A stretch of DNA of 64,000 nt from Epithemia pelagica (GCA_946965045.2 OX337231.1:868001-932000); one strand, 5' to 3'; shown: positions 1 through 64,000, counted from the stretch's first letter. Numbers and translations: made by a program. Notes: generated by a model from the letters alone, not told the origin.

Positions 1-2
1 GG

Positions 3-425
3 GTGTGTGAAGTTCGACTTCACTTTCGAGGCTCCGTGACATCCAGTCAGCCCAATGCCTTGGTGCTGCGCCTGCAACCAACACCCAAACTCTTTTTTAC
101 GGCCAATATCAAAACTCCCGGATTTACATCAACACCAGCGAGTGCACATTTAGGAGTGGACTATCAGAATCATGTGGATGCGATTCCTGATGCCTACACT
201 AGACTGTTGTTGGACGTCTTACGGGCTCAGCAAGAGAACTTTGTCCGTGACGATGAACTGATTCATGCCTGGAGAATTTTTACTCCGGTACTCCACCAAA
301 CGGAACAGCAACAGATTGAACCACTGCCCTACAGCCGTGACACGGCCGGCCCAGAGCTCCGTCAAGATTTCTTGAGGAGTATGAGTGTCACACAGCCGTG
401 GGTAGCCCCTGCATCAGCTCTTTAG
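3..425 (+). CDS. G6PD: Glucose-6-phosphate 1-dehydrogenase, C-terminal part (gene starts before the window)
   Basis: IPDAYTRLLLDVLRAQQENFVRDDELIHAWRIFTPVLH...PLPY matches the conserved G6PD C-terminus (xPxAYERLxxD...FVRxDEL..AWxIFTP). The frame is open from the window edge. Confidence 0.9.
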   Translation: MCEVRLHFRGSVTSSQPNALVLRLQPTPKLFFTANIKTPGFTSTPASAHLGVDYQNHVDAIPDAYTRLLLDVLRAQQENFVRDDELIHAWRIFTPVLHQTEQQQIEPLPYSRDTAGPELRQDFLRSMSVTQPWVAPASAL

Positions 426-878
426 TAACCAATACTCACTAGCTCCATACTAAGCGAGGGATTTGGTCAGGACAGCTGTTGCATAATGGTATCAATTAAT
501 CGCACGGCTCTTTAATTATAGCAAGGCAACACAAGGTTATGGATCGAGAATACAACAGATATAGAGCACCCCCTATATGCCACTTCCTAGTCACAATTGT
601 TCCCTAATCAAGAGACCAATTAATAAAACCTGTCCAAGCCTAGCAGTTGTCGTCCGTTTCTCAACTTGCACATTGTATCCTTCGCTTTCGGATCTACGTT
701 GTTGATGAGTGTCGATGACTTGTCCTTTCCCGCGGTGATTTTAATACATTAACAGCACAAATAGTCCTATCGATGCATCGCGATTTGACTTTCTACTTCA
801 ACACTATGAATTGATCCATATATTTTGACTACGACTTCGTAATACATCAGAGGGAGAAGAAAAACGACTTCGTTTTTG

Positions 879-2012
879 CTACAACATCTTCAGAGCATCC
901 TCCGATAATCCGTATGGAGGAGGGACACGGTTTTCGTGACGCCAGATTCTGGCAATCCACTTTTCATCAATGGCAGGACAACCTTCATGTTCGGTTCGTT
1001 CATCAAACTGCCCCTTAGCATCGGCAGGAAAGAACAGAAGAGCACTTCCCTTTTTTGGCTGAACGGTCAAATGCTTCTCGTCCAAGTCGGATATTGATGC
1101 CGGAAGTCGTCCAAATCGAGTGAGTCCACCCTTTTCAACATCATTCAAGTAGACCAAGAGCGTGGCTAGCGTCTGTCCACCCCGATTGGCATCCTCGGTC
1201 TGCGCCGATCGATTGGCATCAAAGTGTGGTGCCAACACTTGATCCGCTTCGTATCGAATAACTGTCGGGGCCTCGAACATTGACGCCTCCTCTAAGGAAG
1301 CTGAATCTCCACGAAACAGTTTGGCTGCATTCTCCACAAATATTCGCGTTCCACTCGATGCTCCACTGAGGTCGTCCAGAGTGGTGGAGGTACTCGTTCG
1401 AAGAGACTTCAATCCCTCCGCTCTGGAAAATGTGAAGGCGGCGATCAGGGCAGTCACTAGGACAAAAATGATTGCGTAATTCTGCAGTGAGTGAACCACA
1501 AGGTTGAGCTGGCTTGCGTCGCTGCTATCTTTGACCTGGAACCAAGCAGTGGCTAGTGCAACCCATGCCACAGGTCCCTTCGCAGATAATTCAACCAAGT
1601 CCTTAAAATCCTGCGTCCATCCAGCATATGCGACAGGAGAGGGCTCCAATTTTTTCACCTTTGCGGCTTCGATGAGATCATGACAAGCATCATCATCCAA
1701 AAAGTTCTCGACCACAAAGATATCAGGATTCGAGTAAAGCTGTTCAAGTCCTGGATACTGCTCGTTGATAGAAATTCGAGGACCAACAGAACTTGACACC
1801 AACGATGATCTCAAATACGTGATATGTGGCCCCTTGGAGCAATGTGACAGCCTGGAAGATTGGAATCTCAGTTCCTGATGATTGAAACGGCAAGACCTTG
1901 AGGAAGTCTGAAAATGGAATGCCGTTGATTTTCTGGCAAACAAGGTTATTACCGATGCCACAAATGGCAGGAAACACGAAACATTATTATTTCTTGAGCT
2001 TCGGACTCCCAT
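879..2012 (-). CDS. Prolyl 4-hydroxylase-like 2OG-Fe(II) dioxygenase, probably plastid-targeted, with an internal hydrophobic insertion
   Basis: IFVVENFLDDDAC, HxD (HFDAN), GGQTLATLLVYLNDVEKGGLTRF, distal His (TEHEGCP) and EKWIARIW. First ATG at 2012; the N-terminus has a hydrophobic stretch ending STA|F. Confidence 0.8.
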   Translation of the reverse strand: MGVRSSRNNNVSCFLPFVASVITLFARKSTAFHFQTSSRSCRFNHQELRFQSSRLSHCSKGPHITYLRSSLVSSSVGPRISINEQYPGLEQLYSNPDIFVVENFLDDDACHDLIEAAKVKKLEPSPVAYAGWTQDFKDLVELSAKGPVAWVALATAWFQVKDSSDASQLNLVVHSLQNYAIIFVLVTALIAAFTFSRAEGLKSLRTSTSTTLDDLSGASSGTRIFVENAAKLFRGDSASLEEASMFEAPTVIRYEADQVLAPHFDANRSAQTEDANRGGQTLATLLVYLNDVEKGGLTRFGRLPASISDLDEKHLTVQPKKGSALLFFPADAKGQFDERTEHEGCPAIDEKWIARIWRHENRVPPPYGLSEDALKML

Positions 2013-2496
2013 AACAACGAAAGACACCTGCGCCACTTGTTGTTTCAAATAATCCTTCGTCTGCATCCATCGTATTCGTTGGATCTGGTCTACGCGTTAA
2101 AAGACTTACGACCACCATCCGATCGTATGTCATTTCCAACGGCGGGTATTGCTTTTCGCGCGCGACAAACAACAAACAATGATAACAACATCTGGGGTTC
2201 GGAAGGGCGAGTTGATCTACACCACTCGCGATACAAGTCGACAACTCAGCATGACTTCAGATCCGGTCCAGGCTCGGAGAACAGGTCCCACTTTAGTTGA
2301 AGCACCTGAATACGATTGGAACTCAGTTCCGAATCGCTCAGGTGTTCCTATGGAAAGCGGTAGATTTCTGACGAATCAGCCGGCCTTTGCTTCCGTGTTG
2401 TATGGTCACAAACAAACGCCCGATACCACCAACCAACCACTTCCGGCAACCCAACAAAACTGATCCTATTGAGAACGCCACAGGTGTCATCACAAT

Positions 2497-3138
2497 ATGA
2501 GCACATCTACCTCAAGTCAACTACCTAATACAAACGAAATGGCAATATCGAAAGAATTATCCCAAGATGGTGCCGCTCTGACGGCATTGAACACCGAAGG
2601 AACGGTGACTCCGCTGGAGTTTGACGTGCTCTGCTCCAAGGACAAGACTCATTCGACTCATGCTGGGAATCGGCTCTTTCGTGAACGAATCGACGCCATG
2701 AAAGAAGTCTATCGAATGACCAAGAATAAACAAGGGAAGATGGAAATCACCAAAAACATTGTCAAGTACTTGAAACAACGGCACGCCACGCGGTTCTTGA
2801 AGCGAGATGTCAACGGTTCCTGGGCCGAGATCAGCGACCAGGCTGCTCGAGACAAAGTTAGCCACGCTCTTCGATTTGCAACAAGACGAGAAAACGCTAC
2901 GACCAAGCGTATGCCCCCTCCGCATCTCCAAGGATCTCCGCCTCTTGCTCCCTCAAGACCGCCCGCTGACTATGATATCCGCCATGGCGGAATGGGGCCC
3001 CCCGCCCCCGGTCCCGGTCCAGCAGCTGATGGGACCGCTCCTGCTGGAACTCCTGGCTCGGTCTACTACGGACGAATGGTTCCGGTAGAGCACATTGAAC
3101 CGAGTAAATGGCTTTTAGCTCTCCGACAAGGACCATAG
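2497..3138 (+). CDS. DUF6824-domain protein (diatom-expanded family)
   Basis: FDVLCSKDK...HAGNRLFRERI...Y...K..K..I...IV...RFLKRD..GSW.EISDQAARDKVSHALR is the characteristic DUF6824 pattern, followed by a Pro-rich tail. Confidence 0.8.
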   Translation: MSTSTSSQLPNTNEMAISKELSQDGAALTALNTEGTVTPLEFDVLCSKDKTHSTHAGNRLFRERIDAMKEVYRMTKNKQGKMEITKNIVKYLKQRHATRFLKRDVNGSWAEISDQAARDKVSHALRFATRRENATTKRMPPPHLQGSPPLAPSRPPADYDIRHGGMGPPAPGPGPAADGTAPAGTPGSVYYGRMVPVEHIEPSKWLLALRQGP

Positions 3139-4270
3139 CTGGAGCAAAGTACCAGAGTGTTGTCCTGGGTATTTGTCGTTTGAGGATATCTTGCCACAAA
3201 CAAACGATGCATCCTTCATTGTAACTCAGGGCTGAAGGGAAATTGGTGTCAAAACGGAGACATGGTGGTAGAACTTGTCTCCGTCGTTGATGACTTAGCT
3301 AGCAGAATGGACGCCGCCACCGGCATAATTCTTGCAAATAATAGAAGAGACCAAGATTTCATTCCAACTTCACTTGATATATTTAGCACTCCAGTTCTGG
3401 ACTTCAAAATTTCATAGTGCTTGCTCAATTGGATGGCGTGATCTGGGACAAACTGGCGATTGCCAGCACACCACTTTTTTCAAAACAATTCGACACAGGA
3501 TCAAAGCGCTTGAAACAGGTAAACATGAATGAACACCAACAGTAAAGGTCAGTCACCACCATGACGAAGTGGCTATCATGGACGGGGTTAAAGTTTCTCC
3601 AGATTTGAACTGAATCGAAGATTGCGTTCGGGTAGAAATCGCGGCACGGGGACAAGTGCTTTCATCTTTCATAGAAATATTATCATTTGGAGCTGTTCGC
3701 GGGTGTGAATATAAGAAGAAGAAGGATGATGACTGTGATGAGGTATGGTTCCTCCACAGATGATTCACCTTTTATCTTCATGTGCTGCCAATGCGCCCTT
3801 GATGAGGCCATCGACCAGTTGCGGATAAACCATCGCAACAGCGATTCTCGTGCGCTCAAAATCAATTCTTTGCGGGAAACTCTCTCGAAGCATCAAAACA
3901 CTTCTCCAATTATTGATGATCACTCTCCTATCTGATAAAATGCCTCATCTTAGTTGTATTCCATGTCTAAATCCGCGTTTGGAGTTTGGACATGGAGGAG
4001 ACTCGGAAGCTACCTGTACTGCCGAATGATGAGAGCAAAACCATGTAATAATCCAATTCCCACGTGGAGTTCGCCGCGGGTTTGAAACGTGCGGCGGCGG
4101 CGGCTCGCGTGGAGATCTGCGACCGCGAGGAAAATTCACCATCTGCCGCGGGCCGCGGAGAGGTCGCGCGAATCTCTCTTGAGACAGTGACGACACAGAG
4201 ATGCGATCGGCGTTTTGTCAAACGACAACGGGTGGGTAAAGCTTTGAGAAGGTCTCCTTGACCTTTTGTC

Positions 4271-5362
4271 ATGATCATTACGCGGATATTGTTCTCCATT
4301 CTTCTTTGTGCTGCATTAGCTGTCGTCCATTCCCTTACCGCATCGCGTTCGGCCGCTCAACGTCTGTTCTCACCAAGATCGAAGTTGGGAAAAATGACTG
4401 GAAGCACCCCTTTGAAGAAGTTTCATATTGTGGCACTTGACCTGGATGGGACCTTGCTCAATAGTGAACACAAAGTTTCGCCAAGTACCATCAAGTACAT
4501 CCAACGGTTAGACGCTTTGGGTTTTGGAGTTATGGTTGCAACGGGACGATCATTAAACACCGCCTACGAAACTATCCTCGCTCTGAATCTTCCACATCCA
4601 ATCCCTGTTGTTTGTTCGAACGGAGCGAGAGGAGTCATGTGCAAGCCTCGAGAATTATCTCCGGATGAAAACCCAGACGACTTGCCGTTAAACAGCAGAG
4701 TGACTTGGGAGCCTCTCTTTGATACACCTGTTCCGGAGCCCGTCGCTCGACGATCAATTACGTTAGCCAAGGAAATGGGATTTGTGTCCCAGTACTATGT
4801 TGGAGATGAAATTTACGCCGACCCAACAACGGAATCTCACTACGCACATGTAGAAATGTACAAGGATTTGACAGGGGCCAAAACGAAATGTGTTGATAAC
4901 ATGATAACTGAAGTGCTGGAACAGAATGCAATGCCTTCAAAGCAAGTGGTCCTCTTTCACAAGGAAGAACAAGATGGAGCAATGCTCAAATTTGAAGAAA
5001 CACTAAGTAGCTCTGAGTTTAAGACCGATGATGGATCTTCGCCGACATTGGTACGGGGAAGCTTTGGATGGTTTTTGGAGGTATTGCATCCACACGTAAA
5101 CAAGGGGAATGGGCTCAAACGAATGTGTGCAGATCACTTGAAAATCCCACTGGATGCCGTTGTTGCATTTGGCGATGGTGACAACGATGCCGAGTTTCTC
5201 CAAATGGCAGGATGGGGAGTTGCAATGAACAATGCACGACCAATCATTAAAGAAGTTGCGGACCAAATCATTGAGTATACAAACAACGATGAGGGTGTTT
5301 TGAAAACCCTTCAGAGTTTTGAAGAAGCCGGACAGCTGGTATTTTCCGAGGCGAATGCATAG
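4271..5362 (+). CDS. Cof-type HAD-superfamily hydrolase with N-terminal signal peptide
   Basis: Motif I DLDGTLLN, motif II ATGR, motif III K (VNKGNGL), motif IV AFGDGDNDAEFL and NNDEGV. Hydrophobic N-terminus. Confidence 0.9.
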   Translation: MIITRILFSILLCAALAVVHSLTASRSAAQRLFSPRSKLGKMTGSTPLKKFHIVALDLDGTLLNSEHKVSPSTIKYIQRLDALGFGVMVATGRSLNTAYETILALNLPHPIPVVCSNGARGVMCKPRELSPDENPDDLPLNSRVTWEPLFDTPVPEPVARRSITLAKEMGFVSQYYVGDEIYADPTTESHYAHVEMYKDLTGAKTKCVDNMITEVLEQNAMPSKQVVLFHKEEQDGAMLKFEETLSSSEFKTDDGSSPTLVRGSFGWFLEVLHPHVNKGNGLKRMCADHLKIPLDAVVAFGDGDNDAEFLQMAGWGVAMNNARPIIKEVADQIIEYTNNDEGVLKTLQSFEEAGQLVFSEANA

Positions 5363-5957
5363 CTTCATCGAAAGGACATGCAAGATGTATTAACTAATGA
5401 CTTTCCCTGTAATTGTAAAATATTGATTAGCCACTCTTGTGCTTGTTTCAGGTACGCCTGGACGTATGACTCAGTTTCTCATATTGATCCAAACTATTTG
5501 ACCTCGGCACTGAGCACACCAGGACAAAACATGCAGAATTCATAAGGTTCATAGCTCACACAAAGCAAAATTGGTGAATGTACGCTTCAACTGTCTCTGG
5601 AGTTGTGGTTGTGATACTTTCTGATTATGCACTGGTCGTACTCTCAAGGCGAATTATGTCGTTTCCATCTATCAGCCAGAATGTCATTTAAGACTGATTC
5701 CATTGTGAGGGTGGGCCCGTGCACCGATCTCGAAAATAATGTTCTTGTTGATTCTCTGTTCCCGTGAATTCCGTCTAATTCTGTCCCCTCTACCTCTACC
5801 ACACTCTTCTACTTCTAATAGGTAGACTACCCATGTCTTCTTCCGGAACTATTGCTTCCCATTTCCCATCTAAGTCTACAGGCAGGGGTTCCCATCCCGT
5901 GACTGGTGGTTTCATTCACAGCAGAACAACCTCATTGCAAGGGTTTCTCAAACAACC

Positions 5958-6626
5958 ATGCTGGACGACTTATCCAACGCACACCTCGTTTTCTTTCCCA
6001 TTTTCCTCGGCACTCTTGCCCTCTGTTCCGTCATTGAAACGGCGGCTCCTGGGAAGTGCCCCGGCTTCAAACTTGTTCCTAGTCATGCAGCGAAGCATTC
6101 GCTCAACATGCCATTTGGGGCAGCAAAGCACCATGATTTGAGTAAGATTCGATACTCCAACTTTCAACTGTTCCGCATCTCCCTTGGAATTATTTTTAGT
6201 ACCATGTTCCTGATTGCGGGATGGATCGGAGGCAAGAGCGGCATCCTTGCAGAACATTCGGAGTTGGAAAAGTTTGCCTCGACATCCTTCTTTAATGCGG
6301 GTGCACTTTTCCTCTTTCTTCACACTCAAATGACTTGGGAGCGTCTTCACAATGGCGCTCAGCTGGTCGCGGATATTCGTGGTCTCATTCCTTGTGTCCT
6401 TACTCGTTCCATCATTGCCCGTTATACGTATGTTTGGATCACACGAGTTCTCAATGAAGTCGATGGCGTCATGGAGACAATGAATGGTCTCGTCATGGTC
6501 GTGGCGGCCAGTATTGCGTTGGTCATTTTCGTGTTGGTCGACGTTATTCGTTTGGTTGTCATGACTACCCAGGGTCAACAAGCTTCCTTTACGCCAAGTG
6601 TTGTGATCAAGAAGGAAAAAGAGTGA
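5958..6626 (+). CDS. Hypothetical multi-pass membrane protein
   Basis: 222-aa ATG-initiated ORF with about 5 hydrophobic segments and a KKEKE tail. No family recognised. Confidence 0.55.
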   Translation: MLDDLSNAHLVFFPIFLGTLALCSVIETAAPGKCPGFKLVPSHAAKHSLNMPFGAAKHHDLSKIRYSNFQLFRISLGIIFSTMFLIAGWIGGKSGILAEHSELEKFASTSFFNAGALFLFLHTQMTWERLHNGAQLVADIRGLIPCVLTRSIIARYTYVWITRVLNEVDGVMETMNGLVMVVAASIALVIFVLVDVIRLVVMTTQGQQASFTPSVVIKKEKE

Positions 6627-6924
6627 ACTGCAAAACAATGTTTTGTGTGCATGATAAGAATAAAACAGTGGTGATACAGCGCCATGAGAGAAAAGAAAAC
6701 TTTGTGTTTCATTGCGAGTCTTACAGTACAACTACCTACTCCTAAGTCAATATAACGATACGTGTTATGTAGTTAGGGTGGCTAGCACACAAGAGACCAG
6801 CGTCTCATCATCAGTCCCGTCGTGTGAGTCGTGAGTGGCCACGAATCCCGAAAACTCGCGGAGGAGTACAATTTTCGTCAAGTCTTTTGTCCAGGAAACC
6901 ACAGAAACTCAGAACCTTAACACC

Positions 6925-8430
6925 ATGACAAAGGGAAAGCGCTCTAGAATAACAAGACTTGGTCTCATTCTGTTGCTGCCCATTGTGATAAACGCGGTTG
7001 AGATAAAATGGACACCAGCTGAAGATACAGGCAATAACTATTCTCAGCAGGACCGGCAGATGCTGTTTCAACTGGACCAACAGATCCATTCGTCGGCGGA
7101 TCCCCAGGGTACCTTGAGCAAAATTGCCTCTACCAATGGGATTGATCCGTCTCAGTTACAGGCTATTTTAGAGGAGAATCGAAGATACATCGAGCAGCAT
7201 AAAGGTGGTGGTCTTTTCCAAAGACAAGAACCATTGACCGTTAGGGTAGCCAATCTTGTCTCATCAGTTGCCTTGGGAACATGGCAAATGTCACTTAAAC
7301 ACCCTCGTACTGCAACTATTGCATTGGTGGTCTTAATTTTTACCGCATGGTTGTCATGGAATGCTCCTCGAAACGGAGTTTTGCTCAAAGGTGGACGTGG
7401 TCCAACAACTTTGTTTACGCCTCCCACAGATTTCCTGGAATCCACTCTTTTGGAACAGGAATGGTGGCACAAAGGTTCATCATCATCCTTGCGTTCCCAC
7501 CCAAACATAGAGATTCAACATGTCTTTGACCAATTGGATGCTGTCCGAAAACCCAAAGATGGCAAGAAAGATTTAACCAAGAAGAAGGACATGAAGATGA
7601 ATTCAGACACTGCCAAGGTTGACTGGTTTTCCAACTTTCGGCATGTTCCAGACAGCGATCTAGTGAAAGCGGCATTTTTGGAACTTACCGTAGACTTGGA
7701 GGAGATTACTTGTAGTGACGAAGACGAGGAAGCTTTGTTCGAACAGGTTGTCAGCGAGCAAGCGGGCCGATTGCTAGAGTCGAGACCACAACTCACCGAT
7801 TACGTACAGGAACACAGGATTCGTTTTCTCTCCTCCAGCGGAAATGATGATCCAGATTTCGGTGTCCTAATGGTTCCCAGCCTTGGAAAGTGGGGTGCGA
7901 TTGGGTACCTTCCCCTTTCACTGGACAGTGATTTTGACGGCAAGGATGATGGAAGTCAGAGTGTTTTGAGCAGCCTTGCCCTTTGGACCATGTCAGGATC
8001 GTATTGGAAAGGTCAAGGCATTTTTATTCGCATTGTTGAAAAACACGAAAATGGAAGGGAAACTCCATCGTATGTTGTGCAAGTTGCATGGGCTGCTCCA
8101 AAGCCATCGAGAACAAAACGTCACAACACAAAGAACCTTCCATCCAAGACTGTAGAGCGGATTCTGGAGTCTTTGTGCAAATCGGTAAAAATGTCCTTGG
8201 AAACGCGGACTAAGCAAGCTTGGTCTCGTCAGGCACAGTCGTCCAGATTGGCAAGGGGGGTGAGACTCTCAGCCAGTGCTCGACGAAAGACACGAGCTTC
8301 GAGGGAGCGTCAAATCGAAGAAATGGCTGCCGACCGGAGACGACGGCGATATTCTCAGAATCCGAATCAAGGCCGCTATCGACCGAGCGGAGAGAGGATG
8401 CAAAGTCCGAACAATTCCATTGATCGATAA
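6925..8430 (+). CDS. Hypothetical secretory-pathway membrane protein
   Basis: Long open frame; first ATG at 6925. Signal peptide (LGLILLLPIVINA|VEIKW), one further TM (IALVVLIFTAWLSW) and an Arg-rich C-terminus. Confidence 0.7.
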   Translation: MTKGKRSRITRLGLILLLPIVINAVEIKWTPAEDTGNNYSQQDRQMLFQLDQQIHSSADPQGTLSKIASTNGIDPSQLQAILEENRRYIEQHKGGGLFQRQEPLTVRVANLVSSVALGTWQMSLKHPRTATIALVVLIFTAWLSWNAPRNGVLLKGGRGPTTLFTPPTDFLESTLLEQEWWHKGSSSSLRSHPNIEIQHVFDQLDAVRKPKDGKKDLTKKKDMKMNSDTAKVDWFSNFRHVPDSDLVKAAFLELTVDLEEITCSDEDEEALFEQVVSEQAGRLLESRPQLTDYVQEHRIRFLSSSGNDDPDFGVLMVPSLGKWGAIGYLPLSLDSDFDGKDDGSQSVLSSLALWTMSGSYWKGQGIFIRIVEKHENGRETPSYVVQVAWAAPKPSRTKRHNTKNLPSKTVERILESLCKSVKMSLETRTKQAWSRQAQSSRLARGVRLSASARRKTRASRERQIEEMAADRRRRRYSQNPNQGRYRPSGERMQSPNNSIDR

Positions 8431-8826
8431 AAGGCATTTACGCGTTTGTTGTCAATGACCCCAGTTGTGGGTATCGCTACTCTTGCTGGAACTCTGAGAT
8501 CAACTAGTGATGGTCTTCGACTCCATGTTGGAAAAGGGTAACGACTGTTCCTTGTTTTCTTTATGTGTCGCAAGTCGCGAGAATTCATGACCAGCTTGGA
8601 TATAAAAATTCATTAAATCTTGGAGTAGACAATTACCTGTATACCCTCTGTGTTGGCTGAAATGTACATTCTAAACTAACGATGGTGTCGCCACTCTCTG
8701 AACAAACAGCACAGACCAACCGAGATATGGTTGAGAGAAAGATTGCGGCTGGCTATGACCTATATGGACTTGGTCCTCCTACGACCAATGGAAAAAGGAT
8801 ATCACTGAACGTCGAGTTAATTAGTT

Positions 8827-10253
8827 TTATGAAAGGGCAAGAGTTTCCTTGAAGCGACCGCAAGCCTCTTCGATTGATTCACGAGGAGCAAAAGCGGAGA
8901 GACGCAAAAAGCCTTCTCCACCCGGACCAAAGCCAGCTCCGGGGATTGTGACAACTTGAGATTTCTCCAAGATACTGGAGAATGCATCCCAGCTAGATCC
9001 CATTGATTCAGGAAGTTCAACAAAAACATATGGAGCATCGGTGCCTCCGTAGACGTTGTAACCCAATCCTTCCATAGTCTCACGCAAAATCTTGGCATTT
9101 TCCAAATAGTAGTCGATGAGTGTGTCAATTTCTTTAAGACCTTCGTCGTCAAGACAAGCCATTCCACCTGCTTGAACAATATTGGACGCTCCGTTGAACG
9201 CAGTTGTCATCACGCGGTTGAAATCATTGCGGACCGGGGTACCATCGGAATAGGTGAGAGTACTGGGAATGACAGTCCAACCAAGACGAACACCAGTAAA
9301 TCCTGCATATTTGCTGAAGGAGTTAACCTCAATGGCAACGTCACGTGCTCCTTCAACTTCAAAGACAGATTTCGGTACACCAGGGGTTCGAATGAAAGGA
9401 GCATAGGCAGCATCAAAGACAAGAATCGACCCTCTTTCTTTGCACACTTTGATAATCTCCTCCAATTGCTCTCGAGTCGCAGCTGCACCGGTAGGGTTAC
9501 TTTATCGATGGGAAAAGAGAACTGCGTGAGACAAGAAGGATAGAATACGCGAGTGTGTCAAAGAGAGGTCGAAACTTACTTCGGAGAGCAAATGTAAACA
9601 ACATCCGCACGAGGACAGCTCGCGTAATCAGGGAAGAAGCCATTTTCAATTGTACAAGGCATGTACACAATGTTTTCGTACTGCCTGCTTTCTTCATCCT
9701 GGGTACCAGTTTGACCCATCATGACTGAAGTGTCAACGTACACGGGGTAAGACGGATCTTGCACTGCCGAGACAACGCCTGATCCAAACATTTGTTGCAG
9801 ACGCATAATGTCACACTTTGCACCATCGGAAACAAAGACTTCGTCAGCGCTAATGATTCCATTGTAAAGCTTCTCGGCAATCTTTTCACGCAAAGGACCC
9901 TGTCCTTGTTCGGCTCCATAACCTGAATATCCATCGGTTGTGCCAAGTTTGCTCGCTCCCTCCACGAGGCCCTTCAGAATATGGGGTGGAATCGGTTGTG
10001 TAGTGTCACCAATTCCCAAGGAGATGATGCGATCCTTCATTTCTGGGTTTTCCTCGAGGTATGCCGTTCGGCGACGTCCAATCTCTGGGAAGAGATATCC
10101 GCCAGCAAGTTTGGCAAAATTAGGGTTTCTTTCGACTCCAGCCTGGAGAGACGTCGACATCGTGCGTGCACTCCCATGATTTGATTGAGGGACGAATCCA
10201 GAGACCAGAGTGGCCGTCGCTGCAGCGAAAAGGAAGCCCGAAGTCGACAACAT
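8827..10253 (-). CDS. dapL: LL-diaminopimelate aminotransferase, plastid-targeted (2 exons; intron 9500-9579)
   Basis: VERNPNFAKLAGGYLFPEI, ISLGIGDTTQP, VFVSDGAKCD, DPSYPVYVD. A GT-AG intron restores CSPN|NPTG; SFSKYAGFTGVRLGW carries the PLP Lys. Presequence ...LVSG|F. Confidence 0.95.
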
Positions 10254-11302
10254 CGTACCCAACCGTACCAAAGATTCGATGCCGATTGCCGATGGTTGAG
10301 AATTATCTCTCATTGTTGTGGACACCGGACATAAGTGCGTCACATACCAAAGTGCTAACTATGCTACTTACTCGAGAAATCCACTCTCTCTAGCTAGGGG
10401 AATGCCCGTCTATTGACAAGTAATGCGACAACCTCTAGTAGGTAGGAAGAGAGCAAAAAGGAGTGCTTAGTGCTTTGCTCATATTGATAATGATCTGTTG
10501 TGAATAGTCAGATTGCTAGAGTGAAGATGAGATAAGGTAGAAGATCGGTGTCGACAATACTGTCTCTTTTTTATTGCACGAATATGCTAGCCAGAGTAGA
10601 TTTTGTTCCCCTTTCCCCCAAACTGACAAACTCCAAATCTGACGCCAATGACAACACCAAAGGTTGAAAGATGATGATTCGCAACTTGGCAACAGTGGCG
10701 GTAACCATTAATAGTGGAGTTTTCATGGTTGCTGGTACCAAGCCCTTGTCCTTTGGACCGACCAATGTTTTTCGACAATGATGATGTCATGCCAAATGTT
10801 AATCCATCCAACAGCGTTGGCAGAACAAACTGGCTGTTATCAAATCAATCGGAGGTGCCACTTCCATGGGAAAACTCCTACTCCTATCTACCTCACACCT
10901 CACCCTCACTGCATCCTTCCGCCACCATCATCCATCATGCCGCAATCGGGAGTGGGTCCGACTTCCGAATGCGGAACGCCCGTCGACCGGAGAACGAACA
11001 CGCACCAGAAACTATAAACTATCCACGCCTGAGAGGTGTAAATCAAAAATTCTTATAGATTTCTTTTGAGGCAAATAGACATAGCACGCCAGGTAGCATG
11101 CGTTGGGTTTGCCACGTGTTGCATGTCCATTTGACACCATTGACAACTCTGCACTACAAGTACTGCACGCACACCACTCCATTGGCAGAGAGGAGTCTGT
11201 TCTCTCTCCACAAAGAAACGCAATCATACGCAAACCCAACCATTGGTGTCGACTCGATCGTGTTCTCTTGGAGACGCTCTATCGTTGCTTGGATGTGGAG
11301 AG

Positions 11303-13855
11303 ATGGTTTCACCATTATGTTCTTCAGCCTCATTAGTCGAACCGACTCGAATCGAAAAACGATTCCGAACAGCAACAACAACATCCACTGCGGGTGAAGT
11401 TGCCGAGGAGGTTGCCAATCAGGTAAAAGCAAGTGATTCTATTGCCAGTGTTGGTCACAGTCACAATAACAACAACGAGAACCCCCTCCCCAACGAAACG
11501 AAACGTATTTCATCCAGTTCGGCAGCGGTGTTATCAGCAGATTCCTTGGACAACTTTGGTTTGCCATTGGAGACTAGTTACGCAGAGGACTCTTTTGAAA
11601 GCATGTGCTCGAGTTCGAATCGTAGAAATCGTCACAAAGCGTGTAATGAATTGGGACAAGAACAGCAACAGCAGGAAAGAGCAGAACATGAAAGCGCAAA
11701 CGATGAACAAGATGAGTCGCATCATCAAGAGCAGCAAGCGGGAGAAAACCAAGTCAGCAATCGCAGTCAGGATCAAAAGATTGTCTCCCTGGAGGAACGT
11801 GTTCATGAACTCGAGACGAAACTGCTAGTTCTCTCTCGATTGCTTCAAATGCAAAGACCAAACAATGGCCAATCTAATATTGATGGTAGACGCCGTCCTT
11901 CTCCCGAGAACTCTCCTGGTTCTGTGCCACCGATTCCTCCGCCTCCGTTTCTCCATCCGCCCTATGTCCGAGGGCTTCATCATACCAGGCGAAGGGGACC
12001 CGTCACACCTCTTTTGCCTTCTTCTAGTGCTCTCGACTCTAGGAACGGCGATGAAAATGACGATGATGACGACGATCTGTCAGGAGAGCGAACGCCACCC
12101 CAGCAGATTCAAAGTCCTCTCATACAAAAGGATGCAAAGTCTTATGCAGCCTTTCCTCATCTGGAGTCACCAGCAACCTTTTTAGGAATGGATTCAGATG
12201 TTGTAGCCATGGCATGTACGCCGGATGAAGAGGAAGACAGATATCACGTAGTGGAAAGTACTGGGAAACCTGAAACAGCGACACCGAAAGAGACGAGGGC
12301 AAGAAATGCTATGGAACGCGAAAGCTCCATCGACTTGAACGAATCGACCCCGTCTAACCCAGCAACGTCAACCACGCCGAAAGCAGTGGTCAAACTACAA
12401 CGATTGACTCCTGATCAGAGGAATCTGTCCTTTAGAATCCTCTATGGCGGAGATGAAAATACCTATCAACAAGAGCATCGTGCTGACCCCAACGCAATGG
12501 CATCGATGACTCCAGCGGAACGACGTTGGTTGGGTGCATCCGTGATGCTGAAACAAAATGATCCACGGAAGGAGGAGGTCGAAAGCTCCAATAATACTGG
12601 CAACAGTCGAAATGTCTCTGAGGACATTGTTCGGAACAAGTGGCTGGACTATCTGAACAGCTTTCAAGAATCAACACACGATGTGGATATGCAAATGGAA
12701 GAATTTGTGAAAGTACCAGGTCATGTTGAGAGTATCATGACATTTGGCTTTTTCATCTCGGTGGATTGTTTTCTGTACATTTTCACAATCCTGCCCATTC
12801 GCTTCATTTGGAGCTTGCTGTTGTTAATACTTCGAATGTTTTCGTTTTCGAAGAAGCCTTCACCTCCCTTTCAATTTCATCGACGCCATACCTACCAAAT
12901 GATTCAAGTTTTCCTCTTGTATGTGATTTATCAATATGTCTTGGTTCCAATCAGTATTGGAAAGCTGTATCATTGGATTCGTGGACAGGCCATGATCAAA
13001 CTTTACGTTCTCATAGCCATCGTCGAAGTCTTTGATCGACTCATGTGTTCTCTGGGACAAGATTGCCTCGACAGCATGTATTGGAATGCTGTAAACCGTC
13101 CAAAGTCCAGTCGGATGCTTATATCTGTTGCAGTTGTTTTGCTTTACGCAACATGCCATACACTTCTTTTGTTCCTGCATGTGGCCACCTTGAACGTGGC
13201 CATGAATTCTGCAGACATTGCGTTGCTCGCTTTGTTCATATCAGGAAACTTTGCAGAAATCAAATCATCAGTTTTCAAAAAATACAACAAACCTGCCCTT
13301 TTCAAATTGACTGCAGCTGATATTTGCGAACGATTCAAGCTGGGCTTGTTCCTTGGCTTGGTTCTCTTGTTGAATATGTGTCAAGGGATGAACCAAGGCC
13401 AATTTATGGACTATGTCCGTGTTTGTGCAATTGTTTGGTGTGCGGAGCTGTTGGCGGATTGGGTGAAACATTCCTTTATCACGAAGTTCAACATTTTACG
13501 AGCAAAGGTGTACGTTGAATATGCTCTTTTGCTCGCAGGTGATTTCACTGGCATTGGACACGAAGGAGTAAATTTGGACCACTCCCATGCGGTGGTGAAG
13601 CGCATTGGGTTTGCCCAACTTCCGCTGGTTTGTGTCACTTTACGCCTCTTGCGCGAAGCGGCGAAGTACGCGACCATCAATGATTATTGGCCCCCGATCC
13701 CCGTCTTTAGTTTCTTGTCTGTTTTTGTTGTGTGGCTGGTGTTGTTGGCGGTCAAATTGGCCCTTGGAAGTTTGCTCCATCGCATATCGTGGAACAAACT
13801 TCAACGTGTACCTGAAATCATTCCACCGTCCGCCCAAAGCAAGAAAAAGCTATAG
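11303..13855 (+). CDS. TAPT1: TAPT1/EMP65-family ER membrane protein with long disordered N-terminus
   Basis: FGFFISVDCFLYIFTILPIR, IRGQAMIKLYV...VEVFDRLMCSLGQD, TLNVAMNS...LLALFISGNFAEIKSSVFKK, DICERF, DWVKHSFITKFN. First in-frame ATG at 11303; start uncertain. Confidence 0.88.
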   Translation: MVSPLCSSASLVEPTRIEKRFRTATTTSTAGEVAEEVANQVKASDSIASVGHSHNNNNENPLPNETKRISSSSAAVLSADSLDNFGLPLETSYAEDSFESMCSSSNRRNRHKACNELGQEQQQQERAEHESANDEQDESHHQEQQAGENQVSNRSQDQKIVSLEERVHELETKLLVLSRLLQMQRPNNGQSNIDGRRRPSPENSPGSVPPIPPPPFLHPPYVRGLHHTRRRGPVTPLLPSSSALDSRNGDENDDDDDDLSGERTPPQQIQSPLIQKDAKSYAAFPHLESPATFLGMDSDVVAMACTPDEEEDRYHVVESTGKPETATPKETRARNAMERESSIDLNESTPSNPATSTTPKAVVKLQRLTPDQRNLSFRILYGGDENTYQQEHRADPNAMASMTPAERRWLGASVMLKQNDPRKEEVESSNNTGNSRNVSEDIVRNKWLDYLNSFQESTHDVDMQMEEFVKVPGHVESIMTFGFFISVDCFLYIFTILPIRFIWSLLLLILRMFSFSKKPSPPFQFHRRHTYQMIQVFLLYVIYQYVLVPISIGKLYHWIRGQAMIKLYVLIAIVEVFDRLMCSLGQDCLDSMYWNAVNRPKSSRMLISVAVVLLYATCHTLLLFLHVATLNVAMNSADIALLALFISGNFAEIKSSVFKKYNKPALFKLTAADICERFKLGLFLGLVLLLNMCQGMNQGQFMDYVRVCAIVWCAELLADWVKHSFITKFNILRAKVYVEYALLLAGDFTGIGHEGVNLDHSHAVVKRIGFAQLPLVCVTLRLLREAAKYATINDYWPPIPVFSFLSVFVVWLVLLAVKLALGSLLHRISWNKLQRVPEIIPPSAQSKKKL

Positions 13856-14366
13856 TTTCATAAGATTGTATCCCAGTTTGTAATACAATGATGTCATCTA
13901 GCACTCGCATAAGTTATAAATTCTGCAATGATGGACAGAAGCTTGTTTTCGTCGTATTGGAAAGTGTCGTTGGTGGTGGTTCCATTTGAACCGATGAAGT
14001 TTGTTGTTTCTAGCCCCGTCAACCAAGGAAGTTTGTCATCTCAAGAGCAGTGGCGAGAACTGAGCACCAGTCTACACCTTCAAAGGTCACAAACTTATGA
14101 AGTATGCATATCTTGACTCAGCCGTTAAGTTGGAATAACTTGTTGACATAAAACACTCGGTTTTCGCATTGTCGCCCCGCTTGTGCCACATCCAAGTTTG
14201 GTGACAATGGAACGGCCAGATAACCCAATGAACAATAAAAAATAGTATGCATAAATCGAGCGTGACACTCGACTGTTTAAAGAAGTCCAAGAACACAAAA
14301 TTGACCACACTACCCCGTGCCAAAATCCCATCAAGAAAGAGAAAACCTTGTTGTGCCAAACTTTCC

Positions 14367-17034
14367 CTAGAAAGAATTCTCCACAATATTCACACCATTG
14401 CCGACGCGACTCGAGTTGGTGGATTCGTGACCTTCCCTAGACGATTGGTCTGATATGCCACGAAGTGGAGGCCCTGCGTTGGCCATTTGAAATGCACCAA
14501 GCATGTTGTTGCTGCTGGGAAGATCAGGTGGAGGTGCAACGCTTGTTTCCATGGCTTGCGGAGTCTCCCTACCCATTGGTTGAGCTGCAGGTTTCAGTGA
14601 ATCTGCCCCAATGCTTGATTTCAAAAACTGCCAATCTCGCACCACCAACAGCGCCACATCTCGCTTTGAACGACGCGTATCTTGCGTGTATCCTTCGTAA
14701 CTCTTCTTGATCACCTCCACCATGTCGTTCTCAATATCACTGCGGCGACCGGGTGCACGCAAAAGAAGTAAACGAAGCGACATAAAGTATGGGGTGAGGG
14801 AACTAGGGGCTCCGGCTGAGTTCGTTGGTTCTCCGGTAGCGGACATGTCCGAGAGTGGCATGTACTCCCCTAACATGCTAGCAATAAGCTGTTCGGTATC
14901 GTCGACCGATTTCAGTCCGGTCGTCTTTGGTAGTGGCTGGGAAGAAGGTCTTGCAACCTCTCCTTCAGACGGATGTTGGAGCTGTAATGTTCCTCCTGAG
15001 CCCGTCGACGAAGCGTCCTTGTTATCCCCCATTTCTACTACAAGTTTCCATTTCGGCTCCGGACTCAGCTTGGAGAGATCAGCCATAGTTTTCAGGACAA
15101 GTGCGGGATTCTCTAGAAGATCATTCACGCTGTACATCGACACAACGATCAGCCCGATGACATTGGTAGTCAAAGGAAAGCCGAAACCGGTTTTGACGCC
15201 ATACACCTTGGCACCTCCAGCGCGTTCAAAAAACTTGGGGTCTGCTTCATCCAGGTGTCTTTCCCATACAGGCTTGCCTGACTGGAAAACACGGCCAGGC
15301 AATCCGACACCAGAAGCAAAAGAGAATCTAGTACTGTACTCTCCATATTCATCTAATTGGAAAACAATAGAGGAATCGATGTTGTGATGGCAAGTCGCGT
15401 ATCCTGCGTGGAAAAGGCGAAGTCCAGGGGGGACGTCCTCGCCACTCTTTCTGTAGGAGGGCACCCAAACATCAACATGATGAAATGGGAGGTTGTTCCT
15501 TTCCATATAGTGTGCCATTTCTTCAAGGAACGGACCGCAATTCTTTCGGACAAGTTTCGGCATTCCTATGGCAAGATCGTCCAAACCGAGGAGCTTCGAG
15601 TAATCTTCTTGAGTAGCAGCATTATTGACACCATGGGCACCAATGTCCAAGATATTCGAAATGAAAGCAGCGTCTCCTTCTTCATCGGAACTGTTAACTG
15701 GATGAGCCGATGAAGTTGGAGAATCGGTGATGCTTCGGAATCTATGCATCTCAGAAGATCTGTCTCCAGAAGTAACCATCGTGGGCGCGAACTTTTTGTC
15801 AACCTTGGGTTTCTTGGGAGGTCGCTGCACCGGCACCCCGCCAAAGAATACACCCTCTTGCTCGTTTCGAACATCCGTCCGAAGCGCACGTCCCATTCTC
15901 AGACGACGAGCTTTGCGGAACCGTTCTTCTGCTTCAGATGCACGCCGTTCCATATCTTCGAGACTGGCGATCCAGTCATTGGCGTCCAACATTGAGCTTC
16001 CAATCTGGAGACACAAATTCGATAAGTGGGAACGCCAGAGACGCGAGTTGTTGAACTTCAACTCAAGCCGTGAGGCTTCCGAACTGATAGATTCGAGGAA
16101 CTTTTGTTCCAATGAACTCATAACTTCGACATCAAGTCTTGGTACCGGCGACGCAAAATTGTAGGAACGTACACTTAAGCGGGCGTTTTTCATTTTCTTG
16201 GTGAGACGACTGCTCTTACACAAGAGAACTTCTGCGAGAAATTCATTGAGCTTGAGACCATGCTCGACCGTGATCCTGCCATTGTCGAATGCGTCTACAA
16301 GGAAATCTACGTATGCAACCTCGTTATCTGTCCAGCGCCCGGTTCGTTGATATTGCTGATCAGACGACACGTTGCCACTGGTACCTTGGTTGTGCGATAG
16401 CAACAGATAAGATGTCTCAGCTTGAGTATCAATCTGGTTGAAATCGATGGTATTTTGACTGGAAGCACCCCCTGCGCTCGCAATCGCTTTCTCTTCCTTT
16501 TCTCGTAGCGCCGCCTTTCTCACCTCCACTGCTCGATCAACGTCTTCAGAGGAAAGGGGAAAGAGATGAATTCGGAAAACCGAGCTGGAACGACATGCTG
16601 GACAGAGCAATGTATTCGGTATCACCGGTTTGATCTCATTGCAGCGCAGGCCAGCTTCTGATACCACGAGATTTAGTGGGACACATCGCTGTCAATACGA
16701 TAAAACATAAAAACGCGTCAGGCGCTTCGATAGTTTTGAAATCAAGACTAACCAACATCCGGATATCATGACACCGTCATACATATGAAGAGTGCTTGAT
16801 GTCGATCAAAAATGGGAGCAACACACGTGGTTCGGTCCACCAGCAAGACAATGGAGCTGTACCGCAACAACAGCAAGGAGGATGTCGGCGCGCAAACGAA
16901 ATTATGGTTCAGAACAAACATACCGCATGAATTTCACAGCCACAACCGAGGATGCGGACGTCCGCTCCAGGATGAAGACAGAGCCTACAGCGACGACTGG
17001 GCCCACATGCTGCTCCCGAAGGAAAGGAAGACAT
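14367..17034 (-). CDS. RING-like Zn finger + stramenopile Myb-like domain + NLP-type GAF protein (2 exons; intron 16689-16923)
   Basis: Exon 1 (ATG 17034) ends CGCEIHA|GTATGT; the acceptor TTGACAG at 16689 continues RCVP in frame with the 766-aa ORF, giving CRLC...CGCEIHARC...CPAC. Then GRWTDNEVAYVDFLVDAF...LLCKSSRLTKKMK and YGEYSTRFSFASGVGLPGRVF. Confidence 0.8.
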
Positions 17035-19894
17035 GGTCCAAAAAGGGGCTGTCTGCTTATTGTAGTGCCACTGACGTTGTTCTGCTTGTCTGTGAAACAA
17101 GGATGTCCTTTCTGCTGTTGAGCGTTGTGTTGTTACATAGTAGTTTTCGTGGCTCCATACAATAGCGCTCGCTAGCAGCGGTGGATGTGGTGCCTTGTGC
17201 GTGGCTGTGGCCCCAAGATCGAGCGTTTTAATACTCCCTAGCGCGACCTTATGAAGGAAGATGGGACATCGGATGTTTTAAACGAAATTACTACTTCTAC
17301 ATCCGTAATACCTTCGCTAGTCTACGAGTAGAGCGTAATACTATTTTTTCTGCAATAGACCACGGGCAACTGTTTTCTGTTTTCTGCGTCTGTCTGTCCC
17401 TGCAGTTCTTGGGACCAACGCAGGGAATACTCGTAGAGAGGAATAGGGAATAGACAATAGACTACTATAACGACTAGCCAGTAAAAGGGCTCTTACTCTT
17501 ACATGTTAGTTGTACTCCCACGGTAAAATATCAAAATCATTAATACTCCTATAGAAACTAGTAGGTAGTGACACCCTCTAGATAGAAAGCTAGCTCTACT
17601 AGAGGAGAAATGACTACTCAATGACTCAGTGATCTACTTAGCCAGAGAAGTATTGTAGCTTGAAGGTTTGTGATTTTTTGTGAAGGAAGAAAAGGTTACT
17701 CGAATGCTGTTAAACTACCCACTACCCATCTCGCTACTCTTGACGGTAGTAGAACTAGATCAATTCAGCTAGTAGATAGTAGAGAGTGCTGCTGAAATAC
17801 TATTTTGTAAAGTCTGACATCTCTGATCTCCTCTGACCATCAGTGTAATCAGTAATCAGTAATCATTCTCAGTCTACTACCGGTAGTAAAACGCTCACCA
17901 CGTTTGTGATGGCTGATGCTTGTCGTCGTAATATTATTATGTTTGATGTTTGTCGTATTCCTCTGTCAAGATAACAGATGCTCAAGGATCTATAAGCTGA
18001 CTTTATGTCTCGTTATGAATTATTATTTATTATCAATAAAAGCTACCGCCATTGGACCTCGGGTTTCGGGTCATTCTCGAGTTCGAGATCTCTAATTATC
18101 TGTAGGAGTGGTCCTAACTCCCGTAGTATCCGAACAAAATACAACTGGGAGTGCAGCTACGTAGCTTCTGGTACATTCCTACGATACTTTATACGCCATA
18201 GTAGGTGGGCATCCACAAGACGATACCTTTGCTACCTTATCTATCTTCTTTTCCAATTTACTCCAACACCTCTGTATGTAGAGCGGAATAAAATCTCCTT
18301 GGCGATTCTGTATGAGCCTCTCCAGGTGCCCAAACATGGTGCCATAGTCTCCTTCTCTCTACCAATCTATCGTACCATCAGGATCCAGCCGTCACGGTCG
18401 TGGACAGGAGAAGCCGTTGTTTGAATCTCCCAACATGGCAGCAAACATTTGCCAAAATAGCCCTTCCTCCACCCGATATCTGTCCACTAAGAGACTCCTG
18501 TAGTAGCAGCACATACACGCACTCAAATTCACTACACTGGGTGTCGTCCATCGTTCATTCATAGGAGTAGAAGAGAAGACCACAATTCTCGCCCCTCGAC
18601 CATCCACAGAATGTATCGTCCGGGAGAAAGGTATCTAGATACCCTCCGTTTCAGTGCGACCGTGAAATTGGACGAAAAAACCGTTCTCTATGGACTAAAG
18701 AGGCGGATGGTATGACTCTTTTGGATCTCTTGGGTCTATTCTACCGACCTATTACTCCTACCTAGGTAGTACGGGCAGTGTCCGAGTGCAGAATGATTCA
18801 AAGTGTCCCTAAGGACGAACATGGAAGTGTTTTGGTGATTCTTTTTTATGGACATGCTCGTGAGATTAAATTCTACCTTGAGACGACAACCAACAACAAT
18901 ACTCTCGTTCCTTCGTTTGTTGCTCCCTTTCCAATAAGGATGACTGAATGGAGTGTCCACCACCACCACTTTTGTGTGGTGTGTACGGCGACCTGGCTTG
19001 TTATTATCTCAACCGTCCCGTGTAGAGAACATGGTTGAACGGGAAGCTCGTTTGGTTTGTGGCCTCGAGCAATTGCGTGCGCACAACGACTTGTCGTTGT
19101 TGTCTTGTTGATGATGGTGCTGTGATGTCGACATCGTCATCATGGCGATGGGTGCTTCTTGCGACAAGGCTCAAGGTGGCCCATTACGCCGACCAACTGT
19201 ATTCCCGACACTCGACGGTCGCAGGTTTTCGGGCAGGAGGAGGAGCCCTTGTTGCTCTTTCGGCTGCCACCTGGTCTGGTGGTTGGTCTTGTTGTTGCGC
19301 CATAAAGACTTGATAGATGCGGGAATGCAGGAGCAGTGCCTTGTCGGAGACCAACGAATACGATCACGACGACGACTCTTGTGGATGGTTGTTGCTGTTG
19401 CTGTTGCTGTTGTAGGATTTTGGATTGCCACCACAAGGGCCGAAGGTGTACGTGAAATGAAAAATGTGAGAAAAGTTGTATTTCAGTCATGAAGTACACT
19501 TACTTTCATAGTGCAGAGTTGTATTTTTGGCATGGTTTGCGCAACTGAAAGGGCAACTTCTAGTTGTATGGCATACTTCCGCAACTATAAGCTAGAGGCA
19601 CACTATGAAGTACGAAGACATACTCCTGATGGGACTGACTGGACTGATGCATACTCCTGCATCCGCTAAAATAGTACACGATTCGAGACCCAGTCAAGAA
19701 GAATACTACTGCAACTTCCGGTAATGGACTCAAAACGTACGAAATCTTCCTACTTCTCAGAGTATCGTCACGATGGAACAACCGTTTTCATATTGCGTTA
19801 TCACACACCAATAGCTCTGATATGATCATATTAGATACAGATTCTTTTGATATGAGGCAAGCATCCCGAGTCACGGATGTCGGGGGACATTGTA

Positions 19895-20186
19895 GATGTC
19901 GTTTGATGTCTTTTGATGTCTTTTGATGTCTTTTGATGTCGTTTGATGTCGTTTGATGTCGTTTGATGTTTTTATCGCCAACGAAGCTCTACTCTCCAGC
20001 AGTTGGTATTCTTCAACAGAAAACACGCGACTTGTTGACGACAGGCCCATCGCTGAATCAACTGAATGAGCACCGCTGGATTTTGACTCAAACCATGTTT
20101 CCGCGCGAGCCCGAAACGACATCAAACGACATCAAACGACATCAAACGACATCCCTCACGACATCAAACGACATCCCTCACGACAT
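19895..20186. repeat. Facing decamer arrays (GATGTC[G/T]TTT)n ... (AAACGACATC)n, copy 1
   Basis: Seven full decamers from 19895; seven ACGACAT cores at 20114-20186 on the opposite strand; spacer about 143 bp. Confidence 0.95.
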
Positions 20187-20904
20187 TCCCGTTTGTTCCA
20201 TACTACAATAGAGAGATTGGGAAACCATACTCTATGGCTTCATTATACGTATTTTGTATTAATATCGATCCTTTGTCGAAGAAGTTCTTGGTCTTGTACT
20301 CTGGGTATTGCTAGCGGATATGGGACTCACGGGTAGTTACCGGATTGTCGGAGACCAACGAATACGATCACGACGACGACTCTTGTGGATGGTTGTTGCT
20401 GTTGCTGTTGCTGTTGCTGTTGTAGGATTTTGGATTGCCACCACAAGGGCCGAAGGTGTACGTGAAATGAAAAATGTGAGAAAAGTTGTATTTCAGTCAT
20501 GAAGTGCACTTACTTTCATAGTGCAGAGTTGTATTTTTGGCATGGTTTGCGCAACTGAAAGGGCAACTTCTAGTTGTATGGCATACTTCCGCAACTATAA
20601 GCTAGAGGCACACTATGAAGTACGAAGACATACTCCTGATGGGACTGACTGGACTGATGCATACTCCTGCATCCGCTAAAATAGTACACGATTCGAGACC
20701 CAGTCAAGAAGAATACTACTGCAACTTCCGGTAATGGACTCAAAACGTACGAAATCTTCCTACTTCTCAGAGTATCGTCACGATAAAACAACCGTTTTCA
20801 TATTGCGTTATCACACACCAATAGCTCTGATATGATCATATTAGATACAGATTCTTTTGATATGAGGCAAGCATCCCGAGTCACGGATGTCGGGGGACAT
20901 TGTA

Positions 20905-21206
20905 GATGTCGTTTGATGTCTTTTGATGTCTTTTGATGTCTTTTGATGTCTTTTGATGTCGTTTGATGTCGTTTGATGTCGTTTGATGTTTTTATCGCCA
21001 ACGAAGCTCTACTCTCCAGCAGTTGGTATTCTTCAACAGAAAACACGCGACTTGTTGACGACAGGCCCATCGCTGAATCAACTGAATGAGCACCGCTGGA
21101 TTTTGACTCAAACCATGTTTCCGCGCGAGCCCGAAACGACATCAAACGACATCAAACGACATCAAACGACATCCCTCACGACATCAAACGACATCCCTCA
21201 CGACAT
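20905..21206. repeat. Facing decamer arrays, copy 2
   Basis: Eight full decamers from 20905; reverse-complement array at 21134-21206 identical to copy 1. Confidence 0.95.
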
Positions 21207-22222
21207 TCCCGTTTGTTCCATACTACAATAGAGAGATTGGGAAACCATACTCTATGGCTTCATTATACGTATTTTGTATTAATATCGATCCTTTGTCGAA
21301 GAAGTTCTTGGTCTTGTACTCTGGGTATTGCTAGCGGATATGGGACTCACGGGTAGTTACCGGATTGTCGGAGACCAACGAATACGATCACGACGACGAC
21401 TCTTGTGGATGGTTGTTGCTGTTGCTGTTGCTGTTGCTGTTGTAGGATTTTGGATTGCCACCACAAGGGCCGAAGGTGTACGTGAAATGAAAAATGTGAG
21501 AAAAGTTGTATTTCAGTCATGAAGTGCACTTACTTTCATAGCGCAGAGTTGTATTTTTGGCATGGTTTGCGCAACTGAAAGGGCAACTTCTAGTTGTATG
21601 GCATACTTCCGCAACTATAAGCTAGAGGCACACTATGAAGTACGAAGACATACTCCTGATGGGACTGACTGGACTGATGCATACTCCTGCATCCGCTAAA
21701 ATAGTACACGATTCGAGACCCATTGCTGCATTTGTATTTTTGCGTTATTCCCAGAGTACCTGAGACCTGAGTAGCTAGTAGCTAGGCCTAAGGCCTACGG
21801 CCTACTCCTACAAATACTCCTAGGAGTATTATTTACTCATACCCATCACAATCACCTAGAGAGTACATTATGTAACCTACTCCTAAACTTTTTCGGGACG
21901 TAATAGATTCCATTGTCGATCGAGGATCGAACCACATGTCTAAATCCAAGTCTCAGCCCATTTACGTCTATCTTCTTCTACTCCACCTGATAGCGGCCCC
22001 TGGTAGAGATAGCCTAAGGATTGCTTGAACAGAAAAGAAGGTTGGTCCAATTCCTCCTATTAGCTGAAGAACGCCATACTGGCTACCGATCCATGTCCAT
22101 CGGAGAAAGTATAGTCGATGGTCTCAGAAGCCAGTCACTTCGAAGTCTCATCCTTACATCTTGAAGACCAAAGGTGCCTACAAAAGGATGTTCCTCGTCA
22201 GGATAGATGATGGCTGTTGTGA

Positions 22223-23506
22223 CTATTGATTATCCGCGGAAGATGTGGCTTGATTGATAATTTCTTGCTCAAATTCTTGAACGTTATTGTTGAGTTGTTG
22301 AAAGGCCTTCCGTGCCGAATCAACGCGATTTTCAAAGAACAGTCTTTGTGCCTTTGCCGAGTTGGCCGCATTACCTCGCACCAAGGTTGCTTGCGCTTGT
22401 AGTTGTCGCTCAGTTTGCAAGATTACCTTTCCTGCAAACTTTTCACGCAAAATTGTCCTCTGTTCCGAGGACAACTCGGCGGGGCAGGAGTTGTCGGTTA
22501 CAGTAAAATCTTTATCAAAGTCAAAGCCCACCTTTCGGGCTGCCTCCCGAAGACGCGGTAGCAAGGAGGTCGGCAAGGCCTTGTCGCGTGTGTACACCAC
22601 GACACCACCGTATCCATCCCACGCATCGTTACTCCCTCTGTAGTACACAAAGGCAAAGGGAGGCGTGTTGGTGGGGTTGTTATCATATTCATAGTCAATA
22701 ATCCACCAGTCATCCTTATAATGCAAATATTCATTGTCATGATTGATCAAGTGGGCCGGTTGTTCTGGGTCTTGATAAAACTCTTGAAGAGCATCGCGAG
22801 TGAAAAACTCGCCATCTGGTTCTTCGACGCGCCAGTTTAGTTTACCAAAGAATTTGCCGGGTTCTGTTTCAGTGAAAAAGTGCACTTGACATGGAAAGAT
22901 ATCAAACAGCTTATTTTGCCCCGCGGTAATGTACCATCGACCATTCCAAAGCTTCGTGTCAAGCTTTGGAACAACCACGCTATCTGCAGGTACTGGATAC
23001 GATCCATCGTCCTGTTGTTGAGGGACGCAGGACATGTCGGAGACGGCACACTTGTTGAAGTCTCCCACGATATCATTTTCCCACAGATTGCCACATTCAA
23101 TCTGACAATCAATCTCATCCGGGCGGTTGTTGCACGTGTTGATGCATACAACATTGGCGAGGCATTTCGGGTTGGCAATACACTTTCCCAGTGGCAAGGC
23201 GCAGTTTTGAAACAAACAAGAAACAACTGCTCCCGAATCAGTGGTGGCCAAGGAAGGAGCAGGTATTTGTGTCAATACCGAAGCTCCAATAGCCACTGCT
23301 ACAGCAGTCGACAATATCGACGCCTTGGCCTGATCTATCCAGTCAATTCCTCCAGTCTTCTGGGTTTTTGCTTCTTTCTTCACTTGGTTCATCTGGACAG
23401 TTGCCCTTTGCGACCGAAGTGGAGATTCGAATGGATTTTGCGGTATCCAGGCATGAGTAACGCATAGGGCGAGAGCGTGAATCAACGCTCTTGCCCAAGG
23501 TGCCAT
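22223..23506 (-). CDS. VDE: Violaxanthin de-epoxidase, plastid/thylakoid-lumen targeted
   Basis: Cys-rich domain CLFQNC...KCIANPKCLANVVCINTCNNRPDEIDCQIEC, lipocalin core GRWYITAGQN..FDIFPCQVHFF, YYRGSNDAWDGYGG and a charged C-terminal tail. ATG at 23506 (MAPWARAL...THA|W). Confidence 0.95.
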   Translation of the reverse strand: MAPWARALIHALALCVTHAWIPQNPFESPLRSQRATVQMNQVKKEAKTQKTGGIDWIDQAKASILSTAVAVAIGASVLTQIPAPSLATTDSGAVVSCLFQNCALPLGKCIANPKCLANVVCINTCNNRPDEIDCQIECGNLWENDIVGDFNKCAVSDMSCVPQQQDDGSYPVPADSVVVPKLDTKLWNGRWYITAGQNKLFDIFPCQVHFFTETEPGKFFGKLNWRVEEPDGEFFTRDALQEFYQDPEQPAHLINHDNEYLHYKDDWWIIDYEYDNNPTNTPPFAFVYYRGSNDAWDGYGGVVVYTRDKALPTSLLPRLREAARKVGFDFDKDFTVTDNSCPAELSSEQRTILREKFAGKVILQTERQLQAQATLVRGNAANSAKAQRLFFENRVDSARKAFQQLNNNVQEFEQEIINQATSSADNQ

Positions 23507-23962
23507 GGTTGGTCTATTTTGTTGTTGATGATATGTTTTTCTCAACGAGACTTCTCCTTGAGGGGAACAACACCAGCTCTCTGACGATTCCTGTTTGCTG
23601 TTTGGTTTCTCTGTTTTGGAGATCTTTTCGGTGGATTCGATGTGGATGTCAACGTGCTCGTGACTCAGGACCCAAGACTGACGTAGGCGAGTCGGAGTCA
23701 GCGCGCCAGCCGATCCTTCCACTTTCTTTCATACGCCATGAATTATGCCCTTGTCACTTGTCACGTCTTCGCTTCGCCCTCTCTGGCCACGTCGGTCCAC
23801 GCATTGTGCAACCACAAGTCCACAATGATGGACAGATTCCTTCCGCCGGTCCGTGAAAGAGGTGGCATCTGGAACACCTTTTTCGAATTGGTGAGCTGGA
23901 TCAACTCTTGTGTGGCCATTGCTAACAATCAAGCTTATATCTGAGGCTAAAGGTCACCAACG
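23507..23962. promoter_or_regulatory. Bidirectional VDE/ZEP promoter with clustered bZIP-type ACGT elements
   Basis: 456 bp between divergent ATGs. AACGTG 23651, TGACTCA 23661, TGACGT 23679, CACGTC 23762 and 23788. Confidence 0.5.
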
Positions 23963-25709
23963 ATGCGTCTCCTTTGGTCCTCTTTGTACACGCTTTGGGC
24001 TCTCCCATCCGTGAGCGGTTTTGCGTCCTTGACGACACCAACATTGGTCGGTAACAGCCATGGCACCTCTACTTCTTTGCACATGTCAGCCGTGGCATCT
24101 CCCCCAGTAGGAGGTGATGTAGTCGAGGCACGACAAGACGAATTTGTGGATGCAATTTCGGAGGACAAGCCACTGAAGGTGGTGATTGCTGGAGCGGGAG
24201 TGGGAGGGTTGGCCTTGGCCAAGGTACTCACCAAAAATCCCAAAATGGATGTGACCGTCTTGGAAAGAACGGCTGCCTTTAAGCGTTTTGGAGGACCTAT
24301 TCAATTGGCTAGCAATGCCATGCAAGTTTTGTCAGAAATGGACGATGAAGTTTATCAAAAGATTCGATCCAAATTTACCGTGACAGGTGACAAGATGAAC
24401 GGCATCAAAGATGGGATTCGAACTGAGTGGTATGCGAAATTCGACTTGGCTGGTCCGGCTGAGAGTCGCAATATGCCCTATACTGGTGTGATTGATCGTC
24501 CTGATTTGCAAGAAATCTACCTAGACTGTCTCCCTGAGGGTGTTGTTCAAAATGGAAACGGCGTCGCTTCTTACGAAAAGAAAGCTGGCAGCAAGGGCGT
24601 GACCGTGACGACCGACTCAGGCGAAACCATGGATTGTGATGTTTTGATCGGCGCCGACGGTATCTGGTCGGCCGTTCGTAGTACCATGCGCAATGCACCC
24701 AAAAAGGGCGACGGCAGTGGAGCTTCCTATTCAGGATATACTGTCTTTGCTGGAGAGCTCAAGTATGACTCTCCCGACAATGGCCAAGTAGGATACAAGG
24801 TTTACATTGGACCAGGACAGGTACGTTGATCACTAGCATTTTCATGTGGTAAAAGTCGATGGAAACAAGCATGACCCTGACAGGAGTTTCCTTTAGTACT
24901 TTGTCATTACGGACATTGGAAACGGTAACTATCAGTGGTACGCGTTCTTGGCGCGTCCTCCTGACTCGGCTGCCACTACCGACATGCCAGACGGTACCTC
25001 TGCGTATTTGCAAGGTATCTTTACAGGCTGGTCACCAGAGATTCATGCAATCCTTCGTGTCACCCAAGAGCATGAAATTGAACAACGTGACTTGTACGAT
25101 CGGCCACCCTCTGCCCTCAAATCGTGGACAGATGGACCCGTGGCACTCTTGGGTGATGGTATTCACGCCATGATGCCAAATTTGGGACAGGGGGGTTGCC
25201 AGGCCATTGAAGATGCCTTTGTGATTGCTCAGGAACTTGAGAGCACGACAAAGCGTAGTCAGGTTTCGGCTAGTTTGAATCACTATCAACGAAGACGTTT
25301 GATTCGGTCGGCCGCAGTGCAGGGTTTGTCGCGCTTTGCGTCTGACATTATTATTCGTGGCTTTGATACACCAGCCAAGGTCTATTTTGACAAGGACGGC
25401 CAACTCAAATTTGAGAACTTTAACTATGCCGGAATTGTGACAAAAATGCTTCAGCCTGTCCTTCCTTTGTTCTTTATTGTGCAGTTCAACTTTTTGTACG
25501 ATGGATGGCGCAATGAAGGTGAAATCGATCTCAAGGCCACACTCGGCTTCTTGTTTATTGGCAGTTTGGTGCTCCTCCTTTTCATTGGAACAGAAGCCGC
25601 TGGTGTGGGACTCACATTTGGATTTGAGGCCCTATTGGGTGCCGAAGGATTGATTGACATTGAAGCCATTACAACGGCCATTCGAGAACTCATGAACACA
25701 ACAATGTAA
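23963..25709 (+). CDS. ZEP3: Zeaxanthin epoxidase, ZEP3 type with C-terminal TM region (2 exons; intron 24821-24896)
   Basis: GAGVGGL FAD motif, GGPIQLASNA, GIKDGIRTEWY.KFD, IDRPDLQ, LIGADGIWS. The splice restores YIGPGQ|YFVITDIGNG; LLGDGIHAMMPNLGQGGCQAIEDA follows. Presequence ...SVSG|F; head-to-head with VDE. Confidence 0.92.
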
Positions 25710-25988
25710 AACATGGAGATTTCATAGAAATCGGCTCAGTTGCCACCTCACCTCCAAATAAGTTTGGATGGTCTCCCTGTCGGATCAACTTACGCACTCT
25801 CCTGACGATACTACTAAAGGGATACACTTTTTCCGCTTACGAAGTTATGCTCTTTGGCAGTATCTAATCTGTAGCTAGAAACACACCAGATTTCGACTTT
25901 GTCTACCTCGTGAAGTACTCACTTCGAGACGTACATGGAGGATCCTGATACTAATTATGTTTTAAATTTGTGAAAAGGCTACTTTGCA

Positions 25989-28922
25989 TTACGCGGCGAC
26001 TGGGGTATTGAGTTTGTGAGCTGCTGCTTTCATTTCATCACTAATTTCCACAGAGTTGGCGGATTCCACAAATTCGGGCAATTCGTCAAAGTTGAGGTAT
26101 CGGTAGGTATCTTCGGCAGTTGTGTTAACTTGTTCCATGTACTTGAGATACTCTTCCACCGTGGGCAATTTGCCTTCAATACTGGCAATGGCAGCCAATT
26201 CCGCACTGGCCAAATAGACGTTAGCGCCTTGTCCCAATCGGTTCGGGAAATTGCGTGTACTGGTCGAGACCACAGTGCACCCCGGTGCAACACGTGCTTG
26301 GTTACCCATACACAAAGAGCATCCTGGCATTTCCGTACGAGCACCTGCCACTCCAAAAATGCTGTAGTATCCCTCTTCGACCAACTGTGCTTCGTCCATT
26401 TTGGTCGGAGGGGAAACCCACAAACGAGTGGGAATCGGCTTCTCGCACTTGTCCAACAACTTTCCAGCAGCCCGGAAGTGACCAATGTTTGTCATGCAGG
26501 ATCCAATAAAGACCTCGTCAATGTTGGCGCCGGCGACTTCGGATAAGAGGGCCGAAGCATCGGGGTCATTGGGTAAGGCCAAAACCGGTTCTTTCAGCTC
26601 ATTCAAATTGATATCAATAACTTCGGCATAATCCGCCTTTTCGTCTGCTTCCATAAGAACCGGATTGGCCAACCATTCTTCCATGCGAGCAATTCGGCGT
26701 TCCAGTGTCCTGGCATCTCCGTACCCTTCGGCAATCATCCATTTGAGCATCACGACATTGGAGTTGAGGTATTCAATAATGGGTTCCTTGTCCAGCTTGA
26801 TGGTACATCCAGCAGCTGATCGTTCCGCCGACGCATCGGACAACTCAAACGCTTGCTCGCATTTCAAGTGGGGAAGACCTTCAATTTCCAGGATTCGGCC
26901 AGAGAAGACATTCTTTTTGCCCTTCTTTTCGACGGTCAAGAGTCCTTGTTGAATGGCAGTGTAGGGAATCGCTTGCACCAAATCACGAAGGGTAATACCA
27001 GGTTGCATTTCTCCCGAAAATCGCACCAAAACGGATTCCGGCATATCCAGGGGCATAATACCAGTGGCGGCCGCGAAGGCGACCAATCCAGAACCAGCTG
27101 GAAAAGAGATACCCAGAGGAAAGCGAGTGTGCGAATCACCTCCGGTACCAACAGTATCTGGAAGCAACATACGGTTGAGCCAGGAATGGATGATACCATC
27201 ACCAGGACGGAGCGAAACACCTCCTCGTGTACGAATAAAGTCAGGCAGGGTATGATGCGTCACAACGTCAACGGGTTTGGGATACGCAGCGGTGTGGCAG
27301 AATGATTGCATCACGAGATCTGCACTGAATCCCAAACAAGCCAAGGAACGCAATTCGTCTCGAGTCATGGGACCGGTAGTATCTTGTGAACCAACAGTAG
27401 TCATGCGTGGTTCACAGTACTGTCCAGGGACAATGCCTTGTCCCTCTGGCAAACCACAGGCCTTACCCACCATCTTTTGAGCCAAGGTGTAGCCTGCCGG
27501 TGCCGACGAGCCTTCTGGCATGACGGGCATTCGGAATGTGTCCGAAATATCGGACCTTTGCCCCAAGGCTTCTCGAGCTTTGCTGGTCAATCCTCTTCCA
27601 ATAATCAAGGGAATGCGACCACCGGCTCGCACTTCATCCAGCAAAACATTGGTCTTGAGTTCAAAGCTGGTAATGACCTCACCGGTCGCATTGTTCTTGA
27701 TAACACCTTCGTGAGGGTACACATCAATGACATCACCCATGGCTAAATTACTGACATCGAGTTCAATAGGAAGAGCACCAGAATCTTCCATGGTATTGAA
27801 GAAAATTGGTGCAATCTTTCCACCCAAACACAAGCCTCCACTTTTGATGTTAGGAACGTAAGGGATGTCTTCTCCCATATACCAAAGCACAGAGTTTGTT
27901 GCTGACTTGCGGGAGGATCCTGTTCCAACGACATCTCCTACATACGCAAGGGGATGGCCCTTCTTTTGCAATTCTTCAATTTGTTTCAAGGGACCAATGG
28001 TACCTGGTGCAATGGGTTCAATCCCATCGCGAGGGTTCTTGAGCATGGCTACAGCATGCAGGGGAATGTCAGGGCGTGACCAGGCATCTTGCGCCGGTGA
28101 CAAGTCGTCCGTATTGGTTTCTCCGGTCACCTTAAAGACGGTCGCAGTCATTTTTTCGGGTACCGTTGGCTTCTTGAGGAACCACTCGGCGGCCGCCCAG
28201 GATTCCATCACCTTGGTAGCTGCTGCCACACCCTTTTTGTGCAATTCGTCTACGTCGTGAAAGGCATCAAAGACCAAAAGGGTATGCGAAAGTTGCTCGG
28301 CTGCCGTTTCGCTAATGTCGGTATCGGCATCGGCCAGGAGCTCTACCATGGTTGCCACATTGTATCCACCTTGCATGGTTCCCAACAATTCCACTGCGCG
28401 TTTTCTAGAAATGTAGGGCGTCGTTACTTCGTTTTTGGCAATGGCGGACAAAAAGGTTGCCTTGACATAGGCGGCTTCATCGACACCAGGAGGAACGCGA
28501 TGAGACAACAAGTGCAACAGTTCTTCTGCCGTGGCATCATCCTTGGGACCGGCTTTCAATTCATCAATCAGTTGAGACACATGCTCTGCCGACAACGGGG
28601 TGGGAGGGACACCAATGCCATCAGCTTCCTGTGCACGTGCATCGACAAGTTCTTGGTAGGATGCCAAAAACGGTGATGAACGAGAAGACGAAGCCGAATA
28701 CGACCGACGTTGAAATGTCAAAGGAGAATACGAATGAGACGCACTACTACTTGTTGTTGGGATATTGGTCGTGCTCTTGAAATATTTGTGACTGGAAAAA
28801 GTCCGAGAAGGAGTCGTATGGCGTGACTCTTCCAATGTGACAGCCGCAGCAGTGCGTGTGACCAAAGATCGCACCAGTGATCTTTGGGGAACGAGCTGAC
28901 GGTACAATGCTAACGAAGTCAT
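25989..28922 (-). CDS. acnB: Aconitate hydratase B (bacterial AcnB type) with mitochondrial-like presequence
   Basis: [99 protein letters not shown]. Arg/Ser-rich N-terminal extension. Confidence 0.96.
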
Positions 28923-29703
28923 GTCGGTTCGAAATCAAGTCCTCTTTGTATGAGGTCGTTGAGACAATGTCTGGAGAAAAGTGAAACCTTTCTCTTGTAG
29001 AGATCGTCGTCAATCGTCAAACCCTCGCTTGAACGTTGAACTCTTCTTGTCCAATCGTCTCGCGTGATGCGGTCGTTTTGTGATGCCCTTTCCCTTGTTG
29101 CCCTTTGTATTTCCGATTTGCCGTTGGAGTTTTCTTTCGACCAATCCGATCTCACCAATCATGTCGCAGCGATACGAAACTGCATCTTGCATTTTCTTCT
29201 TTGTGTTCTTCCACGGAACGCGACCGGCCTCGCAGATAGATCGCTTCAGACTGACGTGTGCCCGCACCGCTTCCATCAATTCCGCTTTGTTAAAGATGGG
29301 AGGGACAATGAACAATGAAACATCCAAGATCATGAATTGCCAGAACACCGCTCTTTGGTCATGTATCCACCACACACCCATTGGATGAGCCATACATATC
29401 TAGTTGCAGCATCTCAATGTTTACCTTGTCAATTACGAGCAGAAACAGTTTCTTCCAAGTCACCCGAAAGGTGTTCTCCTAGTAGATAAACGCGATAGTG
29501 TTGTCATTTTCGGAACAACACATTTCATATCGGACTGTAGTATAGCAATCTCATGCCTCCTGAGCCTACGAGTTCACACCGCAAAGATGGGAGTGTGGAA
29601 GAGGTAAAACTATTATACGCGTGACGCTTTGACAATCTCTACATCATTTAGCATCCATCCATCTCCATGACTCTTAGTATTGAGGAAGCTGTAATCCCAA
29701 AAT

Positions 29704-30468
29704 TTAACGGTACCTGAAAGAAACAAACAGAGTTAGTGACACAATTTACGGACATCATTCCAGTGCTTTCCCTCAGAGAACTTACAATCCGTTGTTGATG
29801 CGGTCAATGACGTAGTCAGCCTGGGGAGCTTGGGCGGTGAAGCGAGATTCGTATTTCTTGATCAAGTCCTTTTCTGCGCCCGAGAGCCCTGGGATGCTGT
29901 AAAGGTCGCCAACACTCTTGTATGGTCCGTTGCTGGCAATCTTTCCGGCAACAGTGGGGTAAAGACCGGGCATCTTCAAGTACACACGGACATTTGCGTT
30001 GTTAATGTCTACAACTTCGCTTCCTCCCAAAAGACCAACATTGTCGTAATCACGGATGGCGTTGGCGGTCAATGGAGTGGCAGCCACAAAAGCAGCGGCG
30101 GCGGCACTGGCCAAGAACTCACGGCGCTCGGCGGCAATGGCGGTGGAAACACGTTCCGCGGAGGGAGTGACAAAAGCCGAAACGGCACTATAAAATTGTA
30201 GATCAAATACAAAGACTTTCAGTGAGAAAAAATCGTTTGAGCCATGCGCTGAAACGACGTTCAGAAATCGCGAACCATGTGTCATCCGCATTCGGGAAAG
30301 CACACATGGGAGCACACCGGAATCCAGAGGGGCCAAACTGCAGAGCCCATTCACCTCGACTAACTTGGCTGTAACAACAGCATCGGTTATGTCGCGTATT
30401 CCCAAATACAGACAAGCGAATTTGTCGTTCACTTACGAAAGGAGGGCGGCCAAGATAGCGAGCTTCAT
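29704..30468 (-). CDS. psbU: Photosystem II 12-kDa extrinsic protein PsbU (3 exons; introns 30188-30436 and 29714-29785)
   Basis: Spliced N-terminus MKLAILAALLS|AVSAF; VDINNANVRVYLKMPGLYPTVAGKIASNGPY..VGDLYSIPGL. A second GT-AG intron gives the ending RINNGL|YR*. Confidence 0.95.
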
Positions 30469-31192
30469 GGTGATAGACTTGGTTTGATGGTCGATGGAGA
30501 AAACGCAGTTTGAACTGACGCGTGATTGGGGTCCAAAAGATACACCCTCAACACACACCCAAAGGGAATGTGGTCCCGGGTCTGTTGGGTCACGGATTGA
30601 AAATCGGTCGCATATGGCGATACCCCACATAGAGCTATCTATCGCAGCTGAGCTAGGAGTATCTTCTTACTTCTCCGCCCTAGGAGTTCGCGCACCAGTC
30701 AACAACATACTACTCCTAGGAGTAGAAGCCTATCATCAAAATTCCCGTCCACGATGAAACCACATCTGCTCCTAAGAGCAATATTTGAAACTCGAGTTTC
30801 CATATAATGGTCTGATGCATGTCCCTAAGACAATCGTAGGCCGTAGAATTATTTTCTTTTACCTACAGGTAGAGATGGCAGGCATTTGATCTACGGTAAA
30901 CAGACAGGAGCGTGCTAGGACCAACCTTTCATTACTACCTCCCACAAATTAATGCCGAGCACACCTCTTCACATAGCAGCCCATGTTCCATTTTCGTAAA
31001 ATCATCAGGTCTGAAAACCCAGGGTGTGTCAAAAACATGAATATATGGATAACACACTAGCATCATTGCCCTTACTCGATATGTGATTGGTAGCCGTGCA
31101 ATTTTTGCGTATTGAGAAAGCACATGATTCGGCATGAAAAACATCAGAGTTCTATTGTAATCTATTGTATGATGGTCAAGGAGTCGAAAAGA

Positions 31193-31483
31193 GAAGGAAG
31201 CCCCTCCGTGGTCACGTTTAGTCCTGCATGTGGGACTATATTTTCTGCAGACTGACAATGCACCGCTCTGGGTACAGTCGAACAGGGTGCGACGGAGATG
31301 GCGATGAATAAGATACCGTATCCGCAGTACGCTTTCCGCTTCGAAGGAAGCCTCACCGTCGTTCTGTTTAGTCCTGCATGTAGGACTATCTTCTTTGCAG
31401 TCTAGCAATACAACGGTCTGTACACAAACAAACGGGATGTGATGGAGATGGAGAACATATCCGGAGTACGCCTTCTGCTTCGA
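31193..31483. repeat. Diverged tandem duplication (period about 150 bp) of the 3' end of the small TPR gene
   Basis: GAAGGAAGCC at 31193 and 31343; GTTTAGTCCTGCATG at 31216 and 31366; homology continues to GCTTCGA. Confidence 0.8.
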
Positions 31484-31847
31484 GATATAGTTCGAGGGCA
31501 TGTTCAGATTCACCAATTCGCTCGTAGCATAGCGCAAGATCATTCAACGTTGCTGCCAGTTCGACGCTAGGTGTTGAAAGCCGCTGAATTACAAGTGCTT
31601 CTTTCTGGCACTTGATAGCCTCTTCTGGATCGGCTTGGATGTGTAGGCGAATAAGACCAAGAGAATTCCAGGCTTCCGCAACTTTCAAGTGATAAGGACC
31701 AAACTCTTCGGTGAAGCGAGTCAAATCCGCCAAGACTTGTGCAAGAAGAATGGGTTGCCTAGCAGAAAGGGTTTCAAATTCATCAGTTGCATGCCCTGGC
31801 TTCGTGATAAGCTGGCTTTCATCCGTCGATGAAACTGTGTTGAACAT
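31386..31847 (-). CDS. Small TPR protein (kinesin-light-chain-like repeats)
   Basis: GPYHLKVAEAWNSLGLI...AIKCQKEAL and LAATLNDLALCYERIGESEHALELYLEA are TPR_12-like repeats. Confidence 0.65.
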   Translation of the reverse strand: MFNTVSSTDESQLITKPGHATDEFETLSARQPILLAQVLADLTRFTEEFGPYHLKVAEAWNSLGLIRLHIQADPEEAIKCQKEALVIQRLSTPSVELAATLNDLALCYERIGESEHALELYLEAEGVLRICSPSPSHPVCLCTDRCIARLQRR

Positions 31848-32433
31848 GATAACCATCATTATTTGTGTGTTCCGCAAAAATTGGAGAACTCTTGTTCATC
31901 TTCCTGACTGACTGTCGATAGGAGAGTTGGTCCAACGCAGAAAAAGATGACGGAAGTTTCAACCCCAGGAGTACTCGGTACTCTCATTAACAGTCGTAAT
32001 TCGCGTAATTCGTACGCGCCTCCTGCCTCCTGACGAGTACGAGTATTAATAATTAATAGGATGAATGATGATATCTATGATCGAAATATCAATTATGGGC
32101 AAGAAGACGAAGCCTTGATCGAGGTTGAAGGTCTAATGTCGTAGTTCAAGGTTCAATGCCTGAGTCCTGAGTCCTGATTCTCTTCTTGGAGAGCGGTGAG
32201 CGGTGAGCACGTAACTCGGGACGAAAAAACGTAGGAGTGATCCTAGGCGGGCTAGGAGAAGTGTGAACAATCTAGAAGTAGGGAGTCGAGTTTATTCTTT
32301 TCCCTTTTCCCTCTCCCGTCCTCCCAACTAAAAATGTTTGCAAGAGGACCATTCCAAAACGAATCGGTCTTAACACTGGGTACCGACGACTTTCGAGGTT
32401 TCTATGATGTTGTGTTGAATTCTGATTCCCTCG

Positions 32434-35400
32434 CTATGAAGACGGATCATAGTTCGGGTGAACGGTCAGCTTGGTTTCTAGTTCTTGCCGCTTGTGTTTT
32501 GGAGCTTCCCCGCCAACCGCAATTAGAACCATGTCGACATTGAGAAGACGTCGAATCACCAAGTTAACCTTTTTTCTTGCAGCATGTAAGTCGTCAGTAG
32601 CATCTCCAAAGTCTTGTTCCATATTGCCGAGATACCATTCCACCAAATCGCCCCATTTCATTACTCCCGAGTTGTTCGTCAAATCATCAGTGCCCGAGTC
32701 ATCATGCTGCTCAAGCGATCTAAGATGGGCCGCGATCGCAGATGCTATTCTTTGGTATTCTTCGTAGGAAATTTTTGTCTTTTTCTTCGATTTTCTCCGT
32801 CCTCTTTCTCCGGCTTCATCGTTCTCGTGTTCTTGGTCCTCCGTTTCTTCCATCGATTGTGCTGCATGATATTCCCCGGGATGTTCTTGCTGCGCCGCAG
32901 GTGAACCGTCGGTTTCTGGGCTGTCGTCTCCTTCTTCGTCGTTGTTTGCTTCACCAAGCTCTTCGTTGTCGTCATCGGCGTCATCTTCGATATCCACATC
33001 GGATGTTTCTACTTGAATGATGCTTGTCTTTAAAAGGCGAAAGGCTTCACGAACGTACCTAGGCTGTACGTAGGGATCGCAGTGAATTCGAGCCATGGCC
33101 TCGCTGAGTCGAATCATGGATTCCAATTGTCGTACTGTGATACGGTAGGCGGAGCGATTACGGCCCAAGGTGTCTCCCTGCCTCAACTTGCGGTAACAAT
33201 CAACCAACATTCGTTTGGATTCTTCCGTTATCTTTGGGTTGATGGTACGACAAAACCGGATGTACCGTTGCATTTGTTCCTTGGTAAACGGTGGCTTTGG
33301 TAGGCCATTCATGTCATGGGCATCGGCGTCGCTCGAAGCATTGTCACTGTTGCGCCATCGAGAACGGTGTACGTTCAGAATGTGCTGAGCCACACGTCGA
33401 TCCGCATCAGGATTACAATCGTCCAAAACAACAAAGAACAGATCAAATCGACTGAGAATGGGAGCACTAAGCGCAACATTCGCCTTGAGCGTTTTGGTAC
33501 GGTCGTATCGTCCATAGATGGGATTTGCGGCAGCCAAGATCGACGCCCGTGCGTTCAACGTTGCCTGGATGCCTGCTTTGGTAATGCTGATCGTCTATAC
33601 CAGATGCACAACCAGTCAATCTTTCCATGAGAACCCAAACTGGATAAAGTCCTGAACAAATTCGTGGGCGAACTTACCTGTTGCTCCATTGCTTCATGAA
33701 TGGCAACTTGATCCGCAGGATCCATTTTATCACTGTAAATGGCAATCAAAATCACACAACGATCCACAATGTTGTTAGGGTGCTTTCTCTCTTTCTTCCG
33801 ACTACCTTTTCGTTGCTGGTACGTACAATTCATCGATACAACAAATTCCATTGTCGGCCAGCATGAGAGCACCCGCTTCAATTCCGTATTCTCCCGTATC
33901 GGCATCCTTTTGCACCGCGGCCGTCAAACCAGCGGCCGACGAGGCCTTGCCACTGGCGTAAACAGCCCGGGTGGGCAAAAAGGAGTGCACATACTGTAAG
34001 AATTGAGACTTGGCCGTACTGGGATCTCCGGTAATGCAAACATTCAAATCGCCCCGCAACCGACTGCCATCGGGGACTGTGGTTTTGTGGACACCGCCCA
34101 CTAACAGCAGCAAAATGCCCTTTTTGATTTCGACATGACCAAAGGTGGTGGGACACAAACTCTGCACCAAGTCTTCGTAGAGACGTGGGCGTTGCGACAT
34201 GTCACGAATTTCTCGTCGTTGGGCGCGGGTCAACTCCAATACGACTTGCTCGGCCGTGGGGTCGCTATCGGCCGAAGGATCGGCACTCCCTCCTCCACTA
34301 CTACTGTTGCCGCTCGAAAAGAGCCACGACGTGAGAGGACGATGAATCGCTTCAATGGGCAAAATGGTCACGGCGACAAAACAGGTGCGGTAGGTCAATT
34401 CTCGGACACCGAGCGCTTTGAGGCCCTGCACACCACCCGATGTATCATTGTTGTTCATGGTTCGAACACTCTTGGGAACTTCCCCGAGGCGTGCCAATGC
34501 GGATCCATCGGGAATGACTACCAACGAGCCGACAAATAGGCAGGGGTCTCCGGCCTTGCACCGTTCCACCATTTCGTGTCGGACCATGATATCCAGACTT
34601 CGGGGCATACTCCCGGGCGGAATTTCGTCCGATCCTTCCTGGACGCGGAGCTTTTGCCAATCCGTCAACTCCGACTCGGCCGTTTCCAAACAAAACTGCA
34701 AGGGCGAGTCGTTTTTGCATCGAGGGTTTCGGCAGACGGTGGGCCTGGTATAGTGATAGTGCTGGGGGACACCACTGGCCAGCAAGCCACATTTCATACA
34801 CCGGAAACTCCCCGTCAACAATTCCGGTCTCACTTCCGATGTTCTCGTCACAACTCCTTCCAATGCCGAGAGACGACCAATACGATCGGTTCGCAGCTCT
34901 CGAATGGAAAAGGTTTCTGTGGGCAATCCATAAAAGGCTACAAAGTACAAGGTGGAATTCTTTGCTTGCACCGACCCGGACGCATCCCGATCGAGTTCCG
35001 GATGCAGTTGCAAGACGAGGAGTTTGGTCGCATTGCGCAAAAAGGGCTCAAAGCGCAAGAATTCGGCTTGAATGGCTTCCGCCAACTCGGCATCGTCCCG
35101 CACAATGTGACGCAGATCCACCCACAAGGTGGAAGAAAATTGACTCAGGGGAGATTCGTCGGTAGTAGTCTCCGGGTTCAAGCCTCGACGGTGCAACTGG
35201 CGACGAGCCATTTGATGCGCCTGTTCCACATAGGGGTACAACCATGCGCCTCCAGTATTGCCGAGGAGACCATTGTGTTCCATGTCGACATCTTGGTCGT
35301 CGTCGTCGGTTTGTACCTGTTCCGAGCTGCACGAATATAGAGTGTGTGGTATAGGCCAAGCCCCGATAAAATCACAATAGGAGAAGGAAGCAAGAAAGTG

Positions 35401-35881
35401 AGTACAGTATAGCCGCAACGAGTCTCGACTGCCCCAAACGGCCCCGGTTTGCCACCATTGGTCTTCATCGCTGCCCTTTTGGTACGTACCAGGCGGTCAG
35501 AAATTGCAAAAACCGTTCTTGGACCAACTGTCCCGTGGCATCCGTGGCTTCGACGGCCGCATCTCCGACGCCCATGAGAGCTTCTTCGACGGCGACATTG
35601 CGACGGGAGGTGCCTTGAGTGTTGCGGGGGAGAGCGGCCACATGAGCGGCGGCATGCGCCGCTTGGGCATCCATGGCCTCTTCCTCCTCCTCGTGTTGTT
35701 GTTCTTGTTGGGGCGGCATGTCGTGGTCGTCCTCGGGAGACAGGGGTCGTGCTACCATGCGTGCTCCTTCCACGGACAGGGGAGACCCCGTCATGACGGC
35801 ATCTCTCGTGTCGTCGTCCACCGTGTCGTTCTGGTGGCGAAAGGATGACTGTTGTTGTCGTTGTTGTTGCGGTTCCTCCAT
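32434..35881 (-). CDS. MCM6: DNA replication licensing factor MCM6 (4 exons; introns 35327-35489, 33733-33826, 33595-33677)
   Basis: WQKLRVQE...EIPPGSMPRSLD, C4 Zn finger, GDPSTAKSQFL, SGKASSAAGLTAAV, IEAGALMLADNGICCIDE|FDKM...IHEAMEQQ|TISITKAG, GRYD...ILSRFDLFF, ITVRQLESMIRLSEA. All three introns are GT-AG and in phase. Confidence 0.95.
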
Positions 35882-36136
35882 GGTGGTTGCTGCTTACAAC
35901 ACAAACGGCGACTTGCTCGAATGGAGACGAATTCAATGAGTGAGCGAGAACCGAACTCTCTGGAGTGAATGAGAGAGCGTAGTACAAGAGAGGGAAAGGG
36001 TTCAAGATCAAGAGGTTTCCTTTGGTGTTTCGATTGTCTGCGGATGGTTGAGTCCAATGCAGCTGCGGTCGTTGTTTTGTGAGCGTCCACAAAGGATGGT
36101 CACGCGTTTCGAAAAAGGCGGGCGCGCGTAAAATAT

Positions 36137-36166
36137 GGCGCGAAATCTTCTGTGCATGCGCGAAAA
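36137..36166 (-). promoter_or_regulatory. Two E2F-type sites upstream of MCM6
   Basis: TTTCGCGCC (36137-36145) and TTTTCGCGC (36158-36166) on the MCM6 sense strand, about 255-285 bp upstream of its ATG. They fit the TTTSSCGC consensus, and MCM genes are classic E2F targets. Confidence 0.6.
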
Positions 36167-36468
36167 GCTACCTATCCCAATGTTATATCTACATAGGAGC
36201 AGTAGTTGTCTAGGTTGTCCCGAAGAAGGCAGTTGGACCATGGCAAAAGACGTCGAAAGTCGAAGAACCAAAAGTGTTGTGCATTGGTCTAGCCTTCCTT
36301 TGACGTGGAACCAAAGCCGTCTAACAAGAGCCGCACAGCAACAAGAGCAACACCGGGCCTTTGGTCTCGGGCAGCAACGAATAGAGAAAAGGAAAGCGAC
36401 GACGTTTGAAGGAAGCGTCAGAAGCGACACATGATCCACAAACGTTGCGCACGACTCTCAATCTGTCA

Positions 36469-39400
36469 TTATTCGTCCACCTCCATGGGTTCCGGTTGCT
36501 CCTTGGTCGCATCCATCGTGTCGTCCACTCCTGTGGTTTGGTTCTCGTCGTCCGTAGGACGGGCCGTCGTGGCATCCTCCCGGTCATGGAGGATGCCCAT
36601 TTCTTCTTTCCATTGTGTCACGCTTGCCTCGGGCAATAGTTTTAACATTTTCAAATATTGTTTCTTGACGGGTGCAAATGGCATCTCCTCGTTGCCTCCT
36701 TTCGTGGTTTCGTCGTCCGTGTCGTCCGTGACAAGTGTCTGGGTCCACCAACTCGCAAAGGATTGTACTGATTTGCCTGTTTCATTCGGTTCCTCTGGAT
36801 GAGTCGCGTTGGTACGTGAGGCGGCTCTTCCGGTGACAGCTTGGACCGTGTCCGCGACAAAGAGTAGCAAGGTATCGCGGGGAAGGATTTGGTTCCCAAT
36901 ACTCGACCATTCGTTGAATAACTGAATCAAGCATTCATGGGCGGCCGACACCATGACGACACGTTTCCTCTGTTCCCATGCTTTGGACAACCAGGACAAC
37001 CACGATTGGACAATGGCATCTCGCGATGCTTTGGACAATTTGGCCTTGTGACGAAGAATGGCACGAATCAGACATTGAAAAAAGGGTCGATCCTGCAAAA
37101 ATGTGCCGGCGTTGCGAGACATGTGCGCCAAGGCAGTTGCAAACTTGGGATAGGTCACCGCCAACGAGGTCTCGGTGGTACTTCCTGGTTGACTTAAATG
37201 AACAATTGCCCCTTGCAGGAGGGCCATGGGAACTTCCAGAAACTGGCCCTGAATCCATTCCTTGGACTTGATGGGCCTTGGAACCAATGAGTCGTCCGAT
37301 TCCGCTGCATCATGCAAATCTCCAGCTGGTGTCGTAACCCGTTTGTCCAATTCGGCTTCAAGGAACAATCGAAGAACCAGTGGCAAGTCTTGCCGCAAGG
37401 TCGCATAGGGGACAAACATGGCAGGGTCTTCACCCTCCCGTTCCTCCAAGCCTTTGAGACCACCGCTCGGCACAAAATATCGCTTGGCTCGAATGGCACA
37501 AATCTGAGTTGACCATCGAGCCATATGGAGCAGCTGGAGAAGAGATGGAATGACAAAGCTCGCTGCTGGTACTGTCGTTCCCTGTGTGATGCTCACTCTG
37601 GTTTCTCGTAGCGCACGATCCATCACAATGCGGACAAAGAAAGGATCCGACAAGATCATAAAGGCCAACGATGGCATGCTGGGGAGAAACTCCTCCTTTT
37701 CCTTTTTGCGTTTCTTTGTAGCCTTTTCGAGTGGAGTAATATCGGGTCGCTCCGCCATGGCCTTGCGTTTTCGGTCTTCTTCTTCCTCTGTCCGTCGTTT
37801 TACAATCTCCGTTTGATACAACCGCCGGGCTTGCGGGAAGATCTCTTCCTCAAATATCTTCTTTTGTCGAAGGGCTTCTCCACGAAACCATTTTCCCGCT
37901 TTTCCTTTGTTGTAGTCATGACAGTTCTTAAACATGAGTTCAACCTCACGTTTCCACCCATCGACATCTTTGTAGTCATTGTGTTCAATCTTTTGCTCCA
38001 TATCCAGAATACACATGGGTTGTTTGATAATCTTGGAGTAGCCGGGGGCAATCTTATCTGTGACAGGATTGAGGAACAAGTTTTGGGGGTCCGACTCTTT
38101 CAATGCGGTTATACCCGCCGTGATAATATGGTTGAGTTGTCGTTGGAGCGCATTGGTCATGCTCAAGTCCGCTTTCTTGTCGTCCGTTGACCCATCCTCT
38201 TTGGAAACCGTATCCTTCTTGGGAGCATCCACTGGACCATCATGGTCAATCAAAAACACCTCCCGTAAGGCCTTTTGTATATTCTTAATGGCGTCATTGG
38301 AAATATTCCCCTCTTGGACGCATTCATCACTGATCCGAGCCAATTCATGAACGTGCTGGTATGCCTTGGGAAGGGGTCCTCCCGAGGAAAGCAAAATGTC
38401 ACTCACCAAAGTACAATGCAAGTGTTGTGCTCCGGCTTGGAATGGATTTTCCTCCATACCATGACGTGCAATGAGCATGGTCATGAGGGCATACAACAAT
38501 TTGGGACGAAACGAAAGTGCCGTGGTACTGCCACCGGAATCGGACAGAAAGACCCGTAATTGTGCAATGGCCTTACTGGACGATGTCTGATCGGTTGCCT
38601 TTGTGTTACTCGCGAGTGTACCATGTTTCCCACCAGCACCACTGCCTCCCAACAATCCTGACGTTGTCCCAGCGGCAGAGGGAGATTTTTCCATGGTCGA
38701 TGAGGTAAGGGCACGCCGTTGCGTCGTCAACATGCGTCGTTCTCGAACACTGGCCACAAACGGACGATTGGCGGCTTCGGTAAGTAATGTATTGTTGCAG
38801 TATCGTTGCACCAAAGGATAAATCGTTTCATACAACAAGGTTTTCTCACATTCCACCAAAAAGTCCTTGGGTGGTTGGTCCGATTCGGTCGGGAACCGAG
38901 CGACCCAATCACCTTCCCAAACCAGTTTCTTGAGAAGAGCCGGAAGTGGTCTGAAAATGTCGGCGTGTTTGAGAGAACCCGCTTCATCTCGTTCCGCGAG
39001 TGCTTGCAGAACTGCATGTGGCGTTTTCTCACCGAGTTGCTTCAGGACGGACCAGACAATCGGACGCAACTCGGGCAAACTAACGGCATAGGACCACGAC
39101 TCTCTCAGCAAGTCCAGCAACGGTTCTTCACTTTTAGTTTTTCGAACTTCATCTTCCAGTTGCTTGAGCAACGTATCTGATATGCGTTTGTGTACTTCGT
39201 ACTGACTGACACCTAAATGGCTCAGAAATGTCATGACCGAGTCGGTATCCAAGGATTCTACCACACCCGACGATCCTTTCTTTTTCTTTTCCCCAGATGC
39301 TTCAGACCGAGTCGTTGTCTTGTTATCCGCTCGAGATTCTGGAATAGACGTCGTGCCAAACGCCTTGGACATCATGAAATGCAACGAGTGCGATTTTTGA

Positions 39401-39525
39401 AAGGCCTGAATGGTGCGTTCCGGGTTGGACGTACGTTTCAGTTCGCGCAAAAGTTCCTTTCGGCCTGTTGCGCCCACAGGAAACACAAAGGACTTCTCAC
39501 CAGCATTCTTATTCGAACCGGACAT
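36469..39525 (-). CDS. NELF-B/COBRA1-like helical domain fused to a bromodomain
   Basis: Bromodomain at about 37820-38130 (DPQNLFLNPV..IAPGYSKIIKQPM...LMFKNCHDYN). The N-terminal ~430 aa show colinear blocks resembling NELF-B (see findings); Lys/Arg-rich NLS-like stretch. Confidence 0.75.
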   Translation of the reverse strand: MSGSNKNAGEKSFVFPVGATGRKELLRELKRTSNPERTIQAFQKSHSLHFMMSKAFGTTSIPESRADNKTTTRSEASGEKKKKGSSGVVESLDTDSVMTFLSHLGVSQYEVHKRISDTLLKQLEDEVRKTKSEEPLLDLLRESWSYAVSLPELRPIVWSVLKQLGEKTPHAVLQALAERDEAGSLKHADIFRPLPALLKKLVWEGDWVARFPTESDQPPKDFLVECEKTLLYETIYPLVQRYCNNTLLTEAANRPFVASVRERRMLTTQRRALTSSTMEKSPSAAGTTSGLLGGSGAGGKHGTLASNTKATDQTSSSKAIAQLRVFLSDSGGSTTALSFRPKLLYALMTMLIARHGMEENPFQAGAQHLHCTLVSDILLSSGGPLPKAYQHVHELARISDECVQEGNISNDAIKNIQKALREVFLIDHDGPVDAPKKDTVSKEDGSTDDKKADLSMTNALQRQLNHIITAGITALKESDPQNLFLNPVTDKIAPGYSKIIKQPMCILDMEQKIEHNDYKDVDGWKREVELMFKNCHDYNKGKAGKWFRGEALRQKKIFEEEIFPQARRLYQTEIVKRRTEEEEDRKRKAMAERPDITPLEKATKKRKKEKEEFLPSMPSLAFMILSDPFFVRIVMDRALRETRVSITQGTTVPAASFVIPSLLQLLHMARWSTQICAIRAKRYFVPSGGLKGLEEREGEDPAMFVPYATLRQDLPLVLRLFLEAELDKRVTTPAGDLHDAAESDDSLVPRPIKSKEWIQGQFLEVPMALLQGAIVHLSQPGSTTETSLAVTYPKFATALAHMSRNAGTFLQDRPFFQCLIRAILRHKAKLSKASRDAIVQSWLSWLSKAWEQRKRVVMVSAAHECLIQLFNEWSSIGNQILPRDTLLLFVADTVQAVTGRAASRTNATHPEEPNETGKSVQSFASWWTQTLVTDDTDDETTKGGNEEMPFAPVKKQYLKMLKLLPEASVTQWKEEMGILHDREDATTARPTDDENQTTGVDDTMDATKEQPEPMEVDE

Positions 39526-39883
39526 GATTGCAGAAGTGTTGAAAGCGCAACTAATGTCAAGGGTTTATGGTCTTTCCTTCCCATTGATTGATTTCCCATG
39601 GTGCGGGGAGGATTTTTCGTCACGCGCAAATCGGAAAAATTACTTTAATCGCGTTTCATTCGCCTTAGGGCAGGCTGACAGCTGACAGGCAACTCGCAAA
39701 ATTCTGCCTCAATTCTTCTCCCACCACCACCACCACGTTCTCATTTTTTCAAGTGTTTGGCATCATCATACATTGACCACGCATGATGCCGATATGAGAA
39801 CATTATCGTTGCAGTGTCTTTCCTCCACCCAGAGTATCAATAACAACGACCTACGGTGAAGGCGCTTTCGGAGAAGCAAAACC

Positions 39884-41604
39884 ATGGAGGAGATTCCCCT
39901 TTCTCCACTAACGACGACGAGAAACACGCACGACGCAAGGGATGCCATAGATTACAGCGAAGTCTATGAGCACGGCGAACATCCAGGGACTGTGCCTCTC
40001 AGGGTGACGGGATGGACCTACTTGTATGCTTTGTGTGCGGCAGTAAATTCCTGCAACATTGGCTATGACATTGGAGTGAGCACGGAAGCAGGACGGCTGA
40101 TCGAAAGGGACCTTGATCTTACTTGTATGTAACAAGATTCTTGAGTTTCAAGTTTGACGTGTGACTCATGGATCGTTTCACTAATTTGCAATGTAATTTT
40201 GTTCGTTATCGCCTGGAATCACTCACAGCGGTGGAGCGAGAGTTGTTTATTGGTTCCTTGAATTTCTGGGCCATGTTTGGTGCGTTGGGGGCACATTATT
40301 TTTCTGACAAATGGGGGCGACGCAGAGCCTTTGTGGTTGCTGCGATTGGTTTTATTATTGGTATTGGCATCACTGTTCTTGCTCAGAACTACACAACTTT
40401 AATGGTCGGTCGTCTCCTGGTCGGCCTGGGTGTGGGTGTGGGTCTTGCCATTGATCCTCTTTACATTGCCGAGGTGACACCGGCCAAGTATCGAGGTGAA
40501 CTTGTCACATGGTCGGAGATTGCGACCAATGTTGGAATTATTTTTGGATTTTCGACAGGACTTTTCATGGGTGGATTGGATGATGGAGTCGCGTGGAGAA
40601 TAATGTTTTTAATGGGCTGCATCATGCCGACACTCATGATTGTTATGGTTGCTACCGTCATGCCAGAATCGCCGCGTTGGCTGGTCGCCAACAACCGCGA
40701 GGATGACGCTTTGGAAATTTTGTCCAGAATCTATCCCCCTGGTTATGACACCACTCCAATATTATACGACATGCAAGAAGCCATTGCTCGAGATACAGCA
40801 GCGGAAAACGCAGTTGGATGGACGGTTGTGTTCCGACCCACGTCCGCCTTTCGACGAATGCTCATGGTGGGGGTTGGAACAGCAATCGCACACCAGGCTG
40901 TCGGCATTGATGCCATTCAGTACTATCTTCTGGATATCATTGAAGATTCCGGTATTGAATCTGATAAGATGCAGAATTGGGTCTTGGTCTTTCTGGGAAT
41001 TATCAAGCTGGTCTTTATCGTTGTTGGTGGCAAGTGTTTTGACCGTTTCGGACGACGACCACTCTTTTTTGTTTCCCTACTTGGAATGTACTTTTCGTTG
41101 GCCATGGTGGGGGTCTCCAAACTCATGCCACCTAGCGTGAGTACATGGACGGAAATTACGAGCCTGGCGTTTTATTTGGCAACCTTTAGTATTGGTATGG
41201 GTCCAGGTGGTTGGCTGATTCCATCCGAAGTGTTTTCTGTGTCCATCCGAGCCAAGGCCATGTCGGTAGCAACCACCATGAACCGTGCCGTCGCCACGAT
41301 CATGTCTTCAACATTCTTGTCCATTGCAGAGGCCATGGGATTCGGCGCCTTTTGTTCCTTGCTGGCCATTATTTGTGCAGCAGTGTTGGCCTTTTTGTAT
41401 GCATATCTACCAGAAACAAAGGGACATACATTAGAGGATATGTCGATTTATTTTGCCGAGATTACAGGTGATCGAAGTATCTTGGAAGCGGAGGCAGAGT
41501 TAATGCATCAATGGGCGGAAACGCAATCAAAACGAGGGGAACAAGAAGAAGAAGAGGAAGAAGCCGGAGCCATGTTACATCAAAACGAGAGAAATGTACA
41601 GTAA
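39884..41604 (+). CDS. MFS sugar porter, polyol/monosaccharide transporter-like (2 exons; intron 40125-40228)
   Basis: GYDIGV, SDKWGRRRA, LMVGRLLVGLGVG, YIAEVTPAKYRGEL, PESPRWLV, DRFGRR, PETKGHTLE. Confidence 0.92.
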
Positions 41605-41852
41605 CACTAGAAATGAATGTTTTTGTTGGGCGTTGGTATCGTCCGATTGCTTTATTTTAGTTGTCGTGGCAGCAGGAGCTGAAACTCTCATGATGTCATC
41701 AATTAACCTCACATAGACGGATTAAACAAATTTACCATACATATTACGTCTCGACCACTGCCGTGTTTCCATAAAGAGCATGTTCACGAACCTCGATACA
41801 GGGAATTGGGCATAATCGTTTCGATTTTTTCACTTCCCATTCAACCATTGGG

Positions 41853-43298
41853 TCATGTCTGGCTCTGGCTGCTTAAAGGTCCGTTGTAGTTCTCCAACAA
41901 TAAAATGTCTTGGGGTCGGCACGACGTACGACACACTGGACATTCCATCTTGGACGCAACCCATTGTTGTAGACAGCTCCAACAGAAGATATGACCGCAA
42001 TGAACCGAACATGCCGGAAAAGTTCGGGGCTCTTGGCAAATTGAACACGACACAGGTTGTCGTTTTGAGTTCTCATGCCGACGTTTTGGGTCCACACTGC
42101 TCGAAGGACTTGAGAAAAGAGGTACTTGCTTGTCGTTTTCGGAACCAGAGAGTCTCGTGGTCTTTGAATGGAGCGATTTGCGCACCGAAAAATGAATGTA
42201 GGATCGGGTAAGATACCTCAGTCCTTCTTTAACAGCATGAGAAAGAATGAGAAAGCCCAGGATACGAACTGACTGTGGTTGCGGCGGATTGTGCAATCGT
42301 TCGTCCGACACTGCATGTCTTCCTCCGTCTTGCGTCAATTTCCTGGTAGAAGTATCAGCGGTTCCTCGTCGGAGAAACGTCCACATTGGCCAATAGAACT
42401 GTCCACCAAGACAGTGGTAGGCAATCTGTAAACGAATGAGCCAATATCCCACCGATGCAAGGATTGGTGACGAATGCACTATGCCATTGTCTTGGATGAG
42501 AGTATTAGCATTTTCAGGAAGGTCATGCGGTCCTCCAGCGCTACATGAGCTTAATGCGTTGACAATTGAATGTAGAGTGGCAACACTCCATTGCTTCAGT
42601 CGGTCCACCCACGGTGCTCCCAGAGGACCAACGATCGATTCGAGAGAAGGTGTTTTTTCCGAATGAATCGGTCCAAGAGGATCATAGACCAACCCGTTCG
42701 TATCCTCCGTGAACATATCGCTGGGACTATGCTCTTGCCTTTCCTCTTGTTGATACCGGTGGTGTGTAGCACGTGCTATCATTTCTTGTCGTTGCCTCGC
42801 AAACGCTTGGCGTCGTGGATTGCCTCTCAACAAGGAACCATTGGCCAACGCCATCGTTGGAGCTCTGGCAGATTCTTGTTCTGAGTTGGAGGTGCTTTGG
42901 ATTCCTCTGGTTTTGTGATAATAGACAACGGAAGCGCCAGCCACAGCCAAGGATGCGATTGTGGATGTCCACCAAGATCCAGTGATCTGAGGGTGGTGGC
43001 CAGTTTTCAGTCGCAAACCACTTGCTTCCATACCAATCGTCCGACCCCTTCGAACGGCAAGCCATCTATACAACACTGCTCCAATGAGCCACGACGTTGC
43101 CGTTAATTTGGGTGTATTCAAAGTACTGGCAAAGGACGGATCGAGCCATTCCAACAGTTTGGCCAATAAACGGCGACAGTCCTCCACATACCGCTGGTCC
43201 TTTGAGAAAGAAATCAAAACATTGGACGCAATGGCGTTCCTTTGAGCATCATCTTCACACGTCGTCTTCAAGTCCTGTGTCTCACATCTCGAATCCAT
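41853..43298 (-). CDS. PEX10: Peroxisome biogenesis RING protein, PEX10-like
   Basis: N-terminal SKDQRY and RTIGME (cf. the Pex2/10/12 QKD..Y and TLGEEY motifs); C-terminal C3HC4 RING CSICQEPR..PACSVHCGHIFCWSCLQQW..SKMECPVCR. Confidence 0.7.
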   Translation of the reverse strand: MDSRCETQDLKTTCEDDAQRNAIASNVLISFSKDQRYVEDCRRLLAKLLEWLDPSFASTLNTPKLTATSWLIGAVLYRWLAVRRGRTIGMEASGLRLKTGHHPQITGSWWTSTIASLAVAGASVVYYHKTRGIQSTSNSEQESARAPTMALANGSLLRGNPRRQAFARQRQEMIARATHHRYQQEERQEHSPSDMFTEDTNGLVYDPLGPIHSEKTPSLESIVGPLGAPWVDRLKQWSVATLHSIVNALSSCSAGGPHDLPENANTLIQDNGIVHSSPILASVGYWLIRLQIAYHCLGGQFYWPMWTFLRRGTADTSTRKLTQDGGRHAVSDERLHNPPQPQSVRILGFLILSHAVKEGLRYLTRSYIHFSVRKSLHSKTTRLSGSENDKQVPLFSSPSSSVDPKRRHENSKRQPVSCSICQEPRTFPACSVHCGHIFCWSCLQQWVASKMECPVCRTSCRPQDILLLENYNGPLSSQSQT

Positions 43299-43563
43299 TC
43301 TTCTCTATCACATGACTTGTCTCATTTTCTCATAGGGCCGACGCTGTCGCTACCAGGAAGAGGAAAAACTACGGTACCTAAGCAATCATACTCCTAATGA
43401 TACTCCTAGTATAGCCAGGAGGGAGGCCAAAAAGACGACGACAACAATAATGCATAGGAACACTTTCTAACGTAGGTTTGATTACTTTAAAAGTCTTGAT
43501 GCACAGTCGATCGATTCTGCTGGCATCCCTGTGGTTTCCTGCCGTCTCCCCATTCTATCGTTG

Positions 43564-46230
43564 TTACTGTTGCATTAGTGACCACGCACCGACGGTTTCA
43601 TTCCATTCCGCAACCCCCGAAGGAGCGCGTCCGCGAGGGCGTAAGAACGATCCTGTGGAGGGATCCTTTTTCGCGGGTTTCGTCGGGTACATGAACTTGT
43701 TTTCATCGCTAGGCTGGACATTAACCGATCTTGTGCCAAGCGGCTGCCGTGACTTGGGCTTTTCTTCGTGATTTGCAATATTTGACTCTTTCAGATTCTC
43801 TGACATCGAAGCTCCTTCATTCGAAATGTTTTCACCCTTGGACTCAACCATTCGCCATGGCTTTGGTTGAGTCTTTGATAGTTTGTCGGCGACTCTATTA
43901 GTTGACGGCGTAGTTGCACTGGTCTTGAGGCCGAGGCGTCGGCGCTGACGTGGCTCAGTGGAGAAAAGCGTTGATGTCTTGGGAATGGCCTTCGATCCAG
44001 GACTTGCATCCTCGTCTTCGTCTCCACCGTCCGCGAGAAGCTTCTCGTAATTGCGGATCAGCTCTTCTTTACTTTGCTTTAGCTGCCGAGTCTCGGCTTC
44101 GCTCTCTTCGAAGAGCGATCTGAGACGCTCAATTTCGCAGTCTTTCTCCGCAACTTCATTTGCTATCGTCCGCTGTTCAAAAGCGTGCGTCTCTGCCATC
44201 CGACTCATCTCTTCTTCACACTCTGTGATTTGTTCTTCCAATTCAGAGTTCTTTTGTAGGGCGCGGTCTAGTTTTTCTCGCGTTGCATCATCCCCAGTAT
44301 GTGCTGCATGTTTAGCTTTCAAATCACGAATCGTGTCATCGTACCGCTTCGTCATTGCGGTCATCTCTTCTAGCATCTCTTCTGCCACTTCATCACGAAT
44401 TGTGGTTTCCATTGTTTCGAGCTTTCGATCCAGCTCCCGATTCCTCGCTTGTAGAGATTCAATTTGGGCTCGTGCAAACAAAAGCTCTTTATCCATCTCG
44501 GATGTCGAGTTAGCGGTGGATTCTATCACCTTCTGTCGCTTGGCCTGGTGAAAAGGTTCATCTGAAACTGTGGAAGGTCGCTTGGGACGCGATTTCTTAG
44601 TTTCTTGTTCATTACCGGACTCAAGGCCCTGCTTTGTTCCTGCCATTTTATCGCCCATCATTTTACTGTTGTGCTGTGAATAATTATTTTTAGTGGAACG
44701 TACGTTTTTTCTTCGCCCGTCATAGCCATATTCAACAACATGAGTTGTGGCTTGCGCTGGAACGGATTTGTCAGATCTTCGAATGGGATTCGGAATTGCC
44801 TTTGTTGAGATGGCGTAGGCCAACACATGCTGCGTTTCATCGAAATCCTGACGGGAAGGATGAACATTTACAATCATTGAGGTTGCACCCCGTTTCATCC
44901 AATGATGCATGAAAAGGACGGTAAGTTTGGAATCTCGATAATTCTTCTCTCCTCTGGTAAGACAGCCCATGAGAGTCATGAGGGATTTGTTGATGAAAGA
45001 TGCCTCCTTTTGACGGATAGTCCCCCCATTGGTTCTTTTTGAACGTTCGCTTCCAGCAAGGTCGACGATCCACAAAGTAGCCGAATCATCCGGTCGAGAT
45101 TGAATCAAACTCGCAGTGTCTACCGATGATTCATCGTCTCCCGAGGGGACTGGTTCCATCTTTCCCTTGGACACGGTAATCTGACACACGCTATGGGATC
45201 GACTACTGTTTCGGTTCAGGCTGTTCGATGCTGTGTGCCGATGCTCCTTTGCTCTACACACGACATCCATACCCTGTTCAAGAGATGTGATGTGATGCTT
45301 CGTCAAACCCTTAATGACTGTCTGTCCGTTTCGTTCACGGATCTTCAAGGGCTTTGCGCCAACGTGGAACGTAAATTTAGTTTTCGGGACCGAAGGAAGG
45401 AGGTCGAACACATTCTCGTTGTAAATTTCGAAGTATGACATGTAGACATTCAAGTCAGTATTAGACACCTTTTGAAGAAGCTGGGTCAGACAACGCGGGA
45501 CAATTCCATGGGATTCCGGTTTTTGGCGTTTTCGAATATCTCCAAGAACTGTGTAGGTCTTTCCTGCATTGGTTATACCATAGCTGAAAAGAAGAGCGGA
45601 GTCACCAACACGATTACCACTGCACAGCTTGTTTACCAATGGAGCAGCAGTCCTGTCGTATATTTGGCTTTGTGTGGACTTGTCGCTGAACACTTGCGTG
45701 AACTCGTACTCTTTAGCCCGTGAAGAGTGTTTCGAAGACTCCGTTGATTCTGCAGATGGATATGTTCTGAGTTTCGTTGGATGCGCATTATCCGTTTTGT
45801 TGATGGGAGGAACAACTTCCATGACTGATTCTGATTCAGTGCAGGGTCGTACTCGGAGGAATACTTTGAGTTGTTTCGGATGCCGCTCTTTGCCCGACTC
45901 ATCTGGTTTTGATGGAACCGGAGGGGGTTTCGCCGCTCTCTTTTGGTTTTCTGCAACCTTTCGTTCAAATTGGGCAATTCGTTGTTGAATAGAAGCGGTC
46001 GAAGACTGAGATATCATTTTTGCCTGGGGCCCGTCTCCAGATAAGTCTTCCTGAGTGTCCGCAAATGCGATATCAAGATTTTTCCTCAATGCCATTTCTT
46101 CTTGTAAAGTTTGATTCAGATCTTCTGTCGATGCTTGCGAAGCGTCGATCGATTCTTCTCGTACTTGTGTTATGTCAAGCTCCTTCCCTCCACACTCTTC
46201 CTTTCCGTTGAATACAACTTCGTCTTTCAT
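43564..46230 (-). CDS. Kinesin motor protein, kinesin-6 (MKLP/KIF20)-like
   Basis: KVFLRVRP, P-loop YGITNAGKT (kinesin-6-like), NSSRSHS, VDLAGSER, INKSL, YRDSKLT, followed by a coiled coil. Confidence 0.88.
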   Translation of the reverse strand: MKDEVVFNGKEECGGKELDITQVREESIDASQASTEDLNQTLQEEMALRKNLDIAFADTQEDLSGDGPQAKMISQSSTASIQQRIAQFERKVAENQKRAAKPPPVPSKPDESGKERHPKQLKVFLRVRPCTESESVMEVVPPINKTDNAHPTKLRTYPSAESTESSKHSSRAKEYEFTQVFSDKSTQSQIYDRTAAPLVNKLCSGNRVGDSALLFSYGITNAGKTYTVLGDIRKRQKPESHGIVPRCLTQLLQKVSNTDLNVYMSYFEIYNENVFDLLPSVPKTKFTFHVGAKPLKIRERNGQTVIKGLTKHHITSLEQGMDVVCRAKEHRHTASNSLNRNSSRSHSVCQITVSKGKMEPVPSGDDESSVDTASLIQSRPDDSATLWIVDLAGSERSKRTNGGTIRQKEASFINKSLMTLMGCLTRGEKNYRDSKLTVLFMHHWMKRGATSMIVNVHPSRQDFDETQHVLAYAISTKAIPNPIRRSDKSVPAQATTHVVEYGYDGRRKNVRSTKNNYSQHNSKMMGDKMAGTKQGLESGNEQETKKSRPKRPSTVSDEPFHQAKRQKVIESTANSTSEMDKELLFARAQIESLQARNRELDRKLETMETTIRDEVAEEMLEEMTAMTKRYDDTIRDLKAKHAAHTGDDATREKLDRALQKNSELEEQITECEEEMSRMAETHAFEQRTIANEVAEKDCEIERLRSLFEESEAETRQLKQSKEELIRNYEKLLADGGDEDEDASPGSKAIPKTSTLFSTEPRQRRRLGLKTSATTPSTNRVADKLSKTQPKPWRMVESKGENISNEGASMSENLKESNIANHEEKPKSRQPLGTRSVNVQPSDENKFMYPTKPAKKDPSTGSFLRPRGRAPSGVAEWNETVGAWSLMQQ

Positions 46231-47145
46231 TCTTTGGACTCAGTTGTGTTTCTTCTATGGCGTTTTTTACGAGCTTGCATTCCTCGTCGAACAGAGTTTG
46301 TGGGGAGGATTGTCACTAATGAGGTCCACCGGCGCGCTCATCCCAGTGGTGCGAAATATTTAGATGGAATGAGGAGTACAGATTGATATGCCCCGATACA
46401 CACTGGGGAGTGGGGAGTACGAAATACTACTACCTACTCTAAAGAAAAACTATGCTCTTACATTCTCCTCCCCACTATAGCTCTACCAATCTATCTACTC
46501 CTTTCATCTCAAACCATGGGGAATTGGACATCAGGATAATCTCATTTATCTCTGGACTCGTCACGCCAAGATAAGATCAGACCAGCAACCTTGAGATGGC
46601 ATGGTTAAAAAATCCTGAGACCGCTACTAGGGATGCGTTTCATTTTAGTTACCGTCAAGGAGTACGGCACGGCAAAGTTTCTAATTGCAGAAGAAATAGG
46701 CAAACGGGTGCTACCAGAGAGATACTCCTAACGCAACTAAGAGTCAATCCCAGGATAACGATGAATGGGTGGTAGACGAGAGGCATGGATGTGGTCCCAG
46801 CAAAGTGGCAAAGCAACTAGATAGAGTCATGATATTCAATAAGACTTTTACGGATACTCGAATCCGACCAGACAGCAGATACCAGATCCTATGTGAAGGT
46901 GGAGATGAAAGGAGCCCATGAGCATAACGGATAAGAGTTAACTTATTGTGTGAAAGATTTAACTTATTGTGTGAACCTTTTGCGTAAAGGGCGTATTGTA
47001 GGGCGTACCTACATGATAGGCATTAGACATTTTGTGCAGTCATAAAATGTCGAGTTCCTTCCTATCTAAGATCCATAGTCCGCATTCTAAGCTTAACAAC
47101 AATATCAGGAACAGGACATGACCAACCATCGTTAGGCTAATCGAG

Positions 47146-47440
47146 TAGAGGTTGGACCCGCACCGCGGTGCTGCGGATCGGATCCACGGATCCGCGGTGC
47201 TGATCCCTGGCACCGCAAAGAAAGTTCCGATCCGCACTACTCGCACCTACGCACAGTAAAGGCGGGGTGCAGCGATTTGGTCCTCTCTAGGTCTGACCGC
47301 CCGTACGTCACATTTGTGCAGAGTACATAAAATCGCATAGTAGTGCGGAACTGCGGAGCACGCGGGTACTTGGAACCGCAAAGGCTGGGATGCGCGGGTA
47401 ACCTACCCGCATCGATTTGAGCTCGCTTGTCCAACCTCTA
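47146..47440. mobile_element. Non-autonomous hAT-type DNA transposon (MITE), 295 bp
   Basis: Perfect 12-bp TIRs TAGAGGTTGGAC (47146-47157) and GTCCAACCTCTA (47429-47440), flanked by an identical 8-bp TSD TAATCGAG (47138-47145 and 47441-47448). GC-rich interior with no convincing ORF. Confidence 0.92.
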
Positions 47441-47896
47441 TAATCGAGAGTCGAGCATAATGACAACATGATCCCAAATTCCCTGAAAAAAGATGCTTGC
47501 TGAAAATGTGGGAAAAGGCGAACGCGGGGAACGGGAACCACCGTACCAGTGACCAGACCAATTTTAAATTTAGTGCACCAATATAATTCAGGCAATTGTA
47601 AAATTTACTATAGCCGGCATTTAGGCAATTGAAACTAAATTTTACCTATGACATTCTGTGTTCAAGTTTGTGTTATCGTTCGGGTTAAAGCCGCTCCCTT
47701 CCGGATCCAAGATCCGTAATCTCTTTTTCCTTTTTCACTTGTTTGCCGATCGTCTTGTCATCGTCAGTTCTCGCTTTAGGTGACAACAAACAAGACAACA
47801 CACCGCGATAGGAGAATCGTTCGTGGTTTTGAAACCAACTCTTGGAAGTCAAGCTCATCTGCTCTTGTTCCCATATCATCATTCCTTCCTCGAACG

Positions 47897-49990
47897 ATGG
47901 ATTTCGAACCTGATTGTTTTGCACCGGGACGGACAACATTCTCGGCGAGACACCCGTTGTTGTCCTCCTCTTCAAACGAAGTAATTTGTCCGAGGGAGAT
48001 TGAAAGCACATCGAGTATTGAAGATATCGTTAGGTACAATAGAAGCGCAATTTCAGCCTTCAACGAGGGCGATATTGTTCGGGCCATGTTTATGTTGAAT
48101 GATGCAGCTCAAGTTTGGTCGACGAGCTCCAAAGTGAATGAGAAAGGATTGCCTGTTGCGAATCGCTGTATAAGTGGCTCAATGCTTGTGTATGATGATG
48201 CAATGGACATTTTCCAAGACTTTCTAGACATTCGAGTGGACAGGGACAAGGATGTTGTCATAGCGGCTCTCATGTACAACGCTGGTCAGGCTTCAAGAAA
48301 ACTGCAAGGGATAGACAGCGCTAGCTCATTCTTTCAATCGGCATTGGATAAGCTGCTGCCTTATATTGCTGGCTTTGGATCGGTTTCGTCAAGAGAGCTA
48401 AACAATGTTGCGATACCTCTGCTTCACAATATTGGCCATTACCACTTCTGCCGGGGAGACCTCGAGGAAGCGTTGGCTTTCTACGATCTCGCTCTTCAAG
48501 AAAGCAAGCGTGTCTCAATACAAAGTTCATTCAACGTCGCTGCAACGTTGAATTGCCAGGGGATCGTCCTGACTCAAATGAACGATCTTGAAGAGAGTCT
48601 GCACTGCTTTCAACAATCTCTTGAAATTTTCACCGAACGGTTCGGGGCACAGTCCAATTGGGTTGCTGCGGTACTGAACAATATTGGACGTGTATATGTC
48701 AAGATAGGAGATCACGCAACATCGCTGATTTGTTTCAGACGAGCCTTAAAGATTCGATCGACAGAATGCGGCTCAAATCCAATTGAATATTGTGCTACGG
48801 TTTTCAATCTTGGTCAGAGCCTTCACAGACTGGGAAAGTTTGACGAGGCTCGGAGCAACTACGAACTATTCGTTAGTCGTGCAAGATCTCTGTACCCATG
48901 CGGACATCGTGACATCGCTGTGGTGATGAGCTACATGGGCCAAATCTTTCACGGGAAAGGGGATATTGAACGAGCAAAAGATCTCTTCCATCGAAGTGTA
49001 CATATTGGCCGATTGTCAATGAGCCAATGTCCCGAGGATCTAGCTGTTCTTCTGAATCGTCTGGGAAACTTCCATTTCGATCAAAGAAATTTTGACGTTG
49101 CATTGGAAGCATACGAAGAAGGACTAAGCATCGAACAAGCAGCACTTGAAGATTGTCATCCCAACATCACTGTCACGCTCAGCAATATTGCGGAGATTTT
49201 CCGGCAGAAGGGAGAACTTTCAAAAGCCATCAACGTATACTACAGAGTTTTGTGTCTTCTTGAAACACGCCATGGAACAAAGAGTAATCAAGTTGCAGCA
49301 GCGTTGAACGTTGTTGGGCTCATACTGGATCAAAATGGAGAAACCGAAATGGCACTGAAAATGCTTCTGCAAGCACTTGAAATCCGCAAGGCAACTCTTG
49401 GAAAAGATCACGTCGATGTGGCGTCTACCCATATGTATCTTGGTGCCATTTTCTGCAAAAAGAATATGGTTTCAGTTGCATTACGGTATTTTCTCGAGTC
49501 CAATCGTATACGACAGGCCAAACTTGGTAAAAACAACCTTCATGTGTGTTTCTCGACTTTCAACATTGGTTGGTGCCATCAGCTGGAGGGAAACTATTCC
49601 GCAGCAATGAGATACTTTTCAGAAACACTAACTATCCAAAAGTCATTGTTGGGAGAAAAGCACACAGACGTCGCTTTCACGCTGTTGAAAGTTGGTGAGG
49701 CAGCAGACACTGCAGGGGAAAGAACAGAGGCAATCTCGTACTATGAGCAGGCACTGGAGATAATGCGGGAACAAACATTGAAACAGTGCGACATGCCACC
49801 AATCATCCGCACTCTGTCCATGCTCACCACCTTGTACCAGGAAACACGCCAGATTGGTCGAATGATGACTGTGTTTGAGGAAACTTTCAGGCGCTTGAAC
49901 AAGCTTGGACTTTCGCTAAGCGACATTGAGGCTCCGACTTCAGTAATGCCACATGAACTACCATGTTATGCGTCTGCTGCGTCCGCGTAA
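47897..49990 (+). CDS. Large TPR-repeat protein (KLC/nephrocystin-3-like repeats)
   Basis: More than ten repeats of the type VAATLNCQGIV / VAAVLNNIGRVY / ITVTLSNIAEIF / VAAALNVVGLIL. First ATG at 47897. Confidence 0.85.
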   Translation: MDFEPDCFAPGRTTFSARHPLLSSSSNEVICPREIESTSSIEDIVRYNRSAISAFNEGDIVRAMFMLNDAAQVWSTSSKVNEKGLPVANRCISGSMLVYDDAMDIFQDFLDIRVDRDKDVVIAALMYNAGQASRKLQGIDSASSFFQSALDKLLPYIAGFGSVSSRELNNVAIPLLHNIGHYHFCRGDLEEALAFYDLALQESKRVSIQSSFNVAATLNCQGIVLTQMNDLEESLHCFQQSLEIFTERFGAQSNWVAAVLNNIGRVYVKIGDHATSLICFRRALKIRSTECGSNPIEYCATVFNLGQSLHRLGKFDEARSNYELFVSRARSLYPCGHRDIAVVMSYMGQIFHGKGDIERAKDLFHRSVHIGRLSMSQCPEDLAVLLNRLGNFHFDQRNFDVALEAYEEGLSIEQAALEDCHPNITVTLSNIAEIFRQKGELSKAINVYYRVLCLLETRHGTKSNQVAAALNVVGLILDQNGETEMALKMLLQALEIRKATLGKDHVDVASTHMYLGAIFCKKNMVSVALRYFLESNRIRQAKLGKNNLHVCFSTFNIGWCHQLEGNYSAAMRYFSETLTIQKSLLGEKHTDVAFTLLKVGEAADTAGERTEAISYYEQALEIMREQTLKQCDMPPIIRTLSMLTTLYQETRQIGRMMTVFEETFRRLNKLGLSLSDIEAPTSVMPHELPCYASAASA

Positions 49991-50368
49991 GAGTTTGACA
50001 GCGGAGAGAGGATGTAAGGCTTAGTCTAAGCAGCTAGAGTGGGGTCAAACATTTGTAGAGAGTGTCAGTGGTAGCATTCTCATTGTTACTGAAGTCTCTT
50101 GGTTCCAGATGGCTGTTGTATTGACACACACGCAACCCTCTGAGCGAAATGCGCCTCTAAGACGATACAGAGTTGTTGGTTTGATAATAGATTAGTCGTT
50201 GCGCAACCCTTACAAATAATTTAAACTAAATGAATGAAAGAAATACAGGAGATAGGATGCAGCTGAGTCCCGTTCACGAAAAGAGAATAGTGAAATGGAA
50301 ACTGCTGCATTCCTTGTACAACAGACCTTTTTTATGGTCTGCACAACTTTGCAAGGCCTGAAGTATTT

Positions 50369-51514
50369 TTATATGCTGAACTTTGTGGAGATGGTCTGTT
50401 TTGCGGCGGTACTGCTGTTGCTATTGTTGTTATTTCGGTTTCTTGCATGCGGCCTGGGTGCAGAAGGTGGCTTGGAAGTCATTTTTGACTTTCCTTGGCT
50501 TCCCGTGACTTTTTGACTTCGTTTGCTTGCAGCAGATGGCGACATGGTAGATTTAGCATTTAAAGTGTTCTTGGGTGAAGATTGACTCGTTGGAACTGAA
50601 GCAGGAGTGATGCTTCTATTGGATGGCGAATTGATAGCTTTATTTCCTCCTCCAAAACCGTTCTTGTGAGAAGGTGAGGCGCTAGGTGCAGTATTCTTGA
50701 GCGAAGGAGAAGCCCTGACCGACACAGCTTCGGCCTCCGCCGCACGAGCCCTAGCCTTGAGTTCATCCAATTCTTTCCGATCATGAAGGAGGTCAAGAAC
50801 GAACTGGGTCATCTCCTTGTTCGTCAGATCATACCCCTTGACACCAACCGTTTTCACTGCCTGTGACGCAAACTCACGAAGCTCCGCCTCCATGTCTCGT
50901 CGACTCCGAGCAACCACTTGTTCGCTAACAATTCGAAAGACCTTTCCACGAGTTTTGTGCGGCCCCAATGCACAGCATTCGTACGGATAACGCCCTCCAA
51001 GGCCCTTCTCATTGATCGACGCAGGGAAAGGTTCCAACAGGAGCGCAATTACATTGTCTGGAGCACCAAAACCAAAGGCCAAATGAACAGGAAGCATGCC
51101 CTCATTGTCTGTACAGTGAATTCCCCGAGGATAAAGCTCAATGAGTTTTTGGATTACGACAAAAGGGGCCAGATAGGAAATGGCAGCATGAATGGGAAGT
51201 TGGCTCCATTCTGGTTCCCCTCGGCGATCGTATGATGTGACCCATGTCTTGACCTGAATTTCTGGTCCTGGTGAACGCAGATGACCATTAGAGCTTGATA
51301 GCAACGAGTTGCTCCATTTCCCAGTGTTGAGAAACATTAGGACACCTTCCCAGTTTTCTTTTTCAATGTTGCGAAAAAGAGGAGACACCTTCCGGTAATC
51401 GGTATTCAGTACTTCGCTATCCTCGGTCGATGCAGAGTCGTGCGAAACATTGGTGACAATCTTCGTGTGATCATCGTCGACATAATCTTCTGCTGAAGAT
51501 GTACAACAGCTCAT
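50369..51514 (-). CDS. Ankyrin-like repeat protein with coiled coil and S/T/K-rich tail
   Basis: SPLFRNIEKENWEGV, LPIHAAI...VIQKLIELYP, DNEGMLPVHLAF...VIALLLEPFP. First ATG at 51514; an upstream extension is possible. Confidence 0.7.
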   Translation of the reverse strand: MSCCTSSAEDYVDDDHTKIVTNVSHDSASTEDSEVLNTDYRKVSPLFRNIEKENWEGVLMFLNTGKWSNSLLSSSNGHLRSPGPEIQVKTWVTSYDRRGEPEWSQLPIHAAISYLAPFVVIQKLIELYPRGIHCTDNEGMLPVHLAFGFGAPDNVIALLLEPFPASINEKGLGGRYPYECCALGPHKTRGKVFRIVSEQVVARSRRDMEAELREFASQAVKTVGVKGYDLTNKEMTQFVLDLLHDRKELDELKARARAAEAEAVSVRASPSLKNTAPSASPSHKNGFGGGNKAINSPSNRSITPASVPTSQSSPKNTLNAKSTMSPSAASKRSQKVTGSQGKSKMTSKPPSAPRPHARNRNNNNSNSSTAAKQTISTKFSI

Positions 51515-52308
51515 GGTCCAGAACACGAACGCCTCCCCCAATTCGTCGTCAGGCAATCCAACCAAGGAAGATGTGAGTAGTTTCACAGGCGGATTGGACT
51601 TACGGATGGCGTTTGCGATTTTGTTTTGGCGTGAGTCGCTTTTTCGGCTCGCCACGCCTCGAACAAAATTCGCTAAAATAGGACAAGCGATGATGCCACT
51701 GCTTCCCCTACTCAGCGTATGATATAATAGAACAAAAAGTAGAATAACGACATGTCACAGAGATGTCCCCTCAAGACCAAATCTGAGTTTGAAATTCCGT
51801 CGGCAACTTTTGAAATGAAAAAGCACGTGCTTCGGATTGTACACTTTGGTCCTATCAAGGTACATTCCAGATCAGTGTCAAGGATGCGAAGGAGGAAAGA
51901 GGGAGATGGCTGATGTGGCCACGAAGTCTAATGACTGCTCACAGCAGTACACTGTAAAGGACAGTAGAGAAAACGAACGCAGTCCCGGACGCCTGTTCAA
52001 AAACCCAAAGAAGACACCGCCTCCAACGAACTTCATCATCATCAACAGAATAACAACAACTCAACCGCAACAATCATCAATCAAGGGGAGGGGGTCCAAC
52101 AATAGAGCCAGATTGCATCTCTCTGTCTTGAGCGAAACAAGGTTGAAAGAGGTCTGAAAACCTTGCTGAGATCAGACGCACTTGGTGACAAGACTTCCTG
52201 GCACCTGGGTCACTTTTTGGGAATCTGTCGGTGTGACTACTGATTCTACAGAGTCGGACGTACAAGATTCTCGAGATTCTCATTTTTCAACAACACAGCA
52301 AACTGACA

Positions 52309-53232
52309 ATGAAGTATTTGCAAGATGAGCGTCTTTCTCAATGGACTTCTGCCTTGACAGAGGTTGCTCTTGGCCATTCGCGTATTCTCCACGGTCGTCT
52401 GGAAGTATATTCCATGAAACGAGCTAGCAGCGACAAGAAATATGCTGCCGTGTTGGGAGAGAAGTACGTGGAACAAATACATCAAGACCAAGAATGGGCT
52501 GCCACGTTACCTCGATCGACTCGAAAGCGAAGTCAATCAGCTGGATTACTGGAGGAAAGTTTATCACCAATACCCCCACCGACCAAACGACCCCGTTCCT
52601 GCAGTTTAGACGATGGACTGTCAAAGTCCATAACTGCCCTGGGAGACTTTAATGAACAAGGAACAAGGAGACTCATGACAGACCTCGTGCTGACACTGAA
52701 TGCATCCTTCCCTGACTATGATTTTGGTTCGATCAAACCAGGAGATTTTACCAAAATGGAAACCAAAAAGGCAGTGAACCGAATAAATGAAAGTCTCTCT
52801 GAATGGGCTGCATCCGGTGGTGGCCAACAACGCAATCTCAACGAAATGTGGGAATCTGTTGACCAATGTATTCGGTTAAAGGAATGCGATGTTTTCGTGT
52901 TCACACCATCTGAAGATGCGTCCTTTCTTCTTGCGGAAGATGCGGGAGGATCATCCGAAGATTACAACACGGGGAATGAAGACGCCAGCGTCCGACTCTC
53001 TGTCTTGTGGTCGTTTTACAAGTTGTTTGTGAACAAACGCCTGAAACGAATTCTTTTGTTTTCCTGTGCCGAATCGATTCGAAATGTCGCCACTATTTCC
53101 GATAGTGGAGATGAAACAGAAGTCGAACGCTTTGTTCCATTTTCCGACGCAGGGGCATCGGACAATGTCGACTTTGACCTGGACCCGGAATCCACCACTG
53201 CGGGTGGGATTCCCTTTTCATCAATTGCCTGA
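52309..53232 (+). CDS. MAF1: Repressor of RNA polymerase III transcription Maf1
   Basis: MKYL...GRLEVYSMK, LVLTLNASFPDYDFGS, WESVDQCIRLKECDVF, LWSFYKLFVNKRLKRILLF and an acidic tail. Confidence 0.9.
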   Translation: MKYLQDERLSQWTSALTEVALGHSRILHGRLEVYSMKRASSDKKYAAVLGEKYVEQIHQDQEWAATLPRSTRKRSQSAGLLEESLSPIPPPTKRPRSCSLDDGLSKSITALGDFNEQGTRRLMTDLVLTLNASFPDYDFGSIKPGDFTKMETKKAVNRINESLSEWAASGGGQQRNLNEMWESVDQCIRLKECDVFVFTPSEDASFLLAEDAGGSSEDYNTGNEDASVRLSVLWSFYKLFVNKRLKRILLFSCAESIRNVATISDSGDETEVERFVPFSDAGASDNVDFDLDPESTTAGGIPFSSIA

Positions 53233-53572
53233 AAATTGAAGGATGCGGATATACGGGATGTTTTTGTTTACATAGGGGTATATGGGTACCAATTTCGCTT
53301 GTTTTTTTATAATACATGCTAGTTCTATACGTTCTCTTTCTCCACTTGCTTGTCATGAATGTTACAAACCGTACGAATCTATCATCAGTGTGCAGTTTAC
53401 AGGGAAATGCTGTCACTGCCCTGGTTACAGTTACCGTCATTAACCATTGTCAAGAGGATCTACTTTGTCTTCCAATATTGGATGCTAGATGTGACGCCTA
53501 GGAGTACAACTCAAATAAGAAGGACCATTCCTCATGTGATTGCATATAGAGAGCAGCTCTAGAATCTTTGTC

Positions 53573-54555
53573 TTATTGAAACTTTTGCGTACACTCCTCG
53601 CAGTAATCATAGAACTTGGCGGCTGCCTCCATATCTTTGGCGGGCGACGAACACTCGGCAACATCGCAATCGGCATAATACTCTCCCACCACCAGCGTTT
53701 CCGAAGGCAAGGTTGCACAGTAGACAGAGGTTGCTTCTCCTTGTTCGGGAGTCTTGAACGGTTGACTGCGACCACCCATAAACATTTTGACAACCAGAGA
53801 TACCAAGGTCCAGATGGATAAGTGACGAGACAAGTTGGTACGAATCACACCGGGATGTACCGAGACGGCTTCCACCTCATGGCGACGGGAAAATTCCTTG
53901 GCCAGCAAGATATCACCTAGTTTGGATTGCTGGTATTGTACCATGGGATCGTACGACGATGTCTCCGCATTAAAGTTGCGGTAGTAATCCAAATCGACTG
54001 GATTGCCGCCAAAGCCACTGTGGCCCGAGGAGGACAACCAAATTTGTCGTCCCCCGGCGGCCTTGAGCGGTGGCAACAACATACGGGCCAACAGAAAATG
54101 TCCGATACAATTAACTCCCATTTGAGTCTCGAAGCCATCTTCTGTGGCACCTTGTGGGCACATCATTACGCCAGCATTGAGAATGAGAGCATTGAGAATG
54201 AGACCATCCAGTTTGGGATACTTGACAAGACATGGTCAGCAAATGCCTTGACAGACGATAAACTAGCCAAATCCAAGGTAGCTCCACCGTCCACACGATC
54301 GGCCTGATAGTAGTCAAGTTTCTCCAAATCTTGTACAAATTCTTGTTGCAACTTGGCATTTCGACCTGCTACAATCACAGTGGCCTTGGTGGCCAACAAG
54401 GCCTTGGTGGTTTCCACACCAATGCCACTGTAAGCACCCGTTACCAAAAACACCTTGCCTTGATAATCCCCTCCATTCGCCTCCGCCATTTCCATTGCCG
54501 TCAGTTGACTACCCGGCTTGGACGGTTTGGTGGCTGATGATGGCGATGACGACAT
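53573..54555 (-). pseudogene. Retinol-dehydrogenase-like short-chain dehydrogenase/reductase, frameshifted
   Basis: VTGAYSGIG in one frame; NAGVM, FETQMGVNCIGHF, YQQSK and SVHPGVIRT in another. One base is missing near 54221-54226, and there is a 15-bp tandem duplication at 54173-54202. Confidence 0.75.
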
Positions 54556-55012
54556 GTTGTTGTTCTCCAAGTAACGATCTCGTCTGTTCAATGGAAATGT
54601 GAGAGTGGATTTCCTTGCTCCGACAAAAAGATTCGTTTTGGGCCGTAACCGAAGCTGGTCACGCGGAGTGACATGGCGCGAGCATGCAGCCTTCCGAATG
54701 TTCGTACAACCCATCCGTTGGAAGTTTGAAGTAGCTTTGATACAAAATAAACTTTGTTTATCTGACCTCTGAAAATTAGTCACTTGGTCGCACAAAAGTG
54801 AAATTTTTCGGAAGTTGGTCCTTCCAAGTTCCAACGAAAGGGGTGTCGTGGTCGTGGTGGGGAGGAAAAAGGCCTGACGAAGCGCAAACGCAAAAGGCGA
54901 ACATGGTTGTTTGCACCACCAAGTTCGACGATCGAAGTCCAACGTACAAACTTCCCAAAACACACACTCGAATGCCGAAGATCCGCTCACAACTTAAAAA
55001 TCATATCGCATC

Positions 55013-56444
55013 ATGGAGCTTCGCCAACAAACGTTGAATCCTTCTCATTGTTTGGCAACATCTGCTGCATCATCTGTATTCTTCCGAACCGTCCTTTTGC
55101 TGGTGTTCTCACAAACTTACCTGGTTCAAGGATTTCAATCTCTCAAGCTCACAAAAGCTCTTACAACCAAAACATCCTCCTCTCTTCTCCAGTCAACCGT
55201 CGAAATGGCTCCCTTGTTTGGTACGTCTTGACAATGACGACGGAGAACGGCGCCACTGTATTGCTTCTAATTTTCTCTCATGTTCTTCGGTCGTTGCTTC
55301 TAATTTTCCACCTCTTTCTCTCTCTTGGAACAACTCGAACGTTTGATTGCTGACGTCGACAGCGGACGAAACTCGTGCCAACGTGCAACAATACTATGGA
55401 ACGGAACTTCAAACGTCGGATGACCTCAAGACCAATGCTTGTTGCACAGCAGGCGCTCCGCCCAAGTATATTCAAGAATGCATCAGCAATCTTCACGATT
55501 CGACCGTTGCGAAGTACTACGGTTGTGGCTTGTGTTTGCCCTCGTACGATTTGACTGGTTGCTCCGTCTTGGATTTGGGCTGTGGTGCTGGTCGTGACGT
55601 CTACATTGCCTCCCAGTTGGTCGGTCCAACTGGAAGGGTTGTAGGTGTTGATATGACCGTGGAACAATTGGAAGCGGCGCGTGAACAAAAAGCTTACCAT
55701 GCCGAAAAGTTTGGCTTTGACAATACCGAATTCCATGAAGGATATTTGGAATCCTTGGCGGATCTCGAAGCCTTGGAGAAGGGAAGCTTTGATGTGATCA
55801 TTAGCAATTGCGTTATCAACCTTTGTACCGACAAACCAGCCGTCCTCAAAGCCTGTTATGATTTGCTCAAACCGGGTGGTGAAATGTACTTTTCCGATGT
55901 TTATGCCAACCAGCGAGTCTCGACCGTCTTGCAAAAGGATCCAACCTTGTGGGGCGAATGTTTGTCGGGTGCCTTGTATTGGAACGACTTTATGAACATG
56001 GCCAAACGAGCCGGCTTTTCCGACCCTCGTCTGGTGGAAGATGCCCCCATTACCATTCAAAATGCTGGTGTCAAAGATACCATCCAACGTGAGGGATTTG
56101 GATCGTTGGAATTCTATTCGGCGACCTACCGTCTCTTCAAAATGGAAGAATTGGAACCCGCATGTGAAGACTATGGCCAGGCCGTCATTTACAAGGGCAC
56201 CATTCCCCGTGCACAGTCCAAATGGCAGTTGGACAAGGGCCATGTCTTTGAAGCGGGCAAGGTACACACCGTTTGTGGTAATACTTGGTACATGCTGGAA
56301 AAGAATCCTCAATTGAAGCCACACTTTGAATTCATTGGGGACTTTTCTCGTCATTATGGAATTTTTGAAGGCTGTGGATCCAGTCTCCCCTACGATGCCA
56401 AGTCGGCCGACGGCACCAGCACCAAGGGATCCAATTGTTGTTAA
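55013..56444 (+). CDS. AS3MT: Arsenite S-adenosylmethionine methyltransferase with bipartite presequence (2 exons; intron 55221-55362)
   Basis: VQQYYG...LKTNACC, YYGCG, VLDLGCGAGRD, GVDMT, SNCVINL, LKPGGEMYFSDVY, LWGECLSGAL and a terminal CC. Exon 1 splices in phase (F G|CG GAC). Confidence 0.9.
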
Positions 56445-56971
56445 ACGAGAATAAAAATTCCTGGAAGAAATCATATTCCAAAACCGGTAGTATCAGTAGG
56501 GACCAAAGTTGATTAGTTATTCTGATGTACTTTCTGTAGATTGCTTCCACATACTTGTGAACCATTACACTTCGACTAATGACCAAGATATGCATCAATT
56601 TGCTGTTTATGTAAACGCGTCTTGTATGTAAGCAGTTCAAGTCATGCTTTTGTCGTTTGACATGTTCTCGTCTCTGTGTCTAGTACTACGGGCGATTTTG
56701 GTTTAGATGAATGTTCGATGAACTCGCATAGGTGCTCTCTCTATCAGAGGATGGGACCTGTGCAAAAAGTCATCTGATTCTGATGTGATACAAAGAGACC
56801 GTCTGTATTCCTCAGCTAGCACCACGATGCGGCATGCATGCCTACAAGCTCGTAGTTAAATATGGGAAGCAAATTACTATGAAGCAGCAGAAATGACTTG
56901 ATCCAAACATACAGAGAAAGGTAACGATCCCCCCAAAACTACAAGGTACATGAGACAGAACAACACTAGAT

Positions 56972-58738
56972 TCAGCAACAAAACAGTTTCAGCAAGGCCG
57001 AACAGCAATTCGTGTGCTTGCTCCGATCATCAATCGAGATCGGTGTATCGGACTTTTCGATGTCAATCGTGAGTTTGATTCGACCACTTTCCTTGCCATC
57101 TTTGAGCAATGGACGGTCCAATTCGACGGTTGCCGTTTGGGTTTTATGTTTGCCTTCAGTCATTTCTTGCGACACCAATTGTCGAAGATCGAGTGGTAGT
57201 GTGGCCATAAGGTCATCTTTGCTGTTCATATCATAATCCATGAGAGTGACGTACAAAAGTGCTTCAGGACCGACGGGTCCATTCAGATACAAATTGAGTT
57301 GCACGTCCTTGAAGACAGGGTTCAAGGTGTTGGGGATGAACTTGGTTTTGGGCCAATGTTTGTTGAGGGGACTGGTCCATCTCATGTTACCACGATGTTC
57401 CCGATCCGAGGCAATTTGTATATAGTCCCATGTGAGCATAATGTAAGGATCTGATTTGCCAATAAGATCCGTGTCGGGGAGATTGGTGCAGGACATGTTA
57501 CGGAACTTTAAATGGTAGGAACAGGTTGGTTTGGAATCCGCTGGTGTGGCCGCATCGTTGGGAGTAATCGAAAAGGCACCACGAATGGGTTTGTGATCCG
57601 AGGAAGTAAATTGTGGACAGGGTTCATAGGCCAGTGGTTTGAGAAAGCCTGGAGTGGCCGATCGATAGAGAATACGGTCCGTATAACTGGGAGTACGTTG
57701 TTGTTTGTAGGTGAATCCATCCTGTCGCAACACTTTAAAGGTGGGAGAAAAGTGACAGGGAAGTGTTTCAAAGCCAGACAACAAGTCTTTTCGTGCCAAA
57801 CCAGCTTCGAGTTCGTCATAACGGTACAATTCCTTAAAATTACCAGCTTCAATCAATGCCATGGCTCGTTCGACCGATGCCGACGTTTTCTTTTCCCCAT
57901 TGTTACCAAGGCTGGTGCTGCTCCCACCTCGGTCGGGAGATGATTGATGCGCCAATTGGCCAGGTGGAAATCGCGTTCGAAAGTTCAAATCACCCAACAA
58001 AAAGACATGATGACTACTCAAGGTGACATCGTATCGATCGTGTGTTTTGGCCCCTTGCAAAATTTCCACCACATTGTCACATCGAGCTGCATAGTAACTG
58101 TCTCCTTCGTGAGCCGCCAAATGGCACGAGACAAAGCTGAGGCGAGTCGTTTGACGATAGGTCAAACTCATGACGATACCACCTTTATTGGCCAACACAT
58201 GAGCTACGCCAGTATTTTCGCCCGTAATTTTCAAATCCGTCAGGTCGGCCGCCAGGGCATGTCGGCCCATGAGGACGAGACGCATTTGACCACGTTGCGT
58301 TTCGGCAATCAATTTGTATTCTTGACCCAAGGTACTGTCCAGTAACGCGGCCAATTTGGAAATGTCTTTTTTGGTTCGTTCTTGCAAGACTTGCGCATCT
58401 TGTGCATCTTGTGCATCCGTCGCGGCATCCTCTTCTTCGGCAATGTTGGAGTTGGACGCGTCGGCATAACCACTGGTTTCCGTTTCGTCCAGCATGGTAC
58501 TACTGGCCCTTTTGGCAAATCCAGCACTCCAGGTGGATTCTTGCATACCAATAGCGAGCAAATCAAACGAGTCCTTCTGTTCTAAGAGGGACGACGCCGA
58601 TGACAAGGGTGTCACAAGGTTGCACTTGCCCTTGGTAGGGATCCACGCAGCCATATCTTGCAGCGATGGTTCGGCATTCCCCAAATTCGCAGAGCATACC
58701 AAGATTGTCAATTCATGGTCGGATGTTTCGGCTGTCAT
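56972..58738 (-). CDS. Inositol polyphosphate 5-phosphatase with C-terminal C2 domain
   Basis: IGMQE, NKGG, FVSCHLAAH, GDLNFR, PTFK, RTPSYTDRIL, SDHKP; C2 domain DLIGKSDPY...KTKFIPNTLNPVF; ends LFCC. First ATG at 58738. Confidence 0.88.
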   Translation of the reverse strand: MTAETSDHELTILVCSANLGNAEPSLQDMAAWIPTKGKCNLVTPLSSASSLLEQKDSFDLLAIGMQESTWSAGFAKRASSTMLDETETSGYADASNSNIAEEEDAATDAQDAQDAQVLQERTKKDISKLAALLDSTLGQEYKLIAETQRGQMRLVLMGRHALAADLTDLKITGENTGVAHVLANKGGIVMSLTYRQTTRLSFVSCHLAAHEGDSYYAARCDNVVEILQGAKTHDRYDVTLSSHHVFLLGDLNFRTRFPPGQLAHQSSPDRGGSSTSLGNNGEKKTSASVERAMALIEAGNFKELYRYDELEAGLARKDLLSGFETLPCHFSPTFKVLRQDGFTYKQQRTPSYTDRILYRSATPGFLKPLAYEPCPQFTSSDHKPIRGAFSITPNDAATPADSKPTCSYHLKFRNMSCTNLPDTDLIGKSDPYIMLTWDYIQIASDREHRGNMRWTSPLNKHWPKTKFIPNTLNPVFKDVQLNLYLNGPVGPEALLYVTLMDYDMNSKDDLMATLPLDLRQLVSQEMTEGKHKTQTATVELDRPLLKDGKESGRIKLTIDIEKSDTPISIDDRSKHTNCCSALLKLFCC

Positions 58739-59135
58739 GATGATGGTTGTTCGTGTTGTCGTCACAGACCCAACGGAAGTTTCCGTGATCACACTCTCGG
58801 TCCTTGTTTTGGTGTTGTCGCGTTTCTCGCTTGCTCTTTCCAGTCGAAGATCTATCCCCCGGTCTCAAAGCAATTTCTATCTCCGAGAGAAGTCGTCGCC
58901 AAAGAAGAATGAAGGTCACGTTTCGTGGGATGACGTGGCACGAGTTAAATGCTCGGTCAAGCAAGAGCAAGCACCAACGGGCATGCGTGGTCCTGGAGAG
59001 ACGCGCGTGCAGAGACACCATAAAAATATTATTGACTGTGAGTTCTTCATTACTTAGGCAAAAGGCTCGTGCTCTAATTTTTTTTGTCCAAGTAGATCTA
59101 TCGCTCTTCTCGAATCATTTTAAGGTGATAACGCT

Positions 59136-59242
59136 TTGCCTATGTCAGTTGATATGCGCGACTTTTGTTGCCTGATATGCGCGAAAGTTTTTGCCTATGT
59201 CAGTTCATACGCGCGAAAGTTTTTGCCTATGTCAGTTGATAC
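59136..59242. repeat. 32-bp tandem repeat (about 3.5 copies) containing GCGCGAAA
   Basis: TTGCC starts at 59136, 59168, 59191 and 59223. The unit is TTGCCTATGTCAGTT[G/C]ATA[T/C]GCGCGAAAGTT, with the second copy internally deleted. Confidence 0.85.
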
Positions 59243-59462
59243 TGCCTCTCCGTGTAAATTGTCCCACACAGGAGACCTGCCCTCTAGCCTGGTATACGCT
59301 ATTTGCACATGATAGCTTGTCGCTGTTTGTTACTACTTGCTGCTCATTGATTTTGATTGTTGGTTGTAATGAAAGATCAAACACTTTAATCAACCCGCTC
59401 CCAAGCATTATTCACTTTGTAGACAATATCAAGAACAGTCATAACAACAAAATTAAAAAAGC

Positions 59463-60431
59463 ATGGGTGAGGCTTACTTACGGTGGTCGAATGCAGACCG
59501 TGCCGTTCTCAAGCTGATGGAAAATGATGATACGCTAGCTTTGAATAAGCCGTATAATGTAGAGTCGTCGTTGCCTGATGGCTTGAAACTTTTCGATGAG
59601 TCGAATCATCCTATAGAAGGTGCTTCCTTCATCGACATCAAGCAAAGTGACTCTATTGAGTACAATGGAACCCTGTATCGTTTCAATTCCCCTATAGAAG
59701 ATCGACCGAACCTACAAGGTAGGTTGGAAGAACGCAAAAGGAAAAGCCACGTTCTGAAATTGCTGGAGACCGCACAAGACGCCTTTTCGGAAAGCGGAAC
59801 AAGAAAATCCGACCGATTGATAAAAGTAAAAGCCCACGACAACGGCTCCAAGACTTGCTTCCTCTGTGCATCGCAAGACAAGGTTGAAGCGTCCCACGTG
59901 TTCCAGAAATCAGACGTGTCGTTCAGGCAGGGTCAAGAGTTGGCTTACAATACACTGGAGACCCTAAGAGACTGGAGGGACGGCCACAAATGGAGGCGTC
60001 CTTTTGAGATGCACGGATCTATGAATCTAATCTGGCTCTGCCATACTCATAACCTCCAGTTCGACGCGCACAAGTTTTGCCTCAAAATTGATCTGCAAAA
60101 TCGCGCTCTTTTCCATGCCTTCGACAACTCATTTGACGGCCTCGTGGACCAAGCCAATATTCGGCTGCTAGATCCCACTGATGACTACTATGATATGGCC
60201 TATGTTTCAAGGCGGGCTATTGGCATGCGTATTCTGCAGTCACAGGAACGCAGTGGGCGGTATATCGACCATGACAACCTAGATTCATGGAAAGCAATTG
60301 TGGCGCTGAGCAGTGCCGCCTCTGTTGCTGCGCGATCAAACGACGAGACCGAGGAATCTGTTGTCAGTACGGGACAAAGCTCACAGGATTTGGACGGGTT
60401 TGATGGGGCTGCTGCCGAAACGGCTTCATGA
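59463..60431 (+). CDS. HNH endonuclease-domain protein (HNH_2 / Crinkler-like)
   Basis: CFLC...VEASHV...NLIWLCHTHNLQFD fits the CxxC..EAAHI..NxxxLCxxHxxFD pattern. Intronless 322-aa ORF. Confidence 0.72.
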   Translation: MGEAYLRWSNADRAVLKLMENDDTLALNKPYNVESSLPDGLKLFDESNHPIEGASFIDIKQSDSIEYNGTLYRFNSPIEDRPNLQGRLEERKRKSHVLKLLETAQDAFSESGTRKSDRLIKVKAHDNGSKTCFLCASQDKVEASHVFQKSDVSFRQGQELAYNTLETLRDWRDGHKWRRPFEMHGSMNLIWLCHTHNLQFDAHKFCLKIDLQNRALFHAFDNSFDGLVDQANIRLLDPTDDYYDMAYVSRRAIGMRILQSQERSGRYIDHDNLDSWKAIVALSSAASVAARSNDETEESVVSTGQSSQDLDGFDGAAAETAS

Positions 60432-61373
60432 CATTGTAGAGCAATCTTCAAGGTCTGGTAGATACCATTATCATGCTGGAAGGCTTGAAAGACTTTGACG
60501 TGAATGAAAAGTTTTTGAAGCAGAAACATGCATGTACGAACCTCGCCGCTCTAACTCTAACCTTATGTGATTCATTATTCCCCTCTATTCCCCTATTGTA
60601 TTCCCGCTGACCTTTCCCGTCTATTCAACTAGAGGAAGAACTCATATGGCTTGAATAATTCATCCCAATGGTGGTATCCTGCGGCGGCATACTCTTCCGA
60701 ATGAAACGCGTCAATTACTAAAGAGTGGAAAGCGGATACATACAGTCAGTGCCATTCCTCCTACGGACCAAAGAGGGAGCCATAGCAGACAATGAAAGAG
60801 AGAATGGAGCTTGACCTAGCTGTCCAAACTGTAGCTTCTCGAATGCTAACAATTTATGCCGGACCGGAGGCTCTTCGAGGAGAGGTCGTTGTCTGGATTG
60901 GAAGGGTCGATGTTCACTTTCCCATGTTCAACATGACTGCTCACACCATCAACTCCTCTCTCTACCAGCAAAGGAGAACAGGGGAAACCCTGATCCATTG
61001 CATAGTACTTGAAATCTATATATATGTATTCAGCTGAATTGGAACTTTGATTTTTATTAGTTTCTCCTGTTGGTCGGAACTTTTTGTTCCTAATGCTCCC
61101 AGTTGTTTTTCTCCTTTCTCATTCACTAAATTCGTACATCTTCACTCGGAACTTGTTGGAAACTTACGTTGCAAGCCAAGTAAAGCCCACAGACAACGTT
61201 CTCGTCCATGTTTGCCAGACTGAGAGATTCGAAGACAGCTTCTTGAAAATCAGATGCTGGAAAGAAGGAGGAAGAACGAACTTTCCTCTCCACGGTAGAA
61301 AATCGAACCTAAGGAGAATTGCAGATTCCCAGGCCTTCTTCCAGTCACTGCATATCCTTGCCGGTTGTATCTA

Positions 61374-63662
61374 TCAAGGCACAAGTCCGTTGCGCATCGT
61401 TTGTCCGTCGCGAATGAGAGCATTGGCAAAGGCTTCTGCTTCTTCCATGGCCAAATTGCCCGCTGCCATTCGCGCCAGTTCTTGTGTCCGTTCGGAGGCG
61501 AAAAGACTCTTGACACGAACCCGGGTGTTGTTGCCGTCGACGGCCGAAAGGACCTTTTGTACCACCAGGTGATGGTCCGCCACTGCTGCCACGGCCGGAT
61601 TGTGTGTAATGGCCAAGACTTGTTGTGGATGGTTGGTGTTGTGAGCTTGTTCCAAAAGCATCTTGGCAACCGCCGTCGCTGCATATCCACCCACATGAGC
61701 GTCAATTTCATCGTAGAGAACCAGGACTGGGTGAGGATTCGGAACAATGGCGTGTGTTCCTTCCCCACCACTCTTCATACAAACCAAAGCGACGGATCCA
61801 GGAATGGAGGACTCAATCGCCAAGAGGATGCGGGCCTTTTCGCCCGAACTTGCCACACTGTGTACGTGATTCTTGGTGTCATGCGGAGAGGTTTGGGACG
61901 GGTCCGACTTGAGAAAGTGCACATCGTCCGCCCCAAGGGAGACAAGCTTTTCGGGTGAGGCATCCAGTCGACTGGAATCGATTTGGACGTCAAAGGTAGG
62001 GTCCATACCAAGATTTGGTAGTCGTTGATTCACGGAACTAGTGAGTTTGTCTGCGATGAGTTGACGTTGCTGAGACAGATCCCTACAAGCAGCAACATAG
62101 TCGTTAAATGCTGCTGCTTCCTTGGAAACAAGCTTGTCCAATAAATCAAGGGCTTCGTCGCATCCACTTTGCTCCGCCATCAAAGCCTGGTGACAGGAAG
62201 GTAGTGTAGAAGCCGCTACACCGTGCTTTCTCGCTAAGCTGGCCCATTCGAGCAGAATTCCATCCACCATTTCCATACTGACTGGGCAAACGGATAGCTC
62301 CGCCTCCGAACTCTGAATGAGTCCACCTTCCAGGTTTTGAGCACATCGTTTGGTTGCCTCCTCCACACTGTTGAGCAAATCATGACACTGCTCTGCCGCA
62401 TCCAAAATAGTTGTATCTTCTCCAGCGTCCGATGACTCACAAGCCTCGTTGATGAAGGACCGGGATCGTTCAATAGCTGTGAGCACTGATTCTTGGGATG
62501 ACAGCATTGTGAGTGTGTTCAATGCGTTGTGGGCCGAAACAAGTTTGTGTTCCAAGGAGCGGACGGCATCTCTCAAATTTGTGAGAAGTTTATACACGGT
62601 CGATTCAAAACCATTTTTCTGTAAAGATGCATTGTCCATCCAATCGGATCCAGCAAGTTGATTGCAAATGGCCAAAATTCCCGATTTCTTGCTTTCTAAT
62701 CCATCCAACGATTGGCATAGATTCACAACTCGTTCTTGGAATGTATCCAATTCATCAATCCAATGTGAAAGAAGTTTGGCATCTTCTTCGTTCTCAATCG
62801 AAAATCCCTTTGGGAGGGAACGATTGTCCAAGGAAGCCTGGACCTTCTCGCGCTCTTTTCGAAGGCTGCAGTACGCTTGCTTCTTCTTGATCACATCTCT
62901 ACGTACCACTTCGGGAATGGCGGTATCCAGTATGGAAATGCGAGCATCTAGTTTGGCGAGAGCGTTGGCAGCCTTGGTGCCATCGACAATGGCCACAAGG
63001 GATTGAACGACCGATGCGAGTAGTTGCAAGGTGACCACATGTCCGTTGATTTCACACTTTGATTTGAGACGTAGTTTTCCCGGCGTAGCAGCCTCTTGCA
63101 ATGTTATAGTACGTCTGCAGTGCAATCTCTGGTGTGGTTGCGCCATTTCGGAATCTTCTAGAAGGGACATTTGGTTGGATTTGCAAATGTCCCGTATCAT
63201 GGAGCAATGCGGCTCCTCGAGAAAAAATTCCATTTCGGAAACGATTCCTTTCTTTCCGTGATCTCGACCCAACACTTTGGATGCCTTGCCTCCGCAAAGC
63301 AATTCAATAGCCTTGGCCAACAAGAGTGATTTCCCCGAGCCTGTTTCACCCGTACAAGCGACAAAGGACGACGCACCAGAGCTGGGAAAGTCAATGCGAA
63401 TATCTTGGTTTCCATCGACGCCTGTCACACCCCCCAGATTTCTCGAACTGACCCAGACTACTCGACTCGTTGGGCGGGTGGTCCGTGGTTGAGCATTGAC
63501 AGAAAAGGGAACCACACCCTGGTCCTGGGGCGTGTCATCTTCCGAGAAGAATCGACGCAGCTGTGACCGTTTCGCTCCACCAAACTCGGGTGCCAACGAG
63601 AACCCATGAGCCACCATCCGAAAGAGATACCATACTGTCAGGAAAAGGATGTGTCGTTGCAT
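61374..63662 (-). CDS. recN: DNA repair protein RecN-like SMC ATPase with plastid-type presequence
   Basis: Walker A TGETGSGKSLL..AI.LL.GGKA, signature ASSGEKARILLA, Walker B/D-loop YDEIDAHVGG, QVLAITH.PAVAAVADHHLVVQK, RTQELARM. N-terminus ...MVAHG|F. Confidence 0.88.
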   Translation of the reverse strand: MQRHILFLTVWYLFRMVAHGFSLAPEFGGAKRSQLRRFFSEDDTPQDQGVVPFSVNAQPRTTRPTSRVVWVSSRNLGGVTGVDGNQDIRIDFPSSGASSFVACTGETGSGKSLLLAKAIELLCGGKASKVLGRDHGKKGIVSEMEFFLEEPHCSMIRDICKSNQMSLLEDSEMAQPHQRLHCRRTITLQEAATPGKLRLKSKCEINGHVVTLQLLASVVQSLVAIVDGTKAANALAKLDARISILDTAIPEVVRRDVIKKKQAYCSLRKEREKVQASLDNRSLPKGFSIENEEDAKLLSHWIDELDTFQERVVNLCQSLDGLESKKSGILAICNQLAGSDWMDNASLQKNGFESTVYKLLTNLRDAVRSLEHKLVSAHNALNTLTMLSSQESVLTAIERSRSFINEACESSDAGEDTTILDAAEQCHDLLNSVEEATKRCAQNLEGGLIQSSEAELSVCPVSMEMVDGILLEWASLARKHGVAASTLPSCHQALMAEQSGCDEALDLLDKLVSKEAAAFNDYVAACRDLSQQRQLIADKLTSSVNQRLPNLGMDPTFDVQIDSSRLDASPEKLVSLGADDVHFLKSDPSQTSPHDTKNHVHSVASSGEKARILLAIESSIPGSVALVCMKSGGEGTHAIVPNPHPVLVLYDEIDAHVGGYAATAVAKMLLEQAHNTNHPQQVLAITHNPAVAAVADHHLVVQKVLSAVDGNNTRVRVKSLFASERTQELARMAAGNLAMEEAEAFANALIRDGQTMRNGLVP

Positions 63663-64000
63663 GATTGTATTAATGGTTCAACGGTGCTGTTACATCGTCC
63701 CCAAAAGAATCCTTTCGCTCCGGCTGGTATCTTCGGGTGGTCTTGTTTCGTCGTTTGGTCGTGGTCGCGGATGTCGTCGCCGAGTCCGCGTTCCCAAAAG
63801 GGCGTGCACGCGCGAGCCTATATGTGGAGCGTTGGGTGGCGCGTGCACGCGGAACAGCGACTCTTCGGCTGGGGAGGGTTAAATCCAGGCTTCGCTGCAC
63901 CGCGGACTGCACCGCGACATGCAGACCATGTGCAAAAGTGAATATCGTCAAATCACTCAACTCCTCTGGTGTTGTCTGTCGTTTGTAATTTGTGTTGGTT

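Follow-up and report, generated by a model that had tools for sequence, protein, structure and literature searches.

Introduction

Little is known of the regulators of nitrogen use in diatoms, for which the RGQ family provides one of the few candidates. RGQ is said to stand for RING-GAF-Gln-containing protein, and RGQ1 was reportedly recovered in a yeast one-hybrid screen. In Phaeodactylum tricornutum the RGQs are presented under the name of 'RING-domain transcription factors' as belonging to the early response to nitrogen stress (Matthijs et al., 2016, Plant Physiol 170:489, PMC4704581), and a later study gives 'RGQs' as transcription factors with a broad response to N status, replete or deplete, without reporting them among nitrate-specific genes (Smith et al., 2019, PMC6779911). 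The supplements of PMC6779911 contain neither 'RGQ' nor PF14215, and our literature search found no open paper describing the RING-GAF family. A RING-GAF transcription-factor family is already published for diatoms, and the protein that we describe here is not a new kind.

Other described systems share parts with this protein. In plants, the N-terminal domain of MYC2/MYC3 and EGL3/GL3 (PF14215; PDB 4RRU, 4RS9, 7FDL) has a GAF-like fold and, to go by the titles of PDB entries, serves as a docking site for JAZ peptides and for MYB R3 repeats; partner peptides of this kind are not known from diatoms. The plant NIN-like proteins (NLP7; PF22922) have domains of the GAF clan, and NreA is a bacterial nitrate-binding GAF (PDB 4IUK, 6IZK). 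RING E3s of the IAP, MUL1 and XB3 types (BIRC7, PDB 4AUQ; Pfam zf-C3HC4_3 and RING_XB3-XBAT31) carry the RING at their C-terminus, and Myb/SANT repeats (PF00249) open with a G-x-W-T-x-E-E helix.

The gene studied here lies on the minus strand of a 64,000-nucleotide stretch of Epithemia pelagica DNA (OX337231.1:868001-932000), which we call the window and from whose first letter all positions are counted. We consider it likely that this is a two-exon diatom gene for an 810-residue regulator of the RING-GAF family, probably an RGQ, working through the mechanism proposed in the Discussion.

Results

Gene structure and splicing

The encoded protein has 810 residues, drawn from 37 codons in the first exon and 773 in the second (Table 1). 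The initial annotation had predicted from sequence a hidden first exon and a 235-bp GT-AG intron, and this prediction holds to the nucleotide. We aligned four public runs of one study (X1-X4) to positions 14200-17300. In X4, a contig of 1998 nt (record 12) covers 14889-16688 and 16924-17121, and its joint, 16688|16924, skips exactly the predicted 235 nt; the skipped stretch ends in CT..AC on the plus strand, that is, GT..AG on the minus strand of the gene. X4 depth is zero within 16696-16903 and X4 contigs stop near 17121-17148, while the contigs of X1-X3 show the contiguous, unspliced genomic form. X4, whose library kind is not on record, behaves as an RNA-like library. Upstream of 17034, the 5' untranslated stretch holds no frame opened by ATG, and by translation a retained intron brings a stop 4 codons past exon 1.

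Table 1. Features of the RING-GAF gene and its product in the window
Feature	Position	Strand	Evidence and remarks
5' untranslated part	17035..17121	(-)	minimum extent; X4 contig record 12 reaches 17121, record 13 reaches 17148
Exon 1, coding part	16924..17034	(-)	ATG at 17034; 37 codons; RING ligands 1-5 (C16, C19, C31, C33, H36)
RING finger (C4HC3 ligands, RING-H2-like spacing)	16590..16989	(-)	span includes the intron
Intron	16689..16923	(-)	235 nt; GTATGT...TTGACAG; phase 0; separates RING ligands 5 and 6
Exon 2, coding part	14367..16688	(-)	773 codons + TAG (14367-14369); collinear with at least 442 diatom homologues
Helical hairpin after the RING	16386..16547	(-)	AF2 helices 84-107 and 117-137 of P0002; coordinates transferred by alignment
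Helical domain, unnamed (~100 aa), with the pattern 'R-G-R/K-W-T ... C ... R-L/I-T/S-K-K'; candidate module for DNA binding	16062..16361	(-)	invariant residues common to ochrophyte proteins; modelled helices
Long helices (earlier 'coiled coil')	15861..16130	(-)	AF2 helices 223-236, 240-265 and 273-312 of P0002; pLDDT >90 over most
Basic patch RPPKKPKVDKK, NLS-like	15792..15824	(-)	sequence; kept in closer homologues only
GAF-like domain, plant MYC_N / NLP class	15006..15563	(-)	AF2 pLDDT 81.5, Foldseek, PDB profile, Pfam
Conserved C-terminal module (LLGEYMPL ... FMSLRLLLLR ... RRS ... DW.FLK)	14571..14918	(-)	~110 residues

Homologous proteins carry the junction sequence contiguously. This is the case of P0002, an annotated protein of Epithemia clementina (76% identical), of P0005, which is transcript-derived (MMETSP, 57% identical), and of proteins from Seminavis, Fistulifera and Mayamaea. 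Another 13 gene calls have no exon 1 and extend upstream of the junction, where 12 of them have unrelated residues; in these 12 the residue just before 'RC.P' is Q (11 cases) or K (one case), as expected if a 'cag' acceptor had been read through, so that the whole family appears to share the position of the intron. A further 70 gene calls begin farther downstream than the junction. Since this conserved intron splits the RING, the RING has been lost from most automated gene calls of the family (84 of the 99 aligned homologues). The gene is real and spliced, has two exons and belongs to the nuclear genome of a raphid pennate diatom; its conservation and the spliced contig rule out a pseudogene or a chance ORF.

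Family membership

A first search returned 442 homologues at E<=1e-3, and a second query, from Fistulifera, returned 820 at E<=1e-30. Among the matches listed, every homologue with a named organism is from a diatom, either a raphid or araphid pennate or Attheya. Neither the best 120 of the 442 matches nor the best 120 of the 820 include Phaeodactylum proteins. The closest named relative is E. clementina, a diatom that hosts nitrogen-fixing endosymbionts. The E. pelagica genome has two further paralogues, placed tail to tail on contig 1.

The N-terminal RING and the GAF domain are the features by which the RGQ family of P. tricornutum is described, and it is this description, rather than the RGQ1 sequence, to which we liken the E. 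pelagica protein. Given this match in architecture, we hold it very probable that the protein belongs to the RGQ family. Against the Gln of the name, it contains no Gln-rich tract (3.1% Q, with at most 7 Q per 40 residues), and some homologues reach 10 in 40. A Gln-rich region is part of the name of RGQ1 and may not define the whole family.

RING finger

Joining the exons creates the series C16-x2-C19-x11-C31-x-C33-x2-H36-x2-C39-x26-C66-x2-C69, eight zinc ligands in cross-brace spacing. All eight are kept, with Cys at ligand 4 and His at ligand 5, in each of the 15 homologues with a complete N-terminus (99 aligned), in agreement with the C4HC3 pattern with RING-H2-like spacing that had been read from the sequence. 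C4HC3 ligands are those of RING-v and PHD fingers, and the spacing here is that of RING-H2. As the exons were searched separately, the orthologue P0002 was used for the complete RING, which models as a RING/U-box fold with a fold match of middling Z only. No Pfam RING model matches significantly, the best being RING_XB3-XBAT31 (E 0.015; 15.8 bits, the cut-off being 50), and an Atlas shape search lists zf-C3HC4_3 E3 ligases such as MYLIP and NEURL1 at low TM. The CP.C-R motif that active E3s carry is present in the finger. In well-studied RING E3s the residue after the last cysteine is the linchpin position; it is Arg here and K, Q or H in the orthologues shown, hence unconserved.

An unnamed helical domain between RING and GAF

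Invariant columns of the family alignment are packed most tightly in a segment that begins with RTGRWT and ends with RLTKKMKNA (16182-16346), where a GRWT...RLTKK domain had been noticed. The AF2 model of P0002, which was searched as a whole, has helices at 157-171, 183-191 and 195-201, followed by a further conserved helix downstream; the three short helices belong to a longer helical module. The domain has no Pfam match and no match among PDB sequences. Likewise, PF00249 finds 62 Myb repeats in the genome, none of which is this domain. Set by hhalign against 25 genuine Myb repeats from this genome, it matches over helix 1 only (17-21 columns, probability 78-85%, against 0.2% for a reversed control). 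The term 'Myb-like' given to it in the initial annotation therefore goes too far, and at the level of sequence the resemblance appears partial, confined to the first helix.

A related version (RRGKWT ... CDPMRISKKF) is encoded by two nearly identical genes on contig 17 of this genome; it is the sole folded-looking, non-low-complexity part of Q/N/S-rich proteins and aligns with the domain of our gene over twelve invariant positions. The contig-17 version matches 2687 representative proteins (E<=0.001), some of them from the chrysophyte Paraphysomonas and from Chrysoparadoxa. In the Atlas, the nearest cluster by features (0.89) is a 94-aa one that is commonest in Oomycota; by shape, the same cluster gives a TM of 0.78 by match (0.24 by model) and an rmsd of 2.2 over 88 residues. 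These ochrophyte proteins and the Oomycota-rich cluster agree with the diatom and oomycete kinship first suggested, and the domain is a member of an unnamed family that is widespread in ochrophytes. Judging from its context, it probably binds DNA. Searches with the whole N-terminal model were less specific: Foldseek returned nothing below E 0.38, and a wide shape search was dominated by a generic helical hairpin. A marginal likeness of RLTKKMKNAKL to the SBP domain of SPL4 (E 0.012) was put down to chance, since the zinc ligands of SBP domains are missing.

GAF-like domain

The AF2 model of the domain shows a genuine GAF fold. Its position, at about 15027-15539, and its fold agree with the GAF that had been proposed, by model, Foldseek, PDB profile and Pfam alike, and it is the single GAF-like domain of the protein, as had also been observed. 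Within the GAF clan, the domain falls into the plant MYC_N/NLP branch and stands nearer to MYC_N. A profile of 66 sequences searched against all PDB sequences matches Arabidopsis MYC3 (E 3.5e-8) and EGL3 (E 1.7e-7) and no classical GAF. Foldseek with the domain model also places EGL3/MYC3 first (E 1.2e-9 to 1e-8, TM 0.57-0.67), followed by NitrOFF1, a nitrate sensor derived from NreA (E 8e-6), and then by NreA and GAFs of the PDE, cyclic-nucleotide and two-component types (E 1e-5 to 3e-4).

In Pfam, bHLH-MYC_N (PF14215) matches all 66 homologues, GAF_2 half of them (33/66), and GAF_NLP 24/66, weakly (best E 6e-6); most homologues carry PF14215 in precomputed annotation. For the domain in the window, bHLH-MYC_N scores 30.3 bits when the domain is taken alone, against a cut-off of 30.2, and 27.8 bits within the whole exon-2 protein, and GAF_NLP (PF22922) is without a match at E<=1. 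A Pfam scan of exon 2 up to E 10 recovers bHLH-MYC_N and GAF_2 only; it finds no HLH family and, in line with what had been reported, no RWP-RK or PB1. These comparisons do not bear out the description of this GAF as NLP-type in the form given. The signature S..F...G.GLPG..F, which had been taken as a mark of NLPs and whose GLPGRVF lies at 15285-15305, is equally present in MYC3. The polar residues R49, E72, Y76, R114 and T125 are invariant in the domain alignment. A complex prediction pairing the N-terminal module with the GAF domain, that is, an intramolecular contact of the MYC_N/Myb-like kind, scored 0.00 and speaks neither for nor against such a contact.

Remaining parts of the protein

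The coiled coil of the initial annotation corresponds to long, confident helices in the AF2 model, and it is as helices only that it is seen there. The basic patch behind them may act as a nuclear localization signal. Close to the C-terminus lies a conserved module, absent from the initial annotation, with invariant alignment columns at G646, P650, R678, L679, S702, L720 and L728, for which we found no Pfam family and no usable match in an Atlas feature search.

Discussion

From its N-terminus, the protein consists of a RING, a helical hairpin, the unnamed helical domain, long helices with a basic patch, the GAF-like domain and the C-terminal module. We propose that it is nuclear and that it would bind promoter DNA through the unnamed helical domain, its activity being gated by the GAF-like domain; the RING would ubiquitinate a partner or the protein itself, or would act as a zinc-dependent interaction surface. 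Through such a protein, transcription may be linked to nitrogen status. Because MYC_N, the nearest kin of the GAF-like domain, is a docking domain in plants, partner docking is at least as plausible as ligand sensing. We tentatively favour the docking of a regulatory partner protein, by analogy with MYC3-JAZ and EGL3-MYB, while giving it somewhat less than an even chance; the binding of a small nitrogen-related ligand seems doubtful to us.

The 766-aa database call P0001 implies another gene model, in which the true start would lie inside the long ORF and the first exon and RING would be a chance pattern. A list of ORFs made without splicing does contain a single ORF of 766 aa, and the 84 homologues without the first half of the RING would fit such a start. 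However, this ORF begins at GTG, the truncated calls show intron read-through right before the junction, and the whole RING is contiguous in the transcript-derived P0005 as well as in the annotated P0002, P0036, P0045 and P0085. These complete-RING homologues and the spliced X4 contig refute a start of this kind, the chances of which we regard as negligible. With the two-exon gene in place, its RING could be given the leading role: the protein would then be mainly an E3 ligase or a chromatin adaptor, with the helical domain as a SANT-like binder of proteins or histones and the GAF-like domain recruiting substrates. The CP.C-R motif and the shape matches to MYLIP and NEURL1, albeit at low TM, are consistent with this, as is the resemblance to Myb/SANT in helix 1 only, since the partner of a SANT domain is often a protein and not DNA. 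Yet the Arg at the linchpin position is unconserved, the helical domain also stands at the head of Q/N/S-rich proteins resembling classical activators, and the published family name, as far as a name can tell, speaks of transcription factors (PMC4704581). We find a protein that is mainly a ligase or adaptor rather unlikely, and prefer a DNA-binding regulator.

For such a regulator, an alternative to partner docking is a nitrate or nitrogen-metabolite sensor of the NLP7 kind, in which the GAF would bind a small molecule directly and switch DNA binding and the RING ligase within one polypeptide. Several observations point this way: GAF_NLP does match 24 of the 66 homologues, Foldseek reaches NitrOFF1 and, at E 3e-4, nitrate-bound NreA, the five invariant polar residues would suit a ligand pocket, and RGQs are reported to respond to N status at the transcript level (PMC6779911). 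That response is, however, broad, and RGQ transcripts are not reported among the nitrate-specific genes of the same study. Moreover, the domain in the window is matched by bHLH-MYC_N above the cut-off when taken alone and not by GAF_NLP, the protein has neither RWP-RK nor PB1, and the domain's closest relatives of solved structure, MYC3 and EGL3, are known to act in protein docking, with no small ligand. On balance a sensor of this type is improbable. We give a very slim chance to the strongest form of the idea, in which the GAF-like domain is a true nitrate or nitrogen-metabolite sensor and a single chain of sensor, DNA binder and ubiquitin ligase is the diatom counterpart of NLP7; if it were true, this counterpart would be built from different DNA-binding and output domains. 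Docking of a partner protein is the reading that we tentatively retain for the GAF-like domain.

Our analysis amounts to a sound annotation of a known kind of protein, to which it adds several elements. It provides a verified gene model, together with a conserved intron on account of which gene callers miss the RING. That the GAF-like domain is related to the partner-docking domain of plant MYC/EGL3 proteins offers a testable mechanism besides ligand sensing. The probable DNA-binding part is an unnamed domain that appears in thousands of ochrophyte proteins and deserves to be defined as a family, and the C-terminal module is conserved and has no known family.

The protein can be set against the systems described in other organisms. 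The E3s of the IAP, MUL1 and XB3 types have their RING at the opposite end; here the RING is N-terminal, with Cys at ligand 4, His at ligand 5 (C4HC3) and the short spacing between ligands 4 and 5 that is found in RING-H2, and its Pfam scores are far under the cut-off. With Myb/SANT repeats, the helical domain has in common the opening G-x-W-T-x-E-E helix and three predicted helices, but helices 2 and 3 are unaligned and, of the Trp/aromatic positions of Myb repeats, the second and third are lacking. NreA has the same fold as the GAF-like domain (Foldseek E 3e-5 to 3e-4, TM ~0.5) at 10-13% identity, with no match at the sequence level. The NIN-like proteins share with it the GAF clan and a GLPGRV-type motif, but differ from our protein in their RWP-RK and PB1 domains, in the single GAF-like domain found here and in the match to GAF_NLP. 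For the GAF-like domain, the closest likeness is with the plant MYC and EGL3/GL3 factors, whose N-terminal domain has the same GAF-like fold and, in MYC3 and EGL3, the shared motifs GVGLPG and ERAG..(I/V)YG(L/V)KT; in those factors a bHLH follows the domain, whereas in the diatom protein none does, and the domain is preceded instead by a RING and by the unnamed helical domain.

Gene models and the splice junction

The first half of the RING is missing from 84 of the 99 predicted homologues (P0003-P0120, homologue alignment A1) because gene callers overlook the short first exon, and 12 of these 84 RING-incomplete proteins begin with the translated intron sequence that directly precedes the 16688/16924 splice junction. 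The contigs from the public runs X2-X4, all of one and the same study, differ from the window by single bases at 14403, 14784, 15372, 15951, 16674, 16804 and 17172, with the C>T change at 15951 common to X2 and X4; these differences point to alleles or strain differences. The product of the upstream neighbor has a long low-complexity N-terminal region ahead of its DUF747/TAPT1-like part.

Relatives of the helical domain in the same genome

Both paralogues of the window gene on contig 1, which lie tail to tail, contain the GAF as well as the helical domain. One of the matches among them carries an internal TGA, possibly owing to an intron or to a break.

Features of the window and of the Epithemia pelagica genome (G000)
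Feature	Location	Strand	Remarks
DUF747/TAPT1-like eukaryotic membrane protein gene, upstream neighbor	window 11243-13855	+	PF05346, E 1.5e-90
Paralogue of window gene	G000:C1:3182187-3183638	+	within loci L002-L005, L007
Paralogue of window gene	G000:C1:3185014-3186927	-	within loci L002-L005, L007
Gene with RRGKWT...CDPMRISKKF domain	G000:C17:2665921-2666142	-	one of loci pair L006, L008
Gene with RRGKWT...CDPMRISKKF domain	G000:C17:2703583-2703804	+	one of loci pair L006, L008

In the window gene, the CKSSRLTKKMKNAKL stretch (window 16182-16211; positions 155-206 of the orthologue profile A3) marginally matched the SBP domain of Arabidopsis SPL4 by sequence comparison (E 0.012), a likeness that we judged to be chance, since the SBP zinc ligands are absent. 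The related domain on contig 17, which is without a Pfam family, occurs once in each of two near-identical genes in opposite orientation, about 38 kb apart, and is followed there by Q/N/S/T-rich low complexity; both genes look like transcription factors. Identity in this domain is 64-98% among the best 150 of 2687 representative proteins, and chrysophytes and Chrysoparadoxa carry it as well.
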